A model generated the notes under the pieces. It was given only the letters and a program-made list of their open reading frames with translations, did no database searches and was not told where the DNA came from. The translations under genes were made by a program, and so were the position numbers. Shown one piece after another: positions 1 through 64,000 of a stretch of DNA of 64,000 nt. Within the stretch, counting starts at the first letter, position 1; the number at the start of each line of letters is the position of its first letter. Source of the stretch: Macrostomum lignano (lineage: Eukaryota); assembly GCA_002269645.1 (NCBI GenBank), contig NIVC01003106.1, forward strand, positions 55,100 to 119,099. The letters run 5' to 3'.

Positions 1-562
1 ATAAGAGCAGCTAGCTACTGTAGGCATATCTGTAGCTGCCGTAAGCACCTATTTTACCATATTTGCCATAGGATCCTATAGCTGTAGCTACAGCTATAGT
101 GGAACACTAGCATTTTAATAATCTTGGCCTGAGCAATCGTACTAGTATCTGTACTTTCCAAATTCAGGCATTACTAAGATAAAGGGGTCACAGTAAAACT
201 CTTAGTATTTCTCTCTGGATCTCTTCCCAATTCTCTCTCTAAGCAAACTTTTTTAAACTGTTCGTCAACTTTGACAAATGAATAACTCTTAACTTGAAAG
301 CTCTAAGATTGTATAGGTTGAACTGCTTGCAAATGATTGCTCACAGAATAGACTGATAGTAATGCAGTGGGCAGTTGGTTTATTTGACACTATTTATACC
401 CACATTTCCCCAATACAATTATAACAAAAATTATTGTACAAATTTATTTCATGTATTGAAACAAACTATTTACCATATTAAAACAAAATATTTGGTGCAT
501 CTAAACAAACTAGTTTTAAGCATCTTACATAGATTTGATTTCTTAGAAAAGATATAATATAT

Positions 563-1595
563 TGTGGCAGGTGGCTGCCCCTGGTTTAAATAATATTTAT
601 TTACTCATTCAATTTAATAGACATTTATTAACTTTCAAAATTTGGTGCTTTTCCTTTTACGATAAGTGCAAGCCATTTTTTTGTTTTCCCATGTAGGGCC
701 AAGTTACCGAAAATTTTGTCACGCACCCCATCTTGCAATGGGATATTTTAATCTCCACCCCGTGCCAACTTGCTATCCCTTCATTCCCTTTTTGCATACC
801 ACATTTAATTGCATGTATTTTCATTACTCTGCCATCGCTGGACCAGACGGGTTTCGTATGCTTTCCTTAATCTGGTCCAGCGGCAAACTTTACGTCACGT
901 TTACTTATAAAATGTGCATCTGTTTGTGTTTTGGTTTAACCTCCACCTCCACCTCCTCCTCCTCCTCCTCCACCTACTTTTCCCTCCATTTTGACGTGTT
1001 AGTTTAATTCGGTACTCCTTCTGCTTACTCTTTTAGTTTTATTTCATTTTAATTAATTGTCGCACCGCGGCCCACCGAAGCTCATCCTCGTCAGTAATAA
1101 TAATCTATTCATCCTGCTCAATAAATCCCAACAAATAAAGAAATAATATCGATTCAATTTATTAATACATTAATAGGTGACTTTAAGCCGTAGCCTATCT
1201 TGAATCTTTTGCCCGTGGGGCATAAAATAACCAAGTTTCCTCAGCTAAAGAAAAGCTCCGAGACTTATCCATTCCGTAATACGTAAATTACAGTGGTGGC
1301 AGCTCTACCCTACTGGAAGTAATAAGCTCAGCAAAACGACACATTAACTACGGTGCCTACATTTCCGGTGTTTTCATCGCTTTGAACGACCGGCCGCTAC
1401 ACAACCACTCTGCTACGAGTATGACTACCCTCCCCCGGACTTGGGGACCCCGGCTGTTGGAGTAAAAGGAGAAGATTACGTTGTGATTCGTCTGCGCAAA
1501 ATTTCCGGCTTTACTTGTGCGAATGCAATGCTACCGGGTTTACACGAAAACCGGCCAACTTTCAACTTTGTCAATTCTTCTCCACCCCCACCTCA
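563..1595 (+). repeat. 5' LTR
   Basis: Starts TGTGGCAGG and ends CCACCTCA; aligns along its whole length with 9316-10350. Confidence 0.93.
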
Positions 1596-1596
1596 C

Positions 1597-1617
1597 TGGT
1601 GTCAGCTAAGTGGGATT
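1597..1617 (+). promoter_or_regulatory. Primer binding site, tRNA-Leu type, with a 2-nt insertion
   Basis: TGGTGTCAG(CT)AAGTGGGATT lies 1 nt after the LTR; it is complementary to the tRNA-Leu 3' end AATCCCACTTCTGACACCA. Confidence 0.85.
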
Positions 1618-1661
1618 ACGAAACGCCAAAACCCTTCAACGAGTCGTTCAAACGCTACACT

Positions 1662-3065
1662 ATGGCTTCAACTAATGATCCAACGGCCGCAGACGCAACA
1701 GCCGACGCCGCAGGCCCCGACAACTCAACTACTAGACCGACCTATGACAAGATGATTTGTGCAGTGACCGATGAGGTGCACCGGAGACTGGAGCAGACTA
1801 GCCTGGGCCAGCTGCAACACCATCACTATGTGTGCCAGCAGCCCCAGCAGCAGGATCGAGCTCCAGCGCCAAAACCAGTCAAGATCCAGTGGTACACGCC
1901 CAACCAGAAATTTGACGTCTGGATCAAGGCTCTCAAAGAGCGATGCAAGCTCAACAGGATCAATGACGACAGACAAAAGAAGGCAGAGGTCCTCGTGAAT
2001 CTGGACATCGCCACAGCCTACCCTGCAGTTGTCAGGATGGAGTTTGGTGAGTTCAAACAACAATTGTCTAAGCGTTTTACGCATGTCGCCGACACGCTGG
2101 AGTACCGGGAGCAATTTCGAAGCTGCCAGCAAGGCAAGAACGAGAGTGTGGACAACTACGGCGACCAACTAATTGCTTTGGCCGATTGAGCGTTCCCGCA
2201 TTTTACCCCAGTTCAGAAGCAGGTTGAACTGGTGGATCAGTTCACTGTGGGAGTGCGGATTGCTCAGTTGGCCCGAGAACAGCTAATCCTGGTGCAATCC
2301 CCAAATCTGACCGCAGCGAGACGGGCCGTGCTACGCCTGGAGACAGCAGCTAGCATGGCTCAGCGTATAGCACTGCCGCCAGCAGCGAGACACGTCCGGG
2401 TTCTTGAGGATGACAACGATCAGATGCCCACTGTGGTGCAACACGACAAGTCATCTCGGCCCAAGGAAAACTGGTTGCGAGAAGTCATGGAACAAGCTGA
2501 GACACAGCAAGAGCAGCGACGCCTACTTGAAACTTTGAGTAATGCGATGCGAGAGTTCTACTCGCGGGGATTGCGCAACAACGACACCCCGGAGCCATGG
2601 GAACCTTGACACCAGTCGCGGGACTCGTAGGACCAACGCTCTAGATGTCTAGTACATCCGACACCTCGCCGCAGTGCCGACGGAAGTGCCCAATTTACAA
2701 CGCCCAGCAAAAAGAACTGTGCCGCACGACCAGTTCCAGCGACTTCAGCAACCAAAAGACGGCAGCAACCCGCCACCGAGAACCCGCCAGCAGGAGGTCA
2801 ACATTGACAGCAACAGCTGCAGCAGCAGCTGCAGCAGCAGCTGCAGCAGCAGCAACAGCAGCAACAATCAAGTTCAAGACCGCTGCCCTATCAGTTGCGA
2901 CGGCAAAGTGCAATGTGCTACAGGTGCAACTGCGAGCATTGCGCTGACAAATGCCCGCACTGACGGTCGGCCAGCACTGCGTCCCAGCACAACAGCAGCT
3001 TGGGAAACGGGATGGCTGGACGTGCCATCAGGGGCAGCACCATCCAGCAGCCGTGCCAGCACTAA
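1662..3065 (+). pseudogene. gag: gag: capsid-like region, polyQ tract, CX2CX3HX4C knuckle
   Basis: One frame from ATG 1662 to TAA 3063, with in-frame stops at 2187, 2607, 2628, 2805 and 2961. Motifs: CQQGKNESVDNYGDQL and CYRCNCEHCADKC (from 2916). Confidence 0.85.
3002..3048 (+). promoter_or_regulatory. -1 ribosomal frameshift signal (G GGA AAC plus downstream stem/pseudoknot)
   Basis: The heptamer is in the gag frame and pol lies in the -1 frame; a GATGGC/GCCATC stem sits at 3011-3029. Confidence 0.7.
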
Positions 3066-6000
3066 AGTCCCCACCGCAGACTTTAGTCGCTCAGCAGGCC
3101 ACTGCTGAGCCCGCCTCCGCCGCACCTGTACAGAGCTTTGCACCCAAGCGACCTCAAATAGATCCGTTTTTAACTGGTGAGATTCAGGGTCATTATTTTG
3201 CTTTTCTACTTGACACCAGTTCTAAGTGCGAAGTCCTAGGCTTCAGCACCTGGCATCGCCTATGTACTGATGACCCAACCCTGTGTGGCCAAATCAAGCC
3301 CTGCCTACAGCGCATCGTGACCTACAATGGTGAACCAATTCAGATGGCAGGAGAATTAACCATTAAAGTGAAGATTGGGAATTTCGAGCCTACAGTCAAG
3401 TTTCTGCTAGCGAAAGGATCTCATGACAACATCCTGGGTTTCGAGTTTCTGGAGAAGTACAGCACCTCACTGGATCTCGCCGCTGGGATGCTATTCTTCA
3501 AGGACGGCACTGCTGCACCACTCCGTTACACACGAACAGAAGCGACAACGTCCAGAATTTACACGGCTGAGAGCACAACCGTGCCGCCGCTATCATCAGC
3601 CCGAATCAAGATTAAACTTGCCAAAGGACAAGAGAACCAGGGTATACCCGCCATGATCGAGCCGTTGAAACCGGCTCGGCGCGAAGAAGATGTGCAGCAC
3701 CTGGACGCCGCGCCTGCCCTGATATCTATGGCCAATGGAGAAGGTGCTATCAAGATGATTAATCGGGGAACAACATCAATCAAAGTACAAGCGAATGCCT
3801 TAGTCGGGATTGCTAGACCCATCAGACTGCCTGAGTTACAGTTCTTCCCGCTGCTGAAGCCAGAAGACTTGGTCAATCAAATCCAAGACAAAGATCCTGA
3901 TGCTTGGATCAAGGAGATTGACATCAGGGAAGATCTCAAGCTCAAGTCATCGAGCTATTGAAGAAGTACAAGACCATCTTCTCTCAGGGGCCACACGATC
4001 TCGGCCAAACCCACCTGGTCACCCACAGTATTGTGCTAAAGGACACGAATCCGGTGCATCTGCCAACTCGCCGGATCCCGCCGCATCTGCTACCCAAAGT
4101 GGACCAGCTACTCGATGATCTGTTGGCCAAAGGCGTGATTTGACCGAGCTTCTCCAGCTACAACACTTTGCTGGTGATCATCCCGAAGAAGGATGGCAGC
4201 CTGCGAATTGTGCAAGATTTCCAGAGTCTGAATCAAAAGTGCGAGTATTTTCCGTACCCGATTCCTAACATCCAAGAAGCATTTGCCAGCCTTGAGCGAA
4301 GCCAGCTATTCAGCACATTCGACCTCAATAGCGGCTACTATCAGATTCCGCTGCGTCCAGAAGATCAGGATCTGACTGCCTTTGCTACGCTGCACTGCGG
4401 ACAATTTGCCTACAAGGTCATGCCTATGGGGCTAAGTTTAGCGCCAGCCAGCTTCATGCGCCTCATGAATGCTATACTCAATGGGATTACCTACAAAAGC
4501 GCAATAGCCTACCTGGATGACGTAATCGTTTATTCTAAGAAATTTAACAACCATCTGCTCTATATGGAAGAGGTATTTAAGTGAACTCAAGATGCTAATT
4601 TAAAGTTTAAAGGCAAGAAATGTCATCTATTTCGGACCAGTTTAAACTATCTGGGACACGTTGTAACAAAGGATAGAATCAAGACTGACCCGGCAAAAAT
4701 CGAAGCTATTCAAACTTGGCCAAGACCAAAAACAGCTTGGCAACTGAAAAGTTTTGTCTGCACTTGCACTTATTATGCTAAATTTGTACCTGGCTACGCA
4801 GAACTTGCTGCTCCGCTTCACGATCTGATTAAGGAGAAGAAGATCCGAAATTTCAATTGTCTATGGGGAAAAGCCCAGCAAGACGCATTCGACTAGTTCA
4901 AGGCAGCTATGACTTTGACATCAGTGCTTGCGTATCCGCAGTTCAGCGAAGATCCGAATGTAATATTTGTCCTGGACACGGATACTTCTGCGACCAGAAT
5001 CGGAGCCTGCCTGAGCCAACAGAGTCCAACGGCGAGGCTACGCCGCCAGCAACATTGACAGCCGATAGCAAGTCGCTGACAGTGCTGCACCCGCCGGCAA
5101 CGAAGCCGAGGCCATCAGCCAGCCGTCTGCGAGACTCTCAGAGGTCGCCCACCAGTTTTAGCAGTACGACATGTTGCCCATCAAGGAGCCGCCGTCTACT
5201 AGCTGAAGGCGACGGGGACAGCGACCACAGTGCAGCCAGCAACGACTGCTGCCAACCCGTTTGCTATCCTGTGTTCAAAAAGGTGAGATTTAGCCTCGAC
5301 GCCGATAGCTCTGCTGACTCACTCTCATCTGTTGACGAATCCAATGCTGACGACACCGACGCCAAACTGACTGATGAGGATTGGCCTTCAAATCCTTCAA
5401 CGACCCAGCAACCGGCCAGAGTGGCAGTCGTGCGGAGGGAGCTCCAGACCCTGAACCATGATGCCACAGCCGAAGACACGCCGTCTAATTTGACTAACCG
5501 ACGCCAAGCCTTGAATCTAACTGATCACATCCCAAGGCCAATCACTCGTGAGGAGCTCCAGACTCACCAGCATGCTGATTCTGCCAGCATGATGATGATC
5601 AACCTTATCGAAAGTCGACAACCGAAGCCGCCGCTGAATCAGCGGTTAAATCTGACAAGAGATGAGCAAAATCTCTTAGCATTTTACGAACTGCTAGAGG
5701 TCCGAGACGATGGACTTTTAGTCATCCATCTTAACAATGTCGCTGAAGAGGACACAGCGAGGATCATCCTGCCAAAGAGTCTCAATGCCACGGTGTTCGC
5801 TGACCTGCATGGTTCGCCTACTGCGGACACATGGGCCGAGATCTCACCATCGCGAAGGTGCGCGAGAGGTTCTGGTGACTGGCCCTGGCCAAGGCCATGT
5901 CCAACTATGTCGCTTCCTGCCAGACCTGCACTCAGAGCAAAGGACGGCGACGCATCCCAGCGCATGTACAATCATTTCCGGTCTGCGAAATCTATGGGCA

Positions 6001-7073
6001 ATTCGTGATTGACATCATGGGCCCCACTGGAGACCCGACAGACCGAGGCAACAAGTACATCCTCACCTATGTCGACACGACATCGAAGTATCCATTTGCC
6101 TTCGCCATGAAGAATCAGCGGGCCAAGACGATCATAACTCTGCTCCAAGAACAAGTCTTCCCGATCACCAGAATCCCTGCATGGATCCATTCGGATCAAG
6201 GCAAGCAGTTCACCAGGCACGAGTTTCAACATTTCTGCGAAGTCTATGGCATTTAGCAAACGACAATGCCGCCATACTCGCCTTGGGCCAACGGACAAGC
6301 TAAATCGTACAATAAAAACATCAAAAAAGTGCTCACTTGTCTCCTGGAAGATCACCAACAATGGGAAAAGATGTTGCCAGCCACTTTGACAGCCCTGCGA
6401 TCTGCAGTCAACTGTACGACGGGTTTCTCGCCGCATTACGTCGTCTACGGAGTGCCCTATCGGTACCAATTGATAACACCCTAGACTGCCTGGACGTATC
6501 GCCGGACCTCCCTGAGTACATCGCAAAGCATCAGCGCAGACTGGCTGAGATCAAAAGAATTGTACGACAGCGATTGCGACTGAGATTTAACGCCGCAAAG
6601 AGTACTATGAAAACCGGCCTAAGCCCATGGAACTGCAGCCTGGAGACCTGGTCTGCCTGGCCAACCCGAAGCTCAAATTGGGAGAGCTGCCAAAGTTTCA
6701 CTGGCCATACAAGAGCTTGTACAAAGTCAACAGAAAGGTCGGCGAAGTAGCCTATTGGATCCAGCCAGCGACAGCCCTTTGAGGACACCCCGCTGAGATG
6801 TTGGTGCACTGCAACAACATCATCAAAGTGCCGCAAATGATGGTAAATCGACCGCAGGCGCCGCCGCGCCAAACCAAGCGGCCAATGTTGCCCTACGAGT
6901 CGAGCGACGACAGCGAAGTCGACCCAGCCAATCAGCCCACTCCTGAACAACCAGCCGCAGCTTAGCCTGACATGCGCAGCAGCCAATTGTTCGAGCCAAG
7001 CCCCCACCATCCGGAAGTGCTGCCCAAAGGCGACCCGGATTTGCCTGATATCGGTGCGGAGATTGAAGTTTGA
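3002..7073 (+). pseudogene. pol: pol polyprotein (protease, RT, truncated RNase H, integrase)
   Basis: Protease FLLDTS; RT IPKKDGSLR, DLNSGYYQI, MPMGL, YLDD, YLGH; RNase H start LDTDTS; integrase zinc finger, IDIMGP, HSDQGKQF, PWANGQA; GPY/F-like HWPYK. Multiple stops and frameshifts. Confidence 0.95.
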
Positions 7074-7208
7074 AAGGTAATTACCAATGCATTTTATGTC
7101 GCGCCAAGTTGCTAACTTTTGATGCACGTTACTATTAGTAGTTGATTTTGCGAACGCATTCCAATTTTTTAATTTTGCCGTAAGCTTTCTCTGCACCTGC
7201 TCTGTGCT

Positions 7209-7478
7209 GAAAGCAGTTTTTTATATTTTAATTTCAATGTACTTTCCTTATGCTTCAGGGTTAAAAGCAATTCTCATTTTCCTTATGCTTTCAGGTAAAA
7301 GCAGGTGTCAAATTTTAATTTCAATGTACTTTCCTTATGCTTTAGGGTTAAAAGCAATTCTCATTTTCCTTATGCTTTTAGGTAAAAGCAGGCATCAAAT
7401 TTTAATTTCAATGTACTTTCCTTATGCTTCAGGGTTAAAAGCAATTCTCATTTTCCTTATGCTTTTAGGTAAAAGCAG
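7209..7478 (+). repeat. 87-bp tandem repeat x~3 in the retrotransposon 3' non-coding region
   Basis: Three near-identical units, each made of two related TTCCTTATGCTT(T/C)AG...AAAAGCA halves. Confidence 0.9.
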
Positions 7479-8576
7479 TGTGTATTTGATCAGTTTCGTG
7501 CTCATGTACAGTGTATAATTTGCTATTATCCAACGCGGTTCATTAATCAGCACTTCTGCTCTTCATATTTCTCCCTTTGCTGCAGTAAAGCCTGCGCTAA
7601 TGCAACTTATTTAATCAATGCGTTAAATTTTTATTCAATGTGATACTATAAAATCATTGCTTAATTGCATTCTCATCTAATTTTGCGCCTCCCCATTTGC
7701 TATAAACTTCTTGCACGCGATCAAAGTGCAGAAGTGTCCCAATTTTCTTGCCTTAAGCCTTTCGGAGAAAAGCAACTAATTTTTGCAAACTTTGCAGTTA
7801 GTTTCATGCTGAAGGTCCCTCTCTTCTATTTGTGTGCCCACTGCCTAAGGGCCAAACTGTCATTTGCCCCACCTAGGTCAAGAGCCCAGTTTTCCAACTA
7901 GGCCTTGTCCTCAGTGGAGGCCTTTTGAGGTGACTCGACCCCTGTTTTCTTTGTTCAATTTAGTTTGAGCCTGGGAAAATTTCGTGAGGGCTGACTTTTG
8001 TTTCCCCTCTCCCAGTGCCAGTCGTTTGCTCTTGTTTTCCTGTAACTCCTTGTTGAGCCCACCAGTTTGACAATTTTGGTCACTAACTTACTTATACTAT
8101 ATTATCTTAGCTATAAGGAGCCACAATTGCTCCCTCTTTCTATCTATTTTTCTATTTACTGTTTAACGCGATGTTCAGCTTTCCCAACCACCAACCCGTT
8201 TAATGTGAGCCGCTTAGGTGCCCCCAATTCATTCAAATCAGGAACCCTGCCGCGTGTTTACCTGTTTTATAGCCTTTTGGATTTAACCACCCACCCCTTC
8301 ACCATGCATGCCCGCCATAGAGTGCATGCAGGGTGGAGGCCTGTTCCCAGTTAGGGACCCCTCATTTCCATCTGCGTGACGGTATTCTGAGTATATAAGT
8401 CGCACCCTGGCTCTGATTCTTTTTCTAATTGTTAATTATCCGGCTTGCCACTTATATTCAGCCGACATCATTCGATTGTGACCAATTGACTAATCCATTA
8501 ATCCGGCGACCGGGCTCAACTTCATTTGTCTCGTCGCCATGCCCGATCATGGAGTGCTGGCACCCCCGACTGGCGG

Positions 8577-9263
8577 ATGTTCAACATCCCAATAATTTCT
8601 GGGCCATCCGAGCTCCACACACCTCCTGCGCCCGCCCCAAGCCCGGACGTCGGAGTCGAGCAGTACCTGGACCTAGTCCACGCCACGCCTGCGCTGGAGG
8701 CCGACGACACCGATTTCTTGTGGCTGCTAGAGTACGGCCCCGAAGTCACGCCACCATCTGCCTGGTCAAGCACCTCCAGCCAGGCCTACTCGGAGGCGTC
8801 GGGCACCTCAGCCTTGGAAGCAGCCCCAATGGCCAGTGTGGAGCCGGCCCAAATGCTCCAGGAACTACTTTACCTGGAATTGCTGCATCCCCAGGAGCCG
8901 AGACATGTTAACGATTGTCGGACTTGGGACATTGTGGCCCGCCAGCATTCAGCCGCCGACACCACCCTGGCGCTCGAGGCCGAGGTGGCCCTAACGGGTC
9001 TCTGGCTGCAAGCTGAGACCACTGGCCCACAGCTGGGACCCTGTTGCACACTTGTTGCTCGATATGTGGAGCATGTCTGGCAACGCGGCATCCCGCCGGT
9101 CATTGATAACCCGTGCAGAGTGGCCCGAGTAGCGAGCTCGTCCGCTCAGTCGAACCTAAGCGAGACGCCGAGTGAGACGCCGGCTGTGACGTCGACCGAG
9201 GACCGCAGCTCTCGCCCTCCGACTCGCGGCCGGGCACCCACCAGCCAAGGCGGACGTCAGTGA
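8577..9263 (+). CDS. Extra ORF (228 aa, unknown function) inside the Gypsy element
   Basis: Uninterrupted GC-rich ORF between pol and the 3' LTR; TATATAAG at 8392-8399; no recognisable domain. Confidence 0.5.
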   Translation: MFNIPIISGPSELHTPPAPAPSPDVGVEQYLDLVHATPALEADDTDFLWLLEYGPEVTPPSAWSSTSSQAYSEASGTSALEAAPMASVEPAQMLQELLYLELLHPQEPRHVNDCRTWDIVARQHSAADTTLALEAEVALTGLWLQAETTGPQLGPCCTLVARYVEHVWQRGIPPVIDNPCRVARVASSSAQSNLSETPSETPAVTSTEDRSSRPPTRGRAPTSQGGRQ

Positions 9264-9315
9264 TTGACAATAGGAGTACTGTAATTTTGCTTGCAAATCC
9301 TGACCCGCCCGTGCT

Positions 9316-10350
9316 TGTGGCAGGTGGCTGCCCTTGGTTTTAATAATATTTATTTACTCATTCAATTTAATAGACATTTATTAACTTTCAAAATTTGGTG
9401 CTTTTCCTTTTACGATAAGTGCAAGCCATTTTTTTGTTTTCCCATGTAGGGCCAAGTTACCGAAAATTTTGTCACGCACCCCATCCCGCAATGGGATATT
9501 TTAATCTCCACCCCATGCCAACTTGCTATCCCTTCATTCGCCTTTTTGCATACCACATTTAATTGCATGTATTTTCATTACTCTGCCATTGCTGGACCAG
9601 ATGCGTTTCGTATGCTTTCCTTAATCTGGTCCAGCGGCAAACTTTACGTCACGTTTACTTATAAAATGTGCATCTGTTTGTGTTTTGGTTTAACCTCCAC
9701 CTCCACCTCCTCCTCCTCCTCCTCCACTACTTTTCCCTCCATTTTGACGTGTTAGTTTAATTCGGTACTCCTTCTGCTTACTCTTTTAGTTTTATTTCAT
9801 TTTAATTAATTGTCGCACCGCGGCCCACCGAAGCTCATCCTCGTCAGTCATAATAATCTATTCATCCTGCTCAATAAATCCCAACAAATAAAGAAATAAT
9901 ATCGATTCAATTTATTAATACATTAATAGGTGACTTTAAGCCATAGCCTATCTTGAATCTTTTGCCCGTGGGGCATAAAATAACCAAGTTTCCTCAGCTA
10001 AAGAAAAGCTCCGAGACTTATCCATTCTGTAATACGTAAATTACAGTGGTGGCAGCTCTACCCTACTGGAAGTAATAAGCTCAGCAAAACGACACATTAA
10101 CTACGGTGCCTACATTTCCAGTGTTTTCATTGCTTTGAACGACCGCGCCGCTACACAACTGCTCCGCTACGAGTATGACTACCCTCCCCCAGGACTTGAG
10201 GACCCCGGCTGTCGGAATAAAAGGAGAAGATTACATTGTGATTTGCCTACGCAAAATTTCCGGCTTTACTCGTGCGAATGCAGTGCTACCAGGTTTACAC
10301 AAAAACTGGCCAACTTTCAACTTTGTCAATTCTTTTCCACCCCCACTTCA
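9316..10350 (+). repeat. 3' LTR
   Basis: Direct repeat of 563-1595 running TGTGG...CTTCA; no PBS follows it. Confidence 0.93.
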
Positions 10351-10538
10351 TTATTCAAGTATTATTGTTACATTGATTTAAATATAAAATATTCAAATAG
10401 CACTATTGTATATATTTTGAATATTCCATATATTATTGTTTGTTTGTTTGCTAGTTGTGTCCTAGGCCTACCTTGTATCCTAGGCCTATCATATTCTGCC
10501 TGTTTCCCAAATCTGGATCATGCTTAGTGCATGCCTAA

Positions 10539-10756
10539 ACAAAAATTAAATAGTTATAAACATGCTTGGGCGCAACCTTGGGATTCACCCGGCCGTTTCT
10601 ATTGGCAACACATGCATGTAAGTCGCTATTGGCTGAGAGCAGTCACGTGACTACTGTTCTGTCCAATAGTGACTTACATGCGTGTGTTGCCAATAGAAAC
10701 GGCCGGGTGAATCCCAAGGTTGCGCCCAAGCATGTTTATAACTATTTAATTTTTGT
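10539..10756. mobile_element. ~218-bp near-perfect palindromic (foldback/MITE-like) element, copy 1
   Basis: The arms are reverse complements around a central GTCACGTGAC; a related copy lies at 47645-48753. Confidence 0.8.
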
Positions 10757-12779
10757 CGAGTGAATCCCAAAGTTGCGCATGTATGGTTATAAATGTATAC
10801 AAAAAATAGTACATGTCTAAATTCTCAAATCTATGCTAATGCTGCCACAATAAATGGCCTTTTTGCATTACAACAGTAAATGACCTTTTTGTGTTATATA
10901 AAGAATTTTTTTGGCAAATAATTTGGTTGCTTTTGTATCTTTCTTTCTTGCCTATACTATCTTCAGTAAAAAATTGATATACACAAAAAATTTTTCAAAT
11001 GCTATTTATGAGCTTAAAAAGTAGAAAGCTAAGAATTTATACTAAAGTTCAAATGAACTTCTATGCTAATTTTTTGCATGATTCTATGAAGTGCTTACCA
11101 GGTGTGCATACATTATTTATTAGGAATCCTTCATACCAACTTTTGGCATGCAAGGCCAATATATACACACATTTTTGGGTACATACTATATGATCTGGAG
11201 TGTGGTCTATTCTGATTAGCTCTGTAAAAAACTAAAATATAATTTTAAATATACCTATATAGTTAATAAGGTAAGTGCTAATCATTATATTAATAAGCTT
11301 GATTATCTTTTTATTAATTCTATTTTAGTAGAACTGAAGTTCCAAAATTTTATTTTGTGATCATAACTAAAATTAAAAATGAAATTCTAATCAAATTAAA
11401 TTAGTCCTAGGCTTTGCCTTGAGCCTCTAGCCAAATTAGATAGATTAGTCATTTTGATAATAAAACATTACAGTAACAACAACAAGACTAGAGTTTAGAC
11501 CCTTTTATAATAAAGTGACAATAATTTTATTAGGAAATAAAATTTTATCTTTGTTAGATTATACCTTGAACAAAGGCCCCTATTATATTATTTATTATTG
11601 CCATTTGAATCTTTCATCTTAAAGGTAGGCCTAGGCCCTTATTAAAACAAATAATAGGGACTTCTAACTTCTAGACTAATAAAAATATAACCAAAATAGC
11701 CTAGATAGAATTGAAATTGAAGTATTTAACTTTTATATTAAATTAGGCCTAATTATTAATAATATTATTATTACCTAGGCCTATTTATATCTTCATGGAG
11801 ACCTAGGCCTAGGGCTAGAAAGGGGCCTAACTAAGTAACTATGTTTGACTAATACATACAATACTAACTAGGCTGGTGGCTGGGTGGGTACGTGGGTAGG
11901 CCTTAAGTTAAAGTTAAACTGACATGATTTCAGTTTCACGATCTATTAGTATTAGGCCTACTCAAATTAAGTAATTTTATATGGGCCAAAGCCAAGTGCC
12001 GCTTGTATTAGAAAAAACTAAATTACAATTTACATAGCACACATGGCAGCCGCAGTAATTTGCTAGGCGTGCCGCGGACATTACATAACAATTATTTTGA
12101 ATCACATTACAGCAATGCATAATAGCCCTCTAGGCCTAATAATAAATATTAAAACACTTGCCAGGGCCTAGCTGGACAGTCCAGCATTGCTGGATTGGAC
12201 TGAAGGAATAATCTTCATCTTACTTTAAAAGCGGCAGTATGTAGTACGTATATTTATCGAGTGGCATAGGAGCAATAACTTAAAATCGCCCATTAAAGAT
12301 CATAAAGTGCGTTTCATAAAGTAGGGCCTAACGAATTTGAGAAGAGCGCACGACGTTTGTCTACGGCTAATTAACTTGCATTTCTTAAAATAATACAAGT
12401 TAAATTATTTAATACAGGACTACCCAAATTTAAGATAATCAATCTGAAAAAAAAGAAAACGAAAATAATCAGTAAAAAAACTGTTTTGAATTACGAGTGA
12501 CTCGTACTGTTGGTATCAATGCAAAAAATAGACAAAATCATACTTTGTTAAACTATTTTGCTGCTTTATTTAAAATCAGTGAGCGCAATGCACATATGAA
12601 CAATGTTATATTTTTTATTTATTGTTTCAGGTATTGCTATGCTATTATTAATACTATTATTGTTATTAATATCATTAACATTGGTAATATTATTAGTATT
12701 GTATTCTATCAAGGCAAGAGCGGGGTCTCCAGTGTGATAAACCGAGTGCTTTCGTCGGTGAGGCGGCACCAAACGAATT

Positions 12780-13655
12780 ATATGGCCCACGGTGCACATC
12801 GTCGCCATTCCAAAGAAGCCGGCTGCAGGAAACACACGGATTGAGGAGCACCGAAAATCAGCCTGCAGTCTGTTCAACTGCTGCTATCGCGGTTGCAGTT
12901 CGCGTATTTGCGGTCTGATCCGAGCGCCGCAGAACAGGTTTCCGGCGCTGTACTGTATCATGACACAAGCGCTGCTGCCTTCTGTGCTGACACCGGACGG
13001 CCTGTCTGATATCTTTGAGAGACATTCTCTGGGGTGTTTCAAGCAGATACGCTTGCGGCGTTCCCGCGTTCGTCCTGGTGCTTTATTCGGTGCTGCAGAC
13101 GTTCCTCTGATCTACTCAATTTAAAGACAACGGCATCCTGCTGCGGCGACGCGTTGGGTCGACGCAATCATAGAGGCGGCTCGGGAGTGCTTGGCTACAC
13201 GGACGACCTCCCCTTGCTGTCCTCGACCTTCGAGGGCGCTGAGCGCCAGCTGGACCGGCTGGTGAGAGTTGCGGCGAGCGTCGCGGATTGGTGGTCAACG
13301 CGCAGAGGACAGAGGACCGTGATTCCGGGGGACATCAACTCTGCGATTTTCTGCCGAGGCGCTGACGGGCAGGTGATGAAGCTTTCCCAGTGTCCGATCA
13401 GCAGTTCCGTCTACCTCGGCGTCGATCTTGCGGACTTGCCTGGGCTGCCTTCCGAATTCTTTGAGGGTCCTGCAGTCCGAGTGCTGTGACCACAGCCGGT
13501 GCTGTTGCTGATGCTGCAGGCACCATACTACCCTCGGGGACAGGTAAGCACTCGGCATTTCGTCGACTGCCTGCTGGTTGATGCCAACGCCCCGGACACT
13601 GCCGGCGGTGCGGCGTACGGTCGCTCTAAGGCCCTGAAACGCGCCCCGTGACGTT
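12780..13655 (+). mobile_element. Degraded non-LTR retrotransposon (RTE-like) RT and C-terminal remnant
   Basis: IVAIPKKP...LIRAPQNRF and GYTDDLPLLS...ERQLDRL (YADD-like) across shifted frames; the C-terminus RHFVDCLL..AL* is shared with 26505-26620. Confidence 0.75.
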
Positions 13656-15079
13656 GTCTTCGCCTCTCATGAATCGCTTGCACTGGCGGACAATAATTCA
13701 CATTGCTACTGTTTGCAATAATATTAATTAGTATTCATACTATTTTATTAGGAGGATTATTAACTGCGAGGATCTGGAAGGGTCTCTCAACAACTGAAGA
13801 TCTGGGATGATGGCGGTGGCCCAGCACGTATACCCGGAGAAATTAGGGAAGGTTTTTTCTAGAAATATACAGAGGACATTAAGCACTGTTTATTTACATG
13901 TATGTCCCCTGAGAACGAGATGAAATGATGTAATTATACTGAGTCATCCTCAATGATTCATTGCTGTCACACTCACACCTCGTCTTTGTGTATTGTTTGG
14001 TGTCACTCAGCAGTCATGTAGATCGAGATCTCGATCCTGCAGACTTCTGCACATGCAATGCGAGTATATTCTGCAATTAATCGAATGATTCTAATCGCAT
14101 TTGAAATTTCAGAGTTCACAGCTCAGACGAATGACACACAACGTACATGTAAGTCATTCGTTATGGTATACTATTTTTTACATAATTTATGAACGACCTT
14201 CGATTATTTTTCTGACCAGTATAGCTATAGTATTTGGCGCAAGTTGTGAGAATATACCAAGCAAAGCGTTAGGCTTAGCAAAGTGTTGGAACATATGTAC
14301 TTAAATCACATTAGTACATGAAAGTGCAATTCCGTCCCGCGTGTGTTTCTTTTCCAGCCAACCATGCAACCCTGAAAATGCGGCTGCATTCATAATAGGC
14401 CGTGGCGCCACATTGTCATCTTGAGCAATGGGTGAGGAAATGCGTACACTATGAGTGCAGTTGTTGTGAGAAGTAGCAGCGCATTTCTACCCTCGCCCTG
14501 CTGAATTTTAGATCTTCTGTAAAACATATCTTCTACATGTATGTACATATATCCTTATAGACTATCGCTTGAAGCATACAGAAAAACCAACTTATTTAGT
14601 TTTGGTGGCATTCAGAACAAAAATAACTGCTTGTCATGTCATTATGCCAACAGCTTTTCAACTTTGTCACCAGCTTTCCAAAGAGACAACAGATGAGGCC
14701 ATTGTTGTGTCGTGGTAAGGAGCCCGTAAAAGGTCCGTTTTACTAACTATCTAAAAGGGGGTATTTTTTCTTACTACTCTAACTGTAAGTAAACGTCTTC
14801 GTAAATGTGATGCAAAATGTGAGACAATAAATGTTGCCAAATTTATCGATAGTGTAATAATTTATTGTTGGATGTCAAATATAAGCGCGGGTTGTCCTAA
14901 CTGGAGCGTACTCTTTTTTTGGCTAAAGTCTCACTTGCCTAATCACTCGCGTTTCCTGTGTTAGTCTATCGAGACACCACAGCCATAATCTCAGCGATTG
15001 AAAAAATGCTTTGCAAGCAATTAAAGACTTGATTGACAAGGGTAAGAATATGCGCGGTTTCCTTAACTTCAAAGGAATT

Positions 15080-17284
15080 AAGGAATTACGATGATGGACT
15101 CAGTGCTGTTTTCATCGCTTCAAAGTTTGGTTATCAACAAGTCTTGGATTCGCTGATCAAAGCCAAAGTCGACATCAATCTTCGGATCAGGAGTGGTGTG
15201 ACACCTCTTCTAATTGCGTCTGAAAATGATTATCAACAAGTCGTAGACTCTCTCATTAGCGCGCAGGCTCTCGTTAATCTCCAAGAGATTACTGCACTGG
15301 CGGCTGTTCACCTCTCTACATTGCATCACAGAATGGTCACAGCATCATAGTAGACTTGCTTATAAAATCCCAAGCCGATGTCAATTTGCAGCAGAACCAA
15401 GGCGGCTCGCCTCTATGTATTGCAGCACAAAATGGTCACCATCTGATCGTAGACTTACTGATTAAAGCCCAAGCCGACGTCAATATTCAACTTTGCACTG
15501 GAGAGTCACCTCTTTACATTGCATCACAGAATGGTTTTCAGCAACTTGTTGAGTTACTCATCAAAGCACAAGCCGATGTAAATCTTCAAAACAGCCAAGG
15601 CGGCTCGCCTCTATACATTGCATCGCACAAAAAGTCGTCAAATTACTTATTGATGCAAAAACCAGCGTCGATCTCCAAGAAACTGGTGGCTGCTCACCGC
15701 TTCTCATGGCGTCACAAAAAGGTCACAAACAAATAGTTCTATTGCTAACCGAAGCGCAAGCGGACACCAATATTCAACTTAAAACTGGCGTAACATCCCT
15801 GATATTTGCATCACAGAACGGTCATCTGCAGGCAGTGAATTCGCTAATTACGTAGTGCCCAAGCCGATGTCAACCACCAGGAGAAGACAGAAGGATGCTC
15901 ACCTGTCTTCGGGAATGGTCATCGGGAAGTTTTAGATTTACTAATCAAAGCGCAAGCAGATGTAAATCTTCAACGAAACACAGGCGAGTCATTTCTTTAT
16001 GTTCCATCGCAGAATGGTTATAAATTTGTTGTCGGCACACTCATCAGAGCGCAAGCCGACATCGATCTTGACAGAACTGATGGCGAGTCACCTCATCTGT
16101 ACATTGCAGCTGAATATGGACATCAGGACGTTGTGGACTCACTAGTTAAAGCCCAAGCTGTCGTCAATGCTAGGGCAGCCGATGGCAGCTCACCGCTCTT
16201 CGTTGCGTCGCAGAATGGCCACCTGAATGTTTCAGAATCTCTCATAAAAGCTAAAGCCGATGCTAATCTTCAAAGAAGCGGTGGTGACTTACCTCTCTTC
16301 ATTGCATCACAAAATGGTCACCAACAAATAGTAGATGCACTCATTAAAGCAAATGCGTTCCTTGATCTCAATGGTTTTGGCGGCTGCTCGCCACTACATT
16401 GCTTCGCAGAATGGGCATCAGAAGGTGGCTGAGGCGTTGATTCTTGCACAAGCCGACGTCAATATTCAAAATGACGCTGGCTGCTCAGCTCTCTACGTTG
16501 CATCTCAAAATGGTCACGAGCAAGCAGTGAAATCACTTATTCGAGCAAAAGCTGAAGTCAACGCTCAGCGAAAATCTGGCGAGACACCTCTAATAATTGC
16601 GTCTCAAAATGGTCATCGTCAAGTTGTAAACTTGCTCATTAAAGCACAAGCTGACGTGAATATTCTAAGAAACAATAACAAGTCACCACTCCACTATGCA
16701 TCACAGAAAGAGCATTTGCGAATTGTTGAATCTGTGATACGAGCACAAGCCGACATGAATATCCAACGTAAATCCGGCTGCTCACCTCTTTACCTTGCGG
16801 CGCAGAACGGTCACAGTCTCGTTGTGGACCTACTCATCAAGGCACAAGCGGACGTCGATCTTCGACGTAACACTGGCGCCACACCTCTCTACATTGCATC
16901 CCGCAATGACAAATTAACTGTAGTGAATTCACTTATCAAAGCGCATGCCGATGCAAATCTTCGGTGCAACACTGGCGAGTCACCTCTGTATGTTGCATTG
17001 CAGAATGGCCATGATCGGATAGTGAAGTTACTCATCTGGGCTCAAGCCGATATCAATATTCAATGAAAACTGGCGAGTCACCTCTCTACATTGCAGCACA
17101 GAATGGTCACAATAAAGTTTTAGAGCTACTTCTATTTGCCGCAAATGCTGATCATTCAAAAAAGTGTCTTCAAACTTTATTGCTCCGTGCTCAAGAATTT
17201 GGCAACGAAGTGGCTGCTAGAATGCTTATTTTTGCACTAGAAGGCGCTAATCAGCCGAATAATGAAGATTCTAAAAAGGTTTGA
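15080..17284 (+). pseudogene. Intronless ankyrin-repeat gene (~20 repeats), multiply frameshifted
   Basis: Tandem GxSPLYIASQNGHxxVVxLLIKAQADVN units, with at least six frame breaks or small deletions. Confidence 0.85.
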
Positions 17285-19894
17285 AATGATGGTATTATTT
17301 ATTTTTGATGATTATAAGAAAATGTAAATTAAAAAATACGTCCTTTGTCCCTTGTGTCCTTTGAAACCCCTTCATAAAAGCAACATGCCCGCTCAAGGTT
17401 TAAATTGTGTCTCATCAACTCTCTCTCTCTCTCTCTTCTCACCTCCCCCTCTTCTCTCCCCTCTTCTCTCCTCTTATCTTTTAAAATCTGTTCTCTGATC
17501 CCATCTCACGCCTCTCCTATCCTGTCTCATTTCTCATCTTCGAGTCTTTCTCATTTCCTCTCTCATTTGTCTCTCATCCATGAGCTGAATTCTTTACCTG
17601 GCCCTTGAGATAAAGAAGCACTTAAGTTAAACACATGTAACTACCGTTATTCTCACTCGTCCCTCTCAGAGCCGCTCCCTCAGTTCTCAGCGAATCAGCC
17701 CCTAGCCAGCAGCTGCACTCAAAACTCTCTATCGGGATTCGTAGACTCGAGAGCCGCCTTGCAGAGCGCCGTGGCTGATGTCCTGCAGGATTTTCTAAGG
17801 AGAAGAAGAGAGAAGAAGATTATTTCTCTCAAAACTTCATTCTCTCTCTGGTCAATAAAGCTTTTTAAGTCAGCTAAGCCAAGAATTTGGCGCCAAAAAA
17901 TTGTTTATGCTCTATTGTTTCTCTCTGCCCAGTCCAAAATTTAGACTCTCAGCTATTGGCCTCGCAGAGGCAAGAATTAGGTGGAAAGCACTTACGTATT
18001 GTACCCTGGCCGAGAGAATGAGACCGAGTGACTGGGGAGCGATCTGCTACTGAGAGTAGCGAGTGTGAGGAGTGAGAAACGTTTTACTATCAGTTCGAAG
18101 CATGTTGCCAGTGCCAGTGGACTGTGAGGGCATCTCATCCCTTCCGGCTATGAAAGTCGTTGCAGCCCCTGCTGTAAAATTTGCGAAATGCCATCAAGAC
18201 GCCTTGTAGGCTTGTTGTACTTGTACTCGTAGGCTATAAGCCGCTGGACTCATTTCAAACAATCATGTGTTCAACAACAACAAAGACCTCATTCCACCGA
18301 CCACACGAAGAGGCCAAAGGGAGGTATTGAACTGAACTGTAAAGTATTGAACTGAAATCCTTGTAGTTACTGTAAGTCTGTTTATGGGAGATTTGGGCAG
18401 ACACATGACCTTTGAGCAGTTGGAAATAAGTAAAACGATGTCGCCGAAGGCTTTGCGCTGAGGTGCAAATTGTCTCTAGTGAATATTATTGCATGCAATA
18501 TTAATTTTAGTCCTTAAAATATTATATGCATAATAAATATATTTACTTGTGAATGGTACTAAAACCTTTGGACTTTGTTTTAAAATACTTACCTTACTTT
18601 GCGAGTAGCACATAGATTGTTTATATCAAATTTGAAAACCAATCGTTGGAATTAATATAGTTGTTCAAAGGTGTCACGTTATTTGATGTTGTCCGTGACC
18701 CTTAAAAGGGCCGTTTTAGTCCCAAAAGAATCGAGTCAAGTCTTGATAGCGGATTTGTGTAGCGGAGCACTTGGCATACAAGGCCGGAAACTGGCCGTAG
18801 TTGGTTATTATTGTTGAGATCAATATTCGATGCGGTTAATATCAATATAGAACTTATTGCGCTTTGGGGCACTGGCGGCTGCAACAATGGTTTTGAATTG
18901 AAGGTGAGTTAGAGATTGTAGTCGAGTGGTAGGCGAGTGATGCAAGACGATGCAACGTGGTGAGTAACGGCGATGAGTACAACAGTGGCAGATGCGTAGT
19001 GGTGAGATTGGCGTTAGCCGTGGCAGACAGTGGCAGGCAGTGTAACAGGCTGGCCCAGACAGAGAGAAGGAAAACAAGAGTCGCGAAGAACAAACAAGCA
19101 CAGCACGAAGGAAAGAAAAGAAAGTGAAAAACCAGCCCGCCGCCAGACGGGGGGTTTAATAAAGGAGCGCAGAGGGGGGGTAGCGCGAAGCACGAGTGGT
19201 TTTCATTGGCTGGCGAGAGAACTTAAAATTATCGATCGTGCCAAAATTTACAGACGGGCGCAAGGTCTATCAAATACACAGTGAATTAGCAGTTGATAAA
19301 AATTATTTGCACGCTACTATAAGTAAACGTTAAAATAAACTATTGGAGGAATTAATATGAGAAATTACAAGGGAAATTATAGTCCAGCGGCCCTTTTCGG
19401 GACCACCTTAAACTGACAACGTCACAAAGGCATGCACACACCGTACTGCTGGAATCATTTAGGTGCTCTGCTCTACTTGTTGATTTTAAGTATACCCCTG
19501 TAAGTTAATTGCACATTTCTTAAAAAACGAAATTTACTGGTTTTTAATTTTGATTATGAACCGTGTTATTTATGAAAAACTCGGCTTGTAGTAGCTACGG
19601 TTCATTTCTTTGCCCTCTAAGTCGTGAGTTGAACTTACGGCCGTTGCAACTCCAATATCCACACCTCTCTCTACCACACTATACTACTGTCTAGACGGTG
19701 ATGTCAAAAGGAAAGTGCTTGAGGGGAAATGTCCGTAAGTCTTAATGTATCTACAGGGGAACATAGAAACGCCTTCACAATTCATCACTAGGTTCGACAT
19801 TTTTAAATCCACGCATTGGTTTAATTAGCCTAAATCTAAAAAATCGATTACTTTTTACAGCCCGGAGAATTCACAGCTGTGCCAGACGCGCACA

Positions 19895-21357
19895 ATGGAT
19901 GATGAGGACTTCGACTTAAAAATCAATTTGGACTGTGTGAATTCGAATTCGAATCCAACTGGAGCGAGGCAGACAGCCAGTGCAGAGAGTGGCACAATGA
20001 ATTGCTCAAAGCCTGCCATAATGACGACATTGATAGAGCAGAACAGAATAGCAAGGACACTAAAAAGTGCATTGAGGATCAGTATGATATACAAGCGAAG
20101 GCACTGCTGTTTCTGGCAGCTGTCACGTCCGATGTCCAGCTGTTAAAATTCTCTGCTGACAGACGTCCTGATCCGTGCCTCAGAGTGAGAAGCGACGAAT
20201 TCAACAACATGCTTCACTTTGCCTGTTGCTGCAAGCAGACAGGTTCGGCAGTCCAATCACTGCAAATTATTTGCGACAAATGTGGACAACAGTTGGTCGA
20301 AGAGCCGAATGCTGAGATGAAAACACCTTTGCACATTTCTGCTCAAAACAGCGAAAACCCAGATTTTCTTCGTTGGCTTGCTTCCACGATAAAAGACAAA
20401 CGGCAGTTCTTCATTCCAGACGAGGATGGATTTCAAGAGTGCCGTGCATGTTGCTTTCCAATATCAAAACTTGGAGGCTCTTCAGAAATTAGCAACGGCG
20501 GTCGGTTTGAAAAACTGCCTTTCCGTCAAATGCCGAGGAAGACAGATTTTACACATTTCGGCAATGAGCAGTGAGAATCCTTCAGTGCTACTATGGCTCG
20601 CTTCCGAAGTTGAAGACAAGCAGCGATTCTTCGATCCAGACAAGGATGGAACGAGTGCTGTGTATAATGCCTTTAGATGCCAAGACTTGGAACACTCTTC
20701 AGACATTGCCAAAGGAACTCGGTTTGGAACTGTGCGCTTCCGCCAAGGGTCCCAGAAGTCGGACAATTTGCATGCGGCAGCTGAAAACAATATGAATCAG
20801 TCAGTGCTTCTGTGGCTCGCTTCCGAAGTTAACAAGCAGCGATTCTTTGATCCAGACGAGGATGGAAAGACAGTCGTGTATGCTGCATCTAAAAATCAAG
20901 ACTTGGAGACATTTCAGGCATTAGCAACGGAACTCGGTTTGCAAAACTGCCTTTCCGCCAAAGGCTCGAGAAATCAAACGATTTTGCATTCTGCAGCTAA
21001 AAACAGCGAGAATCAGTCGGCGTTTCTTTGGCTTGTCTCTGAAGTTGAAGTCAAGCAGCGATTTTTCGATATCGACAATGATGGAGAGAGTGCGGTGTAC
21101 GTTGCTTTCAAACATCAAGCATTGGAAGCTCTTCAAACGTTGGCTTAAAAAATCGATTTAAAGAAAGCATTTCTGTTAAAAGCCTCAAAAACCGAACAAT
21201 TTTACACGCTGCAGCAGAAAACAGTGAGAATCCGGCAGTGCTTCTGTGGCTGGCTTCCGAAGTTGAAGACATGTTTAATGGTTGTCGTTTTGAAATGGAA
21301 CAGCTGAGATATCGACCGTTAATGGATGGTAACTCCGGACAGAAGTTTCTTGGGTGA
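19895..21357 (+). pseudogene. Divergent ankyrin-like repeat gene (~70-aa paired unit), frameshifted
   Basis: Repeated TILHxAAxNSENxSVLLWLASEV and FFDPDxDGxSAVYxA motifs, continuing across frame breaks near 20000, 20425, 20690/20765 and 21145. Confidence 0.75.
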
Positions 21358-21903
21358 CTTAAAAGACGCTTCACTACAACTCAGACGATTTAGAGCTTTC
21401 GATCAACGTAAGCCTAATGTAGACCAATCGATCTTTGCGACTCGTCTCTCAGTAGCGTCTCTTTGTTCCCTAATGTCTCTAATGTCCCCTTTTGTGGCAA
21501 TTCTTTGTTTTTGGCACATATTTTAACAAAAACTCAGTCTTTTTAGCTTTTGCTTAACATTTTCAGCTTTTATCTCCACAACTAGAACCATCCCCGATCC
21601 TATCCCAATATCCTAGCTACGTTAATGTGGTCTCACGCTTCCCCTCTGTTGCTCCCTTTTTCTCTCGTTTTTTTGTTTTTTTCTCTGACAGTTTGTTGCT
21701 CAAAGTTTCCATGGAAACGAAACATGAGACAGTCCCAAGAAAATATAACTCAGCCTCAGAGGACCTGAGGCCTGAGACTTTCTTATTAAAGCAGGGTTTT
21801 ACTACCCCGGCTTTGCGTCAATTCAAAAATTTCTCAAACCTACTCGTTAAGTCTCTTAATCAGTTCAGTCAGCTTATTCCGACTTACTGGACGACGTTCA
21901 ATA

Positions 21904-23851
21904 ATGTCTTTAGCGAGCATTGTCATCATTGTGGCCATCTGGAGCTCTCGAGCTGCCGGTGTGACCTTCGTCTTCGACAAGAGGCCGGACCTGTGCTTCG
22001 CGGAGGCGGCCCCGGCTGCTGGCGACCAGCGCAAAGTGTTCGGAGTTTTTGACTCTCGAGTGTGCGCGGTTGAGTGCGCGGTTAACACCACTGTGTGCTC
22101 TGTCTACCAGTACCTGCCTGGCACCAAAACCTGCGTCCTTGGCAACAGCTGCGACCTCTTGCTAAAGTGGCAGAGCACCGAGGGGCCGACGTGCGACACG
22201 CAGACGCTTCGAAATCGGGCAGCTTGTGGCTCTACGAGCGCCACAACTACAGCCTTGACTACAACATCCACAACACCAACTACCACTACAACACCAGCTA
22301 CCACTACAAAAACAACTACCACTACAACATCAGCTACCACTACAATACCAGCTACCACTACTAAACCAACTACCACTACAACACCAACTACCACTACAAC
22401 ATCAACTACCACTACAAAACCAACTACCACTGCAACACCAACTACCACTACAACACCAACTACCACTACAAAACCAACTACCACTACAACACCAACTACC
22501 ACTACAAAACCAGCTACCACTACAAAACCAACTACCACTACAACACCAACTACCACTACAACACCAACTACCACTACAACACCAACTGCAACTACGTCAC
22601 CAACTACAACTACGTCACCAACTACAACTACGACACCAACTACCACTACAACTGAAACTACAACACCAAATACCACTACAACATCTGCTACCACTACAAC
22701 ATCAACTACCACTACAACACCAACTACCACTACAAAACCAACTACCACTACAACACCAACTACCACTACAAAACCAGCTACCACTACAAAACCAACTACC
22801 ACTACAACACCTGCTACCACTACAACATCAACTACCACTACAACACCAACTACCACTACAACACCAACTACCACTACAACATCAACTACCACTACAACTG
22901 AAACTACGACACCAACTATTACCAGTGCGCCAGCCGATTTTATTTGTGAGTCGAGCGCAGGAACTTCTTTCTAACCAAACTCGTTCGAGCGTACATGCCG
23001 GGTTCTGGGTGCTATTAGAAAACACTGTAACTGATTCGATCGAACTCTATGCAGCTCCTCCAACAGACTCGAGCAACCAAACTGGATCGGTGATGACTTT
23101 CATTCCGCCGGCCGATGGCTGCTATCAAATATCGGCTTGGGGCGCGAGTGGTGGCAAGTCATCCGCTAACGCAAACGGCGGCAGAGGCGCATTCAAGAGC
23201 GCCAATTTCAGGCTGGTCACGTCGCAAACTCTCACGGTTGTTGTTGGTAAGCCGGGAAACAGCGGCAGCAGTGGCGGAGGAGGCGGGGGAGGTGGCAGTT
23301 TTGTGTACACAGACGGCGCTGAGAAGCTGCTGCTGGCGGCCGGCGGAGGAGGAGGCGGCGGTGCCGAGTCTTCCTCGTCGGTCGGCAGAGACGGAACAAG
23401 CAGCACTGAAAGCTCTTGCGGGACATCAGACGGGCAAGGCGGTGAAGGAGACAGCAATGATAACTCGGGAGCCGGCGGAGCTGGCTGGAGTTCAGACGGA
23501 ACAGCGCAAGCCACGGACAAAGGCGGAGGCTACGGTGGAAGAAGCATTGGAGGCAACTGGGCCGGGGGCAACGGTGGGTCGGACAGCAACGGGTTCGGCG
23601 GCTACGGCGGAGGCGGCGGAGGCGGCAGCAACTCTGGAGCTCCTCCTGACGGCCGTGGTGGAGGCGGCGGCGGAGGCGGCGGCTACTCTGGCGGCTGCGG
23701 AGGATCCGGCGACAGCGAGGACGGCTACGGAGGCGGCGGCGGCAGCTATGCGAGCTCATCCGGCAAGAAGATCGCTGGAAAGCCAGGCAGCAACAACGAC
23801 GTCTTCGGCAAGGTGAACATCGCTCAGGTTGACGACTCCCTGTGCGCTTAG
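21904..23851 (+). CDS. Secreted protein: signal peptide, PAN/apple-like domain, Thr-rich mucin stalk, ALK/LTK-type glycine-rich domain
   Basis: Exons 21904-22945 and 23055-23851; the GTGAGT...TATGCAG phase-1 intron restores the frame. Motifs YQISAWGASGG, VVVGKPG, GGGGSFV, LLLAAGGGGG, GGGGGSY, GKVNI; no TM helix. Confidence 0.85.
22240..22925 (+). repeat. 18-bp coding repeat (TTPTTT) forming the mucin-like stalk
   Basis: ACAACACCAACTACCACT and variants, over about 35 units. Confidence 0.95.
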
Positions 23852-25552
23852 CATAAGCACGCACATCGATTGAATACATTCAATTTGTTGGTTTCTACAA
23901 ACAGGAAAATTGAAGGAAAATCGAACCATAGAAGATTTTTTCCAATCATGCTTTGTTAAAACTAGCTACTCAGCACCCGTATATTTTTGCTTCTTAAACA
24001 CCTCTTAATATATATTAATAGCTTCGAATGGAAGCTTCATTTTCATCTATTGCTTTTAACATGAAAAGCTTAATATTCTCACTAAATACGAAGTAATTAA
24101 TATGATTAGTAAATTTGTTCACGTCGGACGCCTAGCATAGTTTGAATTTCTCTTCAATTATGCTCTTCAGTTCTGAATTTTGATGGATGCAGCCGTGATT
24201 GGAAACCTACTGACACATGTTATCACGTCTTCTTTTTTTTAAATTGAATTTTTTTTCCTTTAAGAATGATAATATTTCTTTATCTATTTTTTCACCCAAA
24301 AAGCTCTCTCTGGCTCTCGCTTACTCACTCTCTCTCTCCCCTCACTCGGAGTAATGAAATCCTAAGTCCTTCGGTTCGCTCATATTTGTGACGATTACGA
24401 TCGTACGTACACAAGTCTTTGAACGATGCTTTTAATTTTTTATTAGGCTACTCGATATTTCTTAGAAACTGCAAAAAGGAGGTACTAAAGTTTACGAACT
24501 TGGACTACAGGACCTACAGGACAGGGTCACCCCGCTGAAAATGCTGCACCCACCTACCGTTACGCTCTATCCGCCCAAGGACAGAAACCGGCTTCCGGGT
24601 TTTTATATCTCCGAGCCTGTCCTGCGGCACCAAAAGCACCATCTATGGCACCTTCTGTAACCGGGCTGATCTATTAATCGGATAGGTTTTTACCACAGAC
24701 AAAATTCACTGATTTAAAGCTAAGGGAATACACTAAGAAGATGGCAGCTCATTAGCCTCTAACTTTTGTTGCTTCATGTCCCTAGTATTGAGTAGTCCTG
24801 ACTGTGCATGTGCATTCCTGTACAAAAAATCAACAAACCAAGTCGAATATTCAAAAGCAATGGCTGGATGTTGCTCAAAGTCGCTTCCGATCGAGTTCAT
24901 GAAGCTGATAACAAAGGAACTGACACTTGCACTCGATCACTGTGAATGCTTTTAGTGTTGCTTGTGGAAAAGTAATATTTAGCCAGCTAGCTCTATTAAA
25001 AGTGAAAACATCTGTTGAAGTTGCAACAACAGGGGACGCCTCTCTTTAGCCTTCATGTAGCAAATATTAGATGTGAATGAGCTGATTGTGTTTACGACAA
25101 ATTTAGAACAATCACTTCGGCTAATCTATTAAATCTTTATTGATTTTTTAAAGTAATTTGTGGGTTTAATGGTACTTGGTCTTCCTAAGCAGCATTTGCA
25201 TCGAATAGGCATCGAAAATTATGTTCCTTCCTTTACTATTTAAATACCGACTGCATTACTACACAAGTATTATATATAGTATTGAAGTCATGCATAGCTA
25301 CCAGAAGTTTTGGTCGGTATATACGACTATATACGACAAATTATACTGTCATTGACCTCTGTCAGCTCACCTACATGTGCATCTGAAGGGTTTCTGCGTT
25401 ATAATATTTTAAATAGCATGCATGTACATGTACCTGTGCAAAAGTAATAAAAAGTAACAGCTTGAACTTAAAAATCTATTCTCACTAACGAACAAACGAA
25501 GTTTACTGACCAAAACTTCTACATATGCAATTGCAGCTACAAAGACATCAAT

Positions 25553-26014
25553 CTACATAATCCGACACCCAGTCTGCCTTCGCGGCTCAGCACTTCGATT
25601 TGAGCCATGCACTGCAGTCTGATTATGAGTAGCGCAACTTTGAGCACTTCCCAACCGGCTACTCGTACTCGTATCTCCGTCACTGGGACAGCAGCCGCAA
25701 CAGAAACTGCATCGGTTCTGCAATTTTCCGGTGCCGAAACCCGATGAAGTACCACCGGCGTCATTTGCTGCCAGCTCGGGCTGACGATCTCCCTGCTCGA
25801 CAGCAGGCCTTCGTCCACATCGATCGTCGCTGCAGCAGCCGGTGTGACAGCAGCCGTAGCCGTTGGCGATGCCGTTGCTGCAATCTCTGGTCTGACGGAG
25901 CACCTTCAACAGGCTGAGATACTTTTTGCAGCGCTTGCAAACGACTGGTGGCTGATTGGTTGAAGCAGCAGTGCCGCAAGGTCCAGTGGTCGATGTTGGT
26001 TCCTGACTGCTTGT

Positions 26015-26056
<42 letters not shown>

Positions 26057-26176
26057 CTCTTCTGGAAGCTCAGAAGGCTGCAACGGTGAATGACTGGAGC
26101 AGTTAGCGCCGATGTCCAAACTGCGAAAATGGTGATAGCAGGGCCAGCGAAGATTTGCCGCCTTATAGCAGGCCAT
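25553..26176 (-). CDS. Orphan 207-aa protein with polyQ and Cys clusters
   Basis: ATG-initiated GC-rich ORF within AT-rich flanks; acceptor-like TTTCCAACGCAG upstream; no known domain recognised. Confidence 0.5.
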
Positions 26177-26504
26177 GCTTTACTCGAGCAATTAAGTTCT
26201 TTTTAACGAGCACTGCGTTGGAAAGTCGAAATCTGCCTTTATACGAGCTGATTTAATTGCTTATTTGTTATTTAGGCATCGCGCTTTCTTTGGAATTAGT
26301 TTACCATAGAATGTTGGCTCCTGTAGATTTTGATGAAAATTTGTATAAACTTTAATCTGTAGTCAGCCACCTTTTAATCGGACACACAATTTTGGATCCT
26401 TTGAACCGCCGAAGGACAGTTATGCTTTCTAATAATTAAAAATTATTGTCACAACGCCAGACTGTTGTTGGGGGGGGACAAAGCCATGAATTGTAATGTA
26501 CGTA

Positions 26505-26620
26505 TGACAGGCGCGCACTCGGCGTTTCGTCGACTGCCTGCTGGCTGACGCCGGCGCCCCGGACTCTGCCAGCGGAGCGGCCTACGTTCGCACTCTGGCC
26601 ATGAGACGCGCCCTGTGACA
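26505..26620 (+). mobile_element. 5'-truncated 3' fragment of the same non-LTR family as 12780-13655
   Basis: RTRRFVDCLLADAGAPDSASGAAYVRTLAMRRAL* matches RHFVDCLLVDANAPDTAGGAAYGRSKALKRAP*. Confidence 0.7.
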
Positions 26621-27352
26621 CTAGAGACTATCCAGTGTACTTTGTTGTTGTTCTTGTTATATGTACGTGTACATGACGAAATTCCTACATGTACATTATC
26701 TTTAGAATCGGTCCCTCCCCGTGGCGACGCCCCTGATAAAGAAGTTATTGTAGAATAAACAAACAGAAACAACGATAGCTTTAACTGAGTTTAACCCTTG
26801 GCGAAGATGTTTCTACAACTATACAAACAAATGAGAACGAGAAGTTCAACGCATGTAATTCAAATCAATTAGTTCCACATTGATGCATTACCATAGACTA
26901 TAAAATAAAAACAAGTCACTCAACTTGCAGTTCAACTCTCTCAGCAATTGTCACTTTTAATACAAAAATTGAAAAGCGGTCCATTCGTTGGATTGTATTC
27001 TACAATTTTATTACTTGATTCCTATTGAACTTTGTTGATTCGAGATTTAAATCAAAAGTTCACGAAAAAAATTGTTATCAAAAAGGAGTTCCAGCATTCG
27101 AACTCGATCGTCGCAATTCTATAGCAGATGCCATATATATATGTAAGTAATAACCGTTTATGAACTGTAGTTCGCTAAAGTATAGCTTATTACATTTTAG
27201 CCTTGGAATCTATTGATCGTGTACTGAATTTATGGAAAAAAACGTAATTTCTGTTTTTCATATCAGCATTAGACTCTCATGCCACGACCCCCCGGTGAAC
27301 CCACAGGCCTAGCGGCTAAAACGCATCAACTGGTCAGACAAAGAAAACCGGA

Positions 27353-27742
27353 ATGGCGAGCGAAGTGACCATCAGTTTAATAGTGGTAGGCCTGCTAGTA
27401 ACAATGCTCCTAGTGTCTATCGCAGTGGTCCTGGCTTACTACTGGAAACAGAGCAGGCGAATGACTCAGCCAAAGAGAGATTCGCGCCCTCCAGGCTACC
27501 GCACAACCGTCAACTCTGACAAGTTGAAAAAGTACGCCGCCGCAAAAGTTCGCGGCGTCGACGAGATGAAAGAGCCGGTGAACTGGTCCAACAGGTACAC
27601 CGCTAGGTCGTCATCGTCAGGGCGCAAGTCCACGCAGATCAATAACCTGCAGCCGCAAATTCAGACGCGTTGTCGAAGTCTGTCGCCACCTATTGCAACA
27701 ATTCAGGAGAGCTACGGCCGTAGACGCCAGCTCTCGACTTAG
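27353..27742 (+). CDS. Orphan single-pass membrane protein (129 aa, N-terminal TM helix, basic cytoplasmic tail)
   Basis: ATG ORF with a ~24-aa hydrophobic stretch followed by WKQSRR; a strong acceptor ends at 27266. Confidence 0.6.
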   Translation: MASEVTISLIVVGLLVTMLLVSIAVVLAYYWKQSRRMTQPKRDSRPPGYRTTVNSDKLKKYAAAKVRGVDEMKEPVNWSNRYTARSSSSGRKSTQINNLQPQIQTRCRSLSPPIATIQESYGRRRQLST

Positions 27743-30700
27743 GGAGATCCCTTGCAACTGCAGTAGCAGTGTTATACGAGTATATTATCTAATTAATGTG
27801 CGTGCATGTATTGAACAAACACATTGTAACCAGTATTGTAACGCTCAGTATCTTATTTGAAATTTAAACTGGTGCCAGGAAACTACAATCAGTTCTCTAT
27901 ACCCCGATCAAATGAATAGTTTTAATCAGAGGCATGATCTGCAATTAACTGTGAACGCAGTGCTTAAGATTAAATTTCAAATAAATACTGTACAATCGTT
28001 AAAACATGCATATAGCACGTACTGTATTGAATCTTTTTGAAAGCTTTTGTCGCAGAATTCTTTTTATATCAGCTGCTTCCATTGCGAAATGAGATTGACA
28101 ATTAGCTCGAGGAAAATGAAGAAAAAATTCATTTGCCAAAGCAAGAGAATGTTTTTAAGGAGGCGTTGCATCGATCAATCAAAACAGATTTCAATTTACG
28201 AGAATATGACAAATAAAGTGCTAAAGTTAAATAACAACAAACATCCGAGTATATTAATACAACTGTGGCTGTTTGGTAAATTTTACACTTTAGGTGCCAA
28301 ATTTTGCTCTAGGAATATTTCGATTAAGCAATTCATTTTGATTGGTTCTACCGTAATCCCACTTTCACTTGCAAAATTCTTATAAGTGCATCCCTTTACA
28401 GTTCTAAATTAGTTTATTGTCTTGAATATTCATGCCTAACAGAAATGCCTGCCCATTGCTAGAAAGCTAAACGTGTCCACAAGCCCCAACTCATTCATTG
28501 GATGCACAACCATCGAATAATTAATAAAAAAGACTACTTAACTTTATAAACTGCTACTACTTAAAGTAATTGATCGACGTTCTTGCAAAAATATCACAAA
28601 GAACGAGGCATCCTGTATCCGGATATTATTGCGCTGATTTTTGGCTTTGATAACTCATAAATTTGGCCCATAACGTGCTCATAAATTCATGATTACTAAT
28701 GTATTACTCGATATTAGGTTGTATTGCCGTACGAATCTTAGAGCCGAGACATTCACCCTTGCAATTGTCTTTTTTTATCTTCAACGCGAATTGAAGACGA
28801 TTTAGAAAATGGGATCATGGGGTTTTTTCGTAAAAAATTGGCCAATTTTACATATCGGTCTTTGAACGACTTGTAATTAATTGTAACTCGTTGACAGGCT
28901 GCTGTTGCAGCTGGGTGGCTATTTTTAAAAATTACATATTAGATATCTAATTTACTTTCATTTACTACAACCAACTATTGATACACTAAAATGAAACTAG
29001 AGGTACACAAAACACAAGTGCAAAATCTGGAATAGTTTGTTACATTCCAAGAGCGGTCTAGCTTCGTTACTAAAGAATTTTTTAATAAAATTTAATCAAA
29101 GCTAAAAGAAAAAAATCATTTTTACCAAATAAAAAATCGTATAATTTTTTTATGAAACAAAATAAAAGTACTTCGCTGTTTTGAAATTAAATGAAAAAAA
29201 CTTCAACCAAAGAGTTACTTCAGGATAAGTCAACCACTTGATTTTTAAGCGATTTTTTATATTCAGTAAATTTTTATACATTTATTCTTCATTGCAACCG
29301 CATTTTCAGGGAAAATTAATTTTGTTGATGCAATTTTGCCATTTTGGCTTAATTGTACTACTGCACAAGTAGTAGCGTGGGGTAAAGAAGAAAAAAAGAC
29401 AGTTGATGACAAAAATGACAGAATATGATATACCGATGAGGAACACTGATGAAGTTTGTCAAGCACACAACAGTTAGCAATCAGTATGCCTATTACAAAG
29501 TAAAAATTCTTAAAATTCGAAAATATAATTATATACTGCACCGAGAAATTGCCGAGACAAACTATAAATGAACTAATAAGAACTTCTATTATATCATTTT
29601 GCAGTCAACCTGGCAAAATTAAACAAACTGAAACATTTCCGGTTTTTAATGGCACTGAATAAAAACTCTTATTTTGGACTTAAAACATGGATTTTGAAAA
29701 TCCAAAATTGTAATATGCTTATTGTGCTTATTTGAGAAAAGACTGCAAAACAATACAATTTGAAGTGACTACAAATCCAGTAAACCTAAAAAACAGGTAA
29801 AGTCTAAAATCTTTTAAGACCTTAACAGCGACTATAAGGCCTATCTAAATATGCTGTTGAAATAGAAACACGAAATATTATAATTAAATCATAATCGGTT
29901 TTTTGGGGATTACAAACAATCGCCAACAAGGAAATACTACAGCAATGAAGCCAAGGTAAAAACAAGAAAGACGATTTATTTTGCTTGTTTGGTACGAGAC
30001 GAAGAGTGAACGGCGGCAGACGCTCTTATTGTGATATAAAATAATGAAACATGAAACTTTATGTACGCAAAATCGATCCCTGCGGGCTTTTGGCTTTGAA
30101 AACTTGTAATAAGTTGCATAAAAACTATAAAAAAAAAGATTTTACTTAACAGGTAACTAATCCGTGGTTTTAAAAAACTCTTAAAATTGAATTAGATTAA
30201 ATTCAGTTAAATTCGATGAGGAAAAGGCGGCACTGAAACTTTTGGATTAACCAACTTCAAATGACCCAAAAGTACGTTAATAACCGATTGACCTTATTTG
30301 ACATTTGACACCTGGCAATTGACTGACTCGCGGAACAGGATAAAATAGAAACGCTGCTAAATTTATTGGATATTTAAAAATATACATACACACCTCTCTA
30401 TTTTAGAAAAATTTAAACGCTACGGTTTTAATTATCAAAACTCAATATTAGCACTTAAAAATGACAGAAAAAATCGAACTTATTATGAAACAAATTATAA
30501 ACTCGTCGAATAAACAAACATGATTATATTATATTTTCGCAAACTGGCCACAAAAAATCCAGACGTTGAACAAAAAATAAGTTTATTAATTTAATTACAA
30601 AAAACGCCCTACGATTGATGGGCAACGGATTAGCAAGTGATGATAAATGGCACGATTAGAAAATAAAAGAAAAAAATAATAATACCACACAAATATTTTG

Positions 30701-31059
30701 TACAGATGCGCGAAAAAAGCTTTCAATACTCGAATTTTAATTATCGGGAACAGGAAGAATTACAAATGATGGCGGATGAAGGCGGTTAAACGGGGTTTCC
30801 TAGGCTCTACGTCTACTACTAGTAATATGTAGCAATAGTAGTAGGTACTAACTTGAAGCGCATATGAAAATGCACCTAAACAAAGCTGATGCCGCGGCTT
30901 GGGTTTGTTGGCGACAGAAACAGTTCAGGTAAAACATTATATATGCATGCATGTGGGTTTCTATGCCTCAATTAGACATATTAATTTATGAATTGGACAT
31001 ACTACTTCCGTTCTTTTAAAAATAACTTCTTAACTCGATCGTTCGATACTACTAATCTC

Positions 31060-34000
31060 TCACTGGCCAGTAGTGTGGTCATTTAGAGCTCGGAGACTGT
31101 AGAGCAGACAGGCTTGAACTCGGGCGTCCATGATTACCAGATTCACGTGGACCTGCGGTTGGTTAAGGTTTAGATTAAAATGGTGGATTAAGATTTTTAT
31201 TGCAGCTATTCTCCCTACCCTCCCTCTCTCCTCTATCACCTTTTCCGAGTGCTTGAAGCCTGGCATCGCGCTGCGATAGTGCCCCATAGTAACCTGCTCC
31301 GGAGCGCAAGCCACTAACTTGCAATATTTCTTCAACTCAATGCTCAACATTCGATTAATGAGGTGATAATCATAGTCGTCGTGTCGAATGCCGAATATGC
31401 TGTGCACGTAGTACCAGACGGCGCGACGGAACGGCGCCGTTTCAACGTTGGTATTCATGCCCATCGTGAGGTAGGTTAAATTAAACGACGTTTCAAAACG
31501 TTCGTTGAGTTCGTAACCTATGCTGGGCAGATAGCGATCAACGAGACAGCAGCCGTCCTCTTCCCAGGAGTAGTCCTGGAATTGATGCGTGAGTGTACAT
31601 TAGAGATATGCTTCATATCAGCAAGCGTACATTGGGGGTAGGCTTCATATCAGCTAGTGTACATTGGGGGTAGGCTTTATTTCAGCTAGTGATGTACACA
31701 TTGGGGGTAGGCTTCATATCAGCTAGTGCACATTGGGGGTAGGCTTTATATCAGCTAGTGTACATTGGGGGTAGGCTTTATTTCAGCTAGTGATGTACAC
31801 ATTGGGGGTAGGCTTCATATCAGCTAGTGTACATTGGGGGTAGGCTTCATATCAGCTAGTGTACATTGGGGGTAGGCTTTATATCAGCTAGTGATGTACA
31901 CATTGGGGGTAGACTTATTCATATCAGCTAGTGTACATTGGGGGTAGGTTTTATATCAGCTAGTGTACATTGGAGGTAGGTTTTATATCAGCTAGTGTAC
32001 ATTGGGGGTAGGTTTTATATCAGCTAGTGTACATTGGGGGTAGGTTTTATATCAGCTAGTGTACATTGGGGGTAGGCTTCATATTAGCTAGTGCACAACG
32101 GGGAATAGGATTACTTGCATCTTAAATACCATTTACCCTCAGTCATTATTTTAAGAAAAAGTTTCTAATTAACAAACCTGAATTCGAAAACTTCTCAATT
32201 GCTTGTTGTCAGCTTTGGCCAGAAGAAAATCTTTATATGCGTATCCGGGCTCCTGACAGAAGTTTGCCAACTCAGTGGCTATCAACTCCTGACTGTTGAG
32301 CTGCTGTTGCTGCTGCTGTCGGAGCAGCATTTGCTGCTGCTGCTGCTGTTGCTGCTCACGAGAGACGCTCCGGTGAAAGCAGGGCAGCCCGGCGGTCTCA
32401 GCTTCGATGCACTCGAATCGGCGAATCAATTGCTCCTCTGGCAGGGCTTCGCCACCTTCAGTCTCGTCGTCAATGTCTTTGATGGCGTTCATGAGATCCA
32501 GGACCCGCTGGTTCGGGTCGATCTGGTTTGGGAGGCCCGCGGTGACAGATGGCAGGGTGTAAATAAAGGATTCAAATAATTGATTACACCTGCCCCAACT
32601 GGGAGAGATGTGCAACCGACAGCTCAGCTGCAGCTTTTGCGCGGCGCATCTGAAGGCTGCGTACGGCTGTTCAGTCCATGGACTGGGGGTCGCCACACAC
32701 AGCCTCAATTACCCCAGCTAATGCTGGCACCCATTTTACAGCTGGGTGAACCGAAGTAATGCAGAGCTAAGTGTCTTGCTCAAGGACACTAATTGTTCCG
32801 TTCTGAGTTGGATCGGGAATCGAACCCCCGACCATCAAGTCGTGAGTCTGACACTCGAATCACTAGGCTACAACCCCCTAGTATACTTCGGTAATAACTA
32901 AAATTCCCTATTAGATATCGTATGGTAGACTGTCTATCATAAAAGTCTATTCTCCTGTGAGATCTCACAGCAATAACCGAACAAAACCTGAATGACATAT
33001 AGTCTCTCACCCCAGGACTGGAAGGTGTGGGACTGGTAGACGAAGGCAGATGGCCCGTAGTCAGGTTACCACTGGTGCTGTTGCAACTGCTTTGCAGGAA
33101 ATTCTGCTGTTGCTGCTGCTGCTGCTGCTGATACAGAGACTCGCCACTTTGACTTCGATAAGTGTGACCTAAAGGCGAGTCAATCTCGGGCCGGACACCT
33201 GTCCCGGCCACAAAGCCGGCCAGCGCGGTAAAATGAGCCAGAATGCACATGCAGTGGACCAGCTCCGACTGAGACAGCGAGTCAGCGCCAGTTAGCAGCG
33301 GGCGCAAAATATCCGAGGTGATTTCCCAGGGTCGGTGGGCCACCAGGCGGCATAGCTGGCCGAGTTTCTGCATCTTGGATGAGGCGTGCTCGAGGCCGCG
33401 CAGCCAGGACTCGTCTCCGTTTAGGTGGATGAACTCGGCGGCGTGAAGGTGGGCAAGGTAGGCGCAGCGATGGCGACTGGCGGCCTGGGTGTGCATAGGG
33501 TGGGTGCTGGGTGAGAGGGGAATCGGGTGAGTGTACATTGGGGTGGGTGCTGGGTGAGAGGGGAATCGGGTGAGTGTACATTGGGGAGGGTGCTGGGTGA
33601 GAGGGGAATCGGGTGAGTGTACATTGGGGTGGGTGCTGGGTGAAAGGGGAATCGGGTGAGTGTACATTGGGGTGGGTGCTGGGTGAGAAAGGAATCGGGT
33701 GAGTGTACATTGGGGTGGGTGCTGGTGAGAGGGAATCGGGTGAGTGTACAATGGGGTGGGTGCTGGTGAGAGGGGAATCGGGTGAGTGTACATTGAAATT
33801 GACTAAATACAGACTATAGAATAGCAGAAAGAGAGAGAGAGAGAGCTCATAGCTATAGATTGCGATTTGCAGCAATTTACAATCGCAAACAAACCCGAAA
33901 ATTAAACCACAGTGAAGTAGCTATGTCCAAATGTAAATAAATAATATCTAAGAACTTAAAAAGCAATGTCGTGTACTGTTGCGTGTAAACACAGGCACAC

Positions 34001-37000
34001 ATTTATGATGCAGCTGCCATCAAGTTTGCTCCACAAAGTCGCATATTTTACAGGGCTAAAGGCCAAGCAAAAGACAAAAGCGAGGCAGGCAGAAGCTGTA
34101 TGAGCAGAACTAACGCAAAGACGCACACACTTTGATGTAAAAAGCCAGCCACTTTGCTGCACAGTAAGCAGTGAGTAAGGCCCCGCTTTTCAACAGAAAG
34201 AGTAAGAGCTCGCACACTGTCTGAGATAGATAATGGCCTCTAACACCCCAATTCAGTTTTTGCAAATTCTCGCATATCCAGGGCAGTGGCCTCAGTGCCG
34301 AGGTTAAAAAAGGTTTTTATTTCATTTGAGAGATGAATATTTTAGCTCGATAGAGAGATACACACAAGAAGTTGTGCAGACAGAAAGAAGGTTCCAGGGG
34401 TTTTAAAAGACCATTTCGAAATATATAATATACATATACTGGTCTGCTTACTGAGTTTACATACTGAGGGCACGAAGTTTTGCAGTGGAGTGACATTAAA
34501 ATCTAATGAGTGACATTTCAAATCTAATGAGTGACATTTCAAATCTAATGAGTGACATTTCAAATCTAAGGAGTGACATTTCAAATCTAATGAGTGACAT
34601 TTCTAATCTAATGAGTGACATTTCAAATCTAATGAGTGACATTTAAAATCTAATGAGTGACATTTCAAATCTAATGAGTGACATTTCTAATCTAAGGAGT
34701 GACATTTCTAATCTACGGAGTGACATTTCTAATATAAGGAGTGACACTTCTAATCTAAGGAGTGAGATTTCAAATCTAATGAGTGACATTTCTAATCTAA
34801 TGAGTGAAATTTCAAATCTAAGGAGTGACATTTCTAATCTACGGAGTGACATTTCTAATATAAGGAGTGACACTTCTAATTCAAGGAGTGAGATTTCAAA
34901 TCTAATGAGTGACATTTCTAATCTAATGAGTGAAATTTCAAATCTAAGGAGTGACATTTCTAATCTACGGAGTGACATTTCTAATATAAGGAGTGACACT
35001 TCTAATCTAAGGAGTGAGATTTCAAATCTAATGAGTGACATTTCTAATATAACGAGTAAAATTTCTAATCTAATGAGTGACATTTCTAATCTAAGGAGTG
35101 ACATTTTAAATCTAACGAGTGACATTTCAAATCTAAGGAGTGACATTTCTAATCTACGGAGTGACATTTCTAATATAAGGAGTGACATTTCTAATCTAAG
35201 GAGCGACATTTCAAATCTAAGGAGTGACATTTCTAATCTAAGGAGTGACATTTCTAATCTAAGGAGTGACATTTCTAATCTAAGGAGTGACATTTCAAAT
35301 CTAAGGAGTGACATTTCTAATCTACGGAGTAACATTCATAATCTAAGGAGCGACAATATTCCACATAGTTCACTCACCATCAAAGCCAGGTAGTGCCGTT
35401 CGGCGTATCCAACAGGCCCGGCACTACGCAGCAGGCAGTTGTGAAAGCGCAGGAAGATGTCCAGGTACTCAGGATGGTAGGCCATCACGTGGAACATATT
35501 GCAACTTCGATGCCATTCGTGAAACTGATCCAACAGCAGGTCTTGGCTTCTCTCGATTAGTTCGGCATCTAAATCGTGACTGCTGCTCCCGGTTTCAGCT
35601 AATTCGTCATCTTCGTAATCGAAGTGGTTGGAGAAAGTGGCTCGTGACGCGCTAGCGGAGGCTTCACCATTCGATAAAGTCTCGTCTAGCGGGATCAGCT
35701 CGCGTTGTGGGATAAATTCTGAGGCGGCAAAATCTGCGGCATAGCGAGGCCTGGGCAGTCGCATGTGCAGATTAGTCTGAAACGTCGGTGGTTGAGCGCT
35801 ATTATTTTGATCCTCACTATCGTTGCTTTCGCAGAAAAGCAGCTGCAACAATATTGAACTATTTCTGTGCTGCTGCTGTTTGGATTGTTCTAAGCGCAAT
35901 TGTAGCTGTTTCTGCTGCTCTTGAGCTTGTCGACGACTGCGAAGCTGCCTGCATCGATCGCCAAGCTGACGAAAGCTTTCGGCGGCAGACCAACAACCGT
36001 TTTCGGTTGAAGCTTCGTTTAATTTGTTTGTAGTTGGCAGTCTTTTAACTGGCATGACGGCCTGGGTAGGCAAGGCCTCAGGCAAGGCTCTCAAAAAGAC
36101 AGATTCAGTCTTCTTGTCCTCTCTTTCACGCTGCTGCACTAGCTAAATAGGCTTGATTGTTTTGCACTAACCCGCCACTCAAAGTGACACACCCCCACTG
36201 TACGTTGCAGTGACAATGTGCATGGCCAATGGGGTGTCATGCTTCTTTTTCTATAATATCTCTGTGTATCTCTTTAGGTGACCTTTGTTTCACCCTATCA
36301 TTTCATTTCAGTACTATCAGAAAGTATACACTGAGCAACGAAGCTTTTAGTTTCAACTCGTATGACTTGCTTGCTGCTTAGCGTTAGAACTACTCATTTT
36401 TTGTTAGTTTTCTGCAATAGCTGTAAATAATTTTGCCATTGGAATTACAGTTATAGGCTAGTTAGGTAATTTCATTTTAGTTGAATTTTCTGACACTCGT
36501 TGGAAAAAACTTTTTGTTGGATTTGAAAGTTTTTAAAGATTTTGTTAGATTTAAAGAGTCCATGAGATTTAGAAGGATTTGAGACTCACTTTCATGGTAG
36601 GCCTATTAGTGGCATAGTGCAATCATTTTAAACATAATTTTTATTAAAAGCTCATTCATTTAATTAAGATGGAATTTTTTCGAAGGAAGACATCTTTCGC
36701 TTTAAACTGACACAAAACTTAAACTTGATCCTATATTTTTGCTCTGGGAAAAAGTGCCAAAAGTTCTCACTTTATTTGAGAAGTTTGTTAAAGGGAGTCC
36801 GGGGCATGCGACTGCCGAACATTTGATTTTGAGCTATATTTATACAAACTTTTATGGCTTCTGCCTCGAAACACACACTTTTATTAGTTCATTTCTATAA
36901 ACTTCAGTTTCACGAGCGTTGTTTGAATGCTCTGCTGGGCTGCTAAAATCTATGCAAGCTCCGCTCTTAGTCAAGGAGTAGCTGCTTAATTTTTTTTTGC

Positions 37001-40000
37001 TTTGGGATTAACAAGTGTCGACTTTCTACAACTTTCTGATGTGAATTTATAATCCAACAATTAAAGGGGGTTGTAGCCTAGTGGTAAGAGCATCGGACTC
37101 CCGACTTTAAGGTTGGGGAGGGGGGTTTGATTCTCGACCCACTCATAACAATCTGTGTCCTTAAGCAAGACACTTAACTCTGCATTGCTTCAGTTCACCC
37201 AGCTGTAAAATGGATGCCAGCATTAGCTGGGGTAATTGAGGGTGTGTGTGGCGCCCCCCCCCCCACTAACCCCCAATCTTTGAACAGCCGTACGCAGCCT
37301 TCAGATGCGCCGCGCAATAGCTGCGGCTGAGCTGTCGGTTGCACATCTGGCCCAGTTGGGCAGGTGCAATCAATTATGATTGCGATTACGATTACAATTA
37401 TGATTATTACTATAACTATATGTAATTTCAAACTAAGATAACTATACCATATCGCACATTGAAGCGTCACATTTCTGCAGTATGTTTATCAACACCATAA
37501 AACCAGTGACCTTAACAAGCACTGTGGCCTAAATTTAAACCTTACCAAATTTGTGGAAAAAAACTTTACAAAACCATAAATTGGAATCGAATTTTTAACT
37601 ATCCTCAAGACACTAGTCAGGGCCAGAAGCAATCCAGGTAAGATAAGAAGCCAAATGTCTTGATTGATAAGAGGTGACACGTCAAGAAGTCTTCTCGAGA
37701 TTTTTAAACACTGTTAGCTTTTATTAAAAAAATGATTTCAGGAACTTCTGCTCGTTTACAACGGGCAGTTGAGTTGAGGCTCCATCTGTGTTCAAGCTGT
37801 TTTGAAGAAATTTGCACATTCGGCACCAACTGCCAGTCACTGAACACTTGTGTTTATCGGCTTATTTCATCAGAAACAAATTGTAAAACCGCCATGTAGA
37901 ACTAAATAGATTTGACAAATCTTCTGCACCACGAAATGAAATCACTGCGATATCAGGCCATATTTGCATTTCTGGTTTGGCAACAACTGCTAAAGATTCT
38001 AAGTGCAATGGTGCGATTGTTTTGACCAGGTGGTGCACACTTTGGATTGCACCAAGTCTGTCAGTCAAATTTGATAAGTTCAGCTGTAGCCTGGGTCCAG
38101 TTTTGGTCGGGCAAAGTCAGTTAAAGTTTGTTTTGGCATGGCTCAGTTTGTTTTTTGTTTACTAAAGTTTAGTTTGTTCTAGTTTAGCTTATTTTAGCTT
38201 AGTTTGTTCTAGTTAGCTTTAGTTTAGTTAGCTCTCTTTAGGTTTAGTCTAGTTTAGTTTAGCTCAGCTTAGTTTGTTCTAGTTAGCTTTAGTTTAGTTA
38301 GCTCTCTTTAGGTTTAGTTTAGTTAGCTCTCTTTAGGTTTAGTTTAGTTTAGCTCAACTTAGTTTGTTCTAGTTAGCTTTAGTTTAGTTAGCTCTCTTTA
38401 GGTTTAGTCTAGTTTAGTTTAGCTCAGCTTAGTTTGTTCTAGTTAGCTTTAGTTTAGTTAGCTCTCTTTAGGTTTAGTTTAGTTTAGTTTAGCTCAGATT
38501 AGTTTGTTCTAGTTAGCTTTAGTTTAGTTAGCTCTCTTTAGGTTTAGTCTAGTTTAGTTTAGCTCAGCTTAGTTTGTTCTAGTTATCTTTAGTTTAGTTA
38601 GCTCTCTTTAGGTTTAGTTTAGTTAGCTCTCTTTAGGTTTAGTTTAGTTTAGCTCAACTTAGTTTGTTCTAGTTAGCTTTAGTTTAGTTAGCTCTCTTTA
38701 GGTTTAGTCTAGTTTAGTTTAGCTCAGCTTAGTTTGTTCTAGTTAGCTTTAGTTTAGTTAGCTCTCTTTAGGTTTAGTCTAGTTTAGTTTAGCTCAGCTT
38801 AGTTTGTTCTAGTTAGCTTTAGTTTAGTTAGCTCTCTTTAGGTTTAGTCTAGTTTAGTTTAGCTCAGCTTAGTTTGTTCTAGTTAGCTTTAGTTTAGTTA
38901 GCTCTCTTTAGGTTTAGTTTAGTTTAGCTCAGATTAGTTTGTTCTAGTTAGCTTTAGTTTATCTCAGTTTTTTACAGTTTAGTTCAGTTTGATTTAGTTT
39001 GGTTTAGCTCAGCTCAGTTGGTTCCAGCTCAGTTTTTCTGTCAGTCAGGTATTTCCGCAGCAATAATCCCAATCCTATATATATGATCCTCTAATTCACA
39101 GTGTTTATTCCAGGAAAGCAAGTGGATTTAAAGTGACTCACCCACGCACAGCTCTGAACTACATGCAATCATATTATAAGCGGAGAGCACATGAAGCAAC
39201 CGCCTTTTTTTGTGCAATCGAAGAACCCTGGACAACGCCGCTCCAGCGCAGTGTAAAGGGCAAAGTAGAAGGGGCGCTGTGGATTCCAGCACACACAAAA
39301 ACAGAGCACAGAACTGGGAAACTCCATTGCAACACAAGCCTTCGCGTCACACAATCTAGCTAATGCTAGGCTCTTAGAGACCAACATTTGTACTTTAACA
39401 CTGGCTAACGTCTTCCTGACATTCCAAATGATGAAACAGCAAAACAGGAAGAATTAAGGCATGACTATTAAATGCCAAACCCTGGAAAGTCCAAATGCCA
39501 CAGGAAATGGGAAACAAGAAAAAAATTCACGTGGTGGATTTGGGAAACACGTCAGGTAAGCAAGAGGTCCGTTTGCGATTGCTTTTCCTAAAGTAAACGA
39601 TGACCTGCACTGTAGCCCAGTTTCTGGGCGGGATTGCACTTTAACGGTCAAGGCCGGTGGGAAAAATAAATGATTACACGGCTTTGAAAAAAATCATCAC
39701 TTTACAATGAAGGACTGAGAGAAAGAGGAAAGAAAAGGAGGGGAGAGGAGGGGAGAGAAAGAGAGAAGAGATGGGGAGGAGAGGGAAATGTGAGAGAGAG
39801 AGGAGAGAGGGAGGCGGAGGGAGAAGAGAGAAGGAAGAGCAGGAGGGGAGAGATGGAGGGGAGTGAGGGAGGGGAGAGATGAAGGGGAGTGAGGGAGGGG
39901 AGAGATGGAGGGGAGTGAGGGAAGGGAGAGATGGAGGGGAGAGATGGAGGGGAGTGAGGGAGGGGAGAGATGGAGGGGAGAGATGGAGGGGAGTAAGGGA

Positions 40001-43000
40001 GGGGAGAGCGGGAGGGGAGAGCAGGAGGGGAGAGCGGGAGGGGAGAGCAGGAGGGGAGAGCGGGAGGGGAGAGCAGGAGGGGAGAGCGGGAGGGGAGAGC
40101 GGGAGGGGAGAGATGCGGGGAAGAGAGGGAGATGGAGAAAAGCGGGAGAGGAGAGGGATAGGGAGATGGGATATTAGAGGATTAGAGAAGAGAGATTAAT
40201 CGTGAAGATAGCACAGCAAAACAGTTTTGATGGCAAAAGCATCTTCAATGCCAAACGATGTGCAACAGCAGAAATGCAGCAGCAAATTAATGCCAATAAA
40301 TTACCAAATTTTCTATTACGAAAAACTTGTAACGAAATCAGAAAAAGCATTTGAAACATTTGAACCATTACACAGTTTAAAGAGAAAAATTCTTGAACTT
40401 TGCACTGAGGCAGTGGAAAGCAGTAACCTAATGCTAGCACAGTTTAGCACACACAAGCAAAACATTAAGCATAGGCAGACCCAGCTAAGAGTTCAGAGAC
40501 AAGATAAACGCTTAAAATCCAGGCAGTCTTGAAGCTATAAAAGCGATAAGAGAGCATTAGAATCTGTCTGCTTTTTTCAAGCATTAGCTGTGCAACAACT
40601 TTAACAATCAGAAATCATCTGCTATATATATTTATTTAAAATTATCAGCCTATGAGTAGTTTAGAACCAAGTAGACAATCCAGGGTCCCTGTTTTTAACA
40701 GGCCATTTTTGCATGCAAACTAAGCATGAAATTAATCAGAAGTACTATATTCTAGCCCTTTTAGCGACTTACTTATGCATCTTAATATACTTACGGTGCT
40801 AAAACTTTTGGCACTTTAAATAAACACCCAGTTTGTCACTCTAAACACAGAGTTTGTCACTCTAAACACCCAGTTGTTTGTCACTCTAAACACCTAGTTT
40901 TGCACCCAAAACACCAAGTTTGGCACTCTAAACACCCAGTTTGTCACTCTAAACACCCAGTTTGTCACTCTAAACACCCAGTTTGGCACTCTAAACACAG
41001 AGTTTGGCACTCTAAACACAGAGTTTGGCACTCTAAACACAGAGTTTGTCACTCTAAACACCCAGTTTGGCACTCTAAACACCCAGTTTGTCACTCTAAA
41101 CACCCAGTTTGTCACTCTAAACACCCAGTTTGGCACTCTAAACACCCATTTTGGCACTCTAAACACCCAGTTTGGCACTCTAAACACCCATTTTGGCACT
41201 CTAAACACCCATTTTGGCACTCTAAACACCCAGTTTGGCACTCTAAACACCCATTTTGGCACTCTAAACACCCAGTTTGGCACTCTAAACACACGTTTTG
41301 GCACTCTCAACAGCCTAACTTGTAGCAGTTTAGCAAAGGCATGAGACTCATTAGATTTATTAGACACAGCCTATTTGTCAGAGGACACAATAAGTTTAGT
41401 ATAGAAATCTAGGCACCAGACAGACACACTTCAAAAGCATATTATTAATAACATGCACAGCACACAGACAGACAAAGCGAAAGCATAACGTCAGCGAACA
41501 GTAGTTTGTATGTAAAAGTACACGCCATTGAAGCAATATAATAAATCAAAACTAAGAATTTCAGCAAGATGCATTAGTGTGCGCAGAAAATTTACAGTTT
41601 GGAAATTGCGTTGTACGTCACAGCTTATATTCAGTAAGATCTTGAAGAATTGTTAATATAAACAGCACTTCCTGCAAACTTTTCAATTCTAGAAACTTCT
41701 GAAATGTTAATCCTTTCTCCTCTCTTCAAGCACAACCTGTTAAACGGAGTAACCAAAATATAGAAAATCGTAACTTAGGTCAAATTATGATCTAACATTT
41801 GATCATTTGTAGTTCAACTACTCAATTACACAAGGCACACATTCATTTTGGGTCTACCCCAACGGGTTTGTTTTGGGCCATTTTTCACCTTTTCATTCGT
41901 TCTCTTAGCAATAAAAAAACTATAGTAATAATTCCCAACCCCTGGATTTTATGCGTTCATATTTCGTTTGCAACGCCAGCGATATTACCTCCAAAACATT
42001 TTCTTTCCCTCTGTCTTCTGTTTGTCTTTCTATGCATACAAGCTGACAGGCAAAGCTGATTGAGCAATTATAGAGTTTTAAATATACCCAGCAACATGTC
42101 AGAGAACCCCAAGCGTTTGGTATATGTTACTGAGTATATAATATAATTCTATATGCATTTTGAACATATTGAACATAAAGACAGGTACGAGTAGGAAGTG
42201 AAGCTACAACAAGTAAAACGAATCTTGATTTCCTTCAAAAGAGCAGAAAAGCAAAAAAAAAAACACTCGACTCTCTTATCTACCTTTTGCACACCAGCGC
42301 CGCATGATATAGCAGCAGCATACGATTGTACAAGAAGACTTTGTCACCCGACACCCAGCAAGAACACAGCTGAGAGGGGCACGCCGGTTAGGCATGCTTT
42401 AATAACCGATTTAAAAAAACACACACACGCACTCTTACAAGCCACTTGAATATGCATGTAACAGTGTTTTGCGTTATCTAAATCTTCAATCTGAGAGTAG
42501 CTACACTTTTCAAAACTGTAAAAAGAAAACTTATTTTAACAGCAGAAATAAAACTCTTAGATTAATAGCGGCTGTACAGCTGTAGGTCAGAGCAGTGGTG
42601 CACTTTACCGACTAGGAACCGCAACCCTCTCTCTTACCGCCCATTTTTTAGTCTCCCACTCGTAGAGTTTTCCCAACACGCCATTTCCTGCATGAAAAAG
42701 TCAGCTGCCTTGCCATAAATCTCTTTCCCCTCTCAATGCTAGCTAGCCGAGGGTAGATTTCCAATAAAAGTACACGCAGCGCAGATTTATTTAAGCTATT
42801 GATACGATTTTGACCCTACTTTTCCATTGCATACAGCACACGACACCCCAGTCTTTGCGGGACTCTTTTTAACATGAGTCATGTTTACGGTTTCCATTTT
42901 TACAATCAATCATGTTTACGGTTTCCATTTTTACAATCAATCATGTTTACGGTTCCCTAACCTAAACCTAACCTAAACTGGCGACAAAGTCAAATTTTAA

Positions 43001-43427
43001 GTCAATATTTTCAATTATTAATCTCTTCAATCTGCCTGTGTACAGATTGACGCATAAAATGTGTAATAATAAATCAATCGCTCACCTCAACAAAGTCCAG
43101 AAGCTCCGTGGCTTTCTCTCTCGCGTCTGGCAGCGGTGCAGCTTTAGAAATTCGCAGCAGGTCCGGCAGCTGCTCCTCGATGTTGCACCGCTGCGACGGG
43201 TCGCCAGCGCGGCCAGCAGCTGCTGCCCCGCCAAGATACTGCATGTCTGACAGATTTGGCGGCGAGCTGAGGCCAAAGTACCATACTTGAAACATGCTTC
43301 TACACTGGGAGAATATGTCGCTGCGATTGTTTAACTCCCGGTCGGAGAGACCGCGCAGCATTGAGATTGACTCTGGACTGCGGCCTACCGGCAAAAATGG
43401 TTCCGAAGCGGTGCCATTCGCTGTCAT
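31060..43427 (-). CDS. SESN: Sestrin (PA26 family)
   Basis: Exons 43427-43086, 36142 (or 35776)-35378, 33484-33011, 32522-32178, 31575-31240 and 31152-31060; all phase-0 GT-AG introns. Motifs HPEYL, MAASRHRCAYL, DYSWEEDG, LTYLTMG, GIRHDDYDY, HSEKVHVNL..ARVQACLLYSLRA. Confidence 0.96.
31610..32105. repeat. 32-bp minisatellite x~15, Sestrin intron 4
   Basis: GCTTCATATCAGCTAGTGTACATTGGGGGTAG units. Confidence 0.95.
32577..32878 (-). mobile_element. tRNA-derived CORE-type SINE, copy A
   Basis: A-box TAGCCTAGTG, B-box GGTTCGATTCC, CORE-like GTGTCCTTGAGCAAGACACTT...CAGCTGTAAAATGG, and a 3' tail shared with the other copies. Confidence 0.85.
33487..33795. repeat. 43-bp G-tract minisatellite x~7 abutting the Sestrin exon 3 acceptor
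   Basis: GGGTGGGTGCTGGGTGAGAGGGGAATCGGGTGAGTGTACATTG units. Confidence 0.95.
34487..35350. repeat. 21-bp minisatellite x~40 next to the Sestrin exon 2 donor
   Basis: GAGTGACATTTCTAATCTAAG units. Confidence 0.95.
37066..37415 (+). mobile_element. tRNA-derived CORE-type SINE, copy B, with an ATT-rich tail
   Basis: Same head, core and tail as copy A, ending in GATTAC/ATT microsatellite. Confidence 0.85.
38165..39000. repeat. 70-bp higher-order repeat built of TTTAG-like subunits, Sestrin intron 1
   Basis: Identical 70-bp registers at 38701, 38771 and 38841. Confidence 0.9.
39720..40195. repeat. Purine-rich GA/GGGA low-complexity tandem repeat
   Basis: Nearly pure G/A on the + strand, with GATGGAGGGGAGTGAGGGA and GCGGGAGGGGAGA units. 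Confidence 0.9.
40825..41308. repeat. 21-bp minisatellite x~23
   Basis: CACTCTAAACACCCAGTTTG(G/T) units. Confidence 0.95.
42879..42955. repeat. 31-bp tandem repeat x~2.5
   Basis: TCATGTTTACGGTTTCCATTTTTACAATCAA at 42879, 42910 and 42941. Confidence 0.85.
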
Positions 43428-46400
43428 TTTGATGTCAGTTTTTTATTGTTGGGTATGGCTTTGGTTCAGTTTTCAAAGGCCAACAACATGCAATTAAGTT
43501 TTATACAAATTATAATTAACAATGTTAAACAACAGTCTGTTAATAACAATTTCAATGCATTAAAACCTCTTCCTACCCAACCAGAATCCATAATTTGTTT
43601 GTTCCCAACTGCTAGATATTTTCTGGCATAGCATGTCACTTGCATTCCTGCCGGCTAGGCTTACTGATCAAGCTTGGTTCAAACTGACATGCTAGATGGG
43701 AAGGAGTCTCACTTGATGCCTGGTTGGTATGTGCGCTGCTTACCATAGAAATCTGTGCGCAGACAGCAAGTCCCTGCCTTTTGCAGTAAGACTAGCTTTC
43801 TTACATTAACATTCTTACCATCTTGTTTATTAGCCTTTTCTTGCGAAATTTGTCAGTATTTACTCACTGATAACATACAGTCTCTAGGCTTCTGCCTTTG
43901 GGATAGACTACATGACCTCTGAGACAGTAAAGCCAGCCTTTCAAACTATCTTCCATCTAAGACCATTTCATATAGTGAGAGAGGTGCTAGAATTTTAAAT
44001 CTAAAAAGTGCTTAAAAACTGATAGGTGTTTTTAAAAAATTGAAGTTCTGTACATCAAAGCTAAACCACCTAGCCTCAATACCCAACTCCTATACAGTGG
44101 CATGGGTCATATCCTCTATATTTTTAAGACTATATATACTACTACACTCCATGACAATCCATTCTTTTAAACCCTTGTAACATATTATATATATGTAATA
44201 ACTCAAACCATATCTATTTTAATCAATACCATAAATTTTTCTATGTAATACTAATGTTTATAGATTTAGTTTTAGTTTTATAATTATGAAAAATGCATAA
44301 AAAAGTTGTTCCACATTTATACCAATAATCTCTATATGACATGATTATATGCTAAGTGCATTTGGGACCCCTTATATATGCTAGAGTTTTCTAAGGCAAA
44401 TGCCAGCATCTTGAATATGATTAAAACCTTGGTTTAAAGACTATGAATGCAATATAATTTTTTTTATAAATTAACAAATAACAAAAATATTAAAGTAAAG
44501 CTCATTTAATATAAGCTTAAATAATATATTTAAGTAAGCATGTTCTAAATTTAATATTCAATAAGGATAGGAATAATTTTAGCAATAATGCTTAAAATGT
44601 GATATCACTTTGTTTAAATCTTTTTGTGAGACAAAAGCTGTGTACATTTGGCATATCATAACAAAAGATGCATTTTCCAGTATGTTATACTGTACCATTA
44701 GAACTATAACTTTAAAGCCACATCATTATGCATTTGTGCCCATTGAAATTTAAAATATCTAAGAAAAATAAACAATTAAATGTGCAAAAGTAAAAGATTG
44801 CCATTAATGCTATAACAAAATGACAATAAGCAGGTGGTCAAAGAAAGGGCCTGGCAAGATCTTAATCTTAATTTCTAACAACAAAGTTTCAGCACTTTGA
44901 GATCTCAAGATTTTGAGACTTGGTCTTTTTAGGTCATTTCAAAAACTCCCAAAATTTTCAGTTTAGCCTTGGAATTTGAGAACAGTTAAGCAATATTAAA
45001 TTCAATAAATAAAGTGTAAAAATGTTATGAAGATATGATGCTACATTGAGAATATCATCACTCTAATCAAATGACAGAGACAACAAGCCAGTATATATAA
45101 ACTCTAACATTGACTGTAGGCCCTCAGCTGTAACACCTTTGAGCTTCAGATAAAAGGCTCCAGCTTTTGTATATGTCTAAACTAAATGTGGCCCTGAAAT
45201 AGTCACTGTTAGCCATTAGCATATTTTTATACATAGGAAACTAGACATTGCTTAGGGCCTGCTAGTGCTGAGAGTCAGGTCACAATAGTCTAAGCATAGC
45301 CTTAGCAGGTTGAGCTAGGAAAGCAGCTTGGCTGGATAGTCAATGGCCAACACTATGCAACTCTCTTGGCTAGCTGTGAAGCACTTTTCTAACAATATGG
45401 TTAAGGATTTAGTTGACAATGTTGAGATTTTGCTAATACCTAATGCCTTACTAGTATTAGGCCAACACTTTCTGCAGGACCATGAGCCACTAAGAACCAG
45501 AGGCTACTGTTACTAGAGCAACAGATTGTGGCTGTTGAGTAAAAAGTAAAAGACAATATAAAATGACATTAGGCCTATAGGATAAATTTTATATAGGCCT
45601 ATAACTTATTATAAGAATAACTCTTCCTATAAAAATCACAATTTTAGCTTGATCTCCAATTCTCAATTCACTTATTTTCAATCTTATTTTTTATTAATTT
45701 TTTTTGCTCAATCTTACTCAAAAATAAAAACAAAATTCTAATTTTTTATCATAGTCAGGCTCTAGTCTAGACTAGGTATGTGACTATGATAGTATCATTT
45801 ATATTTGATACACATCAAGTTTATAACAAGCTGTTTTATTTGTTTCTTTGTTTTTCTTTCTATTATTGTAGTTAGTACAAATTTAACAAAAAACAATATT
45901 AGCATTGAAAGATAGATAGATAGATAGATAGTGTAAATAGGTCTATACTCTATTAGATAGCAGATACTAACTAGGCTTAATCTCAAATATTGGTTATATC
46001 AAGTCTCAAGAAGCTTGAAAATGTGATATTGTCCAACCACTAGGTCATTGGCCAAAGGTAGAAAAAACTTAGTGATTCTTCAGTTTATGATTAGGCCTAC
46101 CTTCTATTTTGCTAGGGCCTAATTTCAGTTTGCAAAATCACCTTATATTTTGCTCATTGCAGAAGAAAAATGGCATGTTTAAAACAATCTGACAAAAAAT
46201 ATGCAAAATTGAAAGTGTGGTTTGTTGGATGATGCTTATACATCAGCTTTGGTATACAATCATTTGAATGTGTAATGCACATAGAAATGATTGTGCATCA
46301 AATCTGGCTTAAAATTAAAATTTTACATAATGCACATGAAGTTAGGGTAAAGGTAATATTGCCAGCTTTGGTTTGCGATCATTTCAGCGAAGTGCATGTG

Positions 46401-47644
46401 TGGAAGTGATCGTAAACCGAAGGTGAGAGGGGGTGCGAAAGAGGGGGGATTTCGAATTTCGATGCCCTCAATCTGAAATGAGCAGCGATTTTCGACATGT
46501 GACTACGAGTATTTTTTGTATTTGACACGCTTTCCTACTTCTACCTTCTAGCTTCATTTCACGATCATTTTAATGGGAAACGTACGGTTGGGTGATCGCA
46601 AACCGAAGGTGATATAATATAAGCTACAACAATCTTACCATCCTTAAATAAACAATGTTAGTTCGCCAACTTGTAGTTTCTTTTCATTTGAAACCATCGT
46701 CGGTTTTCATATTTACAACTGCTTTAAGTGGTGATCGTCACTGTTTGAGGTGATCGCAAACAGAAGGAATGCTGAAAACTTGACTTAAGTTGACTAAATT
46801 GAAGCTGCTGAATACAAGCTCATTTTTAACTATGTTTCTCTGAAAACCGATGGTTTAATTTTAAGACTGTTAAAATCGTTAAAACAAAAATCATTAGAGA
46901 TAAAACAAATGAACATTAATAGGAAAAAACGTTTGTTTAGCAGCTCAATTAAAAAACCAATTATTGTTAAATTTTTGCAAGTGTACACGTACACAATAAC
47001 TCACATAGTAACTTTTAAATCAACGATTGTCGCATATTTTCCAATTAGATGAAACACTATAGGAACAGTACAGTAAAATTGCATTTTCATTATACCAATT
47101 CCAGAACCAAAATCGGTTTTGAGCTCTCATATTGTATGTTCCGTTTTCAGAATCGTACCATGTATTTAGTACCGTGTTCTAGTTCTAGCATTTGAGAAAT
47201 TTTCTTCATCTATTGCATTAGGCCTATGTAATGCCAGTTACTAGAATACTAGTGACCACTGACTGACTGTATACTTTTTTTTATAATTACAAATTTTTAG
47301 GCCCCCCCCCCCTACCAAAAAATTGTCAACTAGGACTAGGCTTAGCCCTAAACAACTTTACTAAAACAACCTGTAAGCTATAGGCCTTGCATACATTTGT
47401 TTAGGGGGCCTATATAGGCTTACCCTTTGGCTTTGCCATAGAAATACACACTGCATAGGCCTAACCTAATGACAATGTTTCTATGCTCACAGCTCACTTA
47501 AAAGAAAGCCACAAGTAGAGCTGATCAAGCACAGAGTTGCAATGCAGCAGCTATAATATTTGTTCTAGTCATGGACCCTAACATATCACTACAAAGGAGC
47601 AAAGACAGGCAATCTTTAGGCTCATTCTATATATTCATGTCAAT

Positions 47645-48753
47645 CATGTGCAACCTTGGGAATACTGAATCTGGTCCATTTCGGTGACAAACCATTTCAG
47701 CAATACCCATTTCATCAACAGGTCAATTTGGCAACAACCATTTTGGCAACAATTCTTAAATAGGATTTTGAATGTTTTCTTATCTTATAAAAAAGACACT
47801 CTTAGGAATTAAATGCCTAAGTTTCAGACTTGCCTTTTTATATTATCTGATTGATATTTTCACTATCCCTCTGTCTGCACATGTACATAAATGTCATGCA
47901 CAGGCTCTGCAACTATGTCCAGGGCACATGGATCTGCAACTCTAACTGGCAAATTCATGAACTCTCAGTCTTTCAGTTATCGATTAGAATGAACAACGAC
48001 ACCAAGGAATGGCATAATAAGCTGCAGCACCATGCAATAAGGGCCAACATGCAGTTCTACTAGCTGTTAAAGCTGCTGCATGAAGAGGCTTTCTTGGTCG
48101 AGATTGATGCAGCATTGGTCGGCCAGCTAGGTGCCAACATTCGGGAAATGAGGCCAGTAGTGCATATGAGGCAAGAGGCCTTCTTTTGCCTCTGGGCGGA
48201 GTACAAAGCTGGCACCAGAACTGTTGAGGCATTGCTGCTTGCATGCAATGGCATGAATGCCCCTGTGGAAGAATAAACATTGTACACAAATTGTAATTTG
48301 AATGAACTAATGTTTAAAGTCCTCTACAAGCTTTTTTCTCATTGTTTCTTAAAGCATTAATTTCTTATTGCAATTCATTCGTTTTACTAAGTTTAACACT
48401 ATAATTTGTTTTAACAACATTTAAACAAAGGTTGTAAATTTGTGTAAGTTCTAAAATTTTTTGTTGCTATAAGATAAGAATACATGAAAAATCCTATTTA
48501 AGAATTGTTGCCAAAATGGTTGTCACCAAATTGACCTGTCACCAAAATGGGTGTTGCCAAAATGGTTTGTTGCCGAAATGGACAGGACCTGAATCACCTA
48601 CACCTAGCCGTTTCTAATGCCATGGCAACATACACATGTAAGTTGCTATTGGCTAAAAGTGGTCACATGACTATTATTCCGTCCAATAGCGACTTATATG
48701 TGTGTGTTGCCAATAGAAATGGCTGGGTGAATCCCTAGGTTGCACCTATGCAT
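47645..48753. mobile_element. Palindromic element copy 2, interrupted by a MULE derivative
   Basis: Left end GCAACCTTGGGA near 47650; the remainder at 48601-48753 matches copy 1 (GCCGTTTCTA...GTCACATGAC...GTGAATCCCTAGGTTGCAC). Confidence 0.75.
47673..48588 (+). mobile_element. Non-autonomous Mutator-like (MULE) deletion derivative
   Basis: ~100-bp TIRs (47673-47769 and 48488-48583) built of CCATTT(C/T)GGCAACA subrepeats. The internal frame ~47890-48276 resembles a transposase C-terminus (YVQGTWI...SVFQLSIRMNNDTKEWHNKL...LLHEEA) with one stop. Possible 8-bp TSD CTGAATCT/CTGAATCA. Confidence 0.8.
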
Positions 48754-49232
48754 GATTCCACATAAGATAGACAAAAAAGTCAATATTTTTGCTTGCCATT
48801 GCCTTATCAGCCAATTTTTTTGCCAAATGTTTTTAATGTGTAATATATACAATCTAAGAATAGATAAATGGTAAAATGTTAGATTAGGCCTAATATGTTA
48901 TTAATTGGCAAAAAGTCATTTTTGTAAAAATTTGGACATTTTTCTAAGCAAAAGACATCATTAACTTTGTGTACTTTTTAACCACAAATAGTTCAAAGCT
49001 TTGGAAGGTTGAAACAAACTATAAATAAAATTATAGTATTTCCATAATCAGATAAAAACATAAGCAACAATATAATCTATTATATTTATAATATATTGGT
49101 ACCTCAAAGTTATTAGATTGACAGAAAAAATATGTTATGACTATAAGGCTGCCTTTTCTTTTGTATCTTTGTTGTCTTTATGATTTTATATATTCTAATT
49201 AGATTATGATTTCTGAAGATGTTCTTAGACCT

Positions 49233-49504
49233 CTGGGGTTTTTTCATCCATAACTTGGGTGCAATTTTACACCCTGTGCAAGATTTCAGGGTGCAATTTT
49301 CAAGACCAGGATGTGCTATATTGCTGCAGACAAAAACTGGTCTAACACTAATAGTGTGTTTCAAAGTCCATAATACTAAATTGTGAAATCCGCATCACAT
49401 CCTTGCAAAAAATTCTGGTGCGCTTTTCGCACCCTGAGTCAAAATTCAAGATGCAATTTTTAAGACCATGATGCTAATTCACACCCTTTTGTACAAAAAC
49501 CCAG
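49233..49504. mobile_element. Possible short MITE
   Basis: Ends CTGGGGTTTTT and AAAAACCCAG; internal duplicated TGCAATTTT(C/T)AAGACCA; no clean TSD. Confidence 0.3.
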
Positions 49505-51123
49505 TTCTTAGTTAAATTTTAAAAGCTTGTATGCATAAAATTTTGTGTAATAATAATATAAATATACAGCAACATGAGTTCAAGTTTAACTATAGCAATG
49601 TCTGTGCTTTAAAAATTTTGAGAGCTTCAGAAATGTTAAGAGCATGATGAAAAATCATGCTCAGGTGTCCTTAATCCCCTGGTGCCACCTGTTGAAGGTG
49701 CCGACGGTGTCGGGGTGATAGCTGAATGCTTGACTGACTAGCTGAGGATGTCCAGCAGTTGAGTTTTGCCCATTATTGAAACTTGATAGGAAAAACCTGA
49801 CATATTTGCAACAGGATGTCCATAGTCACTTGGTGTCATCTGTTGAAGGAGCTGACAGCGTCGGGATGATGACGGAATGCTTGAGAGACTAGCTGAGAAT
49901 GTCTGGCAGTTGATTCTTACCCACTGTCGAGGCTTGATCGGTGAAACTAGAGAAATTCGCATCAAGGTGTTCATAGTCACCTGGTGCCACCTGTTGAAGG
50001 TCTAGAAGCTCCGTCTCGGTGAAGGCCAGTAACCAACGAAATCAGAGCTGATGCAGACACATTTGGTCGACATGCTGATAAAATTTGGAGATTTGACAAA
50101 GCTGCATTGAGGTGCAGTGCTGATTGGTGCACAGGGGTATACTGAGTACACTAGTGCTTATGGGAAAAATCTGACCTTCTGGCAGAATCGTCAAATATCT
50201 CGATGGTCCAGAGGGTTGGCAACTTGATTCTTGTTTGTAAAGGTGCGCAACAAAAAGTTAGCCCGTGTTCTTGAATTTCGTGTGCCTGCGTTGCTCCTTT
50301 CCGGTGCAGCAAAAAAAATGTTAGGTGATTCAGGTAGTCAGGTAGTTCAGGTAATTGTCAGGTAGTTCAGGTAATTGTCAGGTAGTTCTACTGTTAACTT
50401 ACTAGATTTAACTTTTACTAAATATTGAAAAACAGCTATAGAAAATATGTATATAAAATTAGACAATAATTCTATGATTTTATAAAAATTCATTGCTTTA
50501 ACAAGAATTTAAAGTCATTTGTCAAGTCATTTAAGATGATTAATTTAATGGTATTTAAAATAGTTTTCCATAAAATAGAAAAAATCATTCTTTCAAACAA
50601 TGTAAAAAACTTTATAAGGTTTTAAATTTAAATAAATGCAATCAAAATCAATAACCCATGCCTATTATAATCAATAAACATTAAATATGTGCCATTTTTT
50701 AAATTAAGAAATAATAATGTAACAATCTTCCTAGGATATTAGGTATTTTGGGATTAAGAGTTGGATCTTATCTTAACTAATTGCTATTTTAGCTTTGTTT
50801 TTTAATTAATATCAAAAGTTGTTTATTTTAATGACCTTTTTTCTATGTTAGGAGGTTAGTTTATTTTTTTTAAATACTAATCTGGTGTTGAGTTAGGTCT
50901 AACAACATTAGGAACCTTAGCTATTGGTTATAAAGCCAACACTTGAGCTAGGGGACAACAAGGAATGGTCAGACCAATAATTGTACCCCAACAAAAACTT
51001 AGCTTATTAATAAAGAATTTAGCTTAACATGTCTATTACATAATATTTGTCATCTATAGTTCACTGAAATAAAAATTCACTCAATAAACTCTTCCATTTC
51101 TGTTTTGCATGTTTCAGCCAGCC

Positions 51124-52494
51124 ATGCAGCGACACCAGCAACAAGCTGCTCACCTGCCTACAGCATCCAGCATCATAGCGCTGCACACAGACGAGATGAC
51201 ATCCGCTACAGCTAGCCAAATCAGCCAGTCTCAAACTCTTGACGCTCAGGTTGAACAAGAGCAGGCCTGCTACGACTGTCTTCGGCGTCACGCCGCGGCG
51301 GCTGCCGCCTCGGTTTCTAGCGGCGATCAACAGCAGCAGCAGCAACAGCAATTGCTGCTTCTAAGAGAAGAGCATATCGACTATTTGACCAGGCGATTGC
51401 GCAATCTGCCTGCCAGTTTCAGCGGCTTGGACGCGAGTCAGGCTTGGCTAGCCTACTGGTCTGTGCACGCGCTTTATCTACTCGGCGAAGACCTGGACGA
51501 TGACATTGCCGCGTCGCTTGCCGATTTGTTATCTACGATGCAGTGTCCAACAACTGGCGGTTTCGGTGGCGGACCTCATCAAGTTGCTCACCTAGCTGTG
51601 ACCTATGCCGCTGTGAACTGTCTGTGCATCCTGGGGCGACTGGATTTGGTTGATAAACCAGCCATGTCCAGCTGGTTGTCGAGTCTTCACCAGACTGACG
51701 GATCCTACCGGATGCAAGTCGACGGCGAGACAGATGTACGCGGCGTCTATTGCGCCGTGTCGGTTGCTAGGCTGTTGAATCTGCCAGAGTTTGACAGCTT
51801 GTTCGAGGGCACCGCCGAGTGGGTCGGTCGCTGTCAAACCTACGAAGGCGGCTTTGGCGGTGTGCCCGGCTCTGAAGCTCACGGCGGCTACGCCTACTGT
51901 GCATTTGCCGCTTTGAAACTGTTGAATCGGACTGACGCCTGCGACTGCCGCCGCCTGCTGCGCTGGGCCGCTACGCGTCAGATGCGATTCGAAGGCGGCT
52001 TCCAGGGCCGGACTAACAAGCTGGTGGACTCGTGCTACAGTTTCTGGCTGTCGGCCCTTTTCCCGGCGTTGCAGAGCAGCCTACCGCCCAGGCTGGCCAC
52101 TCTGGCTGAGGGTGCCTGGCTGTTCGATCAGGAACGCCTGCAATGCTACGTGCTGGCCTGCTGTCAGAAACGCACTGGCGGTCTGTTCGATAAGCCACCG
52201 GGCAGTCCGGACCCCTATCACTGCTGCTACTCTCTGTCCGGACTGTCCATCGCCCAGCACTATTTGTCAGGCTCAGACGATCGGCCAGAGCAGTCCAGCG
52301 TGCTGCTAACTGGTGAGCGTTACAACCAGCTAAGAATGACGTGTCCGCTGCACAATATCGGGCTGGAGTTTCTGCCGACTGGCTGCGGCTTGTCGTCGAG
52401 TTCGGCGGCGCCATCGGCTAGCCCGGATGTCAACATCGTGCTGGACGCGGATACCGGGTTCGACACTGACTTGAAAGCGAAAGAGAGCAGTTAG
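51124..52494 (+). CDS. FNTB: Protein farnesyltransferase subunit beta
   Basis: LDASQAWLAYW, GGFGGGPHQVAHLAVTYAAV, DVRGVYC, QTYEGGFGG, EAHGGYAYC, QMRFEGGFQGRTNKLVDSCYSFW (Zn ligands D and C), DPYHCCY (Zn ligand H). Intact single exon; ATG 51124 follows an acceptor ending at 51117. Confidence 0.97.
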   Translation: MQRHQQQAAHLPTASSIIALHTDEMTSATASQISQSQTLDAQVEQEQACYDCLRRHAAAAAASVSSGDQQQQQQQQLLLLREEHIDYLTRRLRNLPASFSGLDASQAWLAYWSVHALYLLGEDLDDDIAASLADLLSTMQCPTTGGFGGGPHQVAHLAVTYAAVNCLCILGRLDLVDKPAMSSWLSSLHQTDGSYRMQVDGETDVRGVYCAVSVARLLNLPEFDSLFEGTAEWVGRCQTYEGGFGGVPGSEAHGGYAYCAFAALKLLNRTDACDCRRLLRWAATRQMRFEGGFQGRTNKLVDSCYSFWLSALFPALQSSLPPRLATLAEGAWLFDQERLQCYVLACCQKRTGGLFDKPPGSPDPYHCCYSLSGLSIAQHYLSGSDDRPEQSSVLLTGERYNQLRMTCPLHNIGLEFLPTGCGLSSSSAAPSASPDVNIVLDADTGFDTDLKAKESS

Positions 52495-52879
52495 GGAGAG
52501 AAATAAGAGAAGAAAGAAAAATAGTAAATAATATTAATTACTGTTTATTATTATTATATTCATGTTTCATGATCAAATTTTTGCCCCCCCCCAAAAATTG
52601 TGAAAAAAAATGATGAGAAAAAATATATCAAACAAGCGATTTTTTAAGCCAAGCCTGAATCGTATTTTGCCAGCGTTTCGGATGGACAAACAATCGCTTT
52701 GGTTTTGTTGTGCCCTCCTTTTTACTGTATACAATTATCGTAATTATTGTACGAATACAGTTCTCCATACAAATTCTTTGATGCAGGTAAGAAGGTAATG
52801 GTTATTAAAGCATTCTCTCTACTCTCCGATCTTCATATGCCGTCATATGCCGACCGCTACCTGTGAAGTGACAACTGCA

Positions 52880-53165
52880 AGCTTCTGCCAGCCTCCAAGA
52901 TCCTCAGTTGCTGGCCACCGCCAGCCTCCCAGATCCTCAGTTGCTGGGCCACCGCCAGCCTCCCAGATCCTCAGTTGCTGGGCCAGCCTCCCAGATCCTC
53001 AGTTGCAGGGCCAGCCTCCCAGATCCTCAGTTGCAGGGCCAGCCTCCCAGATCCTCAGTTGCTGGGCCAGCCTCCCAGATCCTCAGTTGCTGGGGTACCA
53101 GCTTTCCAGATCCTCAGTTGCTGGGCCACCATCCCGGATCCTCAATTGCTGGGCCAGCCTCCCAG
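52880..53165. repeat. ~28-bp minisatellite x~10
   Basis: CCAGCCTCCCAGATCCTCAGTTGCTGGG units. Confidence 0.9.
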
Positions 53166-53654
53166 ATGCTCATTTATGAAGTCTCCCTCCCAAATCTTTA
53201 TCTGCTGGACAACCCTCGCAGATCTCTTCAAGTCTGGTCACTTTAAAATTCTTGGATGTCTATATCCTATATTCTATTGTTTTAAGCCATTTTCTCATTT
53301 GCTGTCAATCGTCAAAAAGTTTATTTTAAATATTCAAAAGGTGAATAACAGCTTATCTAGTATTTCAGAAAACAGAAATGGTTTGTAAAGTGAATCAAAA
53401 GTTATTTAAGCAAACTAATTTTTAACGCGTTGGTAAATCAAATTATTTGACTACGTTTCTGGTATAAACTGTATTTTCTGTTACTTTTATCTGGATGCAT
53501 TGGGGTTAAAGTAACAGGCACTTCGAAAGGAAATTACTGTATTTATTCATTTGGGTCTGTAACATTCATTTCACTTTTTCACCGTCGTTCCGATCTGACA
53601 TGAGATCCTGGTCCAGCGGCAGTTTTGTGGCTTGACTCATTTTTTTCTTCAGAA

Positions 53655-54450
53655 GCTTGGTGACATCCGCAACTGGTCCTTCAGTAGCTTGGTGCCATCT
53701 GCAACTTGTCCTTCAGTAGCTTGATTACATTTGCAACTGGTCCTTCAGTAGCTTGGTGACATCCGCAACTGGTCCTTCAGTAGCTTGGTGACATCTGCAA
53801 CTGGTCCTTCAGTAGCTTGGTGACATCTGCAACTGGTCCTTCAGTAGCTTGATTACATTTGCAACTGGTCCTTCAGTAGCTTGGTGACATCCGCAACTGG
53901 TCCTTCAGTAGCTTGGTGACATCTGCAACTGGTCCTTCAGTAGCTTGGTGACATCTGCAACTGGTCCTTCAGTAGCTTGATTACATTTGCAACTGGTCCT
54001 TCAGTAGCTTGGTGCCATCTGCAACTGGTCCTTCAGTAGCTTGATTAAATTTGCAACTGGTCCTTCAGTAGCTTGATTAAATTTGCAACTGGTCCTTCAG
54101 TAGCTTGGTGACATCTGCAACTGGTCCTTCAGTAGCTTGGTGACATCCGCAGCTGGTCCTTCAGTAGCTTGGTGACATCTGCAACTGGTCCTTCTGTAGC
54201 TTGGTGACATTTGCAACTCGTCCTTCAGCAGTTTGGAGACATTATCGACGCTGACATTCTCAAGTGGTCCTTCAGAAGTTTGGTGACATCCGCAACTGGT
54301 CCTTCAGTAGCTTGGGGGACATTTGCAACTGGTCCTTCAGTAGCTTGGTGACATCCGCAACTGGTCCTTCAGTAGCTTGGGGACGTCTGCAACTGGTGCT
54401 TCAGTAGCTTTGTGACATCCGTGACAGGTCCTTCAGTGGCTTAGTGACAT
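53655..54450. repeat. 32-bp minisatellite x~24
   Basis: GCAACTGGTCCTTCAGTAGCTTGGTGACATCT units. Confidence 0.95.
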
Positions 54451-55408
54451 CATCGAGTGGTCCCTAATGACGCAACATTGTGACCTGAGGAATTGGGACA
54501 CTGCGATCTGCGTTTCATTATTCAAATATCATTACCTAATTCAGTAATTAAAAATAATTACCTAATGATTACGTAATGATTACGGCGCAAAGATTTACCC
54601 ACAAAGATCAACTTTATGGATTTTTTATGTTTAATACATTAAAATATATTTTTAGAAGTGTTTTGAATTTTCTTCATCTTCCCCCCCCCCTCCACCTTGT
54701 TTCTGTCTGCTTCAGGATCGCCGCGAGAGGACTACAAGTCTGGGGTCGCCTCTGACAACACGACTGCTCATAGCGAAGTGACATGGCTGCTAATTAATTC
54801 AATTAATTAAGTTTTTAGATCCTATGGTTATATAAGCTATTATTCCTTGGCTCAATAAGTTTAAAATATAGAAAATGAACATTAGATTTTATTGATTACC
54901 TGCGGTTGAACAGGAATTGTTGAAATCGTTGTTAAATTTTATTTTGTTAATTGTTTTACTTTAGTGCATCCGATGATGAACTGGTCGGTCTGTTCGGTCA
55001 CATTATTTTCAGGTAAGCATAACAGTGTTGGAAATAAATTTGTATTTTTGATTAGGTTATTGTTCGATATTTTACCTGGAATTATATAATTATTAATATA
55101 TAATTATGCTTAAGAGACGTACTTTTGTGTTACGACTATAAAAAGATGAAAATCGACAAACTGACATTCTTTTTTAACAAATCCACCTCCTTCTCGCATT
55201 TCAGAGTCGAAGATTCAAAATCGAAACGTTTGCTAAATTTTGGTTTGGTTTTTGTTTCAGATTTTGTAGAAACTACCTAAGATAGTATAGTATAGATGCT
55301 ACTATTTAACAAACTTCACAAGTAGCCAGATTGGAGAGTTGAAATAGAAATCAATATTTTCTTAATAATCAATTATTTTTTATTTGCAGCTTGGCTTGAA
55401 TCGAATTG

Positions 55409-58400
55409 ATGTCTTCTACAATTCATTACCGATTCAAGTCAAACCCTAGCTATGACGTCATCGCATTCGATGGCGACTCGATGGGCGTGCTGGAGCTGAA
55501 GAATGCTATTCGAGCTAAATGCGGCCTGAGAAGCGTGGAGTACGACTTGAAACTGTCCACTGAGAATGGAAAAGGTTGAGCATTTGCAGGATTCTAAAGT
55601 AGAATTTTGATAGAATTGGATTCATTAAATTAGGAATGCGTTGTTAATCAAGCCAACGTGTATTAATAGTTATAATGGATTTCTAATCTAGCCAAGATTA
55701 TGTAATAACAATTATATTGGATTGCTAATCTAACTAAGATTATTTATTAACAATTAGAATAGACTAGCAATCTAGTGTCCCCTTCGGGGCACCCAATAAG
55801 CAGAGCAAAAATAAATAATGCAAATTCAGTAAAAAGTACATTTACTTAGAAATAATTCCTTCTTCAGTTTTATAAATTACCATATTCGAGTAAAATTGTC
55901 ACAGCCAAAGATGTTTGCTATGAATCTCTTTTGTCTAAAAGTAACAATCAGACAACGCAATAAAGCCTTCACAAAGATAACAGGCATTCCCCTAAATAGA
56001 CAACATCCCCCGGATAGCAAGCACCCCCCAAATAGCAAGCACCCCCCCAAATAGCAAGCACCCCCAAATAGCAAGCACCCCAAATAGCAAGCACCCCCCA
56101 AATAGCAAGCACCCCCAAATAGCAAGCACCCCCAAATAGCAAGCGCCCCCCAAATAGAAAGCACCCCCCCCAAATAGCAAGCACCCCCCAAATAGCAAGC
56201 ACCCCCGCCCCCCAAATAGCAAGCACCCCCCAAATAGCAAGCACCCCCCAAATAGCAAGCACCCCCTCCAAATAGCAAGCACCCCCAAATAGCAAGCACC
56301 CCCAAATAGCAAGCACCCCCAAATAGCAAGCACCCCCCAAATAGCAAGCACCCCCAAATAGCAAGCACCCCCCAAATAGCAAGCACCCCCCAAATAGCAA
56401 CGCCCCCCAAATAGCAAGCACCCCCAAATAGCAAGCACCCCCCAAATAGCAAGCACCCCCCAAATAGCAAGCGCCCCCCAAATAGCAAGCACCCCCAAAT
56501 AGCAAGCACCCCCAAATAGCAAGCACCCCCAAATAGCAAGCACCCCCCAAATAGCAAGCACCCCCAAATAGCAAGCACCCCCAAATAGCAAGCACCCCCA
56601 AAATAGCAAGCACCCCCCCCCAAATAGCAAGCACCCCCCGATAGCAAGCATCCCCCAAATACAATAGCAAGCACCCCCAGATAGCTAATTACATAATGTG
56701 CTATTATAATGTGCTAATTACACAGTCTGTTCCCACACCTGCCCCCTCATCGCGCAGTATTCACGGAGGAGGAAGAATCCGTGGAGAAGGGCACTCACGT
56801 TTTAGTTGTCAGGGCGCCGCCCCAACAACAGCAGCAGCAACAGAAGCAGCGCACGCCCACTCCGCCGCCTTCGTTAACGGTCGCCGGCGAAGCGAACAAA
56901 GATTCGGACCCCAGCCGCGAAGATGACGTCATTGGAAAAAAGACTGACAAAACGAATGCAGAATCTGCGGAGCAGCCATCCTCAGCGGTAAGTTGGTACT
57001 AGCGAAATCGTCTGGGGAGGTTCTACATTCGGTCTGTAAATAGGGATAAGATTTGGATCTCAGTCTGTAGATTAGGGTGAGATTTTGATCTCAGTCTGTA
57101 GGTTAGTATGAGATTTTGATCTCAGTCTGTAGATTAGGGTGAGATTTTGATCTCAGTCTGTAGGTTAGTATGAGATTTTGATCTCAGTCTATAGATTAGG
57201 GTGAGATTTTGATCTCAGTCTGTAGGTTAGTATGAGATTTTGATCTCAGTCTGTAGATTACTGTGAGATTTTGATCTCAGTCTATAGATTAGGGTGAGAT
57301 TTTGATCTCAGTCTGTAGATTAGGGTGAGATTTTGATCTCAGTCTGTAGATTAGGGTGAGATTTTGATCTCAGTCTATAGATTAGGGTGAGATTTTGATC
57401 TCAGTTTGTAAATTACTGTGAGATTTTTGTCGCAGTCTGTAGATTAGGGTGAGATTTTGATCTCAGTCTGTAGATTAGGGTGAGATTTTGATATCAACTT
57501 GTATTATTTCATATTTTGACTTTTAGGAATTAAAATGAAACTGTTTTTAGTGAATCAAACAAGAAGAAACTGTTTATTTTTCTTTTTTTGTAGCCAAAAG
57601 CAGCCATCGATGATGAGAAAACTAAGACAGAGTCGGTGAGTGAACGTTAATTATTATTAATAATAGTCTAACAACATATTTTATGGCAATTAGTTTGCAT
57701 TTTTTGTAGAGCTCGCCAGGGGACTCGGCAGATGTCAAAGACGATGGCGGTGGCGACACCGAGATGCCGGCTAGCAGCTCCGGGGACGTCGCCGAGCAAG
57801 CGGCTCCGTCCAACATCCAAGTGCCCGGCGAGATGCTCTGCCCGATGTGCCATCGAATCATGACTGACCCGCAGCTCATAGTCTGCTGCGGCATGTCCTT
57901 CTGCAAGGCCTGCATATTGAAAGCCTTGGCCAGCAGCGGGGGAGGTCTGTGCCCGTCCTGCAGATCCGAGGGCAACGACCAGGACTCGCTGGTGCCGAAT
58001 AAGAACATTCGGGAGGCCATCGCCGCCTTTCGACTGCGCCATCCTCGTGTGGATTCGCTGCTGTCCGCCACCTCTGGCAAGCCTTCGCCAGCTGCCTCTC
58101 CAGCCCGATCCGTGTCTCCATCTGCTGGCGCCGGTCAAAGTCCTCTGGCAGTGGCAGGCAAAGAGGACGCTGAACCTCTGGAGAGAGCGCCGACCCCAGC
58201 GTCTGAGCAATCTGAGCCGAAGGTCGAAGGGAAACCGGCCGGGGCTGCGGAGGCTAAAACTCGCGATGGTAATGACGCTGGTCCTTAATGCCGTTTAAAT
58301 AGCGGCTTTAATTTTACTAGACGTCTGAACCGTCTTTACGTCATTTCTATCTCCTTTTTGGCGCCATTTCTACAGTTATCGTATTTTGGCGCCATCCATC

Positions 58401-61400
58401 TTCATTTTGGCGCCTTCTATTGATATTTTCATATTGGCGCCATCCATCTTCATTTTGGCGCCTTCTATCTTTATTTTGGCACCATCCATCTTCATTTTGA
58501 CGCCTTCTATCTTTATTTTGGCGCCATCCATCTTCATTTTGGCGCCATCCATCTTCATTTTGGCGCCTTCTATTTTCATATTAGCGCCATCCTTCTTCAT
58601 TTTGGCGCCTTCTATTTTCATATTAGCGCCATCCTTCTTCATTTTGGCGCCTTCTATTTTCATATTGGCGCCATCCATCTTCATTTTGGCGCCTTCTGTT
58701 TTCATTTTGACGCCTTCTATCTGCATTTTGGCGCCATCTATCTTCATTTTGGTGCTATCCATCTTCATTTTGGCGCCTTCTATTTTCATTTTGACGCCTT
58801 CTATCTGCATTTTGGCGCCTTCTATTTTCATTTTGACGCCATCTGTCTTCATTTTGGTGCCATCCATCTTCATTTTGGCGCCTTCTATTTTCATTTTGAC
58901 GCCTTCTATCTGCATTTTGGCGCCTTCTATTTTCATTTTGACGCCATCTGTCTTCATTTTGGCGCCATCTATCTTCATTCTGGCGCCATCTGCTCATTCT
59001 GGCGCCATCTGCCTTCATTTTGGCGCTATAAATCCGCATTTTGGCACCTGCTATCTTTATTTTGAGTCCATCTAGGAGTATCTTAATTTTGGCGCCATCC
59101 GTCTATTTAGGCGTCGTCTTTCTTCGGTTTATATTGCCGCATATTCCAGTGAAAATCTATTTGACAAAATGCTATCGTTTATTTCTTGCAGACACCCCGC
59201 CTCTACCAGCCGCTCCATTGAGACCGACCGAAGATGTCGCTGCGCAGTCGCAGCCTAACCAGCATCACCAGCAGCAGCATCACCAGCAGCAGCATCAACA
59301 GCATCACCAGCACCAGCCCCGCCAGCAAGCCAGGCACATGGCTCCAGCTTCCATTCCAGCCGCGTTCATATCCGGTTCCGGTTTGCCCGCCGCTATGCCC
59401 ACAGTTCACCAGCAGCATCTGCAACATCCTTACATGTTCGAGCAGCGGCAGCAGCATCAGCACCATCATCAGCCCATGATGCATCCTCAGCTTCCTCAGC
59501 AGCTTCATCATCACGCCAATCCTTACGGCATACCGATGCAGCAACAGCAGCAGCAGCAGCAGCAAATGCCGCCGGCTCCCCAGCACATTTTCGCAAGCTA
59601 CGTCAATCCAGCAGCCCCGTCCATGATGCCGCATCCTCAACCGCAGGCGCCGCTGATGCCGAACTTTGCCTCGACTGTGTCTCAGCATCAGCAGCTTCCT
59701 TCGATGCAGCCGCAGCCTCCGCCAATGGCGGTCGTTGCCCCTCACGCGCATCAGCTGCAGCAGCCGGTGCCGCCGACGCAGCCGCCATTGAAGTCGACTA
59801 AAAAACTGTCGAAGTCGAAGTCGCCGACAAATAATTCCCAGCGTCGTAGGCGGCGTCGGCGTACGCGCAGTCGCAGTCGGAGCCGAAGTCCTCCAGCCGC
59901 CGCATCTTCGTCTAGTCGTCGACGCCACGACCGACGCGTCCCGGTTTCGCCGTCGTCCTCGCGGCGACATCGGAATCGAAGAAGCCGTAGCCGCAGTCGG
60001 TCGCCGCGGGAGCAGCGTCGGCAGCAGCAGCAGCGCCGAGGTGGTGGCCGCGATGGGGCCGAGGATTCTGATCGATCCTCCGCCGCTGTCGCCGCTGCCG
60101 CCGCCGCGGCCGCTGCCGCTGCAAAGCGACGCGGTGGCACTGGCGGTAGCGGCGTGGACCCGTCAGCTTTCACTAAGGAGGCCTTTGACATGTTTATGAA
60201 GTAAGTGACCTCACCTGACCTCGGGGTTAAGCAGACCCTTCCTGACACTCATGTCAGACCCTTCCTGACACTCATATCAGACCCTTCCTGACACTCATAT
60301 CAGACCCTTCCTGACACTCATATCAGACTCTTCCTGACACTCATATCCGACCCTTCCTGACACTCATATCAGACCATTCCTGACACTCATATCAGACCTT
60401 TCCTGACACTCATATCAGACCCTTCCTGACACTCATATCAGACCCTTCCTGACACTCATATCAGACCTTTCCTGACACTCAAATCAGACCTTTCCTGACA
60501 CTCATATCAGACCCTTCCTGACACTCATATCCGACCCTTCCTGACACTCATATCAGACCTTTCCTGACACTCATATCAGACCTTTCCTGACACTCATATC
60601 AGACCCTTCCTGACACTAATATCAGACCCTTCCTGACACTCATATCAGACCTTTCCTGACACTCATATCAGACCTTTCCTGACACTCATATCATACCCTT
60701 CCTGACACTCATATCAGACCTTTCCTGACACTCATATCAGACCTTTCCTGACACTCATATCAGACCCTTCCTGACACTCATATCAGACCTTTCCTGACAC
60801 TCATATCAGACCTTTCCTGACACTCATGTCAGACCCTTCCTGACACTGATATCAGACCCTTCCTGACACTCATATCAGACCTTTCCTGACACTCATATCA
60901 GACCCTTCCTGACACTCATATCAGACCCTTCCTGACACTCATATCAGACCTTTCCTGACACTCATATCAGACCTTTCCTGACACTTATATCAGACCTTTC
61001 CTGACACTCATATCAGACCCTTCCTGACACTCATATCATACCCTTCCTGACACTCATATCAGACCTTTCCTGACACTCATATCAGACCTTTCCTGACACT
61101 TATATCAGACCTTTCCTGACACTCATATCAGACCTTTCCTGACACTCATATCAGACCTTTCCTGACACTCATATCAGACCCTTCCTGACACTATATCAGA
61201 CCTTTCCTGACACTCATATCAGACCCTTCCTGACACTCATATCAGACCCTTCCTGACACTCATATCAGACCTTTCCTGACACTAATATCAGACCCTTCCT
61301 GACACTCATATCAGACCTTTCCTGACACTCATATCAGACCTTTCCTGACACTCATATCAGACCTTTCCTGACACTCATACTTCCTACATAATTCGAAGTA

Positions 61401-63405
61401 AATCTGTGCGCACAATCCGCAGGGCTTTCGCTGAGCAGATGCAGCAAAGTGGCGGCAAAGCCAGTGGCAGTAGCAGCGGCGGCGTTGCCACCAGTCGCCG
61501 TCACCGGATCGGTCCGATTCGTCCTCGTCAGCCGCTCGCGATAAGCAGCGTCGGAGAGCCTCGCCGGAGCTGCAAAAGCAGAAGAAACACACGGAGCAGG
61601 AGCAGCAGCGAAAGCATAGAGACCAGAAGCAAACCTCTTCCTCGTTGCAAAAGAAACGCTCGAGGAATCGTTCTACATCGCCTTCATCTTCTTCTGGGTC
61701 TTCCTCTTCTGACTCGGCCGCCGATAACAGTTCCAGCGCCAGCAGCGACAGAAAGAAGCGGCGCAGTGGGAAAGGCCGCTCAACTGTCGCGGACAAAACC
61801 TCGAAACCTGACCAACAGAGCGCTGCTGACAGCAGAAAGTCAGTCGAGAAAGAATCTTCTTCAACTGAATCTTCCGAGAAAGCTGCTGATCCTGCTGCTG
61901 CTTCCGTCGCCGAGCCAAAAAGCGTCGCGGCCGATGAAGTCGACGCTGATCGCGACAATCGCGACGAAGATCTTCGAGCGCGACTGACTCGACGGCGAGA
62001 TCTTGTCGCCGCTGCGGTGACCGCCAAAGCTCAAGAGGCTACGGAAACTGCCGTTGGGGCGACGGAGGCCGCCGGTGCCGCGTCAACTGATCAGGAAATT
62101 CACGATGCTGACGTGCTGTCAGTGAGCGGCGTGTCTCAGGACAGCTTTGGTAGCAGTCAGGACGATCAGATGACAAAGGCTAGCGACGTTGGGTAAGTGC
62201 TTTCGTTCCTCTAATTAGGATTTTTTCAGATAAGACAAATATTTTAGCGTCAGTTTGACGTTACAGGAGAGATTTTAACGTCAGTTTGACGTCACATGAG
62301 GGACTGTAGTGTCAGTTTGACGTCACAGGATGTATGTATTTTAGCGTCAGGGGTTTAGATATTTAAGGAGTTGTAGCTTATCAGTTAGAGCATCGGACTC
62401 ACGACTTGAAGGTCGGGGGTTCGATTCCCGATCCCAATGGAACAATTTTTGTCCCGGAGCAAGACACTTAACTCTGCATTGTTTCAGTTCACCCAGCTGT
62501 AAAATGGATGCCAGCATTAGCTGGGGTAATTGAGGGTGTGTGTGGTGAACCTCCCCTCCCCCAGTCATTGGACTGAACAGCCGTACGCAGCCTTCAGATG
62601 CGCGCGCAATAGCTGCGACTGAGCTGTCGGTTGCACATCTGGCCTAATTGCCGCAGGTATAGTCAACTATTATTATTTAGCGTCAGTAGGATGTCACAGT
62701 AGGGATTTTGTTCATAAAACATGACCCAAATTTTCGCTAGGCAAGAGGAGGCACCTGACCTCCTTGACGTCCCCTACACGGCTACTTAATTGTACGAGCC
62801 GTAGATGATTTTAAAGCAGCAGTCTCAGATATCAGGGAGGGGGTATATGCAGCTAACAAGTCATACCATAAACACATTCGCTCAGAAGCAGATATGGATA
62901 ATGAGTTGGGTTTAACTAGTGTTTGTTGGAACATCTAGAATTTGTTTTTATTTTCAATTTCAACACTGCAGGCCAGTCGATGACGAGAAAAAATCCGCGG
63001 AAGCTGATGGCCCGCCGAAGAAAAAGTTGCGCAAGAACAAAGACCAAGACGCCGACGAGAACGAGGACAACAAAGACCGTAAGCATAGACGGCATCGTAA
63101 AAAGGAAAAGAAAGCAAAGTCTGAGAAATCCGCCAAGAAGAAATCCAAGAAAGAGAAAAAAGACAAGAAGTCGAAGCGCGACAAAGACCGGTCAAAGTCC
63201 AAATCAAAAGACAAAAAGCATCGCAAAAAGAAGACTACTAAACTGAAAAGTCAGAAGAGGAGGATGCGGCAGTTTCGACTAAAGACACCGCATCTGATGC
63301 GCCGCCTCCGATGCTGCCGCTGCCATCGAGGATGACGCCGTTCCTGATGTTGCCGCCGATCCAAACGCACCTGGCCAATTAACCGCCAATGAGGCCACAG
63401 ACTAA
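55409..63405 (+). CDS. RBBP6: RBBP6/Mpe1-like protein (DWNN ubiquitin-like domain, RING, Pro/Gln-rich, RS-rich, Lys-rich tail); zinc knuckle absent; apparent 3' frameshifts
   Basis: Exons 55409-55574 (MSSTIHYRFKS...YDLKL), 56758-56987 (VFTEEEESVEKGTHVLVVRAP), 57594-57635, 57710-58268 (CPMC...CCGMSFCKAC...CPSC, LVPNKNIREAI), 59192-60200, 61423-62192 and 62972 to ~63405. All donor/acceptor phases match. Confidence 0.9.
56005..56685. repeat. 17-19-bp minisatellite with a variable C-run, RBBP6 intron 1
   Basis: CAAATAGCAAGCAC(C)n units, about 35 copies. Confidence 0.95.
57045..57495. repeat. 31-bp minisatellite x~14, RBBP6 intron 2
   Basis: GAGATTTTGATCTCAGTCTGTAGATTAGGGT units. Confidence 0.95.
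58385..59050. repeat. 21-bp minisatellite containing GGCGCC, RBBP6 intron 4
   Basis: TTCATTTTGGCGCC(ATCCATC/TTCTATT) units. Confidence 0.95.
60230..61378. repeat. 24-bp minisatellite x~47, RBBP6 intron 5
   Basis: CAGACC(C/T)TTCCTGACACTCATAT units. Confidence 0.95.
62367..62675 (+). mobile_element. tRNA-derived CORE-type SINE, copy C
   Basis: GGTTCGATTCCC B-box, GAGCAAGACACTTAACTCTGC core, shared 3' tail; lies in RBBP6 intron 6. Confidence 0.85.
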
Positions 63406-64000
63406 CTTAATTCGAACAATTATTTTCTCGACACTGTAGACAATTATTTAACTAGAACTAACTGTCCAGTAATCCTAAGCCGCAGTCGGCAGATCCTGAT
63501 TGTTCCTCTCTCTAATTATTTTTTTCAGGCCTATTAATCTATCAGTGGTATTTCGCGGCATTTAACTTATTCGGATCTAGCTAAGCTCTCAAATGAACTC
63601 AATCTATGTAATCAAAATCAATCAAATTATTCCGTTTTATTTAACGAAAAGCATTCAGTTTGATATGACGCACTTGCTGAAATATTCTTATTTAAAAATT
63701 ATTTAATCTGTATTCTGCTTGCCTCAGTTCGTGTCCCTCAGTAATATTTTCTGTTCCATCTCTTTCACAGTTATATTAACCTAAATGGGGGTGTGTTATA
63801 AATTCACTAGGAATTTAGGGCAACACTTTTTGCTAATCGCCTGTTGTCCTACTGACTCTGACTTGGCTAAAATAAAGCTCATGTAATCGTTTGTTTAATA
63901 AAATTAAATACACAATTTAAATCAACCGCAGACTCAAGCAGGAGTCTGGTCGTGCTTTTTAAAGGAAAAGTTGCATTATTTAGTAATTGATAGTCAATGT

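Follow-up and report, generated by a model that had tools for sequence, protein, structure and literature searches.

The third open reading frame (ORF3) of a Ty3/gypsy retrotransposon family in Macrostomum lignano is, by sequence comparison across its copies, a family-wide, selected, non-envelope accessory gene. The comparisons further showed that its body is one of two mutually exclusive cassettes, A or B, which are found in a ratio of about 1:1 in elements that are nearly identical elsewhere. The copy from which the analysis started lies in a stretch of 64,000 nucleotides (the window). A preliminary description of the window had reported a third ORF behind an internal TATA box, but missed its start at 8539 and the exchangeable two-cassette nature of the ORF body. 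The finding is real and more interesting than that first reading, and the function of the gene is only predicted.

The window contains a decayed Ty3/gypsy LTR retrotransposon (Metaviridae), which we assigned on the basis of its direct LTRs with TG...CA ends, the target duplication, the tRNA primer site, and gag followed by a pol in the order PR-RT-RH-INT. The features of the element, in window coordinates, were as follows.

559-562 versus 10351-10354, flanks of the element: target duplication of 4 bp with one mismatch
563..1595, + strand: 5' LTR with TG...CA ends and a TATA-like box near 905
1597..1617, + strand: primer-binding site, presumably tRNA-Leu-like, kept in sister copies
1662..3062, + strand: gag, broken by stops (PF03732, E 0.0018, below the cut-off)
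2759..7073, + strand: pol, order PR-RT-RH-INT, with stops and frameshifts
7075..7082, + strand: candidate splice-donor-like motif directly 3' of the pol stop, present in 40/48 loci
7225..7485, + strand: three 87-nt tandem repeats
8139..8403, + strand: conserved non-coding block, the predicted internal promoter region
8292..8343, + strand: predicted RNA hairpin (z -3.7 in the window copy)
8392..8399, + strand: TATA box, position conserved
8539..8541, + strand: start codon of ORF3 in the family; in the window copy it is not in frame with the ORF
8542..9199, + strand: exchangeable cassette, type A in the window copy (acidic Pro-rich arm and helical core)
8549..8911, + strand: overlapping ORF without selection, not counted as a gene
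8577..9263, + strand: open part of ORF3, 228 aa (P0001), dN/dS 0.41 (0.24-0.70) against sister L041
8835..9143, + strand: conserved core of type A, a predicted five-helix bundle
9200..9263, + strand: Arg/Gly-rich tail, common to A- and B-type copies of the window lineage
9300..9315, + strand: C-rich stretch at the expected polypurine tract site, alike in sister copies
9316..10350, + strand: 3' LTR, 96% identical to the 5' LTR

The end of pol at 7073 (stop 7071-7073) and the stops in gag and pol were as previously described. Over about 1,450 aligned codons, the pol of the window copy was interrupted by 11 stops and changed frame about 5 times, and it lacked about 164 codons near 5020 (the RNase H end and linker) compared with an uninterrupted sister. 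The pol domains were located in sister L041 at PR 148-241, RT 488-648, RH 716-849, and INT 1184-1354. Two loci matched the window copy at 99%, one of them with its 3' flank (L039) and the other with its 5' flank (L040); because of these common flanks we took them as probably the window insertion assembled again, not independent copies. Of 20 loci tried, 18 gave an LTR match, and 11 of them had LTRs at least 99% identical.

Several further observations were made on the family and on the surrounding DNA. All 13 sister loci checked carried lineage-specific tandem arrays in the spacer (units of about 39-46, 61-63, or 87-89 nt), and the 87-nt unit of the window (7225-7485) includes splice-signal-like words. 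Transposase-like ORFs were seen by eye inside the spacer between pol and ORF3 at L069 (5768-8479) and L141 (4928-6799, both in oriented coordinates). The family lacks a polypurine tract and has a C-rich motif before the 3' LTR instead, even in young copies, whose LTRs are 99-100% identical; priming of the plus strand may therefore be unusual in the ORF3 family. The 3' end of the LTR in L011, L015, L019, L104, and L105 has its own end and the first primer-site bases repeated internally, about 60 nt before the true end. Two tandem copies with identical ORF3 lie 9.5 kb apart at L052 (G000:C1081, about 318-330 kb). Outside the element, the window holds a MITE-like inverted repeat at 10539-10756 (94-nt arms, 98% complementary) and a 99-nt repeat array at about 15125-17130, probably a coding gene with ankyrin repeats.

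A search of the host's own genome with the ORF3 protein gave 67 matches among 100 scored candidates, with identity down to about 28%, and 40 match loci were examined with 10 kb of context. Family gag or pol lay upstream of ORF3 in 35 of these 40 loci, and in 6 the pol was uninterrupted over 1,545 codons or more. Compared with the window, the gag and pol of sister copies were mostly 75-95% identical and ORF3 mostly 26-43%, the closest copies excepted. Pairwise Nei-Gojobori dN/dS was 0.08-0.36 in the A core (upper bound below 1 in 14/14 pairs) and 0.06-0.54 in B in 10/10 pairs (2 intervals span 1), where the pairs are non-independent and several are saturated. Shifted-frame controls gave 1.7-6.0 in 7/8. 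The family-wide matches and low dN/dS bear out the proposal of a non-env accessory ORF under selection, by the comparison of copies suggested when it was made. The accompanying caution that survival of the frame is poor evidence of selection was also sound, since we estimate p at about 0.08 for a 228-codon frame at the stop density of the window; selection on ORF3 is settled by the comparative data, not by frame survival in the window. Between L047 and L050 the synonymous distance (dS) was 2.7 in ORF3 and 0.13 in INT, and with ORF3 dS so far above INT dS, pol was apparently exchanged among older ORF3-U3 lineages.

The unbroken 228-aa ORF runs from ATG 8577 to TGA 9261-9263 as first described, but it is not an undamaged gene, with a frameshift between 8539 and about 8555. 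ORF3 of sister copies starts about 13 codons before 8577, at the ATG equivalent to 8539, and the codon equivalent to 8577 is Ile in L011 and L013. The second, overlapping ORF at ATG 8549 (120 aa) exists, but its dN/dS against L041 was 1.59 (bootstrap 0.72-4.4), which does not indicate selection, and it bears stops in 3 of 5 matching sister loci (L002, L005, and L006).

The type A protein consists of a disordered acidic Pro-rich arm, a predicted five-helix core (residues 90-170 modelled at pLDDT about 70-92), and a basic Arg/Gly tail. In alignment A2, 17 of 23 rows had a net charge of -7 to -19 in their N-terminal third. The tail, reported earlier as Ser/Thr/Arg, is Arg/Gly-basic across the family, with the last 30 residues net positive in 23/23 rows. 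The reading of the third ORF as something other than env was supported by a hydropathy maximum of 0.96 in the ORF (19-mer, Kyte-Doolittle), the acidic N-terminus, and the lack of a Pfam match. A membrane segment was absent from nearly all A and B copies, with a 19-residue hydropathy maximum of 1.73 over 40 A and B rows.

Pfam gave no match for A or B, and no homologue was found among 5.8 billion proteins (P0001 and the B alignment, near lengths) or, for ORF3, in metagenome and viral contigs. ESM Atlas gave no usable match, the best score in the second search being 0.83, at the level of a lead. The A profile gave five matches among 1.84 billion proteins, of which two, including both strong ones, were Macrostomum element products, and the remaining three were rejected as short and repetitive. 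ORF3 is thus, as far as these searches detect, confined to Macrostomum, and remote homology is possible. With regard to a captured host exon, raised at the outset as a refuting outcome, no host-gene homologue of ORF3 was found in the protein, Pfam, and metagenome searches.

Domain B, of about 150 residues, was found through a search with one divergent copy and is present in more than 80 of 134 matches (hand count). The B-type sister L058 shares the window sequence from 7336 through the ATG that ends at 8541; the shared sequence resumes at 9200, and B fills the interval. The last bases of the family ATG (8539..8541) are common to the two copies. Among 61 long loci, 59 carried one type only and 2 carried a B+A fusion in one frame. 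A census at the pol end showed 35 A, 36 B, 0 with both, and 6 with neither in the first 77 of 150 pol-end matches, which were ranked irrespective of cassette and include assembly duplicates. No third cassette type was seen in 20 unclassified pol ends (5 with A or B remnants and 15 without the promoter block).

We compared nine A/B pairs chosen by eye on shared flanks. Promoter identity was 0.96-1.00 in 6 of the 8 measurable pairs and 0.72 and 0.87 in the remaining two, while INT identity was 0.91-0.996 in 7/7; the RT identity of pair S8 (0.559) was left out as mislocated onto an unrelated RT. The target duplications of A and B partners differed wherever both could be read, which identifies the partners as separate insertions. 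In a 34-row promoter tree the A/B label switched 14 times, with at least 10 switches forced by well-supported branches, against 11.4 in shuffles; the count is inflated, as the tree was built after near-duplicates of one type had been removed. Most promoter lineages hold both A and B, and some hold one type only.

A and B are both lineage-specific. Distances among A cassettes and among B cassettes correlated over 9 lineages (Mantel r 0.59, p 0.002), and the two trees had a single supported cross-lineage grouping in common. The A cores are only 30-60% identical among the approximately nine lineages retaining both types, and cassette breakpoints differ by lineage. Within a lineage, we found no antisense complementarity between A and B cassettes (longest match 9.8 versus 9.6 nt). 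The fusion frame was open in the B+A loci L061, L062, and L080 (G000:C616, C1020, and C2108), and gag and pol were fragmented upstream in the two loci read with context. The fusion copies are possibly non-autonomous helpers or domesticated copies.

The predicted models of A and B showed the same series of helices in a similar five-helix fold. In several unrelated PDB chains the two models aligned to identical or almost identical stretches of residues (for example 9la9, 758-886 and 758-884; 6vp9, 345-428 for both). A comparison of the A and B profiles was not significant (probability 0.3%, E 0.19), and its alignment paired the invariant Trp and the Gly-x-Pro motif. B has no acidic arm and has an extra small beta-hairpin; the B+A fusion also has no acidic arm. 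On the predicted models, A and B likely descend from one helical domain. The best fold match of A had Z 8.4, rmsd 3.0, and 98 aligned residues, and that of B had Z 8.0, rmsd 3.7, and 101 aligned residues. At E <=0.001, Foldseek gave no match for A in PDB or BFVD and none for B in BFVD. We rejected a translin/C3PO match of A and a cullin match of B, both at background level for helical bundles, and no DNA-binding fold was among the top fold matches of A or B. Prediction of an A+B complex scored 0.00 (without alignments, and with the partner fold uncertain).

Because both types are retained in about nine deep lineages, there is a good case that A and B are both kept by selection and not by drift. 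Under neutral redundancy, ORF3 would be a real helper and A and B redundant paralogues, shuffled by recombination or gene conversion between homologous flanks. The similar predicted folds, the lineage-specific breakpoints, and the lineages with one type only all agree with such shuffling; we nevertheless regard it as quite improbable, because drift should have fixed one type in many of the approximately nine lineages, and because the ratio is near 1:1 and the fusion lineage retains both domains. A different kind of selection would act if A and B were adaptors against different host restriction or silencing proteins, held by fluctuating or frequency-dependent selection with no mutual action. 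The disordered arm carries conserved short motifs, the helical matches of B include cullin N-termini (8gq6, Z 8.0; 4ap2, Z 7.2), and deep cassette lineages coexist with homogenised pol, all in favour of such antagonists. We judge this unlikely, given that dN/dS is low with no rapid adaptive change seen in the core, that the Z values fall within the helical-bundle background, and that the remainder of the element is common to both types; the shared remainder also means that a rare cassette would not be favoured by escape from small RNAs.

Upstream of ORF3, the non-coding block of about 265 nt ends in a TATA-like box about 90-215 nt before the ORF3 start. When a profile of the block trained on 33 loci was applied to 26 others, 15 gave a match no more than 900 nt from the cassette, 13 of these with the TATA-like box in register; among the 11 without a match are copies with deletions or insertions and degenerate ones. 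The profile showed no match to the LTRs. Repeated palindrome-like motifs lie just upstream of the conserved TATA, and the order in the family is fixed as TATA, ATG, cassette, basic tail, and LTR. The TATA box TATATAAG was present in the window at 8392-8399 as reported, with GGGTGG (8331-8336) and TGACG (8377-8381) upstream of it. Of these two motifs TGACG was not conserved, lying within 60 nt of TATA in 3/21 promoters, and GGGTGG is the 3' arm of the conserved hairpin. The placing of a TATA box before the ORF therefore holds across the family in position, but with the start at 8539 and not at the assumed 8577. From these sequence features, transcription of ORF3 probably starts internally, at its own predicted TATA promoter.

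Against this reading, contigs of runs guessed to be RNA span the region and cross the TATA box, and they revealed no transcription start, spliced form, or subgenomic RNA; starts, strand, and level are, however, not readable from contigs. From its predicted start onward, the B+A fusion is matched by a named protein record of M. lignano, PAA73306.1, and as the M. lignano gene set was built from RNA-seq (PMC5730564, in part), this record lends weak and indirect support to expression of the ORF3 fusion.

Expression from a spliced message, in the manner of env and with an incidental TATA box, is highly improbable. The donor motif is conserved at the pol stop, and in the young copy L136 (G000:C2067) the spacer between pol and ORF3 is deleted from exactly the donor to 9 nt before the ATG, so that L136 may be a retrotransposed spliced RNA with an acceptor that is only putative; L137 has a similar yet different spacer deletion. 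The nearest relatives of L136, however, have no AG at the 3' junction, and no acceptor AG was found at a fixed distance before the ORF3 start across lineages. No GT-AG joint into ORF3 was among the joints listed from contigs of the guessed-RNA runs, and a donor after pol would put ORF3 behind gag and pol.

The hairpin lies 50-100 nt upstream of the TATA box and reached z <=-2 in 7 of 20 copies, with z above -2 in 13 of 20. RNAalifold on the hairpin and the upstream block gave 0 pairs and no covarying structure. Given its position upstream of the TATA box, the hairpin would be present only in the long RNA.

Our best explanation, which we favour tentatively and on sequence grounds, is that ORF3 is a non-env accessory gene with two cassettes, likely with its own TATA promoter, encoding a predicted nuclear helper that acts on unspliced genomic RNA. 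The ORF3 RNA would be transcribed from the internal promoter, and its product would enter the nucleus, bind the unspliced genomic RNA of the element, and aid production or export of that RNA. With comparable reserve, we suggest that the genomic RNA is the target, that the Arg/Gly tail may grip it close to the conserved hairpin, which lies 3' of the conserved pol-stop donor, and that the acidic arm of A may recruit host factors. We ranked this Rev/CERV-like role of RNA helper first because of the basic tail, the donor motif in 40/48 loci, the hairpin, and the precedent of CERV. CERV, of C. elegans Cer1, is likewise a non-env accessory protein of an animal LTR retrotransposon; it is nuclear and required for export of unspliced genomic RNA, but it is translated from a spliced mRNA and is a large protein containing three structured domains (PMC10309623, in part). 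No sequence link between CERV and ORF3 was found, and no two-version cassette is described for CERV in the parts of that paper covered.

Against the RNA-helper reading, no covarying RNA structure was predicted, and the strongly acidic arm fits a transcription activator equally well. The product could then be a Tas-like activator or anti-silencing factor whose core binds element DNA or chromatin, with the A arm activating the internal promoter and the LTR and with B as partner or dampener. The acidic N-terminal third, the palindrome-like repeats just upstream of the conserved TATA, and ORF3 and U3 lineages far older than the pol differences (L047-L050) are all in its favour, and the response elements bound by Tas itself are found both in the internal promoter and in U3 (PMC3798896, in part). 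We rank it second but on balance think it unlikely: no DNA-binding fold was among the top matches, the acidic arm is absent from B and from the B+A fusion, and co-inheritance with U3 is explicable by linkage alone. There was also no excess of 7- to 9-mers common to a copy's own internal promoter and U3 relative to other lineages (17 lineages/copies, p 0.58-0.86), in an exact-word comparison that could miss degenerate or family-wide sites.

Returning to the RNA helper, it is possible, though we lean slightly further from this than from the helper role itself, that A and B act together in trans and that recombination of co-packaged genomes swaps the cassette. Template switching between co-packaged genomes is established retroelement biology. 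The shared flanks, with breakpoints differing by lineage, suggest that cassettes would be swapped by recombination within those flanks. The fullest version is a two-type retrotransposon, in which A and B genomes would differ only in an idiomorph-like cassette, need each other in trans, be co-packaged and recombine, and have been held at about 1:1 across a deep radiation, with one lineage having escaped through the B+A fusion. We put this version forward as doubtful.

Mating-type idiomorphs of fungi are likewise two dissimilar sequences that alternate at a single slot, bounded by common flanks and similar in frequency, at host chromosomal loci. They are an analogy only to the A/B slot, and no mating function is implied. 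We further compared ORF3 with accessory genes of other elements, using the parts of the cited papers covered. The Tas/Bet genes of foamy viruses are also accessory genes 3' of the structural genes with an internal TATA promoter and divergent proteins, but their promoter sits within env, and DNA elements in it and in U3 are bound by Tas (PMC3798896, in part); the Macrostomum element has no env, no lineage-specific shared motif, and no homology to foamy virus. Oikopleura Tor elements are of Ty3/gypsy type with a third ORF from an internal promoter, although that ORF is a membrane Env glycoprotein (PMC4402516, in part). The additional ORFs of plants, such as gene23 of maize Grande, lie between pol and the 3' LTR with their own promoter; gene23 is a nuclear protein according to a cited title, and Retand carries a tandem repeat. 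In contrast to ORF3 they are antisense and found in plants, with no exchangeable pair described in the parts covered (PMC7264820, in part).

Bdelloid Juno and Vesta have diverse non-env ORF3s, with two types sometimes fused in one ORF, but these are captured enzymes (GDSL, DEDDy), family-specific and typically expressed via spliced messages (PMC5408684, in part), whereas A and B are two orphan domains inside the same lineages. Accessory ORFs also occur in the env-less LTR retrotransposons 412/MDG1, where sORF2 is a short transmembrane fusogen (bioRxiv 10.1101/2025.03.14.642691, in part), unlike A and B, which have no membrane segment in nearly all copies. The VANC proteins of VANDAL are element-encoded anti-silencing factors tied to family-specific non-coding sequence, but VANDAL are plant DNA transposons and no homology to A/B was seen (PMC5735166 and PMC10398659, in part); the Macrostomum tandem arrays track lineage, not cassette type. 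The M. lignano LTR survey, which names the Ty3/gypsy clades Mag, CsRN1, Gmr1/Osvaldo, and Mdg3 and reports heat-induced LTR families, does not mention extra ORFs in the parts covered, and the element motifs were not found in 5 of its supplements (PMC12801592, in part). In the parts covered, PMC13524379 deals only with env-bearing flatworm elements. We found no description of a Macrostomum retrotransposon ORF3 and no fitting bipartite or idiomorph-like retrotransposon in a literature search that stayed outside subscription papers, Repbase, and GyDB.

LTR retrotransposons were already known to carry non-env third ORFs and internal promoters, but few of these have a known function. The striking point is that two accessory cassettes, mutually exclusive and balanced in number, persist within the same lineages while pol is shuffled between them. 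Many copies are young, and with the transgenesis and LTR reporters available for M. lignano (PMC12801592, in part) the system is testable. If the two types do depend on each other, the family would represent a retroelement whose genomes come in two complementary types, and would offer a testable case of trans-acting public goods surviving in selfish elements.
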